Shown piece after piece: positions 1-64,000 of a stretch of 64,000 nt of DNA (position 1 is the stretch's first letter; each line of letters opens with the position of its first letter). Source of the stretch: Octopus vulgaris (lineage: Eukaryota); contig OX597816.1 in NCBI GenBank assembly GCA_951406725.2, positions 131,316,001-131,380,000 on the forward strand, read 5' to 3'. Made by a program: the position numbers and the translations under genes. Below the pieces are notes generated by a model. It was not told the origin of the DNA. It did not search any database and saw only the letters and a list, made by a program, of their open reading frames with translations.

Positions 1-1268
1 CTTAAATGGTGCTTTTTATGTGCCACATGCACAGGACCTCTCTTGAATGTTTTTTCACGTGCCACCAGCACAAGTGCCAGTAAGGCGACGCAGGTAATGA
101 TCATGCTCAAATGGTGATTTTTACGTGCCACCGGCACGGAGATCGGTTTGTTGCTCTGGCAATGATCATGCTCGTATGGTACTCTTAGCACTCAACTAGC
201 ATGGATGCCAGTCATCGAATTTGATTTTGATTTCACTTGCCTCAACAGGTCTTTGTACAAGTAGAGTTTAGTGTCCAATGAAGGAAAGGCACATATAAGT
301 GGGCTGGTTACACTCCTGGCATAAGCCACGGGTTATGGTCTCACTTGGGCTTGCAGTGTCTTCACAAGCATAGCATATTTCCAAAGGTCCCGGTCACTAG
401 TCATTTCCTCGGTGAGGCCCAATGTTCAAAACTCATGCTTCACCACCTCATCCCAGGTTTTCCTGAGTCTACCTCTTCCACAGATTCCCTCAACCGCTAG
501 GGTGTGGCATTTTTTCATACAGCTATCAACATCCATTCTCACCACATGACCATACCAGCGCAGTCATCTCTCTTGCACACCACATCTGCTGCTTCTTAGG
601 TCCAACTTTTCTCTCAAGGTACTAACACGCTGTCGAGTATGCACACTGACATTACACATCCATCGGAGCAAACTGGCTTCATTCCTTGCGAGCTTACACA
701 TGTCCTCAGCAGTCACAGCCCATGTTTTACTGCCATATAGCATGGCTGTTCGTACACGAGTCATACAGTCTACCTTGTACTCTGAGCAAGAGGCCCTTTG
801 TCACCAGCAGAGGTAAGAGCTCTCTGAACTTTGTCCAGGGTATTCTTATTCTAGCAGCAGCTACACCCTCCCCCGCTACTGACTTGGTCACCTAGGTAAC
901 AGAAGCTATCAACTACCTGTAGTTTTTCTCCCTGGAATGTGGCGGAAGTTGTTCTCTGCACATTTTCAGTGTTCATTGCTCTTGAGCATCTGCCACATAC
1001 AAAAACTATCTTCCCAGTTAGCCTTCCTTTGATATTGCTGCACCTCTTATGTGTCCATAGCTTACACTGGGTACATCTTATAGAGTTTCTACCTATGCCT
1101 TTTCTACAGATTGAGCAGGGCCATCTACCTGAAGGGATTTGTGGTTTGCCTGCCTTCCTACTTATTAGGACTTTGGTTTTAACTAGGTTGACTTTAAGGC
1201 CCTTCGATTCTAATCTTTGTTTCCACACTCGAAACTTCTCCTCTTGTTCTGATAGTGACTCAGCAATC
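1..1268 (-). mobile_element. RTE-clade LINE, 5'-truncated and degenerate (end of RT, Cys-rich segment, 3' UTR)
   Basis: ORFs 851-1318 and 564-764 give LKVNLVKTKVL, WPCSICRKG..CTQC..W.HKRC, FCYLG and AMLYGSKTW...LLRWMCNV, typical of the C-terminal half of RTE ORFs. Stops and frameshifts are present. 1-350 carries the tttacgtgccacc repeats of the same family's 3' UTR. Confidence 0.85.
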
Positions 1269-1483
1269 TTATTTGTTAATACCATGTTCAAATACAGTAT
1301 CTTCCTCAGTACACACACTTTTACTGTTGGAAAGATTATCTATCCAATAGCCATAGCAAGTGATGGAATTTGCTGGATCATGTGACATATTAAAATATAA
1401 AGGCGGCAGTACATAACAACTAAAAAAAGACAAAGAATTAAATTAGAAAAAAATATGTATTATGATATATATGTATTATAATG

Positions 1484-1528
<45 letters not shown>

Positions 1529-1529
1529 C

Positions 1530-1921
1530 TTTTACTTGTTTCAGTTATTTGACTGTGGCCATGCTGGAGCACCACATTACAGTTTTTTTTTTGAATGGAG
1601 AAATCAACACCAGGACTTATTCTTTGTAAGCCTAGTACTTATTCTGTTGATCTCTTTTGCCAAACCGCTAAGTTACAGGGACATAAAAACACCAACATCG
1701 GTTGTCAAGTGATGGTGGGAGGAGGGGGCGTGCAAACTCTCATAAACATATACATATATATGAAGGGCTTCTTTCCATTTCTGTCTACCAAATCCCCTCA
1801 CAAGGCTTTGGTTGACCCAAGGCTATAGCAGGAGACACTTGCCCATGGTGCCATACAGTGAGACTGAAACCTGAACCATGTTTTTAGGAACCAAACTTCT
1901 TACCACACAGCCATGCTTGCA
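1530..1921 (-). mobile_element. tRNA-derived SINE
   Basis: The reverse complement starts TGGCTGTGTGG (A-box-like) and GGTTCAGGTTTCAGTC (B-box-like), followed by the cttgggcaagtgtc..gatttggtagac body repeated many times in the window. Confidence 0.8.
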
Positions 1922-1926
1922 TCTAA

Positions 1927-1957
<31 letters not shown>

Positions 1958-1960
1958 TAT

Positions 1961-2340
1961 CATCATCATCATTATTTAATGTTTGTTGTCTGTGCTGGCA
2001 TGGGATGGATGGTTTGATAGGGCTGACATGCTGGAAGGCTGAACCAGACTCCAGTCTGATATGGCATGATTTCTACTGCAGGATGCCCTCCTAATACCAA
2101 CAACTCTGAGAGTGTAATGGGTGCTTTTACATGCCACTGGGGTGCGTTTACATGCCACCAGCATAGGTGACAATTTGCATGGCACTGGTATCTGCCATGA
2201 CTGTGATTTTGCTCAGCTTGATGGGTCTTTTTCTCAAGCATGACATAATGCCAAAGGTCTCAGTCATTGCCTCTGCGAGGCCCAACACTCGAAAGAAACT
2301 CAGCCACTTTGCCTTCATGAGGCCCAATGCTCAAAAGGAA
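1961..2340 (-). mobile_element. RTE 3'-end-derived element with (GAT)n tail
   Basis: catcatcatcattatttaatgt..gcatgggatggatgg..ggatgccctcctaataccaacaactc, the same tail family as 2414, 11912, 48221 and 60370. Inserted in (TA)n. Confidence 0.7.
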
Positions 2341-2413
2341 ATATATATATATATATGTACACACACACACATATATATATATACACAAATATATATATAT
2401 ATATATATATATA

Positions 2414-3601
2414 TCATCATCATCGTCGTTTAACGTCCGTTCTCCATGCTAGCATGGGTTGGACGGTTCGACCGGGGTTCTGGGAAGCCAGAAGGCTGCA
2501 CCAGGCTCCAGTCTACTGGCAATGTTTCTACCGCTGGATGCCCTTCCTAACGCCAACCACTCCGTGAGTGTAGTGGGTGCTTTTTACGTGCCACCTGCAC
2601 AGGTGCCAGGCGGGGCTGGCAACGGCCACGGTCAGATTGGTGTATTTTATGTGCCACCGGCACGGAAGCCAGTCGAGGCGGTGCTGGCATCGGCCACGAG
2701 TCGGATAGTGCTTTTTACGTACCACCAGACCAGGGATCCTGGCTGGTTCAATTCGATTTCGATTTCGCTTGCCCCAACATGTCTTCACAAGCAAAGGGGG
2801 TTGGCAAGGGTGCCTGTCATACGGTCGCATTGGAGTATTTTACGTGCCACGGCCACGAGTCGGATAGTGCTTTTTACGTACCACCAGACCAGGGATCCTG
2901 GCTGGTTCAATGACTGCTGAGGACATGCGTAAGCTCATGAGGAATGAAGCCAGTATGCTCCGATGGATGTGTAATGTCAGTGTACATACTCGACAGAGCG
3001 TTAGCACCTTGAGAGAAATGTTGTACCTAAGAAGCATCAGTTGTGGTGTGCAAGAGAGACGATTGCGCTGGTATGGTCATGTGGCGAGAATGGATGAAGA
3101 TAGGTGTGTGAGAAAGTGCCAATCCCTAGCAGTTGAGGGAACCCGTGGAAGAGGTAGACCCAGGAAAACCTGGGATGAGGTGGTGAAGCACGACCTTCGA
3201 ACTTTAGGCCTCACTGAGGAAATGACCAGAGACCGAGACCTTTGGAAATATTCTGTACGTGAGAAGACCAGGCAGGACAAGTGAGCCCAGCCCACTTATG
3301 AATGCCTTTCCTCCCTTGGACACAAAGACCGGTTGAGGCAAGCGAAGTCGATATAGAACCTCATCCAACGACAGACACCCATGCCAACCCCCCATGCTTG
3401 CGAAGACATGTTGGGGCAAGCGAAATCGAAATCGAAACCGAATTGAACCAGCCAGGATCCCTGGCCTGGTGGTACGTAAAAAGCACAATCCGACTCGTGG
3501 CCGTGGCACGTAAAATACTCCAATGTGACCGTACGACAGGCACCCATGCCAACCCCCTTTGCTTGTGAAGACATGTTGGGGCAAGCGAAATCGAAATCGA
3601 A
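2414..3601. mobile_element. Young RTE insertion with 5' inversion: 3' UTR and tail on - (2414-2911), RT end and upstream UTR on + (2910-3601)
   Basis: ORF 2910-3284 (RRLRWYGHVARM, RGRGRPRKTW) is the RTE ORF C-terminus on +. The (CAT)n tail at 2414 is on -. A 159-bp UTR repeat occurs in both orientations, CpGs are intact, and (TA)n flanks both sides. Confidence 0.85.
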
Positions 3602-3712
3602 ATATATATATACATATATATATTGATAGAAATGGCAAAACAACAAAAGAATGAAAGAGACCTCGATAAATAGAGGAATTTATCTGTAAATATAATGTGA
3701 CAATTATTCTGC

Positions 3713-3785
3713 AGCCATGGTAAAACTCCAAGTTTCGGATGTCGGGGTGGAAACCCACGCCGGCATCTCTTCAGTTATTGGGCCA
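3713..3785 (-). ncRNA. Minimal type I hammerhead ribozyme motif
   Basis: Minus strand TGGCCCAATAA-CTGAAGA-GATGCCGGCGTGG GTTT CCACCCCGACATCC-GAAAC-TTGGA-GTT-TTACCATGGCT: catalytic core, long stem II, short stem III, GUU site and imperfect stem I. Confidence 0.6.
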
Positions 3786-4248
3786 TCGAAAAATGCTATG
3801 AAAATGACCATTAAACAAAGGGAAATTACTGTATAATTGACAGTTATTAAGACAAAAGAGCTATTGGAATGACTGCTAAGTAAGGGGAAGGAGTAAAGGT
3901 AAGGGAGTAAGAATGTTCATAGTAATCACGTAAGCATGCATGTCCATACATACACATGCGTGTCCGCACACCCACATATGTGCACCTATATGTATTTACT
4001 CATCCACCCTCACATGAAACATACACACACTCAACCACACATTCGCCAAAAGTATATACATACCCGCATACACGCTCGCACACACACATGCACACAAAAA
4101 AGGTTCATATTTACGCGATTACTATGAACATTTTTACTCCCTCCCCTTACTTAGCAGTCATTCTAATAGCTCTTTTGTCTTAATAACGGCCAATCACACA
4201 GTAATTTCCCTTTGTTTTAACTGTCAATTTTCATGGCATTATTTTTGA

Positions 4249-4310
4249 TGGCCCAATAACTGAGGAGATGCCAGTGTGGGTTTCTGAAACTTGGAGTTTT
4301 ATCATGGCTA
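4249..4310 (+). ncRNA. Hammerhead ribozyme motif, second copy, 3' half of stem II deleted
   Basis: TGGCCCAATAA-CTGAGGA-GATGCCAGTGTGGGTTTCT-GAAAC-TTGGA-GTT-TTATCATGGCTA. Stem I is ATAA/TTAT plus TGGCC/GGCTA. Confidence 0.5.
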
Positions 4311-4339
4311 CCGAATAATTATTACATATTATATTTACA

Positions 4340-4434
4340 GATATATATATATATATGATAATGATTATGATGTTGGTATATTTATATATATATCGTGATG
4401 ATGATGATATATATATAGATATATTTATACATAT

Positions 4435-4469
<35 letters not shown>

Positions 4470-4812
4470 ATATATACATATGTATATATACAAGTATATA
4501 GACACACACATATATAATTTAAGAAAATGAAGAGATTTAATGGATATAAATTAATTTATTAAAACTGTTGATAAATTAATTTATACCTGTTAAATCTCTC
4601 CATATTTTTTTACTTAATAATGTTTGATATTTATAATATACCTATTTTTTATATTGACGAGATATTTCTCAACAATATAATATATTAAACCAGTGTAACT
4701 TGGATGAAACCATCACCACAAGAGGTTTATTTATCCTCCTAGTGACTGAAAACTATATATATATATATAACAATACATACATTCATATATATATACACGT
4801 TATGTTTATATT

Positions 4813-4860
<48 letters not shown>

Positions 4861-5070
4861 TAGATAAATGGAGTTGAATGCAGAACAACTCCATTTATTT
4901 ACTTATACTACACAAATTACTGCACATTAACCCGGAGTTTCTACCTTTGAATAGGTCGCTTCATTCGTGTTATTTGCACGAATTTTGCTACCCTGGTAAC
5001 TGTTTATTGAATTTTCCATGTTAACGATAAACAAAGGTTAATTCATTCATCCATTTACATATTCTTCTAC

Positions 5071-5114
<44 letters not shown>

Positions 5115-5125
5115 GTATGTGTATG
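4340..5125. repeat. (TA)n and (TATG)n microsatellite-rich region with interspersed degenerate elements
   Basis: Long TA runs at about 4341-4500, 4817-4856 and 5073-5120. Confidence 0.85.
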
Positions 5126-6754
5126 ATGTTATATTTCCCATTATATCATGAGGCTTGATTCCAAAAAGCCAAGTGTTAATATTGAAAGGAAAGATAATTT
5201 ACAAACTGAGTAAATAAATTTGCTGTGTTGTTATGGTAACCAGGCTTGAGTCAATTAGTATTCTACATATCCTCTCTGAGTACCATGACAACCACAGTTA
5301 CATTAATTAGGATTTCATAAGTCATTTCTTGATCAAAATCCTCAAGATATAATTACAGCATCCTCTTCAGAGAATGCTACACAAAATCTTAGTGACCCTA
5401 CTTAAGAGGTAAATCTACAAAATTAACCAATATCAATTGCAGCTCATTGTTTCAGGAATGGAATGTTGTCAATGGTTAATAGCCTAACATAAATAAAATT
5501 AGTGAGCAATATGTGAGATCATACTCATGGCCGATGTCGGTGTCACATCAATGGCATTCATGCCAGTGGCAAGTAAAAAGCACCCACTACACTCTTGGAG
5601 TGGTCAACATTAAGAAGGGCATCCAGCTGTAGAGACCATGCCAAATCAGAATGGAATCTGGTGCAGCTCCCCAGCTTACCAGTTTTCAGTCAAACCATCC
5701 AACCCATGGCAGCATGGAAAGCAGACGTTATATGATGATGATGACATTAATGAGACAGAAATACAACAGCTAACAGAGTCATTCACAAGACTTTGGCAGG
5801 GGACTATAGTAGATGGACAATACCTCAGCTCATCTGCTATAGTCCCAGTTTCCACATGGTTGGAAAACATACCACTTAACCACATTGCCATTGAGTGATA
5901 AAGCAAAAAAAAAAACAAAAAAAGGAAAAATGCAGAAAGAACTTCAGTTGTATGGAATTTTCAAATAGTGGCTCTTGGTTTATTTATCTATGAATTTGGC
6001 TTCTTTTTTTTTAAATGGTGGAATCTTGTCATACACTTAAAATCTTACATCTGATATCAAGAAGATTAAAAACTAATTCTATTTTCTGACAAAAATAATA
6101 ATCTATATGAATTAGACCTAAATATATATGGAAGCTCTCAAAAACTATAAAAAGACAACTAGTTAAAGTTACAATGACATTAATATAAAATTTAAATATA
6201 TATAAAAGTGGCTAAATATATTACTAACAAAGTAGGATTATATAACAGAAATTAATGTTGATCTAGGCAAGTAGTTTGTATTACAGTAAAGGATCATGAA
6301 GATAATTCTGACATCAACTCTAGATTTAGTCTTATATACCCAGTTAAAACAGAAGTTAGAATAATCAGTATCCTATTTAAAGTTTTAGAAAGTAGCAAAC
6401 TAATCTTGCTTAAACTTCCCCTGTGCAGGCTGCAGCTCCACAGGATATACAGGATGCCAGCATTTTTAAGCTACAATAACTACAGAACCTATTGATTCTT
6501 AGTATAACCAACAAATTCTTCATCAGAATAGTTCTGTAAAGGTTTCAGAAATTTACAGACTATATCCTGTGTTACAATGAGTTTTCTGCACCAACAGGTC
6601 CACCATTGACATAAATTAGTCAGTGTAACTTCCATTGACCTAACAAAAACCTTTGTCCTCACCAATACAGAGAGCCTGTTTATGATGTTACCACTCAATG
6701 GTTACCATATAAGCACACACACACAAGTATAAGTGTGTGTATATAAAAATAAAT

Positions 6755-6967
6755 GAAGGGATGCTGAAAAGTTCCGGGCTTTGAAGAAAAGAAAATACAG
6801 GAAAACCAGTTAATTATGATTTTATTCAGCATATTCCCCTCCCAGATTCACATTTATTGCAGCAGACATTCAGGTTCTCTAAGCCCTGTAAAAGAACTCA
6901 GGTTAGGCCTCCAACCAAACCTTTCACGATACCCTTAAAGCCAGGAACTTTTCAGCACCACCTCATA
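6755..6967. mobile_element. Mariner-derived MITE
   Basis: TIRs gaagggatgctgaaaagttccgggcttt / aaagccaggaacttttcagcaccacctc. The interior carries the mariner transposase C-terminal GEYVE-stop-like motif. Other copies at 41408-41623 and 38850-38965. Confidence 0.75.
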
Positions 6968-7789
6968 TGCATGCACAAAATCTAGAGACTGAGAAACTCG
7001 GAAGCATGATGAAAACTCCTAAGCCTTGATGTCAACACTGTGAAGACCAAAATGTTAGAGTGAATACATAATCTCGGTGACATCCAGAAAGTTATTTTGC
7101 TTCTTATGTAGAAAAGTCATTGGTAGGAATTCAGTACAGAAGAAAGGAATAGAAAAGTGAGATGCATTGGGATTTCTGAGACTGACAGCATCAGGGTATT
7201 AGATCTTAAAGATACACAAGTGCACTTCAGTAATAGGTGCATCTATGAAGTGCTCATGTGTCTCACTAGACATTGTTAAATAATTTCTGCTACTAATTAG
7301 TGTTGATTGTGTTTGTAGCAATATTATCATTGCTAGAGGTCAAAAGAGAAAGAAGTTCTCAAGAGCTCCTGATACTGACATGACTAGGAAGCCAAGAGGC
7401 TCCCTTCCATCTGAATCACCACATCATCTTGCAATAAGAAGCATAGAGGTTTGAAAGCAGTGATAAACTCTCCTAAAGGACAAGAAGTAAAGGAAGAAGG
7501 GATAAAAGAAATGTGGCTAAAATAGGGAGTTAAGACCCATGAAGTGAGACACATCCCAACCTAGGGTGACATGAGATTCATGGTTGCATCAAATACCAAT
7601 AAGTAATTGATGAGAATAATATATGGTAAGAAGGAAGATGAGGTTGTTAAGGGGGAAGAAACAGGACCAGAACTCAAAAGACACTCTGACGATATACTAC
7701 TTATGATAACCTCATTGAAACTGAAATGCTTAGAGGACATGGGATGCCTTTTACTTTGTCTTATACATCCCAGGATGTTTACTAACACT

Positions 7790-8290
7790 TTTGGATGTAT
7801 CATGTTCCAATATAAAGTGTAGAAACTAGTTGTTATAAGTTACTCCAATCTTTTGGACTGTATTTAACATTGTGTGCCCTGAGGTACTTTTTATGATCTT
7901 GTTAATTTTAATCATGTATAAAGCTCCAATTATTATTGGTATTGTTTTGCTTGTTTGAATTCCAAGTTCCTGGTACTTTGTCAATTTCTCTTCTTCCTTC
8001 TGGGCAATGTTTTGATCGTTGGAGTATAGACATTTTCATTCCAGTTTTTGAGATTAAAATCTGGATGTTTTGTCTTGATCCCCTTGTCAGCCAGAACAGG
8101 CATATTCCAGATAATTGTGATCAGGTCGTTGTCATGTAGTACATTTGGTATATATTTATACTGCTTCTTATGCATTTTTACAATGGATATAGCTGATGGC
8201 TCCATTGTATCCATGCAAACTAGGCAAAGATTGGGCAACCAGAAAAGATATGTTTATTTGTTTCATTGTACTGATTGCACATGGTGTTAT
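7790..8290 (-). mobile_element. Degenerate RLE-type (R4/NeSL-like) non-LTR retrotransposon 3' fragment
   Basis: Translation KYIPNVLHDNDLITIIWNMPVLADKGIKTKHPD, then in other frames EKLTKYQEL and IPIILEL/GAL. This resembles the W..TD..I..RPD / EK..KY / IP.IIGALG restriction-like endonuclease motifs. Confidence 0.6.
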
Positions 8291-8952
8291 CCATTTTCAG
8301 TATTATTACTAAAGCAATGGATAGGTAGAATTGTTAGACCATCATACATAATGTCTTCTCTTATTTATTCTGATTAACATTTTGAATACAAACGTTTCAG
8401 AGGTCAACTTTGCCTTTCATTCTTCCTGGCTACTGAAATAAAGTATCAGTCAAGTATGGGAATCAAGTCCTTCCTAGATGCTAAAATAAAGTATGGAGAT
8501 CTGTTTAATCAATTATATATCTCTTTCCCCAAATTTCTGGCTTGTGCCTGTTTTAGAAACAATCACTATCATTAAATGGGAGAATAACAATGGCATAAAG
8601 GCATTTCATTATATAAGTTTATTTCTCTCCTTACTTTTTGAATTCAAATCCTACCAAGGACCATTTTACCTGCCATTTTTTGGGGTTGTGAACAAACACG
8701 TTAGGTTGATTCAATCAACTTTACCCTTCTTCATATTGTCTTGGGACCATATGAAAAATTACGGTAATAATAATTATAATAATGAGGCTGCTGGAGTGAT
8801 AGAAATAGTATGCTAAATTAAATGTGATATTGAGTTCAAATTTCAGTGAGACTGATTTTCTCACTAGTTTTGCAGGATCAATAAAATAATATATTAGGCT
8901 TGTTTCAATCAACTTCACTCTCTTCTTACAAATTTGTGGTCTTGTGTTAAAG

Positions 8953-9120
8953 CTGTGGTTCCCAACCTGTGTACGCAAAGGTAGTACTGGAGGTCCGTGA
9001 ACTAAATTCAAAATGTCATATATATACATATACATAAGGATAAGCATATTAAAAGGGGTCAGTGGGAAAACTCATTTAAATAAAAGGGGTCCTAGGTAGT
9101 GAAAAGGTCGGGAACCATTA
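8953..9120. mobile_element. hAT-type MITE with 8-bp TSD
   Basis: Ends ctgtggttcccaacct / aggtcgggaaccatta. TSD tgttaaag at 8945-8952 and 9121-9128. Confidence 0.8.
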
Positions 9121-10399
9121 TGTTAAAGTTAGAAATTATTATTATTATAGTTCGGATACAAACGGTGTCTCAAAGACTCTTTCTAGACTTATGAAATTAA
9201 CCAATCAAAACTCACCACTGCAGTAACTGCCAACAAATATCAATTTGCAGCAACGCGTCCATTCACAGAGGCTGTGAAACATATCATAACTATCATCACA
9301 TGATGCACCACTGTTATATGCATTAAGGGTGGGTGTGTGTGTCGAATTTTGTTAATTTTTTTTTTATATATTACATACTTGTCTGGCATATACCAGCAAA
9401 GACTAAATTACAACAGAACTCATTATTTGTGTCCTTGCATGAGCACTGTTTGACTTTTCTTTGGCTCACTCGCTCTCAATCTGAGCAAATTCACGTAGTA
9501 TATCTAAAGACCCATACCCAGCCCTAGTTGATAAATCAGTATTGCTAGTTTGTTCTCACTTCTTTATACACGATTATAAATATCAAAAGTATCAAGATGG
9601 TAGAAATCCTAGTACAATGAACCAAACGCTGGAATGAATTTTGAGTTTTATATCCCTTCAAGTGGAAAAGTGAGAGCCAGTAATATACTGGAATTGATTC
9701 GAACAATGTCACAACCAAAGAAAAGACTATTATAAGCATTGAAACGTGCCCCATGAAGCTAAATAATCCAAACAAGGGGCGAACAACTGTTTATTTACAT
9801 TGTTACAAAATATAAACTATGAAATAAGAGATAAAGTGATAATTGTTACATTTTTTCATTTTTTAAAAAGTTTTATTCTGTCAACCTTTGTTGTTTCTTG
9901 CACAAGTGTTATAAGCGAAATATGAACATTGTAAAAGCAAAATTAAACTTGTCTGCAAGAGTTTAGCAGAAACAATTTTGCCAAACGAGCAGATGATTTC
10001 ATTCGAATAGATCTAAACTTTTACTTTCGAAAATGTGATTTCCTTTATCACCTGTAAAAAGCAGATAAATTATATGTGACTGCTACTGAAATTGATTACT
10101 TTAGAGTTGGTGAAATCATGATTAAAGCAGTCAAGGCTGAATGAAAGGCGTCAATTAATTGAAGACACCTGTAGTACAGAGAGTAGCGTGCATTCATACA
10201 GACTAATGTTGTGTATGCATATATATATGTGTGCATGTATAATTGAGTGTGCGCTAACACATTAAAAGCAGTCTTACATGCACGCAACGGTAAAAGAAAT
10301 TAATAGCAATAAAGCATCTTAGTAAATAATTAAAGTGCAAAAGAATATTTAAATCAATAAGCTGCAAGTAAATAAATGGTTATGTGAAAAGTTTATAGG

Positions 10400-10561
10400 G
10401 AGACTTTTTGAACGGTTGACTGTTTTCTTTCCATCGCGGCTATCGGTGTCTTCCGAAAAATCAACAAAGGCCGCTTTGCCAGTGAAAATAATAATAAAAA
10501 GCTTCAGCCATCATCCAGATATCTTCAGAAGCCGCACAGCAATCGACATTTACCAACTTCG
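10400..10561 (+). promoter_or_regulatory. Probable CpG-rich promoter and non-coding first exon of the LRRC14-like gene
   Basis: Local CpG enrichment and a strong donor CG|GTAAGT at 10561/10562. The first coding exon (16377) begins with an acceptor, so an upstream exon is needed. The link between the two is inferred. Confidence 0.5.
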
Positions 10562-11664
10562 GTAAGTTGCATTGATATTAGTCTGTCTCTGCACTGTTGT
10601 AGCACGACATAAGTTAGAGTGGGAGAAAGTGTTAATGAGTGATAGTACTATTTTATTCTTTCTTTCTTTAATTACATTTAAAATAATAATAGTAATAACA
10701 ACAAATGAATCTAGCAAGACTCCGAGTGGCTCAATATTTTTTGCTAGTATGTTGTTTATGGAGTTCAGTTCATTAGAAGGAAGTTCAGATCAGTCGCGCA
10801 GAATGTTTATTGAAATAAATCATCTGTAAGTACGTGTTATGAATAATAAATCATAGCTTCGACAGAAGACACGTGCATCCATTCTAATTCTTGATCTGTC
10901 TATATATACAATGATAAAATCGGTATATTTACAGTATGATGTGTAAGAATTGAGCACTTATAATGCTAATATTTAAACAAACATCAGCAATTGAGTTTAA
11001 TAACAATCATTACGTTAATTTCTTAAATAAAACGCTTTAATTTTTATAAAAAATTATTATTTGCATTTTTACTATTCGCGTTATATTTGAATGTTAACCA
11101 CAATTCGTAGCTTATTAACTGTTTTGAGGGGTTCCTCTGTATGGGTAAGTATTAATTAGGTTTTATTGTTTGTTGTCTCAGCAGTTACGCTTCGATCTTA
11201 TGTTCACTAAATTAGTAAAAATGCATGTAAGAAACATGTTTCAAGCATAGAAATGAATAGTTCAGAAAATGAACTTTTTAAAACGTGTTTTCTTCGAGCT
11301 ACAAATCTTAAGTTTCCGTCTTGCTTTTGACGCCATTTTTTTAGTTTCTTTTGATAATGTCGATAAATAATGAAAACGAACTCTTTATTGATTTTAGTGA
11401 AGCCTATCTAGATATTTCGAACCTGTCTTAAGTTTTAAAGATATATTTAAATACTTTTAAAATATCTAGAGTTTATCGAAGAAATATTTAAAACAATCTC
11501 AGAGAAGTTTTATGGCAAAATTTTAACCGGTTTCTTGAGATTACTTCCCTTGGATTGGAAATTTTCTATTTCTGAAGTTTGTTTTTCTTTTTGTTATTGA
11601 TAGCACAATCTTAATATTTTTTGCTCTTGGAATATTTTCCCCAACTTTCCATTGTTGACTATCT

Positions 11665-12400
11665 TTTGCTTGTTTCACTTTATGGGCAGTGGCCATGCTG
11701 GGGCACCACCTTGAAGAGTTTAGTCGAACAAATCGAGTCAGAGGTAAAGAATACGCACACCACCCATTTTCGGCGTAACCCCAACCCTAACCGCCGAAAA
11801 CGGATGGTGTGCGTATTCTTTACCTTCCCCAAATCGATTCCAACAGTTATGCTTTTAAGCCTGGTACATATTCTATCATTCACTTTTTCCGAACCGGTTG
11901 TAGGAGACAAACATCATCATCGTCATTTAATGTCCATTGTCCATGTTGGCATGGGTTGTATGGTTTGACCGGGCTGCGCCAAACTCGTCTGATTTGGCGT
12001 GGTTTTCTACGGCTGGATGCCCTTCTTAACGCCAACCACTTGGAGAGTGTAATGGGTGCTTTTACGTGACACCGTTATCTGCTACGACTGCAATTTTGCT
12101 CGGTTTGATGGGTCTTCTCAAACGCGGCATAATACCAAAGGTCTTGGTCATTGCCTCCATGAGGCCCAACACTCGAAAGGAACTCAGTCTTCGTGAGGCT
12201 CAATGCTCGAAAGGTGTTCTTTACGTGTCACCAGCACAGCACACTATATAATATATATACACACAACGGTTTCTTTCATTTCCCGCCTACCAAATCCACT
12301 CACAGCATTGGTCGGCCCTATGTTATCATGGAAGACACTTGCCCGAAGTGCCGTCCAGTGTATCTCAATCCCAAACTACATGGTTGGGAAGCTTTTTAGA
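11665..12400 (-). mobile_element. Nested SINE with internal MITE and RTE-tail insertion
   Basis: SINE tail 11665-11910, RTE-tail element 11912-12240, SINE head 12260-12400. Confidence 0.65.
11737..11829. mobile_element. 93-bp hairpin MITE with telomere-like loop, inserted in a SINE
   Basis: Arms aggtaaagaatacgcacaccacccattttcggcg / cgccgaaaacggatggtgtgcgtattctttacct, loop taaccccaaccctaac. Flanking 8-bp duplication caaatcga at 11729-11736 and 11830-11837. Confidence 0.7.
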
Positions 12401-15400
12401 CCAATGTATTCTAAAATTATTTGCATAATTTTCTATATTTTTTTCCTGACACTTTTCTTATCCTATATTTCTTTAGGTCTTTTTCACATAAACTATCTTG
12501 CTGCAGTATTCAAGTCACTCTTTTCAGCTGGTTTTGATCCCTCATTGAAATGCAGATTATATCATGAAATTATACAAATTTCAATCTTAACAATTTAGTA
12601 TATGTGCTTTGTAAAAAGTCATTATTCCAACCATTTCTCATTAGAGTTCTGGGATTAATATGGTGTTATGTCTGATAATTCTTGAAGTGCAATATAAAGA
12701 ATATAGTCTCCTCTCAACCACCCTGACTTCTTTACTTAGCTTTAACCCAAATTATGCATTTATTCCTCTGCAGTTTTCATATATAAAATAAAAACTTTCT
12801 TGCATTTATGTCCACCAATCAATACATTAGGTCTGGTTAAATGATTTATATAATTATTAAATTAATCGTATTTGAGACAAAGCATAATCTTTATATAGTT
12901 TGGGCACTTTAATATATAAAAAAATATCTTAAATACAAGTGTAATCTATATAATCTTAATCTCTTATACAATATTATACTTGTATATTATTTGCACCCTG
13001 ATTACAATAATTTTCCTATTGGCTTTCAAGTCCATGAAAAAATATATCTTTTGTTCAAAACCTGATCAGATTCATGTTGACAGTATTTCTGTGTGAAATG
13101 CCTTTATCACCTTTTTCGTCCTCCATACATAATAAAAAAAAAAAATTACGATATGCACTTGTATAATTCGCAATGCAAGATCTAAAATAATTTTTCTATT
13201 TGAAGAAAAAGTTACCTTCTAAAAGAATGCAGTGAGGGTCTTTTTACCATTCAGATTACTGTCAAATGTAATACTTTTTTTTAAAAATAACATTGTATTG
13301 TAGGTATGAAAAGGTTGGATCCGGTAGAATATTTCGGCCAGATATGGCTGGTTTAAATGCTAAAGGGTTAGAAATGTAATAAAGATTGCAGTGGCTACAA
13401 CAAAAATCATAGCTTGATAGGTGTGTACATAAAGAAATAAAATATTAATTAGGTTTCAGAGACCTTGTTGCAGAATTGTGGTTAAAAAAAGAAAAGCAAA
13501 TACTGAAAGATTTTAAATGATGTTTTTTTTTCAGTCATAAAAATCCATTTATAAACTTGGCATGATTGCAAAGCAAGGGACATAAAAAGAAAAGTAATGG
13601 CGAGAATGCTAGAGTCAGTAATTTCTTATACTCTTTATTGCAATTTGAAACAAATGAAAATATCTTTCCAGTCATTTTGATTAGGCATGGGCCAGCATTC
13701 TTGACAAGTGAGCTTGTCACCAGGTGGGTTGCATTACTAAAAAATTCAAGGTATTTTTTTGATTTGCATGCTGTTTGTGAAGTTCTGCAGGCTGCAGTTT
13801 GCCCACAACTGATGTAGATCAAGTGTCCTAGTAAGTTTTTTTCATTCATTAATTATATATTTTAGTTTTACAAATGTTAATGCAATGTGATAAAAGTCCA
13901 ACCCAGCATTACAGAGATATATTTAACAATATATTCTGTATTGCACTCTTGAAAAATGCACATTGCCTTTTTTTGTTTCACTCTGAGACAAAGATGACCC
14001 ACACTTCTTTGGCTAGATTGATTAGCAGTGTATGAATGAACTAACTGAAAAACAAAGTGAAATAAAATCAATAAACATAATAGATGTAAAATAAAGTTGC
14101 TTTTATTACAGAATATCATAAACCAAGTGAATCCACATAAAGAGACTTCAAAATCTTTCCAAATAGAGCAAGCATTTATGTTGCACTCATTTTTCTGCCT
14201 TCTTTAACCCTTTAGCATATTCATGCATTGTCTTATACCTTTGAGGTTTTGATGAAGTAGTTGCTTATTTTGAGAATATTGTAGGGTACTTGTGAGGATG
14301 AATCCAATGATTGAAGTACATCTATTTGGGCCAGAGAGGTACTTTAACTCTTTAGCATTAAGATTACTTTCTCAAATATAATGCTTATTTATTAATATTG
14401 TTTTGAATTAATCATGCATTATCTCAGATTCAAGATTTCGATGCTGTGATTGTTCATCTTTTAGAAAGACATTGTAGAATAAGTGTGAGAGGCTGGATCT
14501 GACTGGTTTGAACACAAAATGGGTAGAATATTTTGGTTGATTTAAATGCGCCTTCATTAAATATTTTTCACCAAGCAGTTAATCAAATTAACTGTCACAT
14601 TCACGTCTTTCCTTGCTGACAGTTTATATGGGCTGTACAAAATCCCAATCCTTGTCATCTGGAACCTGCAACAATGAAATCTGGCTAACTTTGTTGTACT
14701 GGACATCATTTCTAATGTTGCCTTTGATTCTTCTTGGAATGACCTTTTACAGCTGGATGCCCTTCATTGTACTGTACACTAGAAGTTTCATTCCTTTCAT
14801 AGAAATGAAACCAGAATTGTCAATGTGAGGTAGTCTGCAACAAAAATTCATGAACTTTGCATTTTCCTCTCTAATGACAGGTGTTGCTGAAATTAATCTT
14901 TCCAGTAGCACATACAAACTGCATTCTAATTAAAACATTTTTTCAATGAAAGATACTATTTATTTCCTATGCATCTGATTGAGCATTCCAGCCATCACCA
15001 TCTGCCTAGGACTTAGATAATTAAGTCGTTTATAAAAATTAACACGTTTATTTTTTAAGGCAACAAGGTATAAATTAAGGGATATTAGAGTGCCATTTCT
15101 TACAGGTTAAGCAACTTCACTGACTGATATTTTTCTATAGCTTTTTTTTCGTTTTCAACTCATTTCACTCCTAAGTTAATACTTTTCGAAAACTGATACT
15201 TCATTTGAAACAGCAAAGCAACATAACAGGATAACTAAAATTGCTCAAGATCTAGAAATCAGTGTATTATGTATTTGCTTTAACCCCCTAGCATCCAGAA
15301 CTCTTGCAGCTTTGAGATTTCAATGACATGATTATTCATTTTTATAACAACGTAAATAAAGTAAGTGTGAGAGACTGGATCTGGTCATTTAGATGCTAAA

Positions 15401-16450
15401 GGGTGAAGTTAGAACCCATAACTTAAAGCTTTCACATTGGTGACTGATACCTGCTGGAAAATAAGGGCCCAGTAATTTTAATATGCAGCATCTGAAAGGT
15501 AAGACAAGTTCATTGTAAGGGTATATGGAGTTCATCTGTGAATCTTTACCAGAGTCTCAAAAGTTTGTTCCCTGAAAAGCTAAATTTGAAGCATATTCCC
15601 AGACATGTAACATCTCTTCTGTAGGATATGTTAGGGTGTTAGTCTTTGATGTAAAGATACATGAGGTAGCAAGATCAATTCCCAGACCAGACTGTGTTGT
15701 GTTCTTGAGTCAGACACTGCTTCATATTGCTCCAGTTCATGCAGCTGTAGCAGTGAGTTGCAATGTCACTGGTGCCAAGCCATATTATCCTTTGCCTTTC
15801 AATTGGGTAACATTGATGACATGAAGGGGAGGCTGGAATGCATTGCCAACTGCTGGTCTTCCATAAACAACCTTGCTCAAACTTGTTCCTTGGAGTGGAA
15901 CTTTCTAGGTGCAATCCCATGGTCATTCTTGACCAAAGGGCGTTTCACCTTTATAGCTGTTGGTAATGAATCGTTTCAGTCTTATTTTGACGTAATATAT
16001 TACATTGAAAAAAAAAAACAAGTTTCCAAATATTTAAAATTAGAATAGGTGTCTATTTAACAACTTAACCCTTCAGATTTTGAAAGTTTCTCGTTGTATT
16101 CTTGTTTAAATAGTATACAGTATCTAAATTTGCATTGACACTTCACTCCACTAAGCATGTAAAAAAAAAATAAAAATTCTCAACCAGCCAAAAGGAAAAG
16201 AAATTTGGCTGTTTGTATATTGTTAGAGTCGATAAATGGCAGGAGCACTTCATACAAGTAATTGTTGAATTACTAAATAAAAATCCACATCAACATTAGA
16301 TGAAACTTGTTAGCTTCTTTTTAAAACTATTGCCATAAGACATTAATTTATATTACTTTGACTTTTCAATTTGCAGGCTACCACAAAAACCATACGTTAA
16401 AGATACAATGACCAACTAAGATATCTTGTTTACATTAAGCAGAAGCAACC

Positions 16451-19400
16451 ATGTTAGTGCACCATGTTGAAGGAGTGTGTACTTACACATATGACCAGGA
16501 TCTTTATATCAATACAAGTAACATTCGATCAAACTCTCTTCTTGACCTTTGCTGCCAATATGTTGTTCAACATGCTTCATTAACTTTGCAAGCCTTGGAT
16601 TATCTTCCATCACATCTCTATAGAACTCTCACAGGATTTGCAGTTGTTGGCCATCGAGATAGGGCTTTAAACTTCTTATTACCAAACTGGCCAGATCAGA
16701 AAATGAGTGTCTTTGATTTAGTTCATGATCATTATACATCATTTAGTACAGTAGTACCTTGTACATGGGCAGAAGAGAAATACTACTTACCCAACTTCAT
16801 TATCACAACATTTGTCCATAAACTACTTCATTGCTTAGAAAGAGAACTTCCTCTAACATTACAGTTGTTGGACTTAAGCGGTTTTAATATAGGTAAGTGC
16901 TAAATACTTTGACATTTCATATGAAATCAATGTTTTTTAAAGTCAAATGACTGGTACTTTGTATTAAATCATTTCTCATATTGCTTCTGGGCCACTTTCT
17001 CAAAATCTTTAACTGTTAAAAGAGTATGTTTGTAATCAAGTCATTTTCCATAAAAATCAGTTTCACTCTTTCGAGAATTTCAGTTTATTACCTGTAATTT
17101 CTGCAGACTCTGCCAGCTTTCATCCTGTTTAGTTTGCATGTTTACAAGTCCCTGAACTTAATGGTCAAACTATTACTAAAACGATTTTAAATAAGCATCA
17201 AGATCGCTTGACTTGATGCAGGTATTGGCGTGTGGTTTGTCAACAGTCAACTAATAAATGAAATGGTTAGGGGGATCTGACAAAGATATATCCAAGGTGT
17301 GGATGGATGACTATCGTTGGCAATGGGTTTTTAGAGCTATAACTTAAGACAAAAGTTTCCTTAGGAGACGGATATTTTCTCAGTATCACATTGTTTTCTA
17401 TTTTACCAACACGCAAGAACGCTTAAGTAAAATGTAATACTGAAAAGGTGAAATGCGCCTATATTGTGTTAAAAACACACAAATGTTACTTAACTCATAA
17501 AAAGGATGAGGGTTCCCATCAACTTCCCAGTTGAAATGGGTACTTGTACCAGTGTATAAAACATTTCACCACTTTTGTTTTAATTCTGAATAATTTCAAC
17601 ATCAGTATACACACAGGTCTTACAGCTGATAAAATGGCACATCTAAAGGCCTAACTACAGATTTCTGCCCCTCCGATATTCGATGATCATAACTTTCAGA
17701 AAAATGGATATTTTTAAATAAAATTTCCTGCGAATATGTATTATATCATGTAGATTCTGAATATACAAATTTTTTTTGGCGCGGGCGACTTTAGGAGGGG
17801 GGTGCATATTTTTAAATGAAATTCTCTGCAAATATACCTCGGACAGGAAGGGGGTTATTTTTGAAAACCATTTCCCACTCGAAGGTGTTTCGGAACAAGT
17901 CGTCCATATTTTATTTTCTCTGCTTTTCCGTAGATTTCTACACACGATGTAGTGAAAAAAGTTCAAATGGGGAATTATTTAATTCATTATAGATTATGTA
18001 ACAAAATTAATTTTAAAAAAATCTGCGATTGAGATGAAATAGATCCACAAACTACACACTTCTATATTTAACTGAACGTGCATATTTCTTATTTATGCTT
18101 CTGCCTTTCTATTAGATACGTTTACCTGGGAATTTACTAAAAAAATAATATCGTATACAACAGATTAAGTTGTCTTAATAGCATATTTTTGTGTACCAGA
18201 CCGTTAGCTGTTATTTTTAGCATAACGAGCTTTCTGTTGAGGGCTTCATTTGCCTTCATTGCACGGATGAACACACAAAACGGGGAAAATGAAACAAACA
18301 CGGACGACTTGTTCCGGACCCCCCCCCCCCCCGAGCGGGCTACCCGAAGATAAATGACATGGACCGTACCCCCCACTTTTCGGTTACACCTTCAACTATG
18401 ATATAGTGCACAAACAAATTAAGATTGGGATGGTTTTTAGAGTAATCAATAAACTGAATGTTCGGGGGAATAGATTATAAAGCTAAATCGTCACTGGTCA
18501 CTAATCTGAGAACCCAGTCGAACAAGAACTACCTTATCGCCCGCATAACCGATATGGTCTTACAATTTATCTCAATTTGCATCATCATAAGCCATAAAAC
18601 TCAAGGCATTAATTGCTACGAAAACGAACCACGTGTACGCCATTATATTTGCACGAGACAACCTAACACGTTCGTGTCACATCGTTACCAATCAATATGC
18701 TATGCATATTATAAATAGTAATAAAATACAGTAAAGAATTCAGAATTTAATACAAGACATGGATTCTGTACTGCACTGTAATTTAAAAAAAAATATTAGA
18801 GGGATCGTTTGCCGGGTACTATTTAAGAAGATTGGTCCCGGTACGCGCATTCGCTAGTCGATCCTACGACTACCTAGCAAAGTAAATAAAACAAAATTTT
18901 TTTTACACAAACTAAATGTTTTAAAACAAAATAAAACAATGGATCGACTAGTCACGACTAGCGCGGCTGCGCATCGGGACCACTCTTCTTAAATAGTTTG
19001 TCGTAGGAAAAAAAAACCCGTTTACTTTTCCTATGAGTATAGGTTAGTTATACTATAACTTCAACTCACTAACAACATATCTAGCATATGAATTTAATTT
19101 TGAAGCAGAGATCTTCATACCAAGTTGTGAAAATGACACTATTCAGAATACCAATTTGTGAAATATATATAAAAAAAAAAAAAAAAATGAACGGATGTTT
19201 TAAAACGATGTCGATATTTTCATTTATGTTTAGTGTCTTCGGGGGACACACCACTCTTTTTACAGTAAACTGTTAATTAGGTAAGAACGTAACGGCGGTG
19301 TTGCAATTTTTTGGCTCTAATTTCTGAAAACGATTGACCGCCATGTGAGCCTCACTTCAGAATAAAAATGGCATCCATATTGTCGATGAAGAAACTGCCG

Positions 19401-22400
19401 GAACGAAATTCAGAATGGTAACCGATAAATGAAATAGGATTGTTAAATGGAAATCAAATAAATGCTAGATAAATCAGACATATTAAGTGTTCAATTGATA
19501 TAAACGATAACGTAAATAACGGTGGTAGAAACGGAATATATTCATGAACAGCGAACACACAAAAAAATTCAAGTAAATAAAAAGAAAATTATACCTCCAA
19601 TACACTCCTTTATTCTTGACACGCATTACGTGAAAATGAACAATTTCTGATTAGAATAATAATAAAAAAAAAAAGAGTGAGTCTAAACAGTCATTTTCCC
19701 ATAGGTGTGTCTTTTTCCCTTAATGTTGTTAAACGAAGCCAAATTAGTTAATAAGGCCAATAGGGGGAATTGAGAGCCACGTGTTCATTAACACGGATGG
19801 AGAAAAAAGTTCTTCATTCATTCTCTACATTCATTGTCTGAAGACCTTTGAAAGTAGCACATGGAACATGAGAGACAAGTGTGTAGAGTTTGTGTGGTGA
19901 ATCTTCATCTTCATTACGTCGGCGAGAAAGCTTAACACGCACGCGGAAAGGTACATGTCGGATGCCTTTAGACCAAATGTGTTTGTTCAGCTTTGTGTCA
20001 ATACGAACATCCTTGGTTCTCATCATCTTTTCAGCGAACAACTTGATCTTTTTTATGGCTTTTGGTGCCTTTTTCTTCAGCTTCACGCCATAGACTTTCT
20101 TGTGTAGATGAATGGTACATTCCTTAGTAATAACATCATTCATAGAAGACTTCTTCCTCTCAAACTTTTGCTTCGCCATCTTTAGTCAGAAAGACCGGAA
20201 CGAGGCTTGAGGCTTAATTTATATCAGTCGCCACTACTGCCACCTAGCAGCGAGACTGAAGGGGAATAACTCTAAACTACACTTAGTTTTCGCTTTCCTA
20301 CTGCAATTGTTTACTTTCTCTTTTGTTATGCTACTGGATAAGTACATAATTAATGCGGCTTTTTTTCAACAAATTTTATTCAACAAAAACAATAACAATA
20401 TTTATCTTTAAATGACGGTCTGACCGTCTGGGATGGTGAATATGGTCTGGAATAATCATTTAAACATGTTTTTGTTCCATGTTATTGTTTTTGTTGAAAA
20501 AAAAAAGCCGCAATAATTATGCACCAACCGAAGAGTATTGTAAACTAGTTATTGTAAAATAACTAATTTTATTTCTTATATTCTATTCAATAAAGATTTA
20601 TGTATCAAATCATATATGGTAAATTTTTTTTTCAAGATTATTTGTAGAACTTAATATATGTCGTAATCTGGACTCGGAGGCGTATCAACTCGATATGACA
20701 CAACTAATTGGAAGGAGAGGGGAAGTTGGTACTAGAAGATGTGTAAGAATCATAGGGGCACGGCAGAAAATGTGTCTGGATGAAGTGGAGGCAGACGATG
20801 GAGCAGAATGCCACCTGGTGGATATAAAAGTAGAACCCACAGAGGGTTTATGATGTCCTTCCCAGGCCATCCAACCTGTTTACTTAAGACAGAAATGAAA
20901 ATACCTGCATGACACTTGTGTTCTAAGAGAGCCCCCGCTCTCCCGAACACATTCAAAGCAGCTGTTCTGAGGCACTAAATGAAGGAGACTGTGACTGCAT
21001 TCACATTTAGATTCTCAAGTGATGTTCAGCAAGAAGATCAAGTGACAGTCCACACTATGTTAAGGGAGCACGGCTGAAAAATGAACTAAGGATATCTCTG
21101 ATAGCTTGATTTCTACAGTACACAACTGGGTGATGAAAGTTGAGCTAGAGAATGAGCTAAAATTTACATCAAATATTACTGAGAATGTGTTGATACCACA
21201 TATTTTGGTTTTTGAAGCAACAAGTTAGCTCATCCTAGTGGAGTTAACTGTATATTGGGAGAGGAAGGGAGCTGAGTTCCAGAAGGTGGGCAATCAAAGA
21301 TTTGCAGATCAAACATTGGGCATTGCAAAAATGAGCAGAAGAAGAACCATCTAGAACAACTTCTAGAGGTTGCTGAGAAAGTATCTAGTTTGTTCTAGCT
21401 GAAGAGAGGTGAGTTGTGGGGTTAGTAGAGCACCATATGTTGTAAGACCCAAAACATCCAGTAACTCCAGGATTCAGTACTAGTGATGTGTCTAGGTACT
21501 GAGTCTGTAGACATTGAATTACATAATTGCTTAATGCATATACTCTTTTATTGGGTTCAGTCATTGGATTGCAGCCATACTGGGTCATCACCTTCAAAAG
21601 GTTTTAGCTGTATTGACCTCTGGCACTTATTTTATGAAGTAAAACCCAGAAACGTATTTACCTTTTAAGAGCAGAAAAACAAAGTTGACATGCATGTAAA
21701 AGCATGGTGTGGAACAAATATATGCAGTATATTTGTTCCACACTATGCTGGTATACATTTGAAATATTTTCACCTCATGTATATAAAATTTTGAAGCAGA
21801 TTATTCACTCCATCATTATTCTGAGTGCCTCTATGTGTGATCTTTTCGTTGGCAGAAAGATTGCATATTGCAAAAAAGTCTTAACAACATCAGAATGAAT
21901 TATCAATTTCATGTATATCTATGTGTGTAATTTATATATATATAGTGTAGATCCTAGTAGGGTAAAAAAAATCAGTGTATTTCCAATACAGCACTCTATG
22001 TGAGCTCTTGGCTATCTACAATCTCATACAATAACTGAGAAAAATTGGAAATCCACTGATGTACAAACTCCAGGTGCTTTACTGGTAAAAGCAGTATATA
22101 AGCATTATGAAAAGTACCATATAAGGAGATGGAGAGCAAATATAATACAACTTTGATATTTGTTACAGTTGTTTCTGTACCACTCCATTCAAACTACATT
22201 GCATGTTGATAACTGTGATGGTTGAATACATCAGAGTGGCGCTTCATCAAGTCATACCTCTTTTCATTGTGTAAAGAATATATGTATTTTATGTTGTTTG
22301 TATAGGGAGGAAACAGAATAAAGAGTTCAAAAATAATAATAAAAAATAACATTTTCTATGTTAACCACTAAAGGTTCACAAAATGATCTAGAACAATATA

Positions 22401-25400
22401 GGTCAATACAATGTGGTATTACATAAAAGAGTACGTAAAGAGAAAAATAAAATTGACAGTAAATTATTATAATGAATAATTACCCAAAAGAGGGATTCTT
22501 CTGAGAGCTACATCTGGAAACCATGCAAAACTTTGTCACTCTGACCACTAAGACAAGTGCCTTCTCCCTGTTGTCTTCATTCAGTCTAAAGGTGGCCATT
22601 CACTCAGATAGTATTCACCACTTTCATCTACCTTTTAACAAATTCACTGGAAGGTAGAACTTCCCTCTCTACTCTCATTTTCTTTTTAAAAACAATTGAA
22701 AAAGTTGATGAGAGCTTGGCCAAAGAAGGTGGTGGTGTCTGTCTTCAGCCTTTTCAATCTGGTCCACAATAGAACCGCTTTTTGCAAGAACCACCAGACA
22801 AATGAATACTGCCTGTCATTCCTGGCCAAATGAAAGTTGTGAGATGATCTCCACCAACTAACTCATTCAATGGCAAGATCCATCCTACATGTGACTGTAG
22901 GTGTTCAACATAACTCCACAAGTCAGCAGTGTTTGGGTACAGGATGAGTGCATACAGAACAGTTTCATTGCTGTACCTGCATCTCAGGCAGGTGCTACTG
23001 TGCTGTTTACCTTTAGTTGGCAGTGTTCTTCAGTAGCACTGTCAGACAAGGGATTTCTGGAAATTATCCATGGGCCCTGGCCTGAAAGTCCTCTGGAATG
23101 AACCATCTACTTGATCAGCTTGTCAGTCTCTTTGAAGATGATGTACAAGATCACTTTTATGGAAGAAAAACTTTTCTTTTTCAACCTTAGTACATGACTA
23201 GTACTTATTAACCACATGAGAATGAAAAGTAAAATTAATCACAGTAAGATTTGAATTCTACATGAAGGGGAGTTGGTAAATACCACAAAGCACTTTGCTG
23301 CTCTGTAGATTCTGCCATTTACCATCATAAGAATGGTAATTAAAATATGTTTCAAAGAAGTTTAAAGGAATGAATGATGATGTTGTTTAGCTCCATGTCA
23401 GTCCTGATTGAGCAGCTCTGTAATCAAAGTTATTTCAGGATTACATTATCTAATGTATTGGTCCTTTTTAAGATGGTTGAGTGTAATGCGAGATGCAATT
23501 TAAGTTTTGGCTAGGTAGAGTTACTATTTCAAAGTTCCTTTGTTGGTTCATTTGACTGAATGTAATATTAGTAAATTACTAACTCTATTCATAAAAAAAA
23601 AATTTTGTTTCTTTTGGAAATTATTTTTTACTGATATTTATTTCAGATGACCCAAAACTGCTGAAACTGTGTGAATATGTCATTGGAAATCAAAACTTTA
23701 CTCCTAGAAAAAATATACAATCTGGTAAGAACAATAAAAAAGTTCTTTCAATCAATTAAATTTCAGTGTATTCTAATAATTGTTTCTTTTTGTTCCTTTT
23801 ATTTGATGTCATGTTGGCATAAATTCAATAGCTTTCATTATATTATATTTTCCAAGGTAGCAAGCAAGCTTACAGAATTGTTTGTATGTCAGAGAAAGCG
23901 CTTAGTGGTATTTCTCATTACAATCAGATTTCAAAGTCAGCTGAGGTCGACTTTACCTTACATCTTTTTGGTAGGGTCAATACCAGACTTATTGCTGCCA
24001 GTCTAAGTGATTATTGCACCACCAGAAAATCACTGCTTCGTCATCATCATCATCATCATCATTTAGCATCCGCTTTCTATGCTAGCATGGGTTGGACGGG
24101 TCAACTGGAAACATAAGTGACTCATATGGGCCAAAAAACACCAACCCTGGACCATTGATCAATAGAAACGGGTCTTCTGGACTGATACGGATCCCAATGT
24201 AATTTATGTGAGGTGAAGAATTGAAGAACAGGTGACTCCTGAGTGTATAATTCCAACTGTAAAGCATGGTGGGGTGAATGTGATGATCTGGGGATGTTTT
24301 GCATGCAATAGTGCTAGAAAGGTAACAAGAATATTGAACCAAAACAGGTATCACTCTATCCCCCAGCATCATGCCAGTCTATCTGGGATGAGACTGATCA
24401 ATGATAATTTTGTGCTGATGCAAGATAACAATCCTAAACATACTTCTAAGCTATGCGAAAAAGGTGACTGTAATGGAATGGCCAGCCCAATCTCCCGATT
24501 GCAATGCCATGGAAATTGCGTGGGATGAATTGGATCAGAGAGACAGAAAGCAACAACCAAGTAGTGCAGAAACCCTCTGGACACTCTTACATGAAGAGTG
24601 GCAAAATATTACCAATGAATATTTGCTTTCATTGCTTGAAAGAATGCCCAGGGTAGGGATCAAATAGACCAAAGCACCAATCCTCATTTGTAATGTTTCA
24701 TATTTAGTAACTTCAATTCTTACAATGTCACTTGCTATTGCCTAACCTTATCTAATTTAATTGAAACATTTGCAATTTTTAACTTGTGTCAGGTCATCTC
24801 TTTCTCAATATATTCATGATTGAATTCCAGCTAATATCCAACATTTTACTCATGTGCAAACCTAATTTCTGTATTAATATATCTATTTCTGTATTCATTA
24901 GTAATCTGCGACAGCTAATCACACTGCTGCAACAATTCTCTTTCATAGGCTAATTTTGTACCAATATGGTAATAAGCAAAGAAAAATACAGTTTGAAATC
25001 TGTATATATATTATCAATGAATCTTTATTTCAAAAATATATGGCATAATTTTTCTGATGTTTTATTTTTCAGTGGCAATACGGTTAAATGCTGTTTTGAC
25101 TAGAGCAGATACTTTCAAGAAACTGGGAGAAGCTTTGGCAAAATGTATGAATTGTCGCTTAAAAATACAAATCAACAGACTAGACATTCGATCAATGCCA
25201 TACATTGTTATCAAACGTTTGCTGGAACTACTGAGTGGCAGAGAGGTAATTGAATTTTTATTTTTTAAAAGTACTGTATTTGATGGCATAAAAAAATACA
25301 CAGACATATTAAACACACACCCAATATCAGCAGCACATGTGCAGGATAAAGGTTTTTAGTAAATTAACCCTTCAAACTGGCCCAAATATTCAACCTGTTT

Positions 25401-26559
25401 TATGTTCAAACCAACCAGATCCAGCCTCTCAGACATATCTTTCAATGTCATTCTAAAAATAAACAATCACATCATCAAAATTTTGAAGCTGTGACTAATG
25501 CGTGACTAATTCAAAACAATGTGAATAAATAAGCATTATATTTGACAAAGTAATCTGAATGCTTAAGGGTTAAAGCTTTTGGGAGACTCAACTTCACATA
25601 TAGGACCTGGGGTGATTTTTTTAGAGACATTTATTTTTGGAAAAAAAAAATGGTGCATCTTATATACTATCAAATAGTCATTTTCTAAACTAGAATGAAA
25701 GAATAACACACTTCCTTCATTCCACTTTGAGGAAGTGATACTACTTCCTTAGCTTTGCAATCAAGTAGAAAGTGTTGGGTGCTGAATGTAATGATGAATC
25801 AACTCTATTTAAGAGCTAATTCATGGCTGGATAATGTTGAGCTTCATTTTTTTTTTCATACTAGATAGGACATGGACCAGGATAACAAAGCAAATGTATG
25901 TCAGAATAAAAGTAAACATATGGGCAATTCATCTGAGTTGTTAGAATTAGAACAGATAGAGGTCTGCCCACCCATGCGGTAAAGGTGGTGCACCTATATT
26001 TGATTAGACAAGCATAGGGGTACAATGTAGAAGCGACAGTGGTATAAGTGAATGTACAACAGAACTAACAATTGAAATGAACCCCGAATTCAGCTCAAGA
26101 ATTTAATTGTACTATAGGTGCAGGTGTGGATGTGTGGTTAAGAAGTTTGCTTCCCAACCACATTATCTCACATGTGTGGTACCTTGGGCAAGTGTCTTTC
26201 ACTACATTGAAGCTCATCATTTTCCACCCATGAATTAGCTCTTATTTGCTATATGGAATCTGAAAGAGGCCCATCATATATATAACTAGTGACTGAAATT
26301 TCTGGCAATTTCCTGTGCTTGAGAAGCCACATTGAGCTAAGTGAAATCACAGTTGTGGCCAGTGCCACGTGAAAGGTACCTTTGCCGATGACATGTAAAA
26401 GACACCCAGTATACTCAGTGGAGTGATTTATGTTAGGCAGGCCATCCAGTTGTAGAAACCAAGCCAAAACAGACTGGAGTCTGATGGTAAGCTCTCTGGC
26501 TTATCAGCTCCAGCCAAACTGTCTTACCCATGCTATCATGAAAAATGGATGCTAAATGA

Positions 26560-26598
<39 letters not shown>

Positions 26599-27877
26599 CG
26601 TGTGTGTGTGTATCTTTGTCTTGACATTACATGGTTGTTGTAAATGAATGTCACTGTCATTCTTTTCCAATATTCTACAAAAGCATGTCTGGCCAAAGAG
26701 GAAATATTACCCTACTAGGAAATAAATGAGAGCTGGTAACAGGAAGGGCCTCTGGCTATAGAAAATCTGCCTCAATAAGCACTGTGCAACCCAATCAAGC
26801 ATAGAAAAGTGGACATTAAAATGATGATAATACAAAGTACTCAACAACTTAAGTGAAATGTTAATTATTATTAATATCAGCCTGCCATTTCTGTTCACAA
26901 CCTATGTGATCATCAAAAGTTTATAGGTACTAAGCTATCCTTTTTAAAATGAAATATCAAGTAAAATATGTATGTACATGTATATAATCTCTTGTTTGAC
27001 TTCATGTTCAATGACATGAATGGAAATGGTGTCTTATGCAGAATTTGATGTTATGTGTCTTATTAATTATGATTAATATTGTTGTGTTCTGTTAAATTTC
27101 TTTCTTTTCAATTTACAGTATATTCATGAAATCACTCTGAGGTACAACCATTTGATGGTGCGTGGAGTAGTAGCCTTGTCACCTTTCCTTCGAATAATGA
27201 CAAGGTTGACCCATCTAGATCTGTCTTGCAACAACATACGCCTGCAGGATCATTTTAACTTTGGTACACAAATTCTAGGAGAACTTTTTGCACAGCTCAG
27301 CTGCTTGAAAGAACTGAATATGAGCAACAACTGGATAAAAGGAAACCTTCATTTACTACTTTCTAGAATATCACAGCCTCTTGAATCTCTCTGTATCTCT
27401 GGTTGTGGTATATCTATTGGAGATTTAAACTATCTGTCCAAATGTATTCACACCACTGGCCTAATTCATTTGGACTTGAGTGAAAACAATTTAAGTGACA
27501 AATTACAACCCATGTTAGAATTTTTAAGTGCAGCCCGCAAAAACTTAAAGCATTTTGAAGTACAAAATTCCAGGCTTTCAAGTCACCACATGGAAGATCT
27601 TGGAAGAATGGTTTGTCAAATGGAAAAACTCGAGTACCTAAATTTGTGTTCAACAGTAATTTGTGAGTCTGACATGTTTAAATTGTTACGAACAATCTGC
27701 AATGCTGCTAACTTAAAACACATATGTTTTACTAGTCATATTGAGATGGGTCTTAGTATAGACAGCACTGGTTTTATAGCAGGAGATATACCAAAACAAA
27801 TTCACACAATACTTCTACAGAACAGAAGAAATACAGGACTTAAAGTCTATTTTAAAATTACTCCTGATACTTACTAA
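16451..27877 (+). CDS. LRRC14: LRRC14/PRAME-family leucine-rich repeat protein (putative Cullin2-Elongin BC substrate receptor), 483 aa
   Basis: Coding exons 16451-16892, 23647-23724, 25073-25245 and 27119-27877, all GT-AG with phases 1,1,0, total 1452 nt. N-terminal BC-box [10 protein letters not shown] and Cul2-box-like [17 protein letters not shown], and C-terminal RI-like LRRs ([33 protein letters not shown]). Exact orthology (LRRC14, LRRC14B or PRAME-like) is not resolved. Confidence 0.8.
19814..20179 (-). CDS. RPL31: 60S ribosomal protein L31 (eL31), intronless and divergent, nested antisense in an LRRC14-like intron
   Basis: Intact 121-aa ORF with [29 protein letters not shown] and [15 protein letters not shown]. 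Confidence 0.95.
20180..20255 (-). promoter_or_regulatory. RPL31 core promoter: TATA box, TCT initiator (5' TOP) and CTCF-like motif
   Basis: Minus strand TATAAATTAAGCCTCAAGCCTCGTTCCGGT-CTTTCTGACTAAAG-ATG. TATAAA lies 30 nt before the C of TCTTTCT (YCTYTYY). CTGCTAGGTGGCAGTA lies just upstream. Confidence 0.7.
20340..20530. mobile_element. Mariner-type MITE
   Basis: Inverted ends gtacataattaatgcggcttttttt / aaaaaagccgcaataattatgcaccaacc. The right end resembles Hsmar1/Made1-type TIRs (GGTTGGTGCA..AATTGCGG). Confidence 0.65.
24114..24665 (+). mobile_element. Tc1-like DDE transposase fragment (pseudogenised)
   Basis: [26 protein letters not shown] and [15 protein letters not shown] across frameshifts. 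Confidence 0.9.
25364..25572. mobile_element. piggyBac-like MITE (TTAA-CCC...GGG-TTAA)
   Basis: ttaacccttc..aatgcttaagggttaa. Same family at 47168-47394 and 63384-63610, with partial copies near 13250-13371, 14205-14550 and 15281-15405. Confidence 0.7.
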
Positions 27878-28739
27878 TTTGCATTTTGTATATCATTTCT
27901 AATTTTATAAAGCATTCATATATAAATGATATTTGAAATCAAAACATGCATCATCTATATTTTGCGAAATAAGAATTTCATTGTAGATATTTTCAAATGA
28001 TGCATTGATGTGGCTGTGTGGTAAGAGGTTTGCTTCTCAACCACAATTTCTAGTTCAGTCCCATCATGTGGTACTTTGGGCAAGTACCTTCTATTATAGT
28101 CCTGGACCGACCAAATCCTAGTGATTAGGTTTAGTTGGAAAAAAAAAAAACTGAAAGAAGTATGTCCTGTACATATATGTGTGTGTGTGAGTGTGTCCTG
28201 TTGTCTTCACATTGGATGATAGTTGTAAAATAGTTGTCCAGTGTCATTTACAATATTTTACAAGAAAATGTCTGACCAATGCAAACATGGAAAAGTGGAC
28301 ATTTAGGTGATAATGATGACATTTTCAAGCCAGAATTCTACTAATGAAAACAAATATTTACTTCTGTTGAGGGAAGTTGTGGAATGGGGAGACTCAGGAA
28401 GACATGGAACGAAGTACTGAAAGCTGATCTCAAAATGCTAAGCCTTATGAAATATGTAGTACATTGCTGTATTCAAGATCTGCCCACAATAACAGACTCA
28501 CAGACTTGATATTCTAAAACCAAGGTGCCATGTAAAAAGCAGCTGGTACACTCTGAAGTTGTTGGCATTGGGAAGGGCATCAAGCTGCAGAAACCAAACC
28601 AAAACAGACTATTGAACCTGATGCAGACCTTGGCCTTGCTAGTTCCTGTCCTGTCAAGCCGTCCCCACCATGCCAACATGGAAAACAGATGTTAAATGAT
28701 GATGTTTTCAGTTGATTAATATTTGAGTTTGTTTGTTGA

Positions 28740-28965
28740 GGGCGGTAAGCTGGCAGAATTGTTATCTTGCCAAGCAAAATGCTTAGTGACATTTTATCCA
28801 TCTTTACATTCTGAGTTCAAATTCCACCAACGTCAACTTGATTCTTTTCATCCTTTCGGGGTAGATAAAATAAGTATCAGTTGAGCATTGGAGTCAATGT
28901 AATCAACTCCCTCCTCCTCACCCCAAACTTGCTGACCCTGTGCTAAAATTTGAAATCAATATTTG
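28740..28965 (+). mobile_element. SINE, second family
   Basis: ggcggtaagctggcagaa..ctgagttcaaattcc..tttcatcctttcgggg..aataagtatcagttgagc. Related copies near 8340-8580, 40160-40360 (-) and 51130-51300. Confidence 0.65.
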
Positions 28966-29354
28966 AGATTGTTGCTGTTGTTACCAAAATGCTATGTCAT
29001 TATTGCTGAATGTGTAAGATGTCATTTGTGGTATTAGATATTTGGTTTGGATAGGAGTTAGCTAAGCTACAAATTGATGACATAAATATATGCAGCTAAA
29101 AATATTAGCAAAGAGATAATTGATTTTATAGGAAGAAAAAGGTTGTGGAAGTGATTTGAAAATACCCAATGTAGTACTGGATATTCGACATGGTTTCAAA
29201 TCAAATTACCATGTGAGGAAGTTGTAAATAATCATATTTCAATATGTCTATAAGAATGGAAGTTGATTCAAATATTTTCACAGTTGTGGTATTCTTAGGT
29301 AGGTTCATGATGAAAGAAAAAAAATTAGGTTTAATGCAGGCATGGTCTGTAGTA

Positions 29355-30665
29355 GGTGCAGGTATGGCTGTGTGGTTAAGAAGTTCACTTCCCAATCACA
29401 TGGTTTCAGGTTCAGTATCACAGCATGGCACCTTGGGTATCTCTTTCTTAACATATTCATGATTGAATTTCATCTGATATTACACACTTTGCTCATGTGC
29501 AAACCTAATTTCTATACTGATATATCTATGTAAATGTGCCAACCAAAGCCGTGAGAGTGGATTTCTTACATGGAAATTGGAAGAAATCTGTGTGTGTGTG
29601 TGAGAGAGTGAGTGAGTGAATGAGTCTCCTTGTCTTGACATCATGGGATAGTTATGAGTGTCACTGTCATATAAGTGAAGTTCCTCGTGAGGGTTGATGA
29701 TAGGAAGGGCATCTTGCCATAGAAAAATCTGCCTCAACAAATTCCTTCTGACCTATGCAAGCATGGAAAAGTGAACATTAGAACAATGATGCTGATAATA
29801 AAGACAAGAATGACCTCAGTAATGTATAAGTGCAATTGCTGAAATGTTATTAGGACCAATTATTTTGTTTGTAATAAAGACATATTTTACAGTTTACAAT
29901 TTTAAGTATGAAAAGGGTTTGAAAGAATTTTGTAAAATAGATTTAATATGTATGGAAAAAAAACGAAGATGGACATAATGGAGAAATGAATGTGTTAGCT
30001 TTTGTAGCAATGGTATTAATGAGCAAACTTTTTCTACTGAGAATTTAAAGATATGACAATTCACCAAAGTTCATGTAAATATATACTTTACAAGCAAATA
30101 ACAAGTGTTTTGTTAACTCAGCCTTATACTTTCAGCATCTCCTCTACTACTCTTAAGTTGTTGCTGCTTTCTTCATCATCATGTTTTTTAATGAATGACT
30201 ATGATGAACATTAGAGTTATAAATGAGCAGGAGTTTAATTTTGTTGAACAAATTATCTGAAATCTGTATGTGCAGAAGTAGGCTGCGTGGTTAAGAAGCT
30301 TGTTTTCCAATCATGTGGTATTAAGTTCAGTTCCATTACACAACACCTTGGGCAAGTGTATTCTACTATAGCTTCAAGCAGACGAAAACCTTGTGAATGG
30401 ATTTTATAGACGGAAGCTGAAAGAAGCCTGTTTTGTGCACGTGTGTGTGTGCTTCCTTGTCTAGACATCATGTGATGGTTGTAAATAAGCATCATAATAT
30501 ACAAGCAATATTTGTTTCCAATATTCTGTGAAAAACATGTCTAGCTATGGGAAAATATCTTGCTTGGAAACAGATGAGAGTTAGTGACATGAAGGGCCAT
30601 AAAATATTTGCCTCAACAAATTTCATCTGGCCCATGCAAGCATGGAAAAGTGGGCAATAAATGTT
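29355..30665 (+). mobile_element. Two tRNA-derived SINE copies (29355-29800, 30280-30665) between the convergent gene ends
   Basis: ggctgtgtggttaagaag..ggttcagt..ccttggg head and agcatggaaaagtg tail. Confidence 0.65.
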
Positions 30666-31225
30666 GATATGTATCCACAAAATCTGTTCACTTTGTATTA
30701 ACTGACCATTTCTGGAACTTAATTTATCTTCTTGGTATGCATCAATTGGTACTGAAGTTTTGAACATGGAGAGTTTGTACTTGCAAGAGATTCATGAAAG
30801 AAAATCATTGGTCACATAACCATATTTTCCAGTATACAAGCTGACGTTGTACATAGTGTAAATATTCAAACATTGTCACTATATTTCCAAATCCTGCTAC
30901 ATTTCACATAGAATTTTTGGTCCTCCAAAATCATCTTGGTGTATAAGTTAACCTACCATTTTTGGCTGCAAAATTTGGACTGAAAAATTTGACTTGCATC
31001 CCAGAAAATACAGTAATTTAAGTAGAAGCTTAATTGCTGGTTCTTTGATCAAGTGGTATAACAATTCAAGTGGTATAATAAACAGAGAGGCGAGAGTTCA
31101 ATATGGCAAAAAGTACAAAATGACTTTATTTTAAGTCCTAAAGCACTGAAATACTGAATTACAGTGATTGAATATTCTGAGATTACTAAATGATAATGAA
31201 TTCAGATGGTGGAGAAGTGACTGAA

Positions 31226-32187
31226 TTAAACTAAATATCTTGATCCACAAAGGGAATCTTCACAAAAAGTACAACTATGGGGTTCAGTTGTACATAGACC
31301 AGCTGCATCTGGTGGTGAAAAAGAAAAGAAAAAAGACAATTTTAGCTTAGAAATAACTGGACATTTTTTTTTTAAAGCTAGTTGATTTGTTGAAACATTA
31401 CAATTTACGAACCAAATATAGCAGGAATGTATAGCATATCATAACATTTTTTTGCTTAATGTTATTTACTTGTATACTAGAATAGACATGATGATTGGCT
31501 AAATTCACATTTGCAATAATTATTGGTGTAATTATTTTACAACCGATGTTTTTAAAATTTTAATTCTTTATTCTCTATTTTTGCAAAGTGAAGTAGCAGT
31601 GGCTATAGTTATCTTGTTAGTGTGTAGTGAGTTTATTCTGTGACCTTAGTAAACTTATTATGAAACAATTTGGTTCAAAATGTCAAACTAAAAAAAAAAA
31701 AAAAAAAAAAAAAAAAATGAGGACAAGACACACTGTATTAAATAATAAAATACATGTAACTTCTGAAATCTAAAAGCATAAAAATGACGAGAAAGACTGA
31801 AACTGAAAAAGTACTTAGAAGGATAAATATATACTTACCAGTAGTTACACTTATCGGCATAGCAACACTACTACAGAGAGAACATCTTCGGTAAGGAATC
31901 TCCTTACAGGGAAGTAAGGATTTACAGCATCGACCTGTAATAGTTGAACAAGATATTTTCAAAAAAACCAGAATAAACTGATTAACTTTAGTTTAGTGCT
32001 GCCTGCTTTTAGCAGTGATACTGAAATTTATGAGTGTGTGTATCTCTCTCTATATATATAAGAAAGTGGCAGGTTAAAAGAAGCACTGTCAGACTATTTA
32101 GAATCAAGAACTCAAAGTAAGTTTGAAAGTCAAAATTTTAATCCATAACTCTGACAGAATATATTTTGTCAGACTCACAATTATTGA

Positions 32188-32222
<35 letters not shown>

Positions 32223-35200
32223 GTGCAGGCTTAGTGGTTAAGGTGTTGCACTCATGATTACAAAATCGTGGGTTCAATTCCCAGACCAGGCATTGCTTTG
32301 TGTTCTTGAGCAAAACACTTCATTTCATCAACTGTCATGTGGTACATGGTGCACCTGTACAAATAATGTTGATTTGATGGAAGGAGTAAGCTTACGTATA
32401 CACAAACATGTGATCATTATAAACAAATCATGTGTGGTTATTTGACAAGAAATTGCTGAACCCTTATATATTGTCTAATGACAGGAAAGTCCATGATATA
32501 TATATATATATGCTGAGTTCAAAGGACTTCAACAGCCATTGCATTTTTTCCAGCCAGTTGGTGGGTTGGCTTTGTGAGTAAGCACCAGAAATATTTGGGC
32601 ATTTGCTTACAGACTTCCCAATCAGTCTGGGAAATATGTTGAACATACACATGTCAGTGTAATGTTCTGCCCACTTACACATGAATTCAGTCGATTGAAC
32701 AACTTCATTTTCAAATGAAATTTTCATTGAAGCTTCATTTCCAAATGAAGAGGTCCATCACCATCATTTGAAACTCTGTACATGATATAGAAATTAAAGA
32801 GAGAAAACTCTTACCAAATGTATGGTTTCCAGAACAAGCTACTGACATAACATCCACATCTTCAAGAAGTAAAATAGTTAAGGAGCAATTCAACATTTCA
32901 AAATGAAAGCCAAGTCCACATTTGACCTTAATACTGAACATCGTTTTCAACAAAATTTGTTTCAAATATTGATGTTGTTCAATTTCCATATGCTATTATA
33001 TTGTATATCAATAAATCCCACTAACTATTCAAGAATATCCATCAAAAGCCGATAGAGGTGGGGACCAGAGTCTTTTTAGGGTGTTCACCTTGCAAAGCCC
33101 TCAACCAATTTGGCTTCATAGAGAGGGCAAAGAAGAGGGTCAATTCTCAACCACTTGGGCTTCATAGAGGAGAAAACTACCAGATGTAATTTGGATAAAA
33201 AGTGCTGATATATGGACTGCTGCTGGGATGCAAGTGGAGAGATCTAATGAATCCTCAGTTGGGTTCACTGGGTGAAGATGTCTGATGTTGAAAGGCTCAA
33301 AACACCTGATGACCTCAGGATACAACACTGATAATGTGTCCCAGTTCATCCAAATGTAACTTGCACAATATTTGAAGACCACATTAAATAACAAGTTTGA
33401 CAGAATTTTTACCAATTTTTAAGCATATATAATAGGTAAAACTTTAAAATGTTCAAGTGGCCTAGTGGATAAAAAACATTATTAACCATAGTTTAGAAAT
33501 AAAGATTCTTAGTTCAAATCCAGTCTGATACTAAGTATACACCCAGAAAAAAGATGAAGTCAGTTGAACTGTAGATGTAAACATTAAAAAAAAAGTGCTC
33601 CCTAAAGATGAGGTTAACAAACTAATAAATTACAATCCTGTTAAAATATAACAAGTAATCCAAAAACACTATTTAAGCTAATGAGGGAGCCTCTAGATCA
33701 GAGGTCCTCAACTTGGGTAGTACCATCCCCAAAGAAAAGGGTATTAGGCTTTAGAGGGTGGTGACGTAACATATTTTACCTATTGTAGTAATTATATCAT
33801 AGAGGGTAAAACTAGTAATGGCTATTAAAATAAAATGAAGTTTCATAAGGCAGGGAAAGTCATTAACTTGTAATGTATAAAGTAAATTTATAACTTTTAT
33901 CTTTATCAATTTTTTTTATCATTTCACAGTTAAAAGCTTACATGATCCATTTTTAGGGAAAAATTTATAAATTATTATCATCAATGGAGAAAGTTACTTT
34001 AGTTATCATACCTCACTCGCCACTTATGTAGGTGCTAGGCATAACAACTACTTATGGTTTATTTACATTGCTGTAACTTAGTGGTTTAGCAAAAGATACC
34101 CAATAAACTAATTAGTCATCAGAGGCATAAACAAGACTGAAGGGAAGAGGCCAAATAAATTATCGGACACACTATAAAACGACACCGCTGACCAATAAAC
34201 TAGGTACTAGGCTTTAAAAAACACATTGCCTTGGGGTCGATTTGTTTAAATAGAACCATTTACCACAATACCCCAGCATGACTGTGGTCCAACGACTGAA
34301 ACTAGACAAAACATAAAATGATTTTACTTTATCTGTTAATTTAACAAGAAAAAAGGATATGTTCTCCACAAATTGGACAATCTTCTTCAAATATGATGAT
34401 TGAATGTTCTATGGAAGAGAGCATTTTTTTGACCGCTGCTGCAATAGAATCCCATCTGGAGAAGTGGTACATCCGGGCATTTAACCATTGGCAGATTGAT
34501 GAAATAATTCGTAATTCTGTATAAAAGATAAAAAGGCAATGGCTTTAAGTTAGCAAAAGTGCAAGTTTTAAAAGAATAAACAGAAATCAAAGGTGGAAGA
34601 TATTTAAAAAGAAAAAGATAGAGAAAAAAATCATAAAGGTATGTTCTTTATGTCCATGCCTACCCACCTCTGCACACAATCTATCCCCAGACAAACCTCT
34701 ACTCCATAACTCATCTTCCAACACCTCCACCTCTCCCAATTGGACTCATCACCCACTGTATTTCCCACCCCTTTATCTCTCACTCACCTGCACAAACCTA
34801 CTGGCACACATTTTGTCCTTATTGAATCTCTTCTCCCATAATATATCCTTCAAGCACACCCCTCCCTCTATCTACTAGCTGCATTTTCCTCCACCTTCCA
34901 TCTCCTACTCTCTGTTCACAATCTTGTGAACTCACCCACCCACCCACTTACCCTCACCAATCCCCAGTCCACTTTGCTATATACACCAACCTGTAACTAA
35001 GGTACGTCTCCCCAACACCACCATAACATTTCCATCGTCTTCTCCCTCACCCCCGAGACAGCCATGTTTCTTTTCTTCTGCAAGACATCTTTTTTCCGTC
35101 CCTTGCTACTACTCTTCCCACTCAGTTGCAGTGTCCTATTTTGCAAGTTATTCAGTGACTTCACAATTGCTGGTGTCATGTAAAAAGCACTCAGTACACT

Positions 35201-38200
35201 CTGTAAAACCATGCCAAAGCAGACAGCAGAGCTTGGTACAATCTTCTGACTTGCTAGTTCCTGTCAAACCAGCCAAGTCATGCCAGTATGGAAAATGGGC
35301 ATCCTGTCACCCTCTATTATGCTTATGCATAATACACATGACTGGGGTACATACATGCAACAAACATCATATTGTATTTTTTTGCTATAATAATAAGGAA
35401 GCATGCCAGTTGGCTGAATAAAACATGTGTATGTTATATAAAGCTTAGAAATGCCAATTACATTTCCTGTTTTTCTTATTACTATACACACACACACACA
35501 CACACAGAGGCATTGTATCACTGTTTTATATCTGCTTTCCAATGCTTACATGAGTTGGTCCAAGTCAATTCTTATTTTGAGTCAACAAACAAAAGAAAAT
35601 TGCCTAAGAATCAATTTTGCAGAACATAAAATTAAACTAATATAGTGTTATGTGCTGACATAAGCCATTTCAATGTAAAAAGGCAAATATGAATAATACA
35701 AATCATCTGTGAAAAGCAAAAAATATAAAATACTGCAATGAATCTTTCATTATGAGCACTTACCTAAATTATCCAGTTCTGTGATGCGTGGAATCAAAGT
35801 ATTGACAATATAAGGCTGGATAAACTTGAACATGAGCAGAGTATGAAGATACTTCAGTGATTCTTTATTGTTAGATGCAAATGATGAACTTGATGATGTA
35901 AGTGATGGTTGAGAAGATTGACCATGCTAGAAACGACAACAACAGTTATTATTATAATTACCACCACCACTACTACCACCATTACAACCATTGTCAAAAG
36001 ACAGATACAATAGTGGCAAAAGACCACTTTACAACAAAAAGGTTTCTATCTAGCAAAATCTGAAAGACAGAAAATAAAAGCAACAACAGCAGGCCACAGA
36101 AACTGTTATTCTCAAAGTACCACAATTCAAGGCCTTAGAGATCATAGTAAGAGATTTCTTTGAGTGGTCACAAGTTGCCTCAAAATAGCAACTGAAGACC
36201 TCTACATCACAAAGCAAAAATACTGAAAGTACAATCGTACTCATACTTTCTAAGTGTGCAAATACCTAGCTCAGTACCACAACAGAAACCCCACATAACT
36301 CCAATTATTTTCAGATCCAGACAAAAAAAAGAAAGGTAAGTATATTCACAAAATTCAATAAAATTCATATGGTCTAGAAATTTGTTAACAATGAAAAGCA
36401 AAGAGACAACAACAAAGAAATTTTACTGCTTAGCAGTTGAAAATGCACTTTAGGGTTACTTGCTTTGAATATTAATAAGTGGTTATCCATCACCTGACCA
36501 GCTTATGATCAATAAGAAAGAAGGATGCCTACCACTGAAAACATAAAAAATACTAGCACAATTGCACAACAGTTTCTGGTTCATGCTGAAGAGCTACTGC
36601 AGTCAAATAGAACCAGAAATCACCAACGTTTGTCCAGATTGCAATTGTCCCACACTTCCTAACTATCCCGCTAATCTAAATACAGTGGACATGAAACAAT
36701 CCAGGAAAATAGCAGAATATCTTCAACTCAAATTGCAACAATGAACTTCAATTGAAGCAGTGACAACACAACATTAAAACTGAAACAAATTTGAAGTAAC
36801 TATATGAGATATTGCAATTCTTTAACTGCTAGGCCATTTCACCTGCATTAAAAAAATGTCATTTTTATTAAATTAACAAAGTCAAAGAAGGAAGTAAAAA
36901 ATACTTACAAGGTCAAAGCTATGTTCCCCCATGATTATAAGTTTGCGTGTATTTTTATCCAGTGATAAAAGGCATCTAAAAATGAATTAATCAATCATTG
37001 AATTTAAAAAAGAAAAAAAATTCTTTGTTTTAATAAATTTCTAATGATGTGAGAAATGGATTCATGGTAGATGTATGAAAATGAAGGTGACCCCAAGACT
37101 GGTGAGAGAGGTTGTTTGTGGAAGATATGAGAAAGGAGCTGGAAGGCTGGATGAGGTGATGAGGTGGAGACAGTGACAGGGTTTTGTTATTTGGGAGATG
37201 GGGTGAATGTAAGTGATGGATGTGAAGCAGCTGTGACAGCAAGAGTGAGACTTGGCTGGGTGAAGTTCAGGAAATGTGGAGCGTTGTTATATGGGAAAAG
37301 GTTCTCATTGAAGATGAAAGGAAAGGTCTAAAGGAGTTGTGTGAGAGCTGCAATGCTGTATGGGAGTGAGACATGGTGTTTGAGGGAGAGAGAGATGGCA
37401 ATTTTGAGAAGGACTGAGAGAGCAATGGTGGGAGAAATGTGTGGCATGAGGCTGTTTGATAAGAGGAGGACTGAGGACTTGATGGGGATGCTGGGGTTGG
37501 AGGAATCAATAGAATGGCTGGCAAGGGCAAATGGAGTGTGTTGAGGAGGGATGAGGAGCATGTTCTGAAGAGGGTGCTAGAGTTTGAGGTAAATAGACAG
37601 TGAAAGCGAGGTATACTGGGGGACAGGTGGAGGAAGAGATTGGGAGGGTTGGCTTGAGAAGGGAGGACACCCAAAACTGGGCAAGATGGCGAGATGGTGT
37701 GAGGGCAGTTGCTATGGCATTGAGGTAGATCTGGCCACCCCTGTTAATGGGGACAAAACCTGAATTTAAAATGATGAATGATGAACTCAGAAATAATGTA
37801 AAACATTTAGAATAACATAAATACCTGATCATTCGTAGTTGAGTGAGAGAGAGACCAGGCCAGGAGTCCATATCTGTGAGAAGGTGCAACACAGATGGAG
37901 CTATCAGAGGTTTGTCATTCATCAAACCCCATAGATAAAGAAGCAGTACATCATGGATATCTCGAATTCCCCCTGAAACAGACAAGAACAATTAGTAAAC
38001 AATAATACAGAGAAACAACTTTTGATAAGTTATTTTCATGGAGAACATGGGATGAAATGCTAAGTAATATACAAGTGAGGAGCCAAACAACTATAATGAA
38101 TATTAGAATAAACTAGAAATCAACCCATGCTTCACTTACTCTTCATTGTGCATGACTATAAGTCATCCATAACACCACATTATCTAGTAGTTGTTTAGCC

Positions 38201-39621
38201 CCAAGTCAACTCTGATTAAGCAGACCTACAATCAAAAACATTAAAATTATGACAATCCCCTTTTTTTCAGGGAAAATGTACCCTGGATTACATTATCCAA
38301 CCTTTTTTTAAGATGGCAGCATGTGATTTGAGTGAGGTTTGGCTTCTATTTCAAGTGGATTGATTGACCACTTAGATAATTACTCAAAGGTTCATATCTC
38401 AATATCTTTTAAAAGGCAGTCTCATCATCATGGTAATAGAAGGAACATATAAATATTCATTCTCTTTAATCTTTGAATAGAAATAAAAGTCTGTAATTTG
38501 GCTAAGAAACAAGCATTGTAAAAAGTAAATGTGAGCTGCAATTTAGTTAACAACAATTTAATGAAGAGAAATATTTTCGACAGTTCAGGTTTTGCTATTA
38601 CATTTTGAAAATTTTTACTTTCATTTAGCCACTCACTTTGACCATTTCTGCTCATTCTCCTTCTTTCCATCAAAACAGTTTGATAACACTGTCTCACAAA
38701 TTCTAATTTTTTTTTTATCTTTAGTCAATAAGTATTATTTCTTATTTGTTTCTGTCAAGAAATCAAAGGAAGTGACTCCTATTCCCTTCAAACTTTGTTT
38801 TTGTGACCTGGACATCAAGAGGATCAGTTAATTATAATTTTATTGAACACACTTATTGCAGTGGTCTTTCAGTTTTTGTAAGCCCTGTAAAAGAACTCAG
38901 AAGGTTGGGCCTCCAGTCAGGCCTTTTGCAATACCCTTAAACCCAGGAACTTTTCAGCACACCCTTTAGTCAAAATTTATTTTAAAATTCATCATTTACT
39001 TTATTTTTCATGTTACATACTTTTCCAAACATTAAAATTGGATACTTGCAAAAATATAAATTGATTTATTTGAACTGGTGTAAAAAATATATTTTACTGT
39101 ACATAGTTAATCATTCAACTAAAGAAAGCAGATAAATGTGGATAAAAAAGGAACATAAAACAATAACTGTATTAAGATTTCTACTCATTATATATTCAAG
39201 CATGTATTATTTCACACCAATGATGTATATTTACTCTCACATTTAGTCATGATCAATACAAATCAAAAAACTACTTACTATGTTCAGAGAGCTGCAGAAT
39301 ATCAGGGTATTCTGGCCACAAGCTCAGACGGCTGACACACAGCTATAAAAATAAACAGAGACAAAAAATAGTTATTTCTTACATAAGCAAAAGCTCTTAG
39401 ACTTATAGACAGAGAAAAAAATGAGAGAGAGAGAGAGAAAAGAAAGAGTGCAGGGGAAGGTTGTATAAAAAGTAATATAATGTTATAGAAGCAAAACTTG
39501 AACTACTTTTGCACAGTAACATTACAATGTAAGATATGTGTGCATACCTCCAATAACTGATCTAATTTTAAGAGTATTCCATGTAAATGTACAAAATAGT
39601 AATAGTGAATGTGTGTGTGTG

Positions 39622-39661
<40 letters not shown>

Positions 39662-42600
39662 TATAGAAAAATACAAATATGTGTATCATGTTGTAATTGT
39701 AAGAGTATGTTTTTTTGTTTCTTTACATGTGTATGAAGATGTGATCCACTCAATTTTTTGTATTTCTCCATGTATAAGGTAGATCTTACTGTTTACTATT
39801 AGATATGAATAAATGACAATTAGGCTAAGGGGGATGCTGAAAGTCTGGAAAATGACATATAATAAAAGATGACAATATCTTAGCTCACCATCAAAGGTTC
39901 CTTCAATTGCTTCTGATCAAAAGGGCAAGCAGGGCATGCGACAACAGCTAACAATGAAGCATTTGGTGAGAGAGCTACACCGATGTATTGTAAAGCAAAA
40001 ACGGGGCAGTCGATAGTTATAGGAAATAATTTACTATCCAACTTTAACTCTGGAAATAGGGTAAAAGAAAATGAATGAGTACAAAATCAGAAACTGAAGA
40101 TTATTTTTAAGATTAATCATAACAAACATTAAAATTTTGACATGATCAATTGAAATATTGATTTCAAATTTTGGCACAAGAGCAGCAATTATGATAGAAG
40201 ATCTACTCAATTACATTGACCCCAGTGCTCAACTGGTACTTATTTTATTGACCTTTGAAGGATGAAAAGCAAAGTCGACCCTTGGGGAATTTGAACTCTG
40301 AAGGTAAAGATGGACAAAATGTCACTAAGCATTCTGCCTGGCGTGCTAATGATTCTGGCTGCCTTGATCTATTGAAATATTAATGATTTCATTCTTAGGG
40401 TATTAACTAATCACATATTCTGTTTTATAGGTAGTTGATAATATAAATAGTGATTGATTGTACAATCTTGTTATAAACACTAATTTTATATAAGTAAATA
40501 AGAGGTACATTAGTTGAGGGGTCAAAATGCTGGACTATTGAGTATATGGTCATAAGTTAAGATCTTACTAGAGTTGCACCCTTAAACAATCTACCTAACT
40601 TGTATGAGAAGAAAAAAAGTGGTTCAACTCCTACTCTATGGTTAAGTAATTGGCAATAAAATGATATACAAACTGCTGGAGAGAACTGCAGTTTGGAACA
40701 TAAGCTTGGTTTAACTTATTAACTCATTGCTTTATCACATCCCTGCTCACTGCTATTGGAGCAGAGATGGCTGTCTGCAAGGGTGAGCCCTGTGAGTCAA
40801 GAGTGGATGTTCTAGCATATGTCCCTCACTATCCTCCAGGGCAACACCTTTTCCATTTTGTCTGCTGGGACCATGATGCAGTCTGAATTACACTGAAAGC
40901 TTATTATATTACGATGTTACTTAAACATTTTCAATTAATTTTTAAATATGATATCATTTGTATTGTTTGGCAACTTGAGCTAGATTCTTCGAAGGAAATG
41001 CTTATTGTGAAACATGTGTCTTGAATATTTATAAAATTATCTTCTCATATGAGAATTTGTACAGAATTTCTAATTGTGATAAAGTAAATAACTGCTTAAA
41101 AAAACCCAACTCATTGCCTCTATTTTCTTTTTTTGATCCCTAGGATTCATAAGGCTAGTTACCCATTTTCCATGGCATACAAATGACCAAGACTACAACA
41201 CTCTTTCTGAATGGGACACTGGCCCAGTTGCATGGTTTAAGAACAGAAATTTAGAGGAGGTGGGTGGCAAGTCAATTACATTGGTCACATTATGTGAGTG
41301 GTACTTTATTTTATCAACCCTGAAGGAATGAAAGACAAAGTTGACAGCTATACAAGCATGGATGAATGACTGTAAAAAAATTAAAGATTGAATCAAATCA
41401 GTATACATGGGGATACTGAAAAGTTCCTGGGTTTAAGGGTATCACAAAAGGCCTGGTTGGAAGACCAGCTTTCCGAGTTCTTTTACAGGGCTTACAAAAA
41501 CTGAAGGACTGCTGAAATAAGTGTGTGAATCCGAGAGGGGAATATGTTGAATAAAATCATAATTAACTGATCCTCCTGTATTTTCTTTTACCCAAAGCCA
41601 AGAACTTTTCAGCACCCCTTCATATTATTGGAATGCATTTTATCAATTCCAGATTATGAAGTATCAAACTAATCATCAAAGGTAATTTACATGCCATCAA
41701 AACTATCTTCATGCAGTTTCCAATTTACCTAACAACAGATTATATATTACATAATTATATATCAGATGACAGTAGTAGCTTGCTCTGTTCTGTTGTTTTA
41801 GTTGCTCTGTCTCAGAAAAATGAGGGTTGTTTCTTCCCATTAGCTGGCAAGGGCTTTTTTTTAATCAGACAGGTTGGTGTGACACATAAATGGTTAATAC
41901 AGGTATTACTGAGTTAGGAATGTCTTGTTTGGTGAGAATACATAAGAGAGAAACAAATTCTTATGAAGGACTGCATGTATTATTTGATGTATGCTTTATA
42001 AGTAAAGAGAAATAAGATTGAGTAGCAGAAGAAATGAAATGGCTAAAATTGAGGATTAAAAAAAGGGGTCTTTGATTTAAATTGTAGGTAATTAGACCCT
42101 ACTCCCTCAGTTGGTTGTTATCATCTACTTATAAAATCTTATTCATATTTTGGCAATAGAAAATAAAGTGCTTTTACTCTTATAAGCTATATTATAGGAA
42201 AAAGAAAGCTTAGAGAAAATTAACAGACCTCACTGCCAGGAATGTGGCACAAATCAATGCAAATACTTAGTGTTAGTAACATAACTGTCCTGATATTATC
42301 TAACCACTATTGAGAATAAGTGTCATCATTTACCTTCTTCCTTCATTGTAGCTTTTATAAGTTGAACCTTTTCATCAGAAGCCGAGAGAACCAATGTACC
42401 ACTACGCGAGGACATACCTGAAAGAAAATTAGTAAAAATAACAATTAAAACCTTATTAACAATGAAATTTTAAATGGAAATAAACCCAAGTATATGGGAG
42501 AAAATTAGTAAACTTGTAAAGATTTACTAAAAATTAGTAAACTTGTAAAGATTTACTAAAAATTAGTAAACTCGTAAAATGACAAAGTCATCTGGAAAAG

Positions 42601-45600
42601 AAAGATAATTTGTAGACGGAAGATGATATATTTAATTTCTTTTAATTTCAGAAAGAAATTTATATCACATTTTGCAATAAACTGTGTCATTGGTTTTTAA
42701 TGGGCCAATCATTGGTTCATTGCATTTTCAATGTTAAGAGTAACAAGAACTTAAGTACCAATTTAGTGGGATAAATTTCACAAGGTATTTTGGCTCAACA
42801 AACAGATATATTAATTTTCTAACCAATGGATATATATCATTCACCATGATACATGCACACAAACACACACACAGCATTTTGCATAATTTCAGTTTACAAA
42901 CTGCACAAAGCCCTTGGCTCAGGTATAAAACATTTGATTAATTTTGAGGTGATCTTCTTAACCTCACAGTTCTTTATGACCCTAATTTATCTTTCACTGA
43001 AATTTAAAGCAAAAGCTTATAATTAATATATACAAAATTTCACTTCATAAAAAAAGCAATGATGATGATGATGATTTTCATCAAGTAGTTTAATATGTAT
43101 ATATGTACAAATATATTTTACCTGTACAGGAAAGGTTGTACTGTCCTCTGATGTGTACCATTTGAGTACAAGTTAATTTAGCTCTGTCTAACACAAAAGC
43201 CATTATAAAAAGATCTTTTGAGGCAAACAAAAGCCATTGATCCTGTAAGGAAAATAAAAACATATATGGTTAGAAACACATAAAAGGAAATTATATATAT
43301 ATATTACCAATATTATGGTACTGTACCTGTTGTGTTATTTCGAATATTGTATGGTAAAACTAACTATAGTAACAAATTCTGTACAGTTAATGACACTTAA
43401 AATGGCTAAATGATCTCAAGAAATATTGAGAATTATAGACCTTATTGATAACAAAGTCATTCTCTTTTACTACAAAGGGGTGGTTATATGAACAATGTTA
43501 AAAGCACAATGTAGAACACAGGAAAAACAAGGTCAGTAAGGAAAATAGCATTAAAATGTTTTGAGCTAAAATGGAAATTAGTTAGGAATCAGCTGCGATA
43601 GAGAGACAATGTTAGGTTAAATCTATCTAAAGTGGAACAAATGCTTAACTATTTATGATAGTTGTGGTACTGGGTATTTTATAATTGTCATATGCTACTT
43701 AATAACATCAGAATTATTTGAGATTGAAAATATCATGCTTATGTGTACTGGTCCATAGTGCAATATAGCTTGACATTCATTATAAAGGTTGAATAAACTA
43801 CTCCAATAGTAAATGACTTCTGAAGTGTGAAATACATCCATGGTTAGATGCTGATTCTATGAAATGATAGACTACAACAATAACCTTAACCTGTATGCAG
43901 TTATGCATCAATAATGTTTTAATGCATAATTCTTTACACTTGTCAAAAATTAATTTAATGTACTTTAATGCATTTTTGTTTTTTTAATTAGTTAAGGTAG
44001 AGATATTTCCATTTGTGAGAAAAGTGTCCTGAAAGATGAGAAGCTAGGGTGAAATATGAAATAAGCTTGGTAAAGGTTAAAGGTTAAATGAACAAATATG
44101 AAGTACTAAGTTCATGCTGTTTTGATATTGTGTGGCTCTCATGCTGAGCTGAGAAAAACAGATTCTGAAAGTAGGATGAAACATAAAAGCAGAAGAGATA
44201 AAGCCAAAATATTTGGAAGGAACAGAAGAAAGAAAAATGTTACATAAGGGATAGTGAATAAATGTTTTTCTTTAAACATTTCCTAGATTCTATCTACAAG
44301 TGTTAGTGAGAAGATTTTAGTTCTCTATTCCAAATACAATATCATTTTTCTACATTTTTTTTATTGTAGTTATTTTACATATATTCTTTTTTTTACCATA
44401 CTCGCATGGATTGGATGGCTTTTGTTTGAGCAATTAAAAAAAAAAATTTTTTTTCACAGTTGAATGCCATTGCTACTACTAACCAGTCAACTGTCAAGTA
44501 AGGTAAAATCAATTTTTGTTAAGTAAAGCAAACTGAAATAGAGTTATATGCCTTGCTCAAAGTATGCCACAATAGCTATAGTGATGATCTCCAAATTCTG
44601 TGGTCAGAAATCCAGCTCACAAACCTGGAGTCATAGCGCAGTTTATTCAAGAAATAAATGTAAATTGATGTAAGACTAAAATTTATTATAAGATCACATT
44701 CTAACCTGATGGATGTCGAGGCATTGCCAACTGAGAGCATTTACAGATATTAAATCAGGATCAGCCCAGACATCTTCGCTGTCAGACACAATGCCACATG
44801 TCAAGTTGAAACGAATCACTTTTATCATTCCATCAGAATAGCCCACAGCTAATATCATATCTGAAATTATTAAAATAATGGTCAATACAATCAGCAAACA
44901 ACAACCTTCAAATACAAAAATCAAATGTATAAGCAACAACAACAGCAAGACTGACATCTTACCTATGTACACTTTAGTAATTATTTCCTCTACATATGTT
45001 ATATACACTCTAACTTTCAAACAAATCAATGATGTCACAAGCCAGCTTCCAAATGGTCACTTGACTGCTAGAATTAGTTGCCAAATCTCCCTCAAAGCAG
45101 ACAATGCTGTCTTAGTGAAAAGAACACATTGGATAATATGCATGCTGCTCTGCTGTGTTCTGTATTGCTTTACAATGAATAACTAAAAGGAATGCATTAG
45201 TGTTTAAACAACCCTGATTATGTAAGATGCTATGGATTCACATGTGTCATAATGATGTGTACAGAAAAGTAGAAGCAGTTAAGAAAGATTGACATTACCA
45301 GAAGGTGATAATGGTTATGTCAAGCCACAGTATAAAGAAATAAGATATCCTTCATGTGGCTATTTAGTGGAAAAGAGGGAAAAGAGATCTACATACAACT
45401 ATGTCAGATTGCATGATGAGGAAAGGTTGAGGGACAGCTGGATTGTAAAATTTCAAGGACATCCAAGTGATAAAGGGCTGAATAAGTTAACGAAACTGGT
45501 TAATAAGATGAAGTAAACCTCCAATGAATAAACAGCTGCAAAACAAATTGTATGAGTATAAACAATTAAAAAATGGTTTCTACACCACAGAGGGATGAAG

Positions 45601-48600
45601 GAGTTTTAGACTCTGCATTAGTGCTCGACCTGCTAGAAATAGCAGTCAAAATCTCCTTCATATCATGCCCTACTGTCTTACAAAAAGAAAAATTCACAAG
45701 ACAGTGTAGTCCCAAACATATATTAAGGAGGTGGAAAAACTTTGATCATAGGTTGGCTTAATTAGGGCTGACCTAGGTCTATACAACATCAACAACAATA
45801 GTTCTAGATTACCTTCTTGAGAAGGGCACCATGACATGGAAGTAGGAATGCTGTCATGTATAGAAGCTGTGGTCAAATATACACAGTCCCCACTGAAATA
45901 AGAAAATGGTAAAATAATGAAAGTATAAATAATTTAACAAATTTAACGAAATATTGAAAAAATCAATTATTACATTAGTAAATTGGTGTGGGTGTCTGTG
46001 TGTGCATAGCATCTTCTATACTAGCTTGTTGCAGCTGAGATTATATATCAAATAACCAAGGTGCCAATTAAAAAGCACTAGTGCTGGTACCACGTGAAAA
46101 GCACTAGTGCTGGTACCATGTGAAAGGCACTGGTGCTGGTACTACGTGAAAAGCACTGGTAATAGTGCCCTGTAAAATGCACTGATGATGGTGCCATATA
46201 AAATGCACTGGTGCTGGTACCATGTCAGAAAGCACAGATGATGGTGCTGCGTAAAAAGCACTGGTGATAGTACCATGTAAAAAAGCACAGGTGATGGTGC
46301 CACGTGAAAAGCACCCTGTACACTGTAAAGTGGTTGGCATTTGGAAGAAACCAAGCCAAAATAGACTGTGGAACCTGGTGCAATCTCTGGCCTTGCTAGT
46401 TCCTGTCAAGCCATCCAACCCTTAGCATGATTATGATGATGATGATGAATATAGGTATGTAAGCAGGTTTGATTTTTCAATAATTATACATTTCACAGGT
46501 ATTTCCCATTCTTTGAAAACCTGTATAATCAGTTACATCTTGCTTGATGGATTAAAGATCCAAGACGGACGTTTTGCCTTGCTGATAGTAATACCAGCAT
46601 CAATCTAATACAAAATATATTCATCATTTCTCCTCTAGCTTCATTCTAAAATGTAGCTCAACTTGAGAGAGGCAGTGATGCAATATGGTATGCTCTAAAA
46701 GAGGAGCATCCAACTATAAAGCAATTGTTCCAACAATATATTCCTTTACTAGTTTTAGTCTATTTGATGGTAATCATCAAGTATTTTAGCCAATCACGTT
46801 AACCCCAGTACTCTGTCTGCTTCTTATTTTATCTATTGAATGGCTAAGTCCATCTTATGTAAAAGCATGTAACTTGGAAATAAATACTGTAAGGTAATTT
46901 TTTTTGCTGTAGTGACTTATTGGCCATTCTTTGCTGACACATATTCAACAGCCATTGCATAGTTTGTTTCCTAAATTTCACTCACCAGGCTTTGGTCAAC
47001 TTAAGGCTCTGGTAGAAAAACACTTAGCCACAACACCATGCAGAGGGATTGAAACCAGAACTATGAGGTTTGCAAAGCTTAACTTCTTAACCACACAGCC
47101 AGTTTTGTAATAATCATTTCATCACATTAATATGGAAAGAAAAAGTTTTAAAAGCTAAAAGCAACATTAACCCTTTAGCATTTAAACTGCCTACACCCAG
47201 CCAAAATATTCTACTTGTTCTCTGTTCAAACTGACCAGATCTGGCATCTCACACCTACCTTAGAATGTCGTTTTGAACATAAACAATCACATCAATGAAA
47301 TCTCAAGGTTACAAGATAAAGCATGATTAATTCAAAGCATTGTGAATAAATAAGCATTACATTTCACAGAATAATCTGAATGCTAAAAGGTTAAACATAT
47401 ACACAGTTTAGGTAGTAATAATAAATGGAAATGGAAAAAGTCAAGTCAGTTTAATTTACCTGCATATTATAGGAAAGTGGACCTTCCAAAAGACAACATC
47501 CCCGTTTTTCATTGCTGAGGCAAATATGGAATATTTGGATTTTTCAGTGGAACTTTGCATCAGCAGATTCCGATCATCTGGGTGTATTATAGCAGGGAAT
47601 GTCTCATATGTGTTAGACCAGGCCATAGCTAATTAGAAAACAATCAAGTATATTAGGTATGATGCATAACATAGTAAATTACAACATGATAAAATATATA
47701 ACAGTGAAATTACTTTATTTTTCTACTAATTTCAGCCAAGAATTTAATATAGTAAATAAATCAATTTCCCCATATGAGCATGAGAGCAATAAACTTTCAA
47801 AAATTGCCCTTCTGGCAGCTAAGCAAGAGGTAAAAGTGAAATTTCTTCTAGTTATAAATAAATCTATTAAACAAATATAGGAAATTTTGTCATTTTGAAA
47901 TGCTTCAAATTAATATTAGGAAATAAATGCAACAACATTAAGACTAAAAATCTACTTGAAAGGCCTGAATATTATTTAGACATTCACAAAATATTTGACT
48001 TGATAAGAGAGAGCTGGTGGATCTTATTTTCTTGTTTCATTCTTAAAAATAACTTATTTCTAAAATGTCTTCAAACAGATGATTAATTCTTTTGTGACTA
48101 TATTTCTGATGAAAAATACTGTTTAAGTGCTTCTAATAATTTTGAAAATAAGTAAAAATTGTTAGGGATTTAGACAAATATGTAACTTCATTATTTTGTC
48201 ATCAATAATTGCAGCAAAATCATCATCATTTAATGTTCGCTTTCCATGCTGGCATGGGTTGGACAGTTTGACGAAGGGCTGGCGAGCCAGAAGGCTGCCT
48301 CAGTCTCCAGTCTGATCTGGCAAAGTTTCTACAGCTGGATGCCCTTCCTAACACCAACCACTCAGAGAGTAGTGGGTGCTTTTACGTGCCACTGGCACAA
48401 GGGCCAGTTAGGTGGTACTGGCATCGGCCATGCTCAGTCATTGGGTATGACTCCTTCATGTATCACCTGGTTGACTATACGGGTGACTAGACTATAGCCG
48501 ACACCACCAGATATTTCAAGCATCTCTGTGGTGATTGCTGATGGGCCGAGGGCTTTCCCTGTCTTCATACCTTTAATTGCTTTATCTATTCGGATAGCTG

Positions 48601-51600
48601 GTCCCTCTGTTGGGTCAACATTCGGCAAACTCTCTTTCTCCCATTCATTCTCTTCATTTAATAACCTTTCATAGTGGCGTCTCCAAGTCTCTCTCCTTGC
48701 AGCATCACTAAATGCGAGCGAGCCATCATCCATGCAGAAACATTCCTCTCCTATGATATCATGATTCTCTCTCATACACTGTCTTGTAACACGAAACACC
48801 TCAAGTCACTGGTCCTCACGATGCAAAACATTGACAAATTTTTTCTTATCTGCTTCCTTCTGGCTAAATAAGCCTGTCTCCTAGCTTCCTTTCTGGCAGT
48901 CTGATACAATTCCCTGCTACCACCATTCTTCCAGTCCTTCCACACCTGTCTCTTCTCCCTAATGGCCCTGTCAACTACATTGTTCTACCACCACATTACC
49001 TTGGGTTGAGAGGGGACTTTGCACCATCCACAGATCTGGTCAGTGGCCCTCAACAGGTTGTCCTGTAGAAACCTCCAGTTGTCTTTCACATCATGTGATG
49101 CTATATTGCTCTCTATTTCGTCAAAAGCTTTGAGTAATATGTCTCTGAATCTCTGTCCATTTGTTGGATCCTTAAGCTTCCAAACCCTTCTCCTCCATGC
49201 TAGTAGTCTTCTGGGCATCCATTTAGCCATGATCCTAACTACTAATCTATGTTGTGAGGTGCATTCTTCATCTGGGAAGGTTTTGGCATTTATAAGTAGC
49301 CATCTTTCCCGTAGGTGAATAGGTAACTGACAGGTTTCCTGAAGTTAGTGTTACAAACCATAAGATCATTTGCATTGAAGAACTCCAACAGCCTGGTTCC
49401 CTCCTCATTGTGAGAACTAAAACCATAGCCTCCATGTATGCCATGGAAACCTGCATGTTGTCCAACATGCCCATTGAAGTCACCAGTCACAAAGAGAAGG
49501 TCCCTGTCATTCGTCAACGCGGTAGTCTGCAAGTGGGTGTCATGAAATCGGTCTTTCTGTCCATCAGGTAGCCCCGGCTGAGGGGCATAGGCCGAGATAA
49601 TGGTTGCTAACCCATGATGCAGCACTAATCTAATTTTAAGTATTCTATTGCAGACTCTGAGTACCTTGATTACCTTAACCCATTTCTCCGCAAGAAGTAT
49701 ACCCACACCCCCAACCCCGTCAGTGTTCCCTGCCCAGAAAATCTTACACCTATGTTCTTTGCCTGTGAGGAACCTAGCAGAACCACCTCTCCAATTTACT
49801 TCTTGGATGCAGCACAAATCTACACATCTCTGTTCAAGCATGAACATTTTCACATGAAATATGAACCCTTTAAAACAAAGTGTTTTGTGTCATGGAACTG
49901 AAAGTAGTCTTATAAAGGTTGGCATCAAAAAATTAAAATAAGCAAAAAAAATCAAAACAAAGATGAAACTAAAATGAGTGACTAAAAGCTTACCAACTGC
50001 TGCTAGTGCATAGGAGATTGTCTTCAGGTACTCAAAGTTTATCTCCTGTCCTTTTAAATAACTGCTGTTATTCTTTTTCCAAATGTCTTCATACACTTTG
50101 GAGCAGTCGATGACCTGAAAGTTGAAATTAGAACTTATGTGGAAATTTAAAAGAAAAATCAAGACAATAGACTTGAAATAAAGTTCATACTATCTTGTTT
50201 TATATGTTAATTCACTGACTGACTGGTTATTATCAGCAAGAATATCCTGTTATTAAATCTTCACTTTAATTATGCATGCTTTTATACTTTAGTTATTATA
50301 ACACTTTTGTGGATTTAGTTTGCTGACAACAGACATATTTAACATAAGCAAATTACAATATCTCAACACTTTTTGTGAGTAACTAAGTAGCTTGCCCATC
50401 ACATTTAACAGATATTAATTGTAATGAACAAAACATGTACTTACTTTAATCCACACACTTCTGTATCTATCTTCCCGACAGATGGTGAGTCGGTGATCAA
50501 TGGCCAGGCATGCAAGGACACATCTACAGAAGTAGAGAAAATAATATTCACGATAAGTTAAAATGCATTGTCAGAAATCAATGTAAAAAAATAGGAATGC
50601 AGTAAGTTGTACAATTATATTGTTCAGTCATTGATGTCAGAGACATATTATACCCAACACTTCAGTAATATCTATTGATAAATCCACAGACTTTAAAAAT
50701 GTAGGGTGGTGAAATAAACTACATGTGTAAACAATTATCCTTATGCTTATATATAATGTGAAGATCTAAAGTATTAGGACAAGCTTTTACCTGCCAACAT
50801 CATCTGCCCCTTTTGGAGACCAGTTTGCAGACTTATAACCTTGAGGAGGAATGGAATATTGGACTGTGGGGCTAATTGTTCTGTCAATAAGGATGGAGTT
50901 GAATTCCTCTGAAACGAAAAATATTATCACCATCATGAAGAGATTTATTTTTAATACAAGACAAACAAAAGACACTATATATAGATATTTATATTGCAAG
51001 TGATAATCTGGTAATATTAAAACAGGCAATTAACTCTTACTTCATTGCTTTTGATAACATCCATGAGCCATCATTTACTAAATTACGAACTATGCAAAAC
51101 AATACTGAAGGTACTATTTTGTTCATTAAGGCAGAATCATTAGATCAGACAAAATGCTTAGTGGCATTTCATCTGCCTTTACCTTCTGAATTCAAGTCCA
51201 CCTAGGTCAGATTTGCCTTTCATCCTTTTAGGGTTGATAAAATAAGTACCAGTTGCTCTGAAATTGCTGGCCTTGTGCCAAAAGTTTAAACCAATATTTT
51301 GTTCAGTGAGGATTTCTTGAATGTGCTACAGATGGAATGTATTGTTTTTTTTTGTCAAGTCAGAAGCTCCACAAAGCTAACTTGCTCATGACACTATACA
51401 ATATCAAAAACTGCAGACTACTTTCATATATGTAAGCTGTTCCATAGCAAGATGGAGGAAAACTTCCATTTTGTTATGGAAACTTTCTTATCAATCCTCA
51501 GCCATTACCATTATTTCCATGCTGGCATTGGCTGGATGGCCAGATGCCTCTCCTGATGCTAACTATTTTAGTTGCTTCTTATGACACACAGAGGTATGTG

Positions 51601-52856
51601 TACATATTCTAAAAAGCAGGATACTTACGGTGACTATTTCCCAAGTCATCCTGAAATAACATGCTTACAACCTGAATAAACACATTTATGAGGCACGACT
51701 AAGTACATAACAGTTGAATAAGCTATAATCTATTTATTCATTCATTTATCATATTTAAATGAAGTCAATAGAAAAGTTGCAATATTTAAGTCCAATTAAC
51801 CAACTAAAATAAAGACGCAATCAAATGCATAGAAAATTGGTAAATTTTGGAATAGAAGATCAAAACTAATGTATTCACCTCGAGGTAGTCTGTTTTCAAG
51901 TTCTTCAAGATTAAAAATTTCTGTACTGTAAAAGATGTCTGAATGAGGTGAAATCATAGTTCTCCTTGCGAGAAGTGTTCCTCGCAAAAGATGGAAGTTG
52001 GTAGTTAGTTCCTTTCATAGAAAACAAAGCATAGATTTTATTGTAACGTTTACAGAATATTTTATTTATAAATCATGAGATACAATCCCTGAAACAATTT
52101 TTTGTCAATCAACCAGAAGGAAAAAAATGGTGAGATAAGTGTAGTTAATGTGTAATTTGGTTCTTTGCAAGTGAACAGTTGGGGTAAAAATGTACACAGT
52201 TGTAAAGATGTGAAATTCTTGCAAGGGTTGGGAAAATAGTACATGATCTATAAAGTGAGATGATATGCTTAACAAGAGAAGAGATAAATAAATTGAATAA
52301 GTTCATATGACAGAAGAATGTAGTTAGTGAGACCAAGAGAATGGAATACTGCAAAAGTTAGAGATATTGAAAATATAATTACATATATAAGTATAGCTGT
52401 GGTTAAATAGTTTGTTTTGCTATTGTGGGGTTCTATGTTCACTCCCACTGTGCAGTACTTTGGGTAACTATCTTGTTACATTGTCTTATGAGTGAAATTG
52501 TGTGGATTACAATTGCAGAAGCCTGTCAGCCTATACTTTTTAATTCATCGCTTGCTTTAACATGACCTTCTTTGAGTGCCTTTGAGTGCCTTTAGCAGAG
52601 TCCATTCTGTTGCAAGCATTTGAACCATATCTCTAGACTGATGACAAATCCATCTTGACTTTACACAGTTTTTTACTGCAATAACTTTTTTAATGGTTTA
52701 GTTAGATAAAGGGTTTTGTGAGTAGAGGGAGAAAGGGAGGAAGTTATCCTGAAATCTAGGACATGGAAATGAAATATGTTGACGGATTGCATTTACTGGA
52801 GATATGACACACTGTAGTAATGTTTCCAAAGAATGATCAATCAATCAATCAAATAT

Positions 52857-52900
<44 letters not shown>

Positions 52901-55240
52901 GGATGGATGGATGAATGGATAGAGAGACAGAGAGAGAGAGTTTGGTGAAAGTAAGGGCTAACTCTGGTATTCATGGTTCAAAGTTAACTGACAAGATACT
53001 GTCAGGACCTGTGATCTTGTTGGTTTGAAGTAATTATAGGTGCTTTGACATTTGTGCAAATGTATGTGGTAGTGATTCTGGTGGAGTGAGGCTAGTTTTG
53101 GAGCTTTACCTAGGGTATGTAATGTGGAGTTGGATGCAAAGAAGACGACAAATGTGTAGGTTTTTCTGCTGAGTTCTTTTGTAGAGTCAATATAGTTGAG
53201 AAATGGAGAGAGTGAGGATTCTGTAAAACTGAAAGAATCCATTTGGCAAATGGCTAAAGGGATTAGCTGCAGTTTAGAAAGTGTGAGTTCTTGTGGGTTA
53301 TGTGACGCACAGATGCTTTATCTGAGTTTCAGATGGTGGTCCTGCAGGAGTTAACAGTGTTTAGTAAAAGCTATCCAGTTAGGAGGGGTAGGATTTTCTC
53401 TATGCATTGTGTTTTTTGCCCGAACTGTAATGCGGAGGGATATAACAAAGAGGATGGTTTCAGTCACCCACTTGGCTGTGGAACACTTGCGCTACCAAAC
53501 ACAGTTAGTATGGTAGGTTGATGTACCAAAACACTAACTACAAAATACGGATTCCATTCACTTGTTAATGTTTCATGCATTCCCAGAACGTATCAACACC
53601 TAAACAAATTTAAACTTATTGCAATAATAGACTTACGAGTTGTTTCCCTTCAAAAGCAGTCGTATGTATTTTTAAAATGTGACAATCGATAAATACTGGC
53701 TGTGTGGTAAGAAGCTTGCTTCCCAACCACATGGTTCCGGGTTCAGTCCCACGGCGTGTGACACCTTTGCTAAGTGTTTTCTACTATAGCCTCGGGCCAG
53801 CCAATGCCTTGTGAGTGGATTTGGTAGACGGAAACTGAAAGAAGCGGATGTGTGTGTCTGTGTTTGTCTCCCACTCTCCACCATCGCTTGACACCGATGT
53901 TGGTATGTTTACGTCCCCGTAGGTTAGTGGTTCGGCAAAAGAATGCATTAAAATAAGTACTAAGCTTACAAAGAATAAGTCCTGGGGTCGATTTGTTCGA
54001 CTAAAAGGCGGTGCTCTTGCATGGCCGCAGTCAAATAAGTAAAAGAATAAAATATATAAACAAATTAAAATCCAACTCATTCTCTTCAAAGTTGGGGTTC
54101 ACTCAACAAAATTAAAGCCTTTCGTGTGTCATCATGTTTGGAAAAACAATTTACGTTGAATGCTAACATTCTAGAGAAAGACACATTGCATTTTCCTTTT
54201 AAGAACCCCCCCCCCCCCAAAAAAAATATATATATTGCTATTTACAATATAAACTACATTGCAAATCCAGACAGTAAAGCTGTGTAGTCAACAAGCAAGT
54301 GTGGTATCATTAAGCAGTGGTAAGAAAGACAAGAGAAATCATCTGAACGGGAAAAAAATTGGATTTAAACATATGTTGTGTAATACAACTGGAATATTTA
54401 ATTATGAAAAACCATTTTCGGTGCCATTTAACAAAGCGGAACCTAAATCTTTCAAATAGCCCAATGCCATAAAAAGAATCACTTGTTAATCAGTCTTAAA
54501 GTGGGAGGAGTCATTTTCTGCATTAATATTTCATAGCAGGTTATTTTTAAAACTCTTTATTGCTTTTATAAAAATTATAAGAATATCATTATTGCTCGTT
54601 ATATGCCATAATGGATCAGAGATAGAAAATGAAACATTAAAAACTATAACATAAGAAATATTGATTATAAAATGAAGCACAAGTAGTATTTTATGCTTTA
54701 CGTTTGCTATTGGAAATAAAACAAAACAAAAAAAAGTACAAGATATTCTATGCTCAGGAATGAATGAAAATTAGAATTTTTATAATTATAATTACTAACA
54801 AAATATCATGGATATAGCAAGCCTTTTCCACATAACTTTCATTATAAACAGGGAGTTGACATATTTAGAAAGCAAAATTTAGGTATTATTGAAATTAAAT
54901 AAAAATTCTGTGCGTGAAGAGGAGCATAGAAATATATTGAGTAATTAAATATTTTCAAGAATATAAATTATAAGCTTGGAAAGAGAAAAAAAAACAGGTA
55001 TTTTAAACTAGCATATAAAAATAATATATATTCACAGACGAATTAGTATACCAAGACAGGCATCTCATCCGATTGGATGTGAAGAATAGAATAAAATTGT
55101 AAGATTCTTACAATTATGAATACACCATCATCAGCACACATAGCAATCCGATTGTCATCGGACCAAGTTAGTCCATTTTTACAAGTTACATTAGTTTTAA
55201 AAGCCCACACAATAGAAGATCCATCACTTTGCTTCGCCAT
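31226..55240 (-). CDS. GTF3C4: General transcription factor IIIC subunit 4 (TFIIIC90), 19 coding exons, 726 aa
   Basis: Exons (minus): 55240-55112, 52011-51879, 50908-50791, 50523-50445, 50114-49994, 47628-47460, 45892-45813, 44860-44706, 43242-43122, 42417-42334, 40049-39889, 39342-39279, 37972-37825, 36975-36909, 35926-35764, 34516-34361, 32868-32815, 31934-31839, 31308-31226. Total 2181 nt, one open frame. Motifs LTWSDDNRI, YKSANWSPKGADDVGRCVLACLAIDHRLTI, KNGDVVFW, GVALSPN and the C-terminal Zn region CPIC..CSGNH..RCCKSLLPC..YRRCSLC..CTFC. AATAAA on - at 31130-31125. Confidence 0.9.
32869..34360 (-). other. U12-type (minor spliceosome) AT-AC intron of GTF3C4, 1492 nt
   Basis: 5' site C|ATATCCTTTT at 34360, branch TCCTTAAC at 32884-32877, 3' end TATTTTAC| at 32869. 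Splicing restores the frame CPICGE-LLEDVDVMSVACSGNHTFG. Confidence 0.9.
37230..37785 (+). mobile_element. RTE LINE 3' fragment (different subfamily)
   Basis: VRAAMLYGSETWCL..LRRTERAMV..MCG in ORF 37341-37544, ending in an (ATG)n-like tail. Confidence 0.8.
41408..41623. mobile_element. Mariner-derived MITE
   Basis: ggggatactgaaaagttcctggg / gccaagaacttttcagcacccct. Interior aagtgtgtgaatccgagaggggaatatgttgaataa (KCVNPRGEYVE-stop). Confidence 0.75.
42501..42579. repeat. 29-bp tandem repeat, about 2.7 copies
   Basis: aaaattagtaaacttgtaaagatttacta repeated. Confidence 0.85.
46058..46448 (+). repeat. Minisatellite (about 25-bp units, about 10 copies) within an RTE-tail-related element
   Basis: Units like aaaagcactagtgctggtaccacgtg, followed by the family body and a (GAT)n tail. 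Confidence 0.75.
47168..47394. mobile_element. piggyBac-like MITE
   Basis: ttaaccctttagcattt..aatgctaaaaggttaa. Confidence 0.75.
48221..49853 (-). mobile_element. RTE LINE with APE endonuclease and linker joined directly to the 3' UTR (RT deleted)
   Basis: CIQEV.W, GVGILLA, ISAYAPQ, GDFNGHVG and NTNFRK (endonuclease); MKTGKALGP..EML (linker). The sequence switches at about 48434 to the UTR, and the tail is at 48221. Confidence 0.85.
53697..54048 (+). mobile_element. tRNA-derived SINE, near full length
   Basis: tggctgtgtggtaagaagcttgcttcccaaccacatggttccgggttcagtccc (A and B boxes), followed by the standard body. Confidence 0.85.
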
Positions 55241-55394
55241 TTTTAACCAACTAAAGATGATTAGAACAATATCTCTGATTGGTCCACTTATGCAAGTTAG
55301 CCAATAGAACGAGGCGTTTTAGTGAGTAGTTACCGGTGCTTTTACACGTGCTTAATGTTTTGTTTGTGTCAGTGGAATATATCTAATACATTCT
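55241..55394. promoter_or_regulatory. Compact bidirectional promoter GTF3C4/METTL18
   Basis: 154 bp between the two ATGs. ATTGG 55278-55282, CCAAT 55301-55305, E-box CACGTG 55345-55350, and a YY1-like AAAATGGCG over the GTF3C4 start. Confidence 0.75.
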
Positions 55395-58300
55395 ATGTCA
55401 TTTTGTTTCAATTTCCCGAATCCCGAAGCTGATAATGAAAATAAGTATGAAAAAACTTGTAGTATTTCGACGGAAAAAGGTAATTCAGTTGTTTATTAGA
55501 GACTTTTATGTAAATAATTCCTCATACACACAAGTTTTGCTTTAGATCCTACTCAAATCAACTAGGAAACTTTTACGAAGTCGCGCTACCTGCTAGAAAG
55601 TGTTTTAGTTCTTTGATGAAAGTTGATCTCCACAGTGTACTGTCTACATCATGTTATCACACCTCTGTACTGTTGTTGATCTCATAGATAATTTTATACA
55701 AATATGTTCTCACTTTTTATTTCTATAAATTCAAATATTTATTATTTACTTCAGAATCACCTGATCAAGATGAAGAAGAAATACCTGCTATTGAAATGAA
55801 ATTGGACTGGAAGCATCTGGTAAAAAAAAAAGAAGAGATATTGATTATTTTACTTGTTTTAGTTATTTGACGACGGCCATGCTGGAGCACCGCTTTGAAG
55901 GTTTTGATTTTTAGTCAAACAAATCGACCACAGGACTTATTTTTAAAGCCTAAATACATCTATCGGTCTCTTTTGCCTCCGAACCGTTAAGTTACGTGAA
56001 CGTAAACACACCAACACCGGTTGTCAAGCGGTCATGGTGGGATGGGGGCCAAACACTCACATACATACAATATATATATACACACGATGGGCTTCTTTCA
56101 GTTTCCGTCTAGCAAATCCACTCACAAAGCTTTGGTCGGATTGAGGCTATAATAGAAGACACTTGCCCAAGTGGGATTGAACCTGGAACCATGTGGTTGG
56201 GAAGCAACCACACCTCAATAATTTTATTTTTGTTTTAGTCTATTTTTCAGCATTTGCCACAATTTCTAAATATCTATAAACTACACATTTTCTTGTTTCA
56301 TTTGATACTATTAACTTCAAATTTATCTCACCCTATCACGTAGTGCCTCTTGATCTTCCATATTTTTGTTGCCCTACCGAAACTAATTCATACGCAATCT
56401 TTAATCTACAATGTTGTTATTTTTAAAGATACTTCAGTACATTTCATTCCAGAAATAAACTTACAGCGAAGTTTGGTAAGAAGCTTGCATTCCAACGACA
56501 TGGTTCCGGGTTCAGCCCCAGTGCGTGGCACTTTGGGCAAGTGTCTTCTACTATAGCCTCGGGCCAACCAAAGGATTGGAAGTGGATTTGGTAGATGGAA
56601 ACTGAAGGAAACCCATTTTATATACATATATATCAGGGGCGTATATTCCAGGTGTGCACTGCACACCCATCAAAAATGGCAAATTCATTATTGATATTAA
56701 CCTTACTCATTAATTCAATCACAAATCTTATTGGAAAATTTTTGCTGTACCCCTCCTTGAAATCTAGTAGCATTGGGTGTGGCAGCACACCCAATACAGC
56801 AACTACCATACGCCACTGATATGTGTGTGTTGACAACTGATGACGGTATGTTTACGTCCCCGCTTGACAACTAGTGTCGGTATGTTTACGTTCTCGTAAC
56901 TTCGCAGTTCGGCAAAAGAAACCGATAGAATATGTACCAGGCTTAAAACAAAAAGTATTGGGGTCGATTCAAGGCGGTGCCTCAGCATGAGCGCAGTCTA
57001 ATGACTGAAACAAGTACAAGGATATGTTCATCAATGTTCTAACCTGCATTTTCCCCTTATTAGCATGATTTGAGTGGTTCTGCCATATAGCTTATCACTG
57101 TACGTCGTAATATCTGTCCTGCATCATATCATTTGTGAGGCCTGGCATCTTAAGATTGGATGATCTCGTTACTTCTCATTAGTATCTTATGCGGTCTGTA
57201 AACGACACTTTCGCCTAGCATTCAATATCCATTTTAAACCACATCTATACCAATGCAGTTGTCTCCCCTACAACCATTGGTTGATTTGTACTCAACTTTG
57301 ATGCGAGTTACTTTACACAACAAAAATATCAAACTTGACATATCTTTTACATTCGATATCTGTGTCTCGCTGTTGCTTATATGTTCTGCTTAAATGCAAG
57401 AAATAGAAATTATGTGGGACTTCATTAATGACAAAAACTTATTAAGGCTCAAAGAATGCGAAATGAAATACACAAGTGAAGACAGGACAACAGTTGGAGT
57501 TTTTACTTTGTATTTTGATATTTTGGAGTTAGGACCCCTTTATCAGGACACGTGGAGAAATAGGAGATGGAATAAAGCTATCATTGTTGTTCAGATATGT
57601 AGGAGAGGGTACAGACTGATATTGTTATAGTAGCGAAATTAATTTTGTCCTTGCAGTATATAAATTCCGAATAATTTTAAATCTGTTACTAAGATCTCCA
57701 TTTTCTCTGTCATTGTTATAATTAATTTTTCTTTTTTTAGACACCATGTAAAAATCCAAATACAATTGCATATGATTTCAATGAAACTTCAACACTTGTG
57801 AGCATCAGTCCAAAACATTTAGAAACTATTTTAAAAGAGAATAGTGAAAATTCTGAAATCACACCCTTAAAAGAAGCTTTACAGAACCAGTGTGATCTGA
57901 TTCCAAATAAATATGAAGGTAAGTATTTTTTTAGCATTGAGGAAGTGCATTTTCAAGTCGTTAATAAAATTGACAACTTGACTAAGATTATATGAAATTG
58001 TTTAAAATATTGTTGAGTTGCCACAGAAAGCTCTGCTTGTGTAAACATGGTGTATAGATAGCTAATGAAATATTCAGTCACATTTTCTAGCCACAGCCAT
58101 TCATCAATGTTTTGGATGTGGTATTTTAAGATTAAGAACTGGAAAATATAATTTCTAATTCATTGTCACTAATGTACTTTGCATAGTGCACGAGGAGAGA
58201 GAATTTGATGGTTCAGTGGCAATGATCAGTGTAACATATGAGTAGAGAGAATGATATTAATGGCTGTAGAATGTCTATCAAGTGAAATGGTTCCAGGTAG

Positions 58301-59135
58301 CAAGAAAAATAAAGTGGTATCAAGAGAGACCAGCGGTGAGAGGGATGTACATATTTGAATAATATGAATTATAGAATTAAACCATTTAAAAAATTTATTT
58401 TGAGACTAAATTCAAATGGTTTGATATGATTTGATGCATGAAACAAAATCTAAAAATGTCTTGTGTTCTGATAACTCATCATCAGTTAGTTTTTCTTTTG
58501 GCTGTCATTATGGGCATAATCAGCTGCAGTTCTTTGGGTATTTTCAAATACAACTATTTTCCTTGTTGTTATATAATTTACCCATAGCAAATGTAGAGAG
58601 AAAGGTAACATGTTTGTACCTCAAATGCTTCTGCTGCAAAAGAGATGACACTATTCCATTGGAGCAAAATTCAATGTAATAAAAAGCCATACACATAGTG
58701 GTAACAATTTGCAAATTGGCAGAAATTTTAACTTTTATGAATCCATTACTAAATCCACTTACAAGGCTTCAGTTAGCCTGTGGGAATAGAAGACACTTAC
58801 ACAAGATACCATGCAGTGAAGAAATCTTAATTATGCATTCATGCTCACACTTGTAAGCCATGCTTGTCATTCATTCATTTTTATATCTGTTTTTCCATGC
58901 TAGCAAATGTATGTCCTCCCTATATATATATATATATTTTATCTTGTTCCAGTCATTAGACTGTGGCCATACTGGGGTACCACCTTGAAGAATTTTTAGT
59001 CGAACGAATCAATCCCAATATTTCATTTTTAATCCTCGCACATATTCTATTGGTCTTTTTTGCTGAACCACTAAGTTATGGGACATAAACACAACAGTGG
59101 GGGACAAGCACAGACCAAAGACCTCACCACACAGA

Positions 59136-59199
<64 letters not shown>

Positions 59200-62100
59200 T
59201 ACATACATGATGGGCTTCTTTCAGTTTCCATTTACCAAATCCATTCACAAAGTTTTGGTTGGCCCAAGGCTATAGCAGAAAGATACTTGTCAGAGGTATC
59301 ACACAGTGGGACTGAACCTGGAATCATGTGGTTAGGAAGCAAACTTCTTACCACACACCTACTCCTGTGCCTATGTGTATGTTTGTGTGTGATTGCTTGC
59401 TTACAAATACATATAACTTTTTTTTCAATTTAGGTGGACTTCAGATTTGGGAATGCAGCATAGATCTTACAAAATATATAAGTAATCAAATGCTTTCTGG
59501 ATCATCAGTAGCTGAGGTAGGTATATTTTATACATTAAAGTTAATCTCCACTTATCACAAATATATCATATATATATTGGTGATGGATTCTTGTGTTGAT
59601 TTTGCTGTGTGTACATTCAAGTTGTTCATTCAATAAACTGTCTACTCATTGCATTCCATAATAATACAACATTTATAGAATTTCATCGTAGGACACAGAT
59701 TAAAAAGTGCAATCTATGAATGCAACTAAAATCTAACTGTAAACGTTTCTTCACAGATTGGTTGTGGTGCAGGATTACCAGGACTGTGTGCACTGAAAAA
59801 AGGTGCTAGCACTGTACTCTTCCAAGATTTTGTAAGTATTTGTATTATATGTACGATTTCTTTTTATTTGTGTTATTTGTAACAATATTAGCACTACATA
59901 TAATAATATAACCAAAAGCTGGACTGACACCTTGGGCGAGTGTGTTCTGATCAAAGCCTTGTGAGCGGATTTGGTAGATGGACATTGAAAAAAGCCCATC
60001 ATATATATGTGTGTGTCTTAGTGCATATGTTTTCCCCCTCCCGTTGCTTGATTACTGATGTTGGTGTGTTTACGTCCCTTTAACTCAGCAGTTTCTACAA
60101 AAAAGATTGATAGAATATGTACCAGGCTTTACCAAAAAATAATAAGTACTGGGGTCGATAGGTCAGACTAAAATTCTTGAAGGTGATACCCCAGCATGGT
60201 CACATTCTAATGAATTAAACAAGTAAAAGATAAAAGAATGGTAGGTTCTAAATGCCTTTAACTCAGACTTGTAGTAAGTTACATGTTGTTACAAAAGGAA
60301 AATGTGACACAACATACTGGGTCACATTCTGTTAACAGGTCAGTCAATGGCATAATGTAATTGTAGTTTCATCATCATCGTTTAACATCCATTGTCCATG
60401 CTGGCATTGGTTGGGCAGTTTGACTAGGGCTACTAAGCTGAGGGGCTGCACTAGACTCCAGTCTGAGTTGGCATGGTTTCTATGGCTGGCTGCCCTTCCT
60501 AATGCCAACCACTCCGTGAGTGTATTGGGTGCTTTTATGTGCCACCAGCACAGGTGCCAGTTATGTGACACCTGTATCTGCCACAACTATGATTTCACTT
60601 GGCTTGATGGGTCTTCTGCTCAAGCATAGCTTATTGCCAAAGGTCCCAGACATTTGCCTTTGCCTCTGTGAGGTCAAAGATGCTTTTTACATGCCAGTTA
60701 TGTGACACCGACATTGGCATTACTTGGCTTGATGGGTCTTCTCAAGCACAGCATGTATTATTCTTTCATAGCAGACAGGGTGTTTATCTTTCTTTGGTTG
60801 ATTGTTTCAGATTCATAATCACTGTGGATATTGCATTGGTTGTGACGATGCAGCACAAGATGAGACATTTTAAGTTGTCATCATCATCATCATATGTCCA
60901 TGTTCCTTGGGCTAGGTGGCGTGACAGAATTCCTGGACTGAAGGATTGCATTGTGCTCCGTGGTGCTTTACAAGATGGCAACACTAAGCAGTCTTATGTA
61001 TGAATACAAGGCTATTACCAGTTCAAATATACACGGGGTATATTCGAACCCATAAGAAAGCTATTCACTGTGTTATATCTTTCTTGCAGGTTCAAAAATA
61101 CCTTACAGTCTGGGTAGGTGGTGCTGAGGGCTAATTTTAGGTGTACTTACACCATTTGTCTACAGTGAGAAATTTTCTCCATGACAAAGCACAGCGAATG
61201 ACTTTCTTACAGGTTTAAATTTACCCCAAGCTTATTTGAACTGGTAATAACCTTGTATTTACTGTCTACTTTGGCTTGTGGAGGTGCATAGCTTAGTAGT
61301 TAGGATGCTGGACTCATGATCATAAAATTGTGGTTTTGATTCCTGGACCAGGCAATGCATTGTATTCTTGAGCAAAATACTTCATTTCCCATTGTTCCAG
61401 TCCACTCAGCTGGCAAAAATGAGTATTCCTTTGATGGACTGGCATTCCATCCAGGTGGGGAATATATACGTTATGAAACTGGGAAATTGGCCCTTATGAG
61501 TTGGTATGACCTGAGAAGGTAACTTTACTTTACTTACCTACATTGGCTTGGTTTTTGTGTCTGGATGCCCTTAGCTAATGTCAGCTATTTTACAGTTTGT
61601 ATGCTTAATGTTTTTTTAATGGTGCCAGGACTAGAGAGGGTGCCATACAGCTTGCAAGACTATGAATCCTGAGAGAAGCAGTTTTATGCTAGGAGATGAG
61701 GGAAGGGGTCAGAGGAGCAGAAGTTTCTTGTTGTAGAGAGACTACATGACTGCTCACATTTAATAGAGTGTGGGGGATTAATCAGAGTGCCATGAGGAAA
61801 TGGTAAAAATAACAGTAATGTGGTGTCTGTGTGGACCCTCAAGGTACAAGCTAAGCAGGCGTGAATAGAGGCAGAAGAAATGCGGATGTGGGTGGATAGA
61901 GGTTGCAAGAGTGTATGGGAGAGTGAGGGAGGAGAATGGTTGAAGGGTTGAATATAATGAATGAAGAACAAGTGTTGAGTGGATGTTAAGTGGGGTAGGT
62001 AGGGAAAAGTAGGTGACAACTGTAGAGATTAGGTAGGGATGAGGGATGGATGCAGTGAATGGTTGATAAAGAGTGGAGGGTGACTAATGATGCATGGGTG

Positions 62101-63821
62101 TGAAGTGTTGTAGAATAATAGTAATGAAGGTACAATAGACAAAGGAAGTATGAGAGAGAGAGATGACAAATGGTTTGGGGTGGGATAGTTGTGAAAGTGG
62201 GTATGGGAGAGAGGTTAGTATAGTGTGTGGGGGGAGTGAGAAGTGTATGGTGGTAGAGAAGGTGAGATGATTTTGTGACTCAGGCAGGAGGAAGGCAGTG
62301 TAAAAATAGTGTGGGAAAGAGGACATTATTAAAGACAAGGGATGTATATCAAATGAAATGTTTCTGGGGATTGAAGAAGACTAGTGGTATCAATAAAATA
62401 TTGAAGTTAGAGAGATGATGTGTGGTGGGGATGTCTTGAGGGAGAACTTGGGCAAAGGGCCCTAATTTATGTATATATACATACACATAGTGCTTCCAGA
62501 ATTTAGTTTCACTGAGTTAGATGGGTCTTCCAAGTATCACATGTCACCAGACATCCTGGTTCTTTGTCATTACATTTTGAGATCAAGCTTCAAAGTGAAG
62601 TTCTAAATATATCAAGAAAAACCAAGTGTGTGTGTGTATTTAAGAAATGTAATCATTTGCTTTTAATTTCATCACATACATAATTTAAATTAGAAAAAAA
62701 AATTCAAAATATGTCCATGACATAAAATTTTTGTTGATTTTTCTCTTTGAATATGTTTGGTTAATAAACAGAATCTGTTAAACAATCTCTAATATAGTTT
62801 AAAATCTTCTCTTTCCAGTGTCTGCCTGAAATAAGCTATAAAATTTATCAAATTAACTTTTATTGAATGAAATAGTAGAATCATGTTATACCTATCACTG
62901 TAGGTCTATATATAAAATATACAGTATATTTATCTGGTTATCAGTGAATGCAATTACAGTAGTTAGTTCAGTTTTCACATTTCTGATAAAAATACCAGTA
63001 GCATACTAGGTGTTTATAAATTGAACCTAAACAAAAGAGATGTGGCATATTTAAAATATATGACATTATATCATAAGAAACATCTTGTTTGGATAGCTCA
63101 ACATTACTTATAACATTGTATGACATCTACTCCCAGGGTAGGTCAACGTGACTTTTAGCACTGCATGACATGCTATTGTGATAGGTCAGTATCAGATATA
63201 CTGGATTACTGAATATTACTGTTATTAGGTACAATACATACTATGCATTTACACTTTATACACTGTGTGAAGCTAAGATGAAACAGTATATAATGAGTAC
63301 ACTAAACAAACACCGACACATATTAACATACATTTAAGCTGGCATACATATATTTCAGTGTGAAGATAATTACATTTACAGTTTAATCCTTTAGCATTCT
63401 GATTTCTTTGTCAAATGAATGGTTTATTTATTCACATTGTCTTGAATTAATCATGCATTATCTTGTAACTTCAAGATTTCAATGGTGTGTTTATATACTT
63501 TTAGAATGACATTTTAGGGTAGAAGTGAGAGATTGGATCTGGTCAGTTTTAACATAAAACAAGTAGAATATTTGGGCTAGATATGGCTGGATTGAATGCT
63601 AAAGGGTTAAAACAAAATTAAAAAAAGAAAAATTTTATTTAAAATATATCAAAAGTATAAAAATATCAATTTATTTTACAGAACAGTGAAGTACTCACCA
63701 AATTAACACTTCCAAACATTTTGCTCAATTGCTATGAAGAAAGAGAAAGATGTTATCTTTTTAGTGGAGACTGGGGTAGCCTTCCACAAGCTGTTAATCA
63801 TTCTACCATTTCTCTGCAGAA
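55395..63821 (+). CDS. METTL18: Histidine protein methyltransferase 1 homolog (uL3/RPL3 His methyltransferase), first 6 exons; continues past the window
   Basis: Exons 55395-55479, 55755-55819, 57741-57918, 59434-59516, 59757-59831 and 63682-63821, GT-AG with consistent phases. MSFCFNF start, DLIPNKYEGGLQIWECSIDL, motif I EIGCGAGLPG, FQDFNSEVL..TLPN and FSGDW. Confidence 0.9.
55848..57020. mobile_element. Two oppositely oriented tRNA-derived SINEs (55848-56215 on -, 56470-57020 on +, interrupted)
   Basis: Same body as 53697-54048, in both orientations. Confidence 0.75.
58940..60237. mobile_element. Oppositely oriented SINEs (58940-59375 on -, 59925-60237 on +) flanking METTL18 exons 4-5
   Basis: Reverse-complement matches such as gatgggcttctttcagtttccatttaccaaatcc versus ggatttggtagatggacattgaaaaaagcccatc. 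Confidence 0.75.
61003..61259. mobile_element. MITE with 27-bp TIRs (Tc1/mariner-like)
   Basis: aatacaaggctattaccagttcaaata / tatttgaactggtaataaccttgtatt, one mismatch. Confidence 0.7.
61280..61535 (+). mobile_element. tRNA-derived SINE, third family
   Basis: ggaggtgcatagcttagtagttagg..gtggttttgattcctggacc..ttcttgagcaaaatacttcatt. Related copy at 32222-32460. Confidence 0.6.
63384..63610. mobile_element. piggyBac-like MITE
   Basis: taatcctttagcattc..aatgctaaagggttaa. Confidence 0.75.
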
Positions 63822-64000
63822 GTAAGTAAAGGTACAGATGTCCCTTTCCCAATACAGTACCTGTTACCATTTTAGAACTTTTATTAAACATTTCATATAT
63901 TGTAGCTAAGTTGTTAGAATAATTGTCACATGTATGGATTTACAGTTCACATCTTGCCATTGGTACTGTTTAGAACTCTTGAATTTCAAAGTGTTAGCCC

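What the first reader, a model, noticed from the sequence alone, without database searches (positions are those of the whole stretch)
19600..20255. Intronless, divergent RPL31 with its own ribosomal-protein promoter, nested antisense in an intron of the LRRC14-like gene
Seen: an intact 121-codon ORF with no introns, no adjacent poly(A) tract and no obvious TSD. It has TATAAA exactly 30 nt before a TCT initiator, a 14-nt pyrimidine-start 5' UTR and AATAAA about 200 nt downstream (19613-19608). Known: metazoan RPL31 genes usually have introns, TCT/TOP starts mark ribosomal protein genes, and retrocopies do not carry upstream promoter sequence. Inference: this is a functional retrogene or paralog (specialised-ribosome candidate) or a relocated intron-lost main copy, not a dead pseudogene.
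Basis: partly seen in the sequence, partly recalled or inferred. Interest (0 to 1): 0.75.

Follow-up and report, generated by a model that had tools for sequence, protein, structure and literature searches.

The report
Octopus sole RPL31: parentless retrogene
The only gene found in this octopus genome for the core ribosome protein eL31 has no introns, is transcribed from inside another gene's intron, and is likely a reverse-transcribed copy that replaced the original gene, changing many otherwise fixed amino acids before becoming conserved again.

Summary
In detail: an intact, intronless 121-codon RPL31 (19814-20179, minus strand), TATAAA at -30, start C at 20193 (a cDNA contig ends there on a template-switch adapter), AATAAA at 19614-19609, inside a 6,754-nt intron of a spliced LRRC14-like gene. 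It is not a specialised paralog. Five genome searches found no other RPL31. Its O. bimaculoides ortholog (117/121 identical) is the eL31 modelled in the octopus ribosome structure 9EHO. RPL31 and LRRC14 have consecutive accessions in O. bimaculoides and Argonauta. In other organisms 30 of 33 distinct RPL31 loci are interrupted at codon 74, and 5 of 6 control ribosomal-protein families here show exon-split genes. Best reading: an orphan retrogene that replaced its parent before Octopus and Argonauta split. The protein took a burst of change (16 near-invariant sites, 13 within residues 28-63) and then froze. Caveats: the RPL32 control parent was not found, so the searches or the assembly can miss a parent; intron loss in place is not excluded; no dN/dS or tissue data. 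It is a known kind of event, unusual for a ribosomal-protein gene. The scan had no look-alike note.

The parts
19814..20179 (-). RPL31/eL31 coding sequence, 121 aa plus stop, no intron
   Evidence: 117/121 identical to O. bimaculoides XP_014788910.1, whose sequence equals 9EHO chain d
20180..20193 (-). 14-nt 5' UTR starting at C+1 (20193) with a 6-pyrimidine TOP-like tract
   Evidence: X6 contig ends at 20193 on an adapter-like loose end
20218..20223 (-). TATAAA at -30
19592..19813 (-). 3' UTR, with AATAAA at 19614-19609, 3' end near 19592 and a T-rich tract downstream
   Evidence: (X6 contig ends 19592, X1 19605)
16893..23646 (+). host intron (6,754 nt, GT-AG) of the LRRC14-like gene
16376..16892 (+). 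LRRC14-like exon holding the start codon (ATG 16451)
23647..23724 (+). LRRC14-like 78-nt exon
   Evidence: matches P0234 and P0235
25073..25245 (+). LRRC14-like exon
27119..27877 (+). LRRC14-like last coding exon (LRR repeats)
20342..20524 (.). 183-nt inverted-repeat element (MITE-like) about 150 nt upstream of the start; role untested

Best explanation
This intronless, transcribed gene is the only RPL31 found in this octopus genome and is likely an orphan retrogene: a reverse-transcribed RPL31 mRNA that inserted antisense into an LRRC14-like intron and replaced its lost, intron-bearing parent. Shown: intact ORF, start at C 20193 with TATA at -30, poly(A) signal, nesting in a spliced host intron, no second copy in five searches, an ortholog modelled in the octopus ribosome, and a burst of substitutions on the stem of the clade followed by near-stasis. 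Inferred: (1) a full-length cDNA brought the TOP/TCT +1 to +6 sequence with it, and the TATA box came from the insertion site or arose later; (2) while parent and copy coexisted, relaxed selection let 16 near-invariant residues change; (3) the parent was then lost and the copy came back under housekeeping constraint; (4) this happened before Octopus and Argonauta split. It works as the ordinary structural eL31 at the 60S exit tunnel.
For: Sole copy: own protein, Pfam, chiton and abalone RPL31 and the 639-nt DNA each gave only this locus as a real hit. The five other places (E 1-7) are 25-32% identical where the search gave an identity, or give only short noise alignments. Sensitivity: the same family search found exon-split RPL35A, RPL34, RPL36, RPS26 and RPL27, down to pieces of 22-30 aa, and decayed stop-containing copies for RPL36, RPS26 and RPL27. 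Main copy: 9EHO chain d, from the O. bimaculoides ribosome, carries the same four differences as RefSeq XP_014788910.1 '60S ribosomal protein L31'. The second O. bimaculoides entry, a 70-aa fragment, is also of the derived type. None of the 120 listed of 1,044 hits to chiton RPL31 carries a cephalopod name. Age: LRRC14 and RPL31 have consecutive accessions and equal contig lengths in O. bimaculoides (XP_014788909.1/910.1) and Argonauta (GAB1600592.1/593.1). Ancestral introns: 30 of 33 distinct RPL31 loci (from 54 examined, L036-L089) are interrupted at codon 74, and breaks near codons 33 and 112 recur; the window gene runs through all three. Burst then stasis: stem branch 0.32-0.36 with support 100/100, tips 0-0.031; the window lineage has more changes in all 24 of 24 relative-rate tests, 17 with P < 0.05. 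13 of 16 fixed changes lie in residues 28-63 (Fisher P 1e-4; the window was chosen after seeing the data). Retroposition of RP mRNAs happens in this genome: an intact RPL32 copy with a long poly(A) tail abuts a reverse-transcriptase ORF.
Against: The RPL32 control failed: family and DNA searches found only the poly(A)-tailed intronless copy and an 81-bp decayed fragment, with no split gene. A parent can therefore be missing from the assembly or from the search. No poly(A) remnant or target-site duplication is left. The parent's ancestral position could not be checked, so intron loss in place is not excluded. [quoted passage not shown] The 9EHO sequence may come from the annotation; I did not see the map, and the paper's main text and one supplement never mention eL31. 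X1 and X5 contigs extend upstream through the TATA box. 3 of 33 outside loci are also uninterrupted at codon 74. No dN/dS was computed.
Confidence: 0.68

Rival explanations
1. It is the sole, original RPL31 locus. It lost all its introns in place by recombination with its own cDNA, or moved as DNA and then lost them, and so kept its native promoter.
For: TCT-type start with TATA at the canonical distance; at least 60% of mammalian RP promoters have a TATA or A/T-rich motif (PMC554972, passages). No retro-insertion scars. The related unnamed protein P0125 has an N-terminal extension rich in Phe ending Lys-Val, which could be a translated splice acceptor, that is an intronless CDS that still has a 5' intron (inference, DNA not seen).
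Against: All three coding introns and any 5' intron are gone, while 5 of 6 control RP families show exon-split genes here. Loss of every intron is held most parsimoniously to be retroposition (PMC3548309, passages). The substitution burst fits a period of redundancy better than a never-duplicated gene (inference). Three candidate first exons, predicted only, for RPL35A (two) and RPS26 (one) show no TATA (weak).
Confidence: 0.2
2. It is a tissue-specific, specialised-ribosome paralog, and a canonical intron-bearing RPL31 exists but is missing from the assembly or was missed.
For: Accelerated divergence clustered in one region. The RPL32 control shows that a split gene can go unfound. Tissues of the runs are not on record. 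Contigs were laid at 90% likeness, which would not show a conventional transcript.
Against: Five negative searches. The RefSeq RPL31 and the ribosome-structure eL31 of O. bimaculoides are this ortholog. No cephalopod-named conventional eL31 among 120 listed of 1,044 hits or in the four mollusc clusters opened. Contigs cover the gene in runs of three studies.
Confidence: 0.1
3. It is a processed pseudogene that is intact by chance.
For: No introns; decayed RP retrocopies exist in this genome.
Against: Capped-end cDNA at the predicted start; only 4 of 121 residues differ from each of O. bimaculoides and Argonauta; no parent found.
Confidence: 0.02

Closest known systems
Orphan retrogenes / retrogene replacement (25 human cases, PMC3548309; 10 mammalian families, PMC4772013; amphioxus SYCP1, PMC5803294)
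   Same: Single-exon gene, multi-exon orthologs elsewhere, no parent in the genome, strong conservation afterwards.
   Different: It is a core ribosomal-protein gene, whereas parents of known orphans are lowly expressed and 9 of 10 used CpG-island promoters. This one has a compact TATA plus TCT/TOP promoter, sits antisense in a host intron, and shows a substitution burst.
Octopus bimaculoides eL31 (XP_014788910.1; PDB 9EHO chain d)
   Same: 117/121 identical; same neighbour by consecutive accession.
   Different: It is the ortholog and is already annotated as a protein. The structure paper does not discuss eL31 (0 mentions in the main text), and its gene structure was not seen here.
Retroposed RP paralogs of mammals and Drosophila (PMC4219774; PMC12704716 search listing only; RPL10L and RPL39L recalled)
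   Same: Intronless and diverged RP gene.
   Different: Those coexist with a ubiquitous intron-bearing parent and have narrower expression; here no parent was found.
TCT/TOP ribosomal-protein promoters (PMC554972; PMC8047918)
   Same: Starts at C in a pyrimidine tract; TATA at about -30.
   Different: G at -2 and only six pyrimidines; it lacks the intron that separates the regulatory 5' end from the coding part in most mammalian RP genes.

Membership tests
eL31 (PF01198) | Full-length match above the curated cut-off | tested here: met
   133.2 bits against 25, profile positions 1-81 of 82
Orphan retrogene | Single exon where orthologs are multi-exon, spanning parental exon junctions | tested here: met
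   30 of 33 distinct unnamed loci are interrupted at codon 74; breaks near codons 33 and 112 recur; the window ORF and its transcript are continuous. No named mollusc gene structure was seen.
Orphan retrogene | No multi-exon parent in the same genome | tested here: met
   Five searches negative; controls found a split gene in 5 of 6 families, RPL32 not, so this carries a real caveat
Orphan retrogene | Locus differs from the ancestral parental locus | not testable with these tools
   No outgroup mollusc genomes held; the host protein found only two relatives, both octopods
Orphan retrogene | Expressed | tested here: met
   Contigs in 3 of 4 runs laid, adapter-marked 5' end in X6; the runs' RNA status is a guess on record
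Orphan retrogene | Purifying selection (Ka/Ks well below 1) | tested here: inconclusive
   Protein level only: 4 of 121 differences to O. bimaculoides and 4 of 121 to Argonauta; no ortholog DNA for dN/dS
Young processed retrocopy or pseudogene | Genomic poly(A) tail, target-site duplication, or broken frame | tested here: not met
   intact frame
Specialised-ribosome paralog | Coexisting canonical paralog | tested here: not met
Specialised-ribosome paralog | Tissue-restricted expression or incorporation | not testable with these tools
   Tissues not on record; contigs only
TCT/TOP ribosomal-protein promoter | Start at C within a pyrimidine tract | tested here: met
   Start mapped at C 20193 in one run; six pyrimidines; G at -2
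TCT/TOP ribosomal-protein promoter | TRF2-dependent transcription and TOP translational control | not testable with these tools
   Needs experiments

The most novel reading that the evidence does not exclude
Retrogene replacement installed a remodelled eL31 in every octopod ribosome: 13 otherwise near-invariant residues in positions 28-63 changed, while the acidic RNEDEDS loop stayed. This changes how the exit-tunnel rim or its chaperones (RAC, NAC) work and contributes, beside the H88 rRNA break, to the high fidelity and low aggregation reported for octopus ribosomes. Octopus may also have more than one such replacement, RPL32 being a candidate.
Probability: 0.1. Interest if true: 0.72.

Novelty: new member of a known kind. 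Interest (0 to 1): 0.42.

Why it matters
Animal ribosomal-protein genes shed many retrocopies but are not expected to be replaced by one, because a copy must match very high, ubiquitous expression and the intron-linked regulation of its parent. This is a clear candidate for such a replacement, with a mapped start and a structure of the product in the ribosome. It offers a natural test of whether a TOP/TCT start carried in the mRNA plus a TATA box is enough for RP-level expression without introns. The rewritten 28-63 segment of eL31, a protein tied to translational fidelity and RAC/NAC docking in fungi (PMC12790415, passages), is a lead for the octopus ribosome work. The protein's basic job is ordinary.

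Tried and rejected
Second RPL31 or parent remnant: the five weak places L003, L004, L005, L007 and L097 (E 1-7) gave 25-40% identity over 29-73 residues, or higher only over 11 residues or fewer, and were rejected as noise. C7 RPL32 fragment as the parent's last exon: rejected, since it is decayed and no upstream exon lies within 19.6 kb. Restorative A-to-I editing: 8 of the 16 fixed changes are G-to-A type (five R to K, E44K, G54R, G33K) against 3 of A-to-G type, P 0.23. No A-to-G difference was listed inside the gene, but contigs drop variants, so this is no test of absence. No RPL31 entry was found in the held supplements of PMC8382921 (1 file) or PMC6881472 (3 files); their site-level tables may not be held. 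TSD and poly(A) search: none. Comparison with other octopus RP promoters: first exons could only be guessed, three candidates in 2 of 5 genes, so little weight. No RNA holder was listed on record, and X12 showed no cover over 19559-20009; neither is used as evidence. Contig depths were not used to rank expression. The metagenome scan found no cephalopod-type locus (best full-length identity 70%). DNA-run depth and intron status in related species were not obtained, so read-based copy number is open. The organism behind P0002 (91% identical) could not be named, so whether the derived protein is octopod-only or coleoid-wide is open. Literature: searches listed no paper on an intronless or retroposed cephalopod RPL31 (search listings; one search showed 15 of 1,404, none with RPL31 mentions); subscription journals are mostly not held. 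Peisker 2008 was not held; PMC8060413 has no eL31 mention.

Full report
Observation. The minus strand holds an intact 121-codon ORF at 19814-20179 that matches Pfam Ribosomal_L31e over 81 of 82 positions. Only 0.6% of window positions have TATAAA at -33..-28, and the strict TATA plus TCT pattern occurs once on the two strands; a looser one occurs 7 times. There is no poly(A) remnant or flanking direct repeat.

Transcription. I laid contigs of 4 of the 20 listed runs. Three cover the gene without a joint. In X6 the contig spans 19592-20193 and then continues with 23 letters that I recognise from memory as the reverse complement of the SMART template-switch adapter. This puts the mRNA 5' end exactly on the predicted C and shows the minus strand. 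X1 and X5 contigs reach 20238 and 20229, so some molecules extend upstream (minor starts, host pre-mRNA or DNA). The runs are RNA by guess only, tissues are unknown, and contig depth cannot rank expression.

Host. X12 contig 10 splices three exons of a plus-strand gene with about 78 letters unplaced. Of four candidate 78-nt exons, 23647-23724 completes a 483-aa protein 482/483 identical to O. bimaculoides LRRC14 and 429/483 to Argonauta LRRC14-like. RPL31 sits antisense in the 6,754-nt intron 16893-23646.

Copy number. Searches of the 2.8-Gb genome with the protein, the Pfam family, chiton and abalone RPL31 and the gene's DNA gave this locus as the only real match; five weak places were noise. 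As controls, the family search found exon-split RPL35A, RPL34, RPL36, RPS26 and RPL27. The sixth control counts against me. For RPL32, family and DNA searches found only an intronless, poly(A)-tailed copy and a decayed 81-bp fragment. Either the assembly or the search can lack a parent, or RPL32 is a second replacement.

Independent evidence that this is the main gene. The best PDB match is 9EHO chain d, the O. bimaculoides ribosome (PMC13321053; passages, section 5 and a supplement search seen). It differs from the window protein at the same four sites as RefSeq XP_014788910.1, '60S ribosomal protein L31'. The paper never mentions eL31, and the modelled sequence may follow the annotation. A second O. 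bimaculoides entry of 70 aa is of the same derived type. No cephalopod name appears among the 120 listed of 1,044 hits to chiton RPL31. The window protein is already in NCBI and UniRef. LRRC14 and RPL31 carry consecutive accessions and equal contig lengths in O. bimaculoides and in Argonauta hians. This indicates adjacency in both, although I did not see their DNA.

Ancestral state. A metagenome scan returned 60 loci. I examined 54 and left out the six at E 4e-4 or worse. They collapse to 33 distinct loci; 30 are interrupted at codon 74 and 3 are continuous. 19 of 33 have a GT at the codon-112 position, and a break near codon 33 recurs. These contigs are unnamed, so this shows the common state in other eukaryotes, not in named molluscs. 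In mammals all functional RP genes have introns (PMC554972, passages).

Divergence. The window protein is on average 65.5% identical to 11 other molluscs, which average 80.3% among themselves. In a 27-row tree the window, O. bimaculoides, Argonauta and the unnamed P0002 form a clade (100/100) on a stem of 0.32-0.36 changes per site, with tips of 0-0.031. All 24 relative-rate tests lean the same way, 17 at P < 0.05, and they are not independent. Sixteen columns conserved in at least 80% of 23 outgroups changed in all four; 13 lie in residues 28-63 (post hoc Fisher P 1e-4). The RNEDEDS loop is unchanged. By contrast RPL32 keeps 78% of its top-hit score (9EHO chain, identical) against human, RPL31 64% (one control only). 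P0002 is unnamed; if it is a squid, the change is coleoid-wide.

Mechanism. The best fit is retrogene replacement: a full-length cDNA, carrying its own TOP/TCT +1 to +6, inserted antisense in the LRRC14-like intron below or near a TATA box; redundancy allowed the burst; the parent was lost; constraint returned. The intact RPL32 copy with AATAAA, a long A tail and an adjoining reverse-transcriptase frame shows that RP mRNAs are retroposed in this genome. The insertion, the promoter's origin and the order of events are inferred. Intron loss in place (0.2) cannot be excluded without outgroup synteny. A specialised paralog (0.1) needs a parent that five searches did not find.

Comparison. Orphan retrogenes are known (PMC3548309 and PMC5803294, passages; PMC4772013, passages and section 13). 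Their parents are usually lowly expressed, and RP parents are reported to keep ubiquitous expression (PMC4219774, passages), so an RP case is unusual. Eight searches listed no paper on this gene's structure. eL31 affects fidelity and binds RAC and NAC in fungi (PMC12790415, passages), which makes the rewritten segment a lead but not a result. The scan has notes on other retrogenes in this genome and none resembling this protein.

Verdict. The feature is real and functional and is the main RPL31, most likely an orphan retrogene. It is a new member of a known kind. Interest 0.42.

Noticed in passing
L008 (G000:C11:67551188-67554511), minus strand: Intact intronless RPL32, 133/133 identical to 9EHO eL32, followed by AATAAA, a long A run and directly a long reverse-transcriptase frame (Pfam RVT_1; Penelope-like by recall). 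It looks like an mRNA-retroelement chimera. No intron-bearing RPL32 was found, so it is either a young retrocopy whose parent is missing from the assembly or a second replacement.
   Followed up: partly
G000:C7:37623110-37623190 (L028): 81-bp decayed fragment of the RPL32 3' end, 90% identical, with no upstream exons within 19.6 kb.
   Followed up: yes
window 20342-20524: Inverted-repeat element (arms of 24-25 nt, 92-96% complementary) about 150 nt upstream of the RPL31 start; single copy in the window.
   Followed up: partly
window 18818-18997: Second inverted-repeat element (43-nt arms, 81% complementary, 94-nt spacer) in the same host intron.
   Followed up: no
window RPL31 codons 28-63: Eight fixed changes (five R to K, E44K, G54R, G33K) are of the kind A-to-I editing could reverse; not significant against the reverse type (P 0.23), and no editing was seen in contigs.
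   Followed up: partly
L015, L017, L021, L025, L026: Stop-containing, apparently decayed copies of RPL36, RPS26 and RPL27 on other contigs.
   Followed up: no
protein P0125 (unnamed, Logan): The 91%-identical relative has a 25-aa N-terminal extension that reads like a translated polypyrimidine tract and splice acceptor, hinting at an intronless CDS with a 5' intron in that organism.
   Followed up: no
window 16376-27945: The LRRC14-like host is strongly conserved in octopods (482/483 and 429/483), yet the search of longer proteins returned only these two relatives at E 1e-15 or better.
   Followed up: partly
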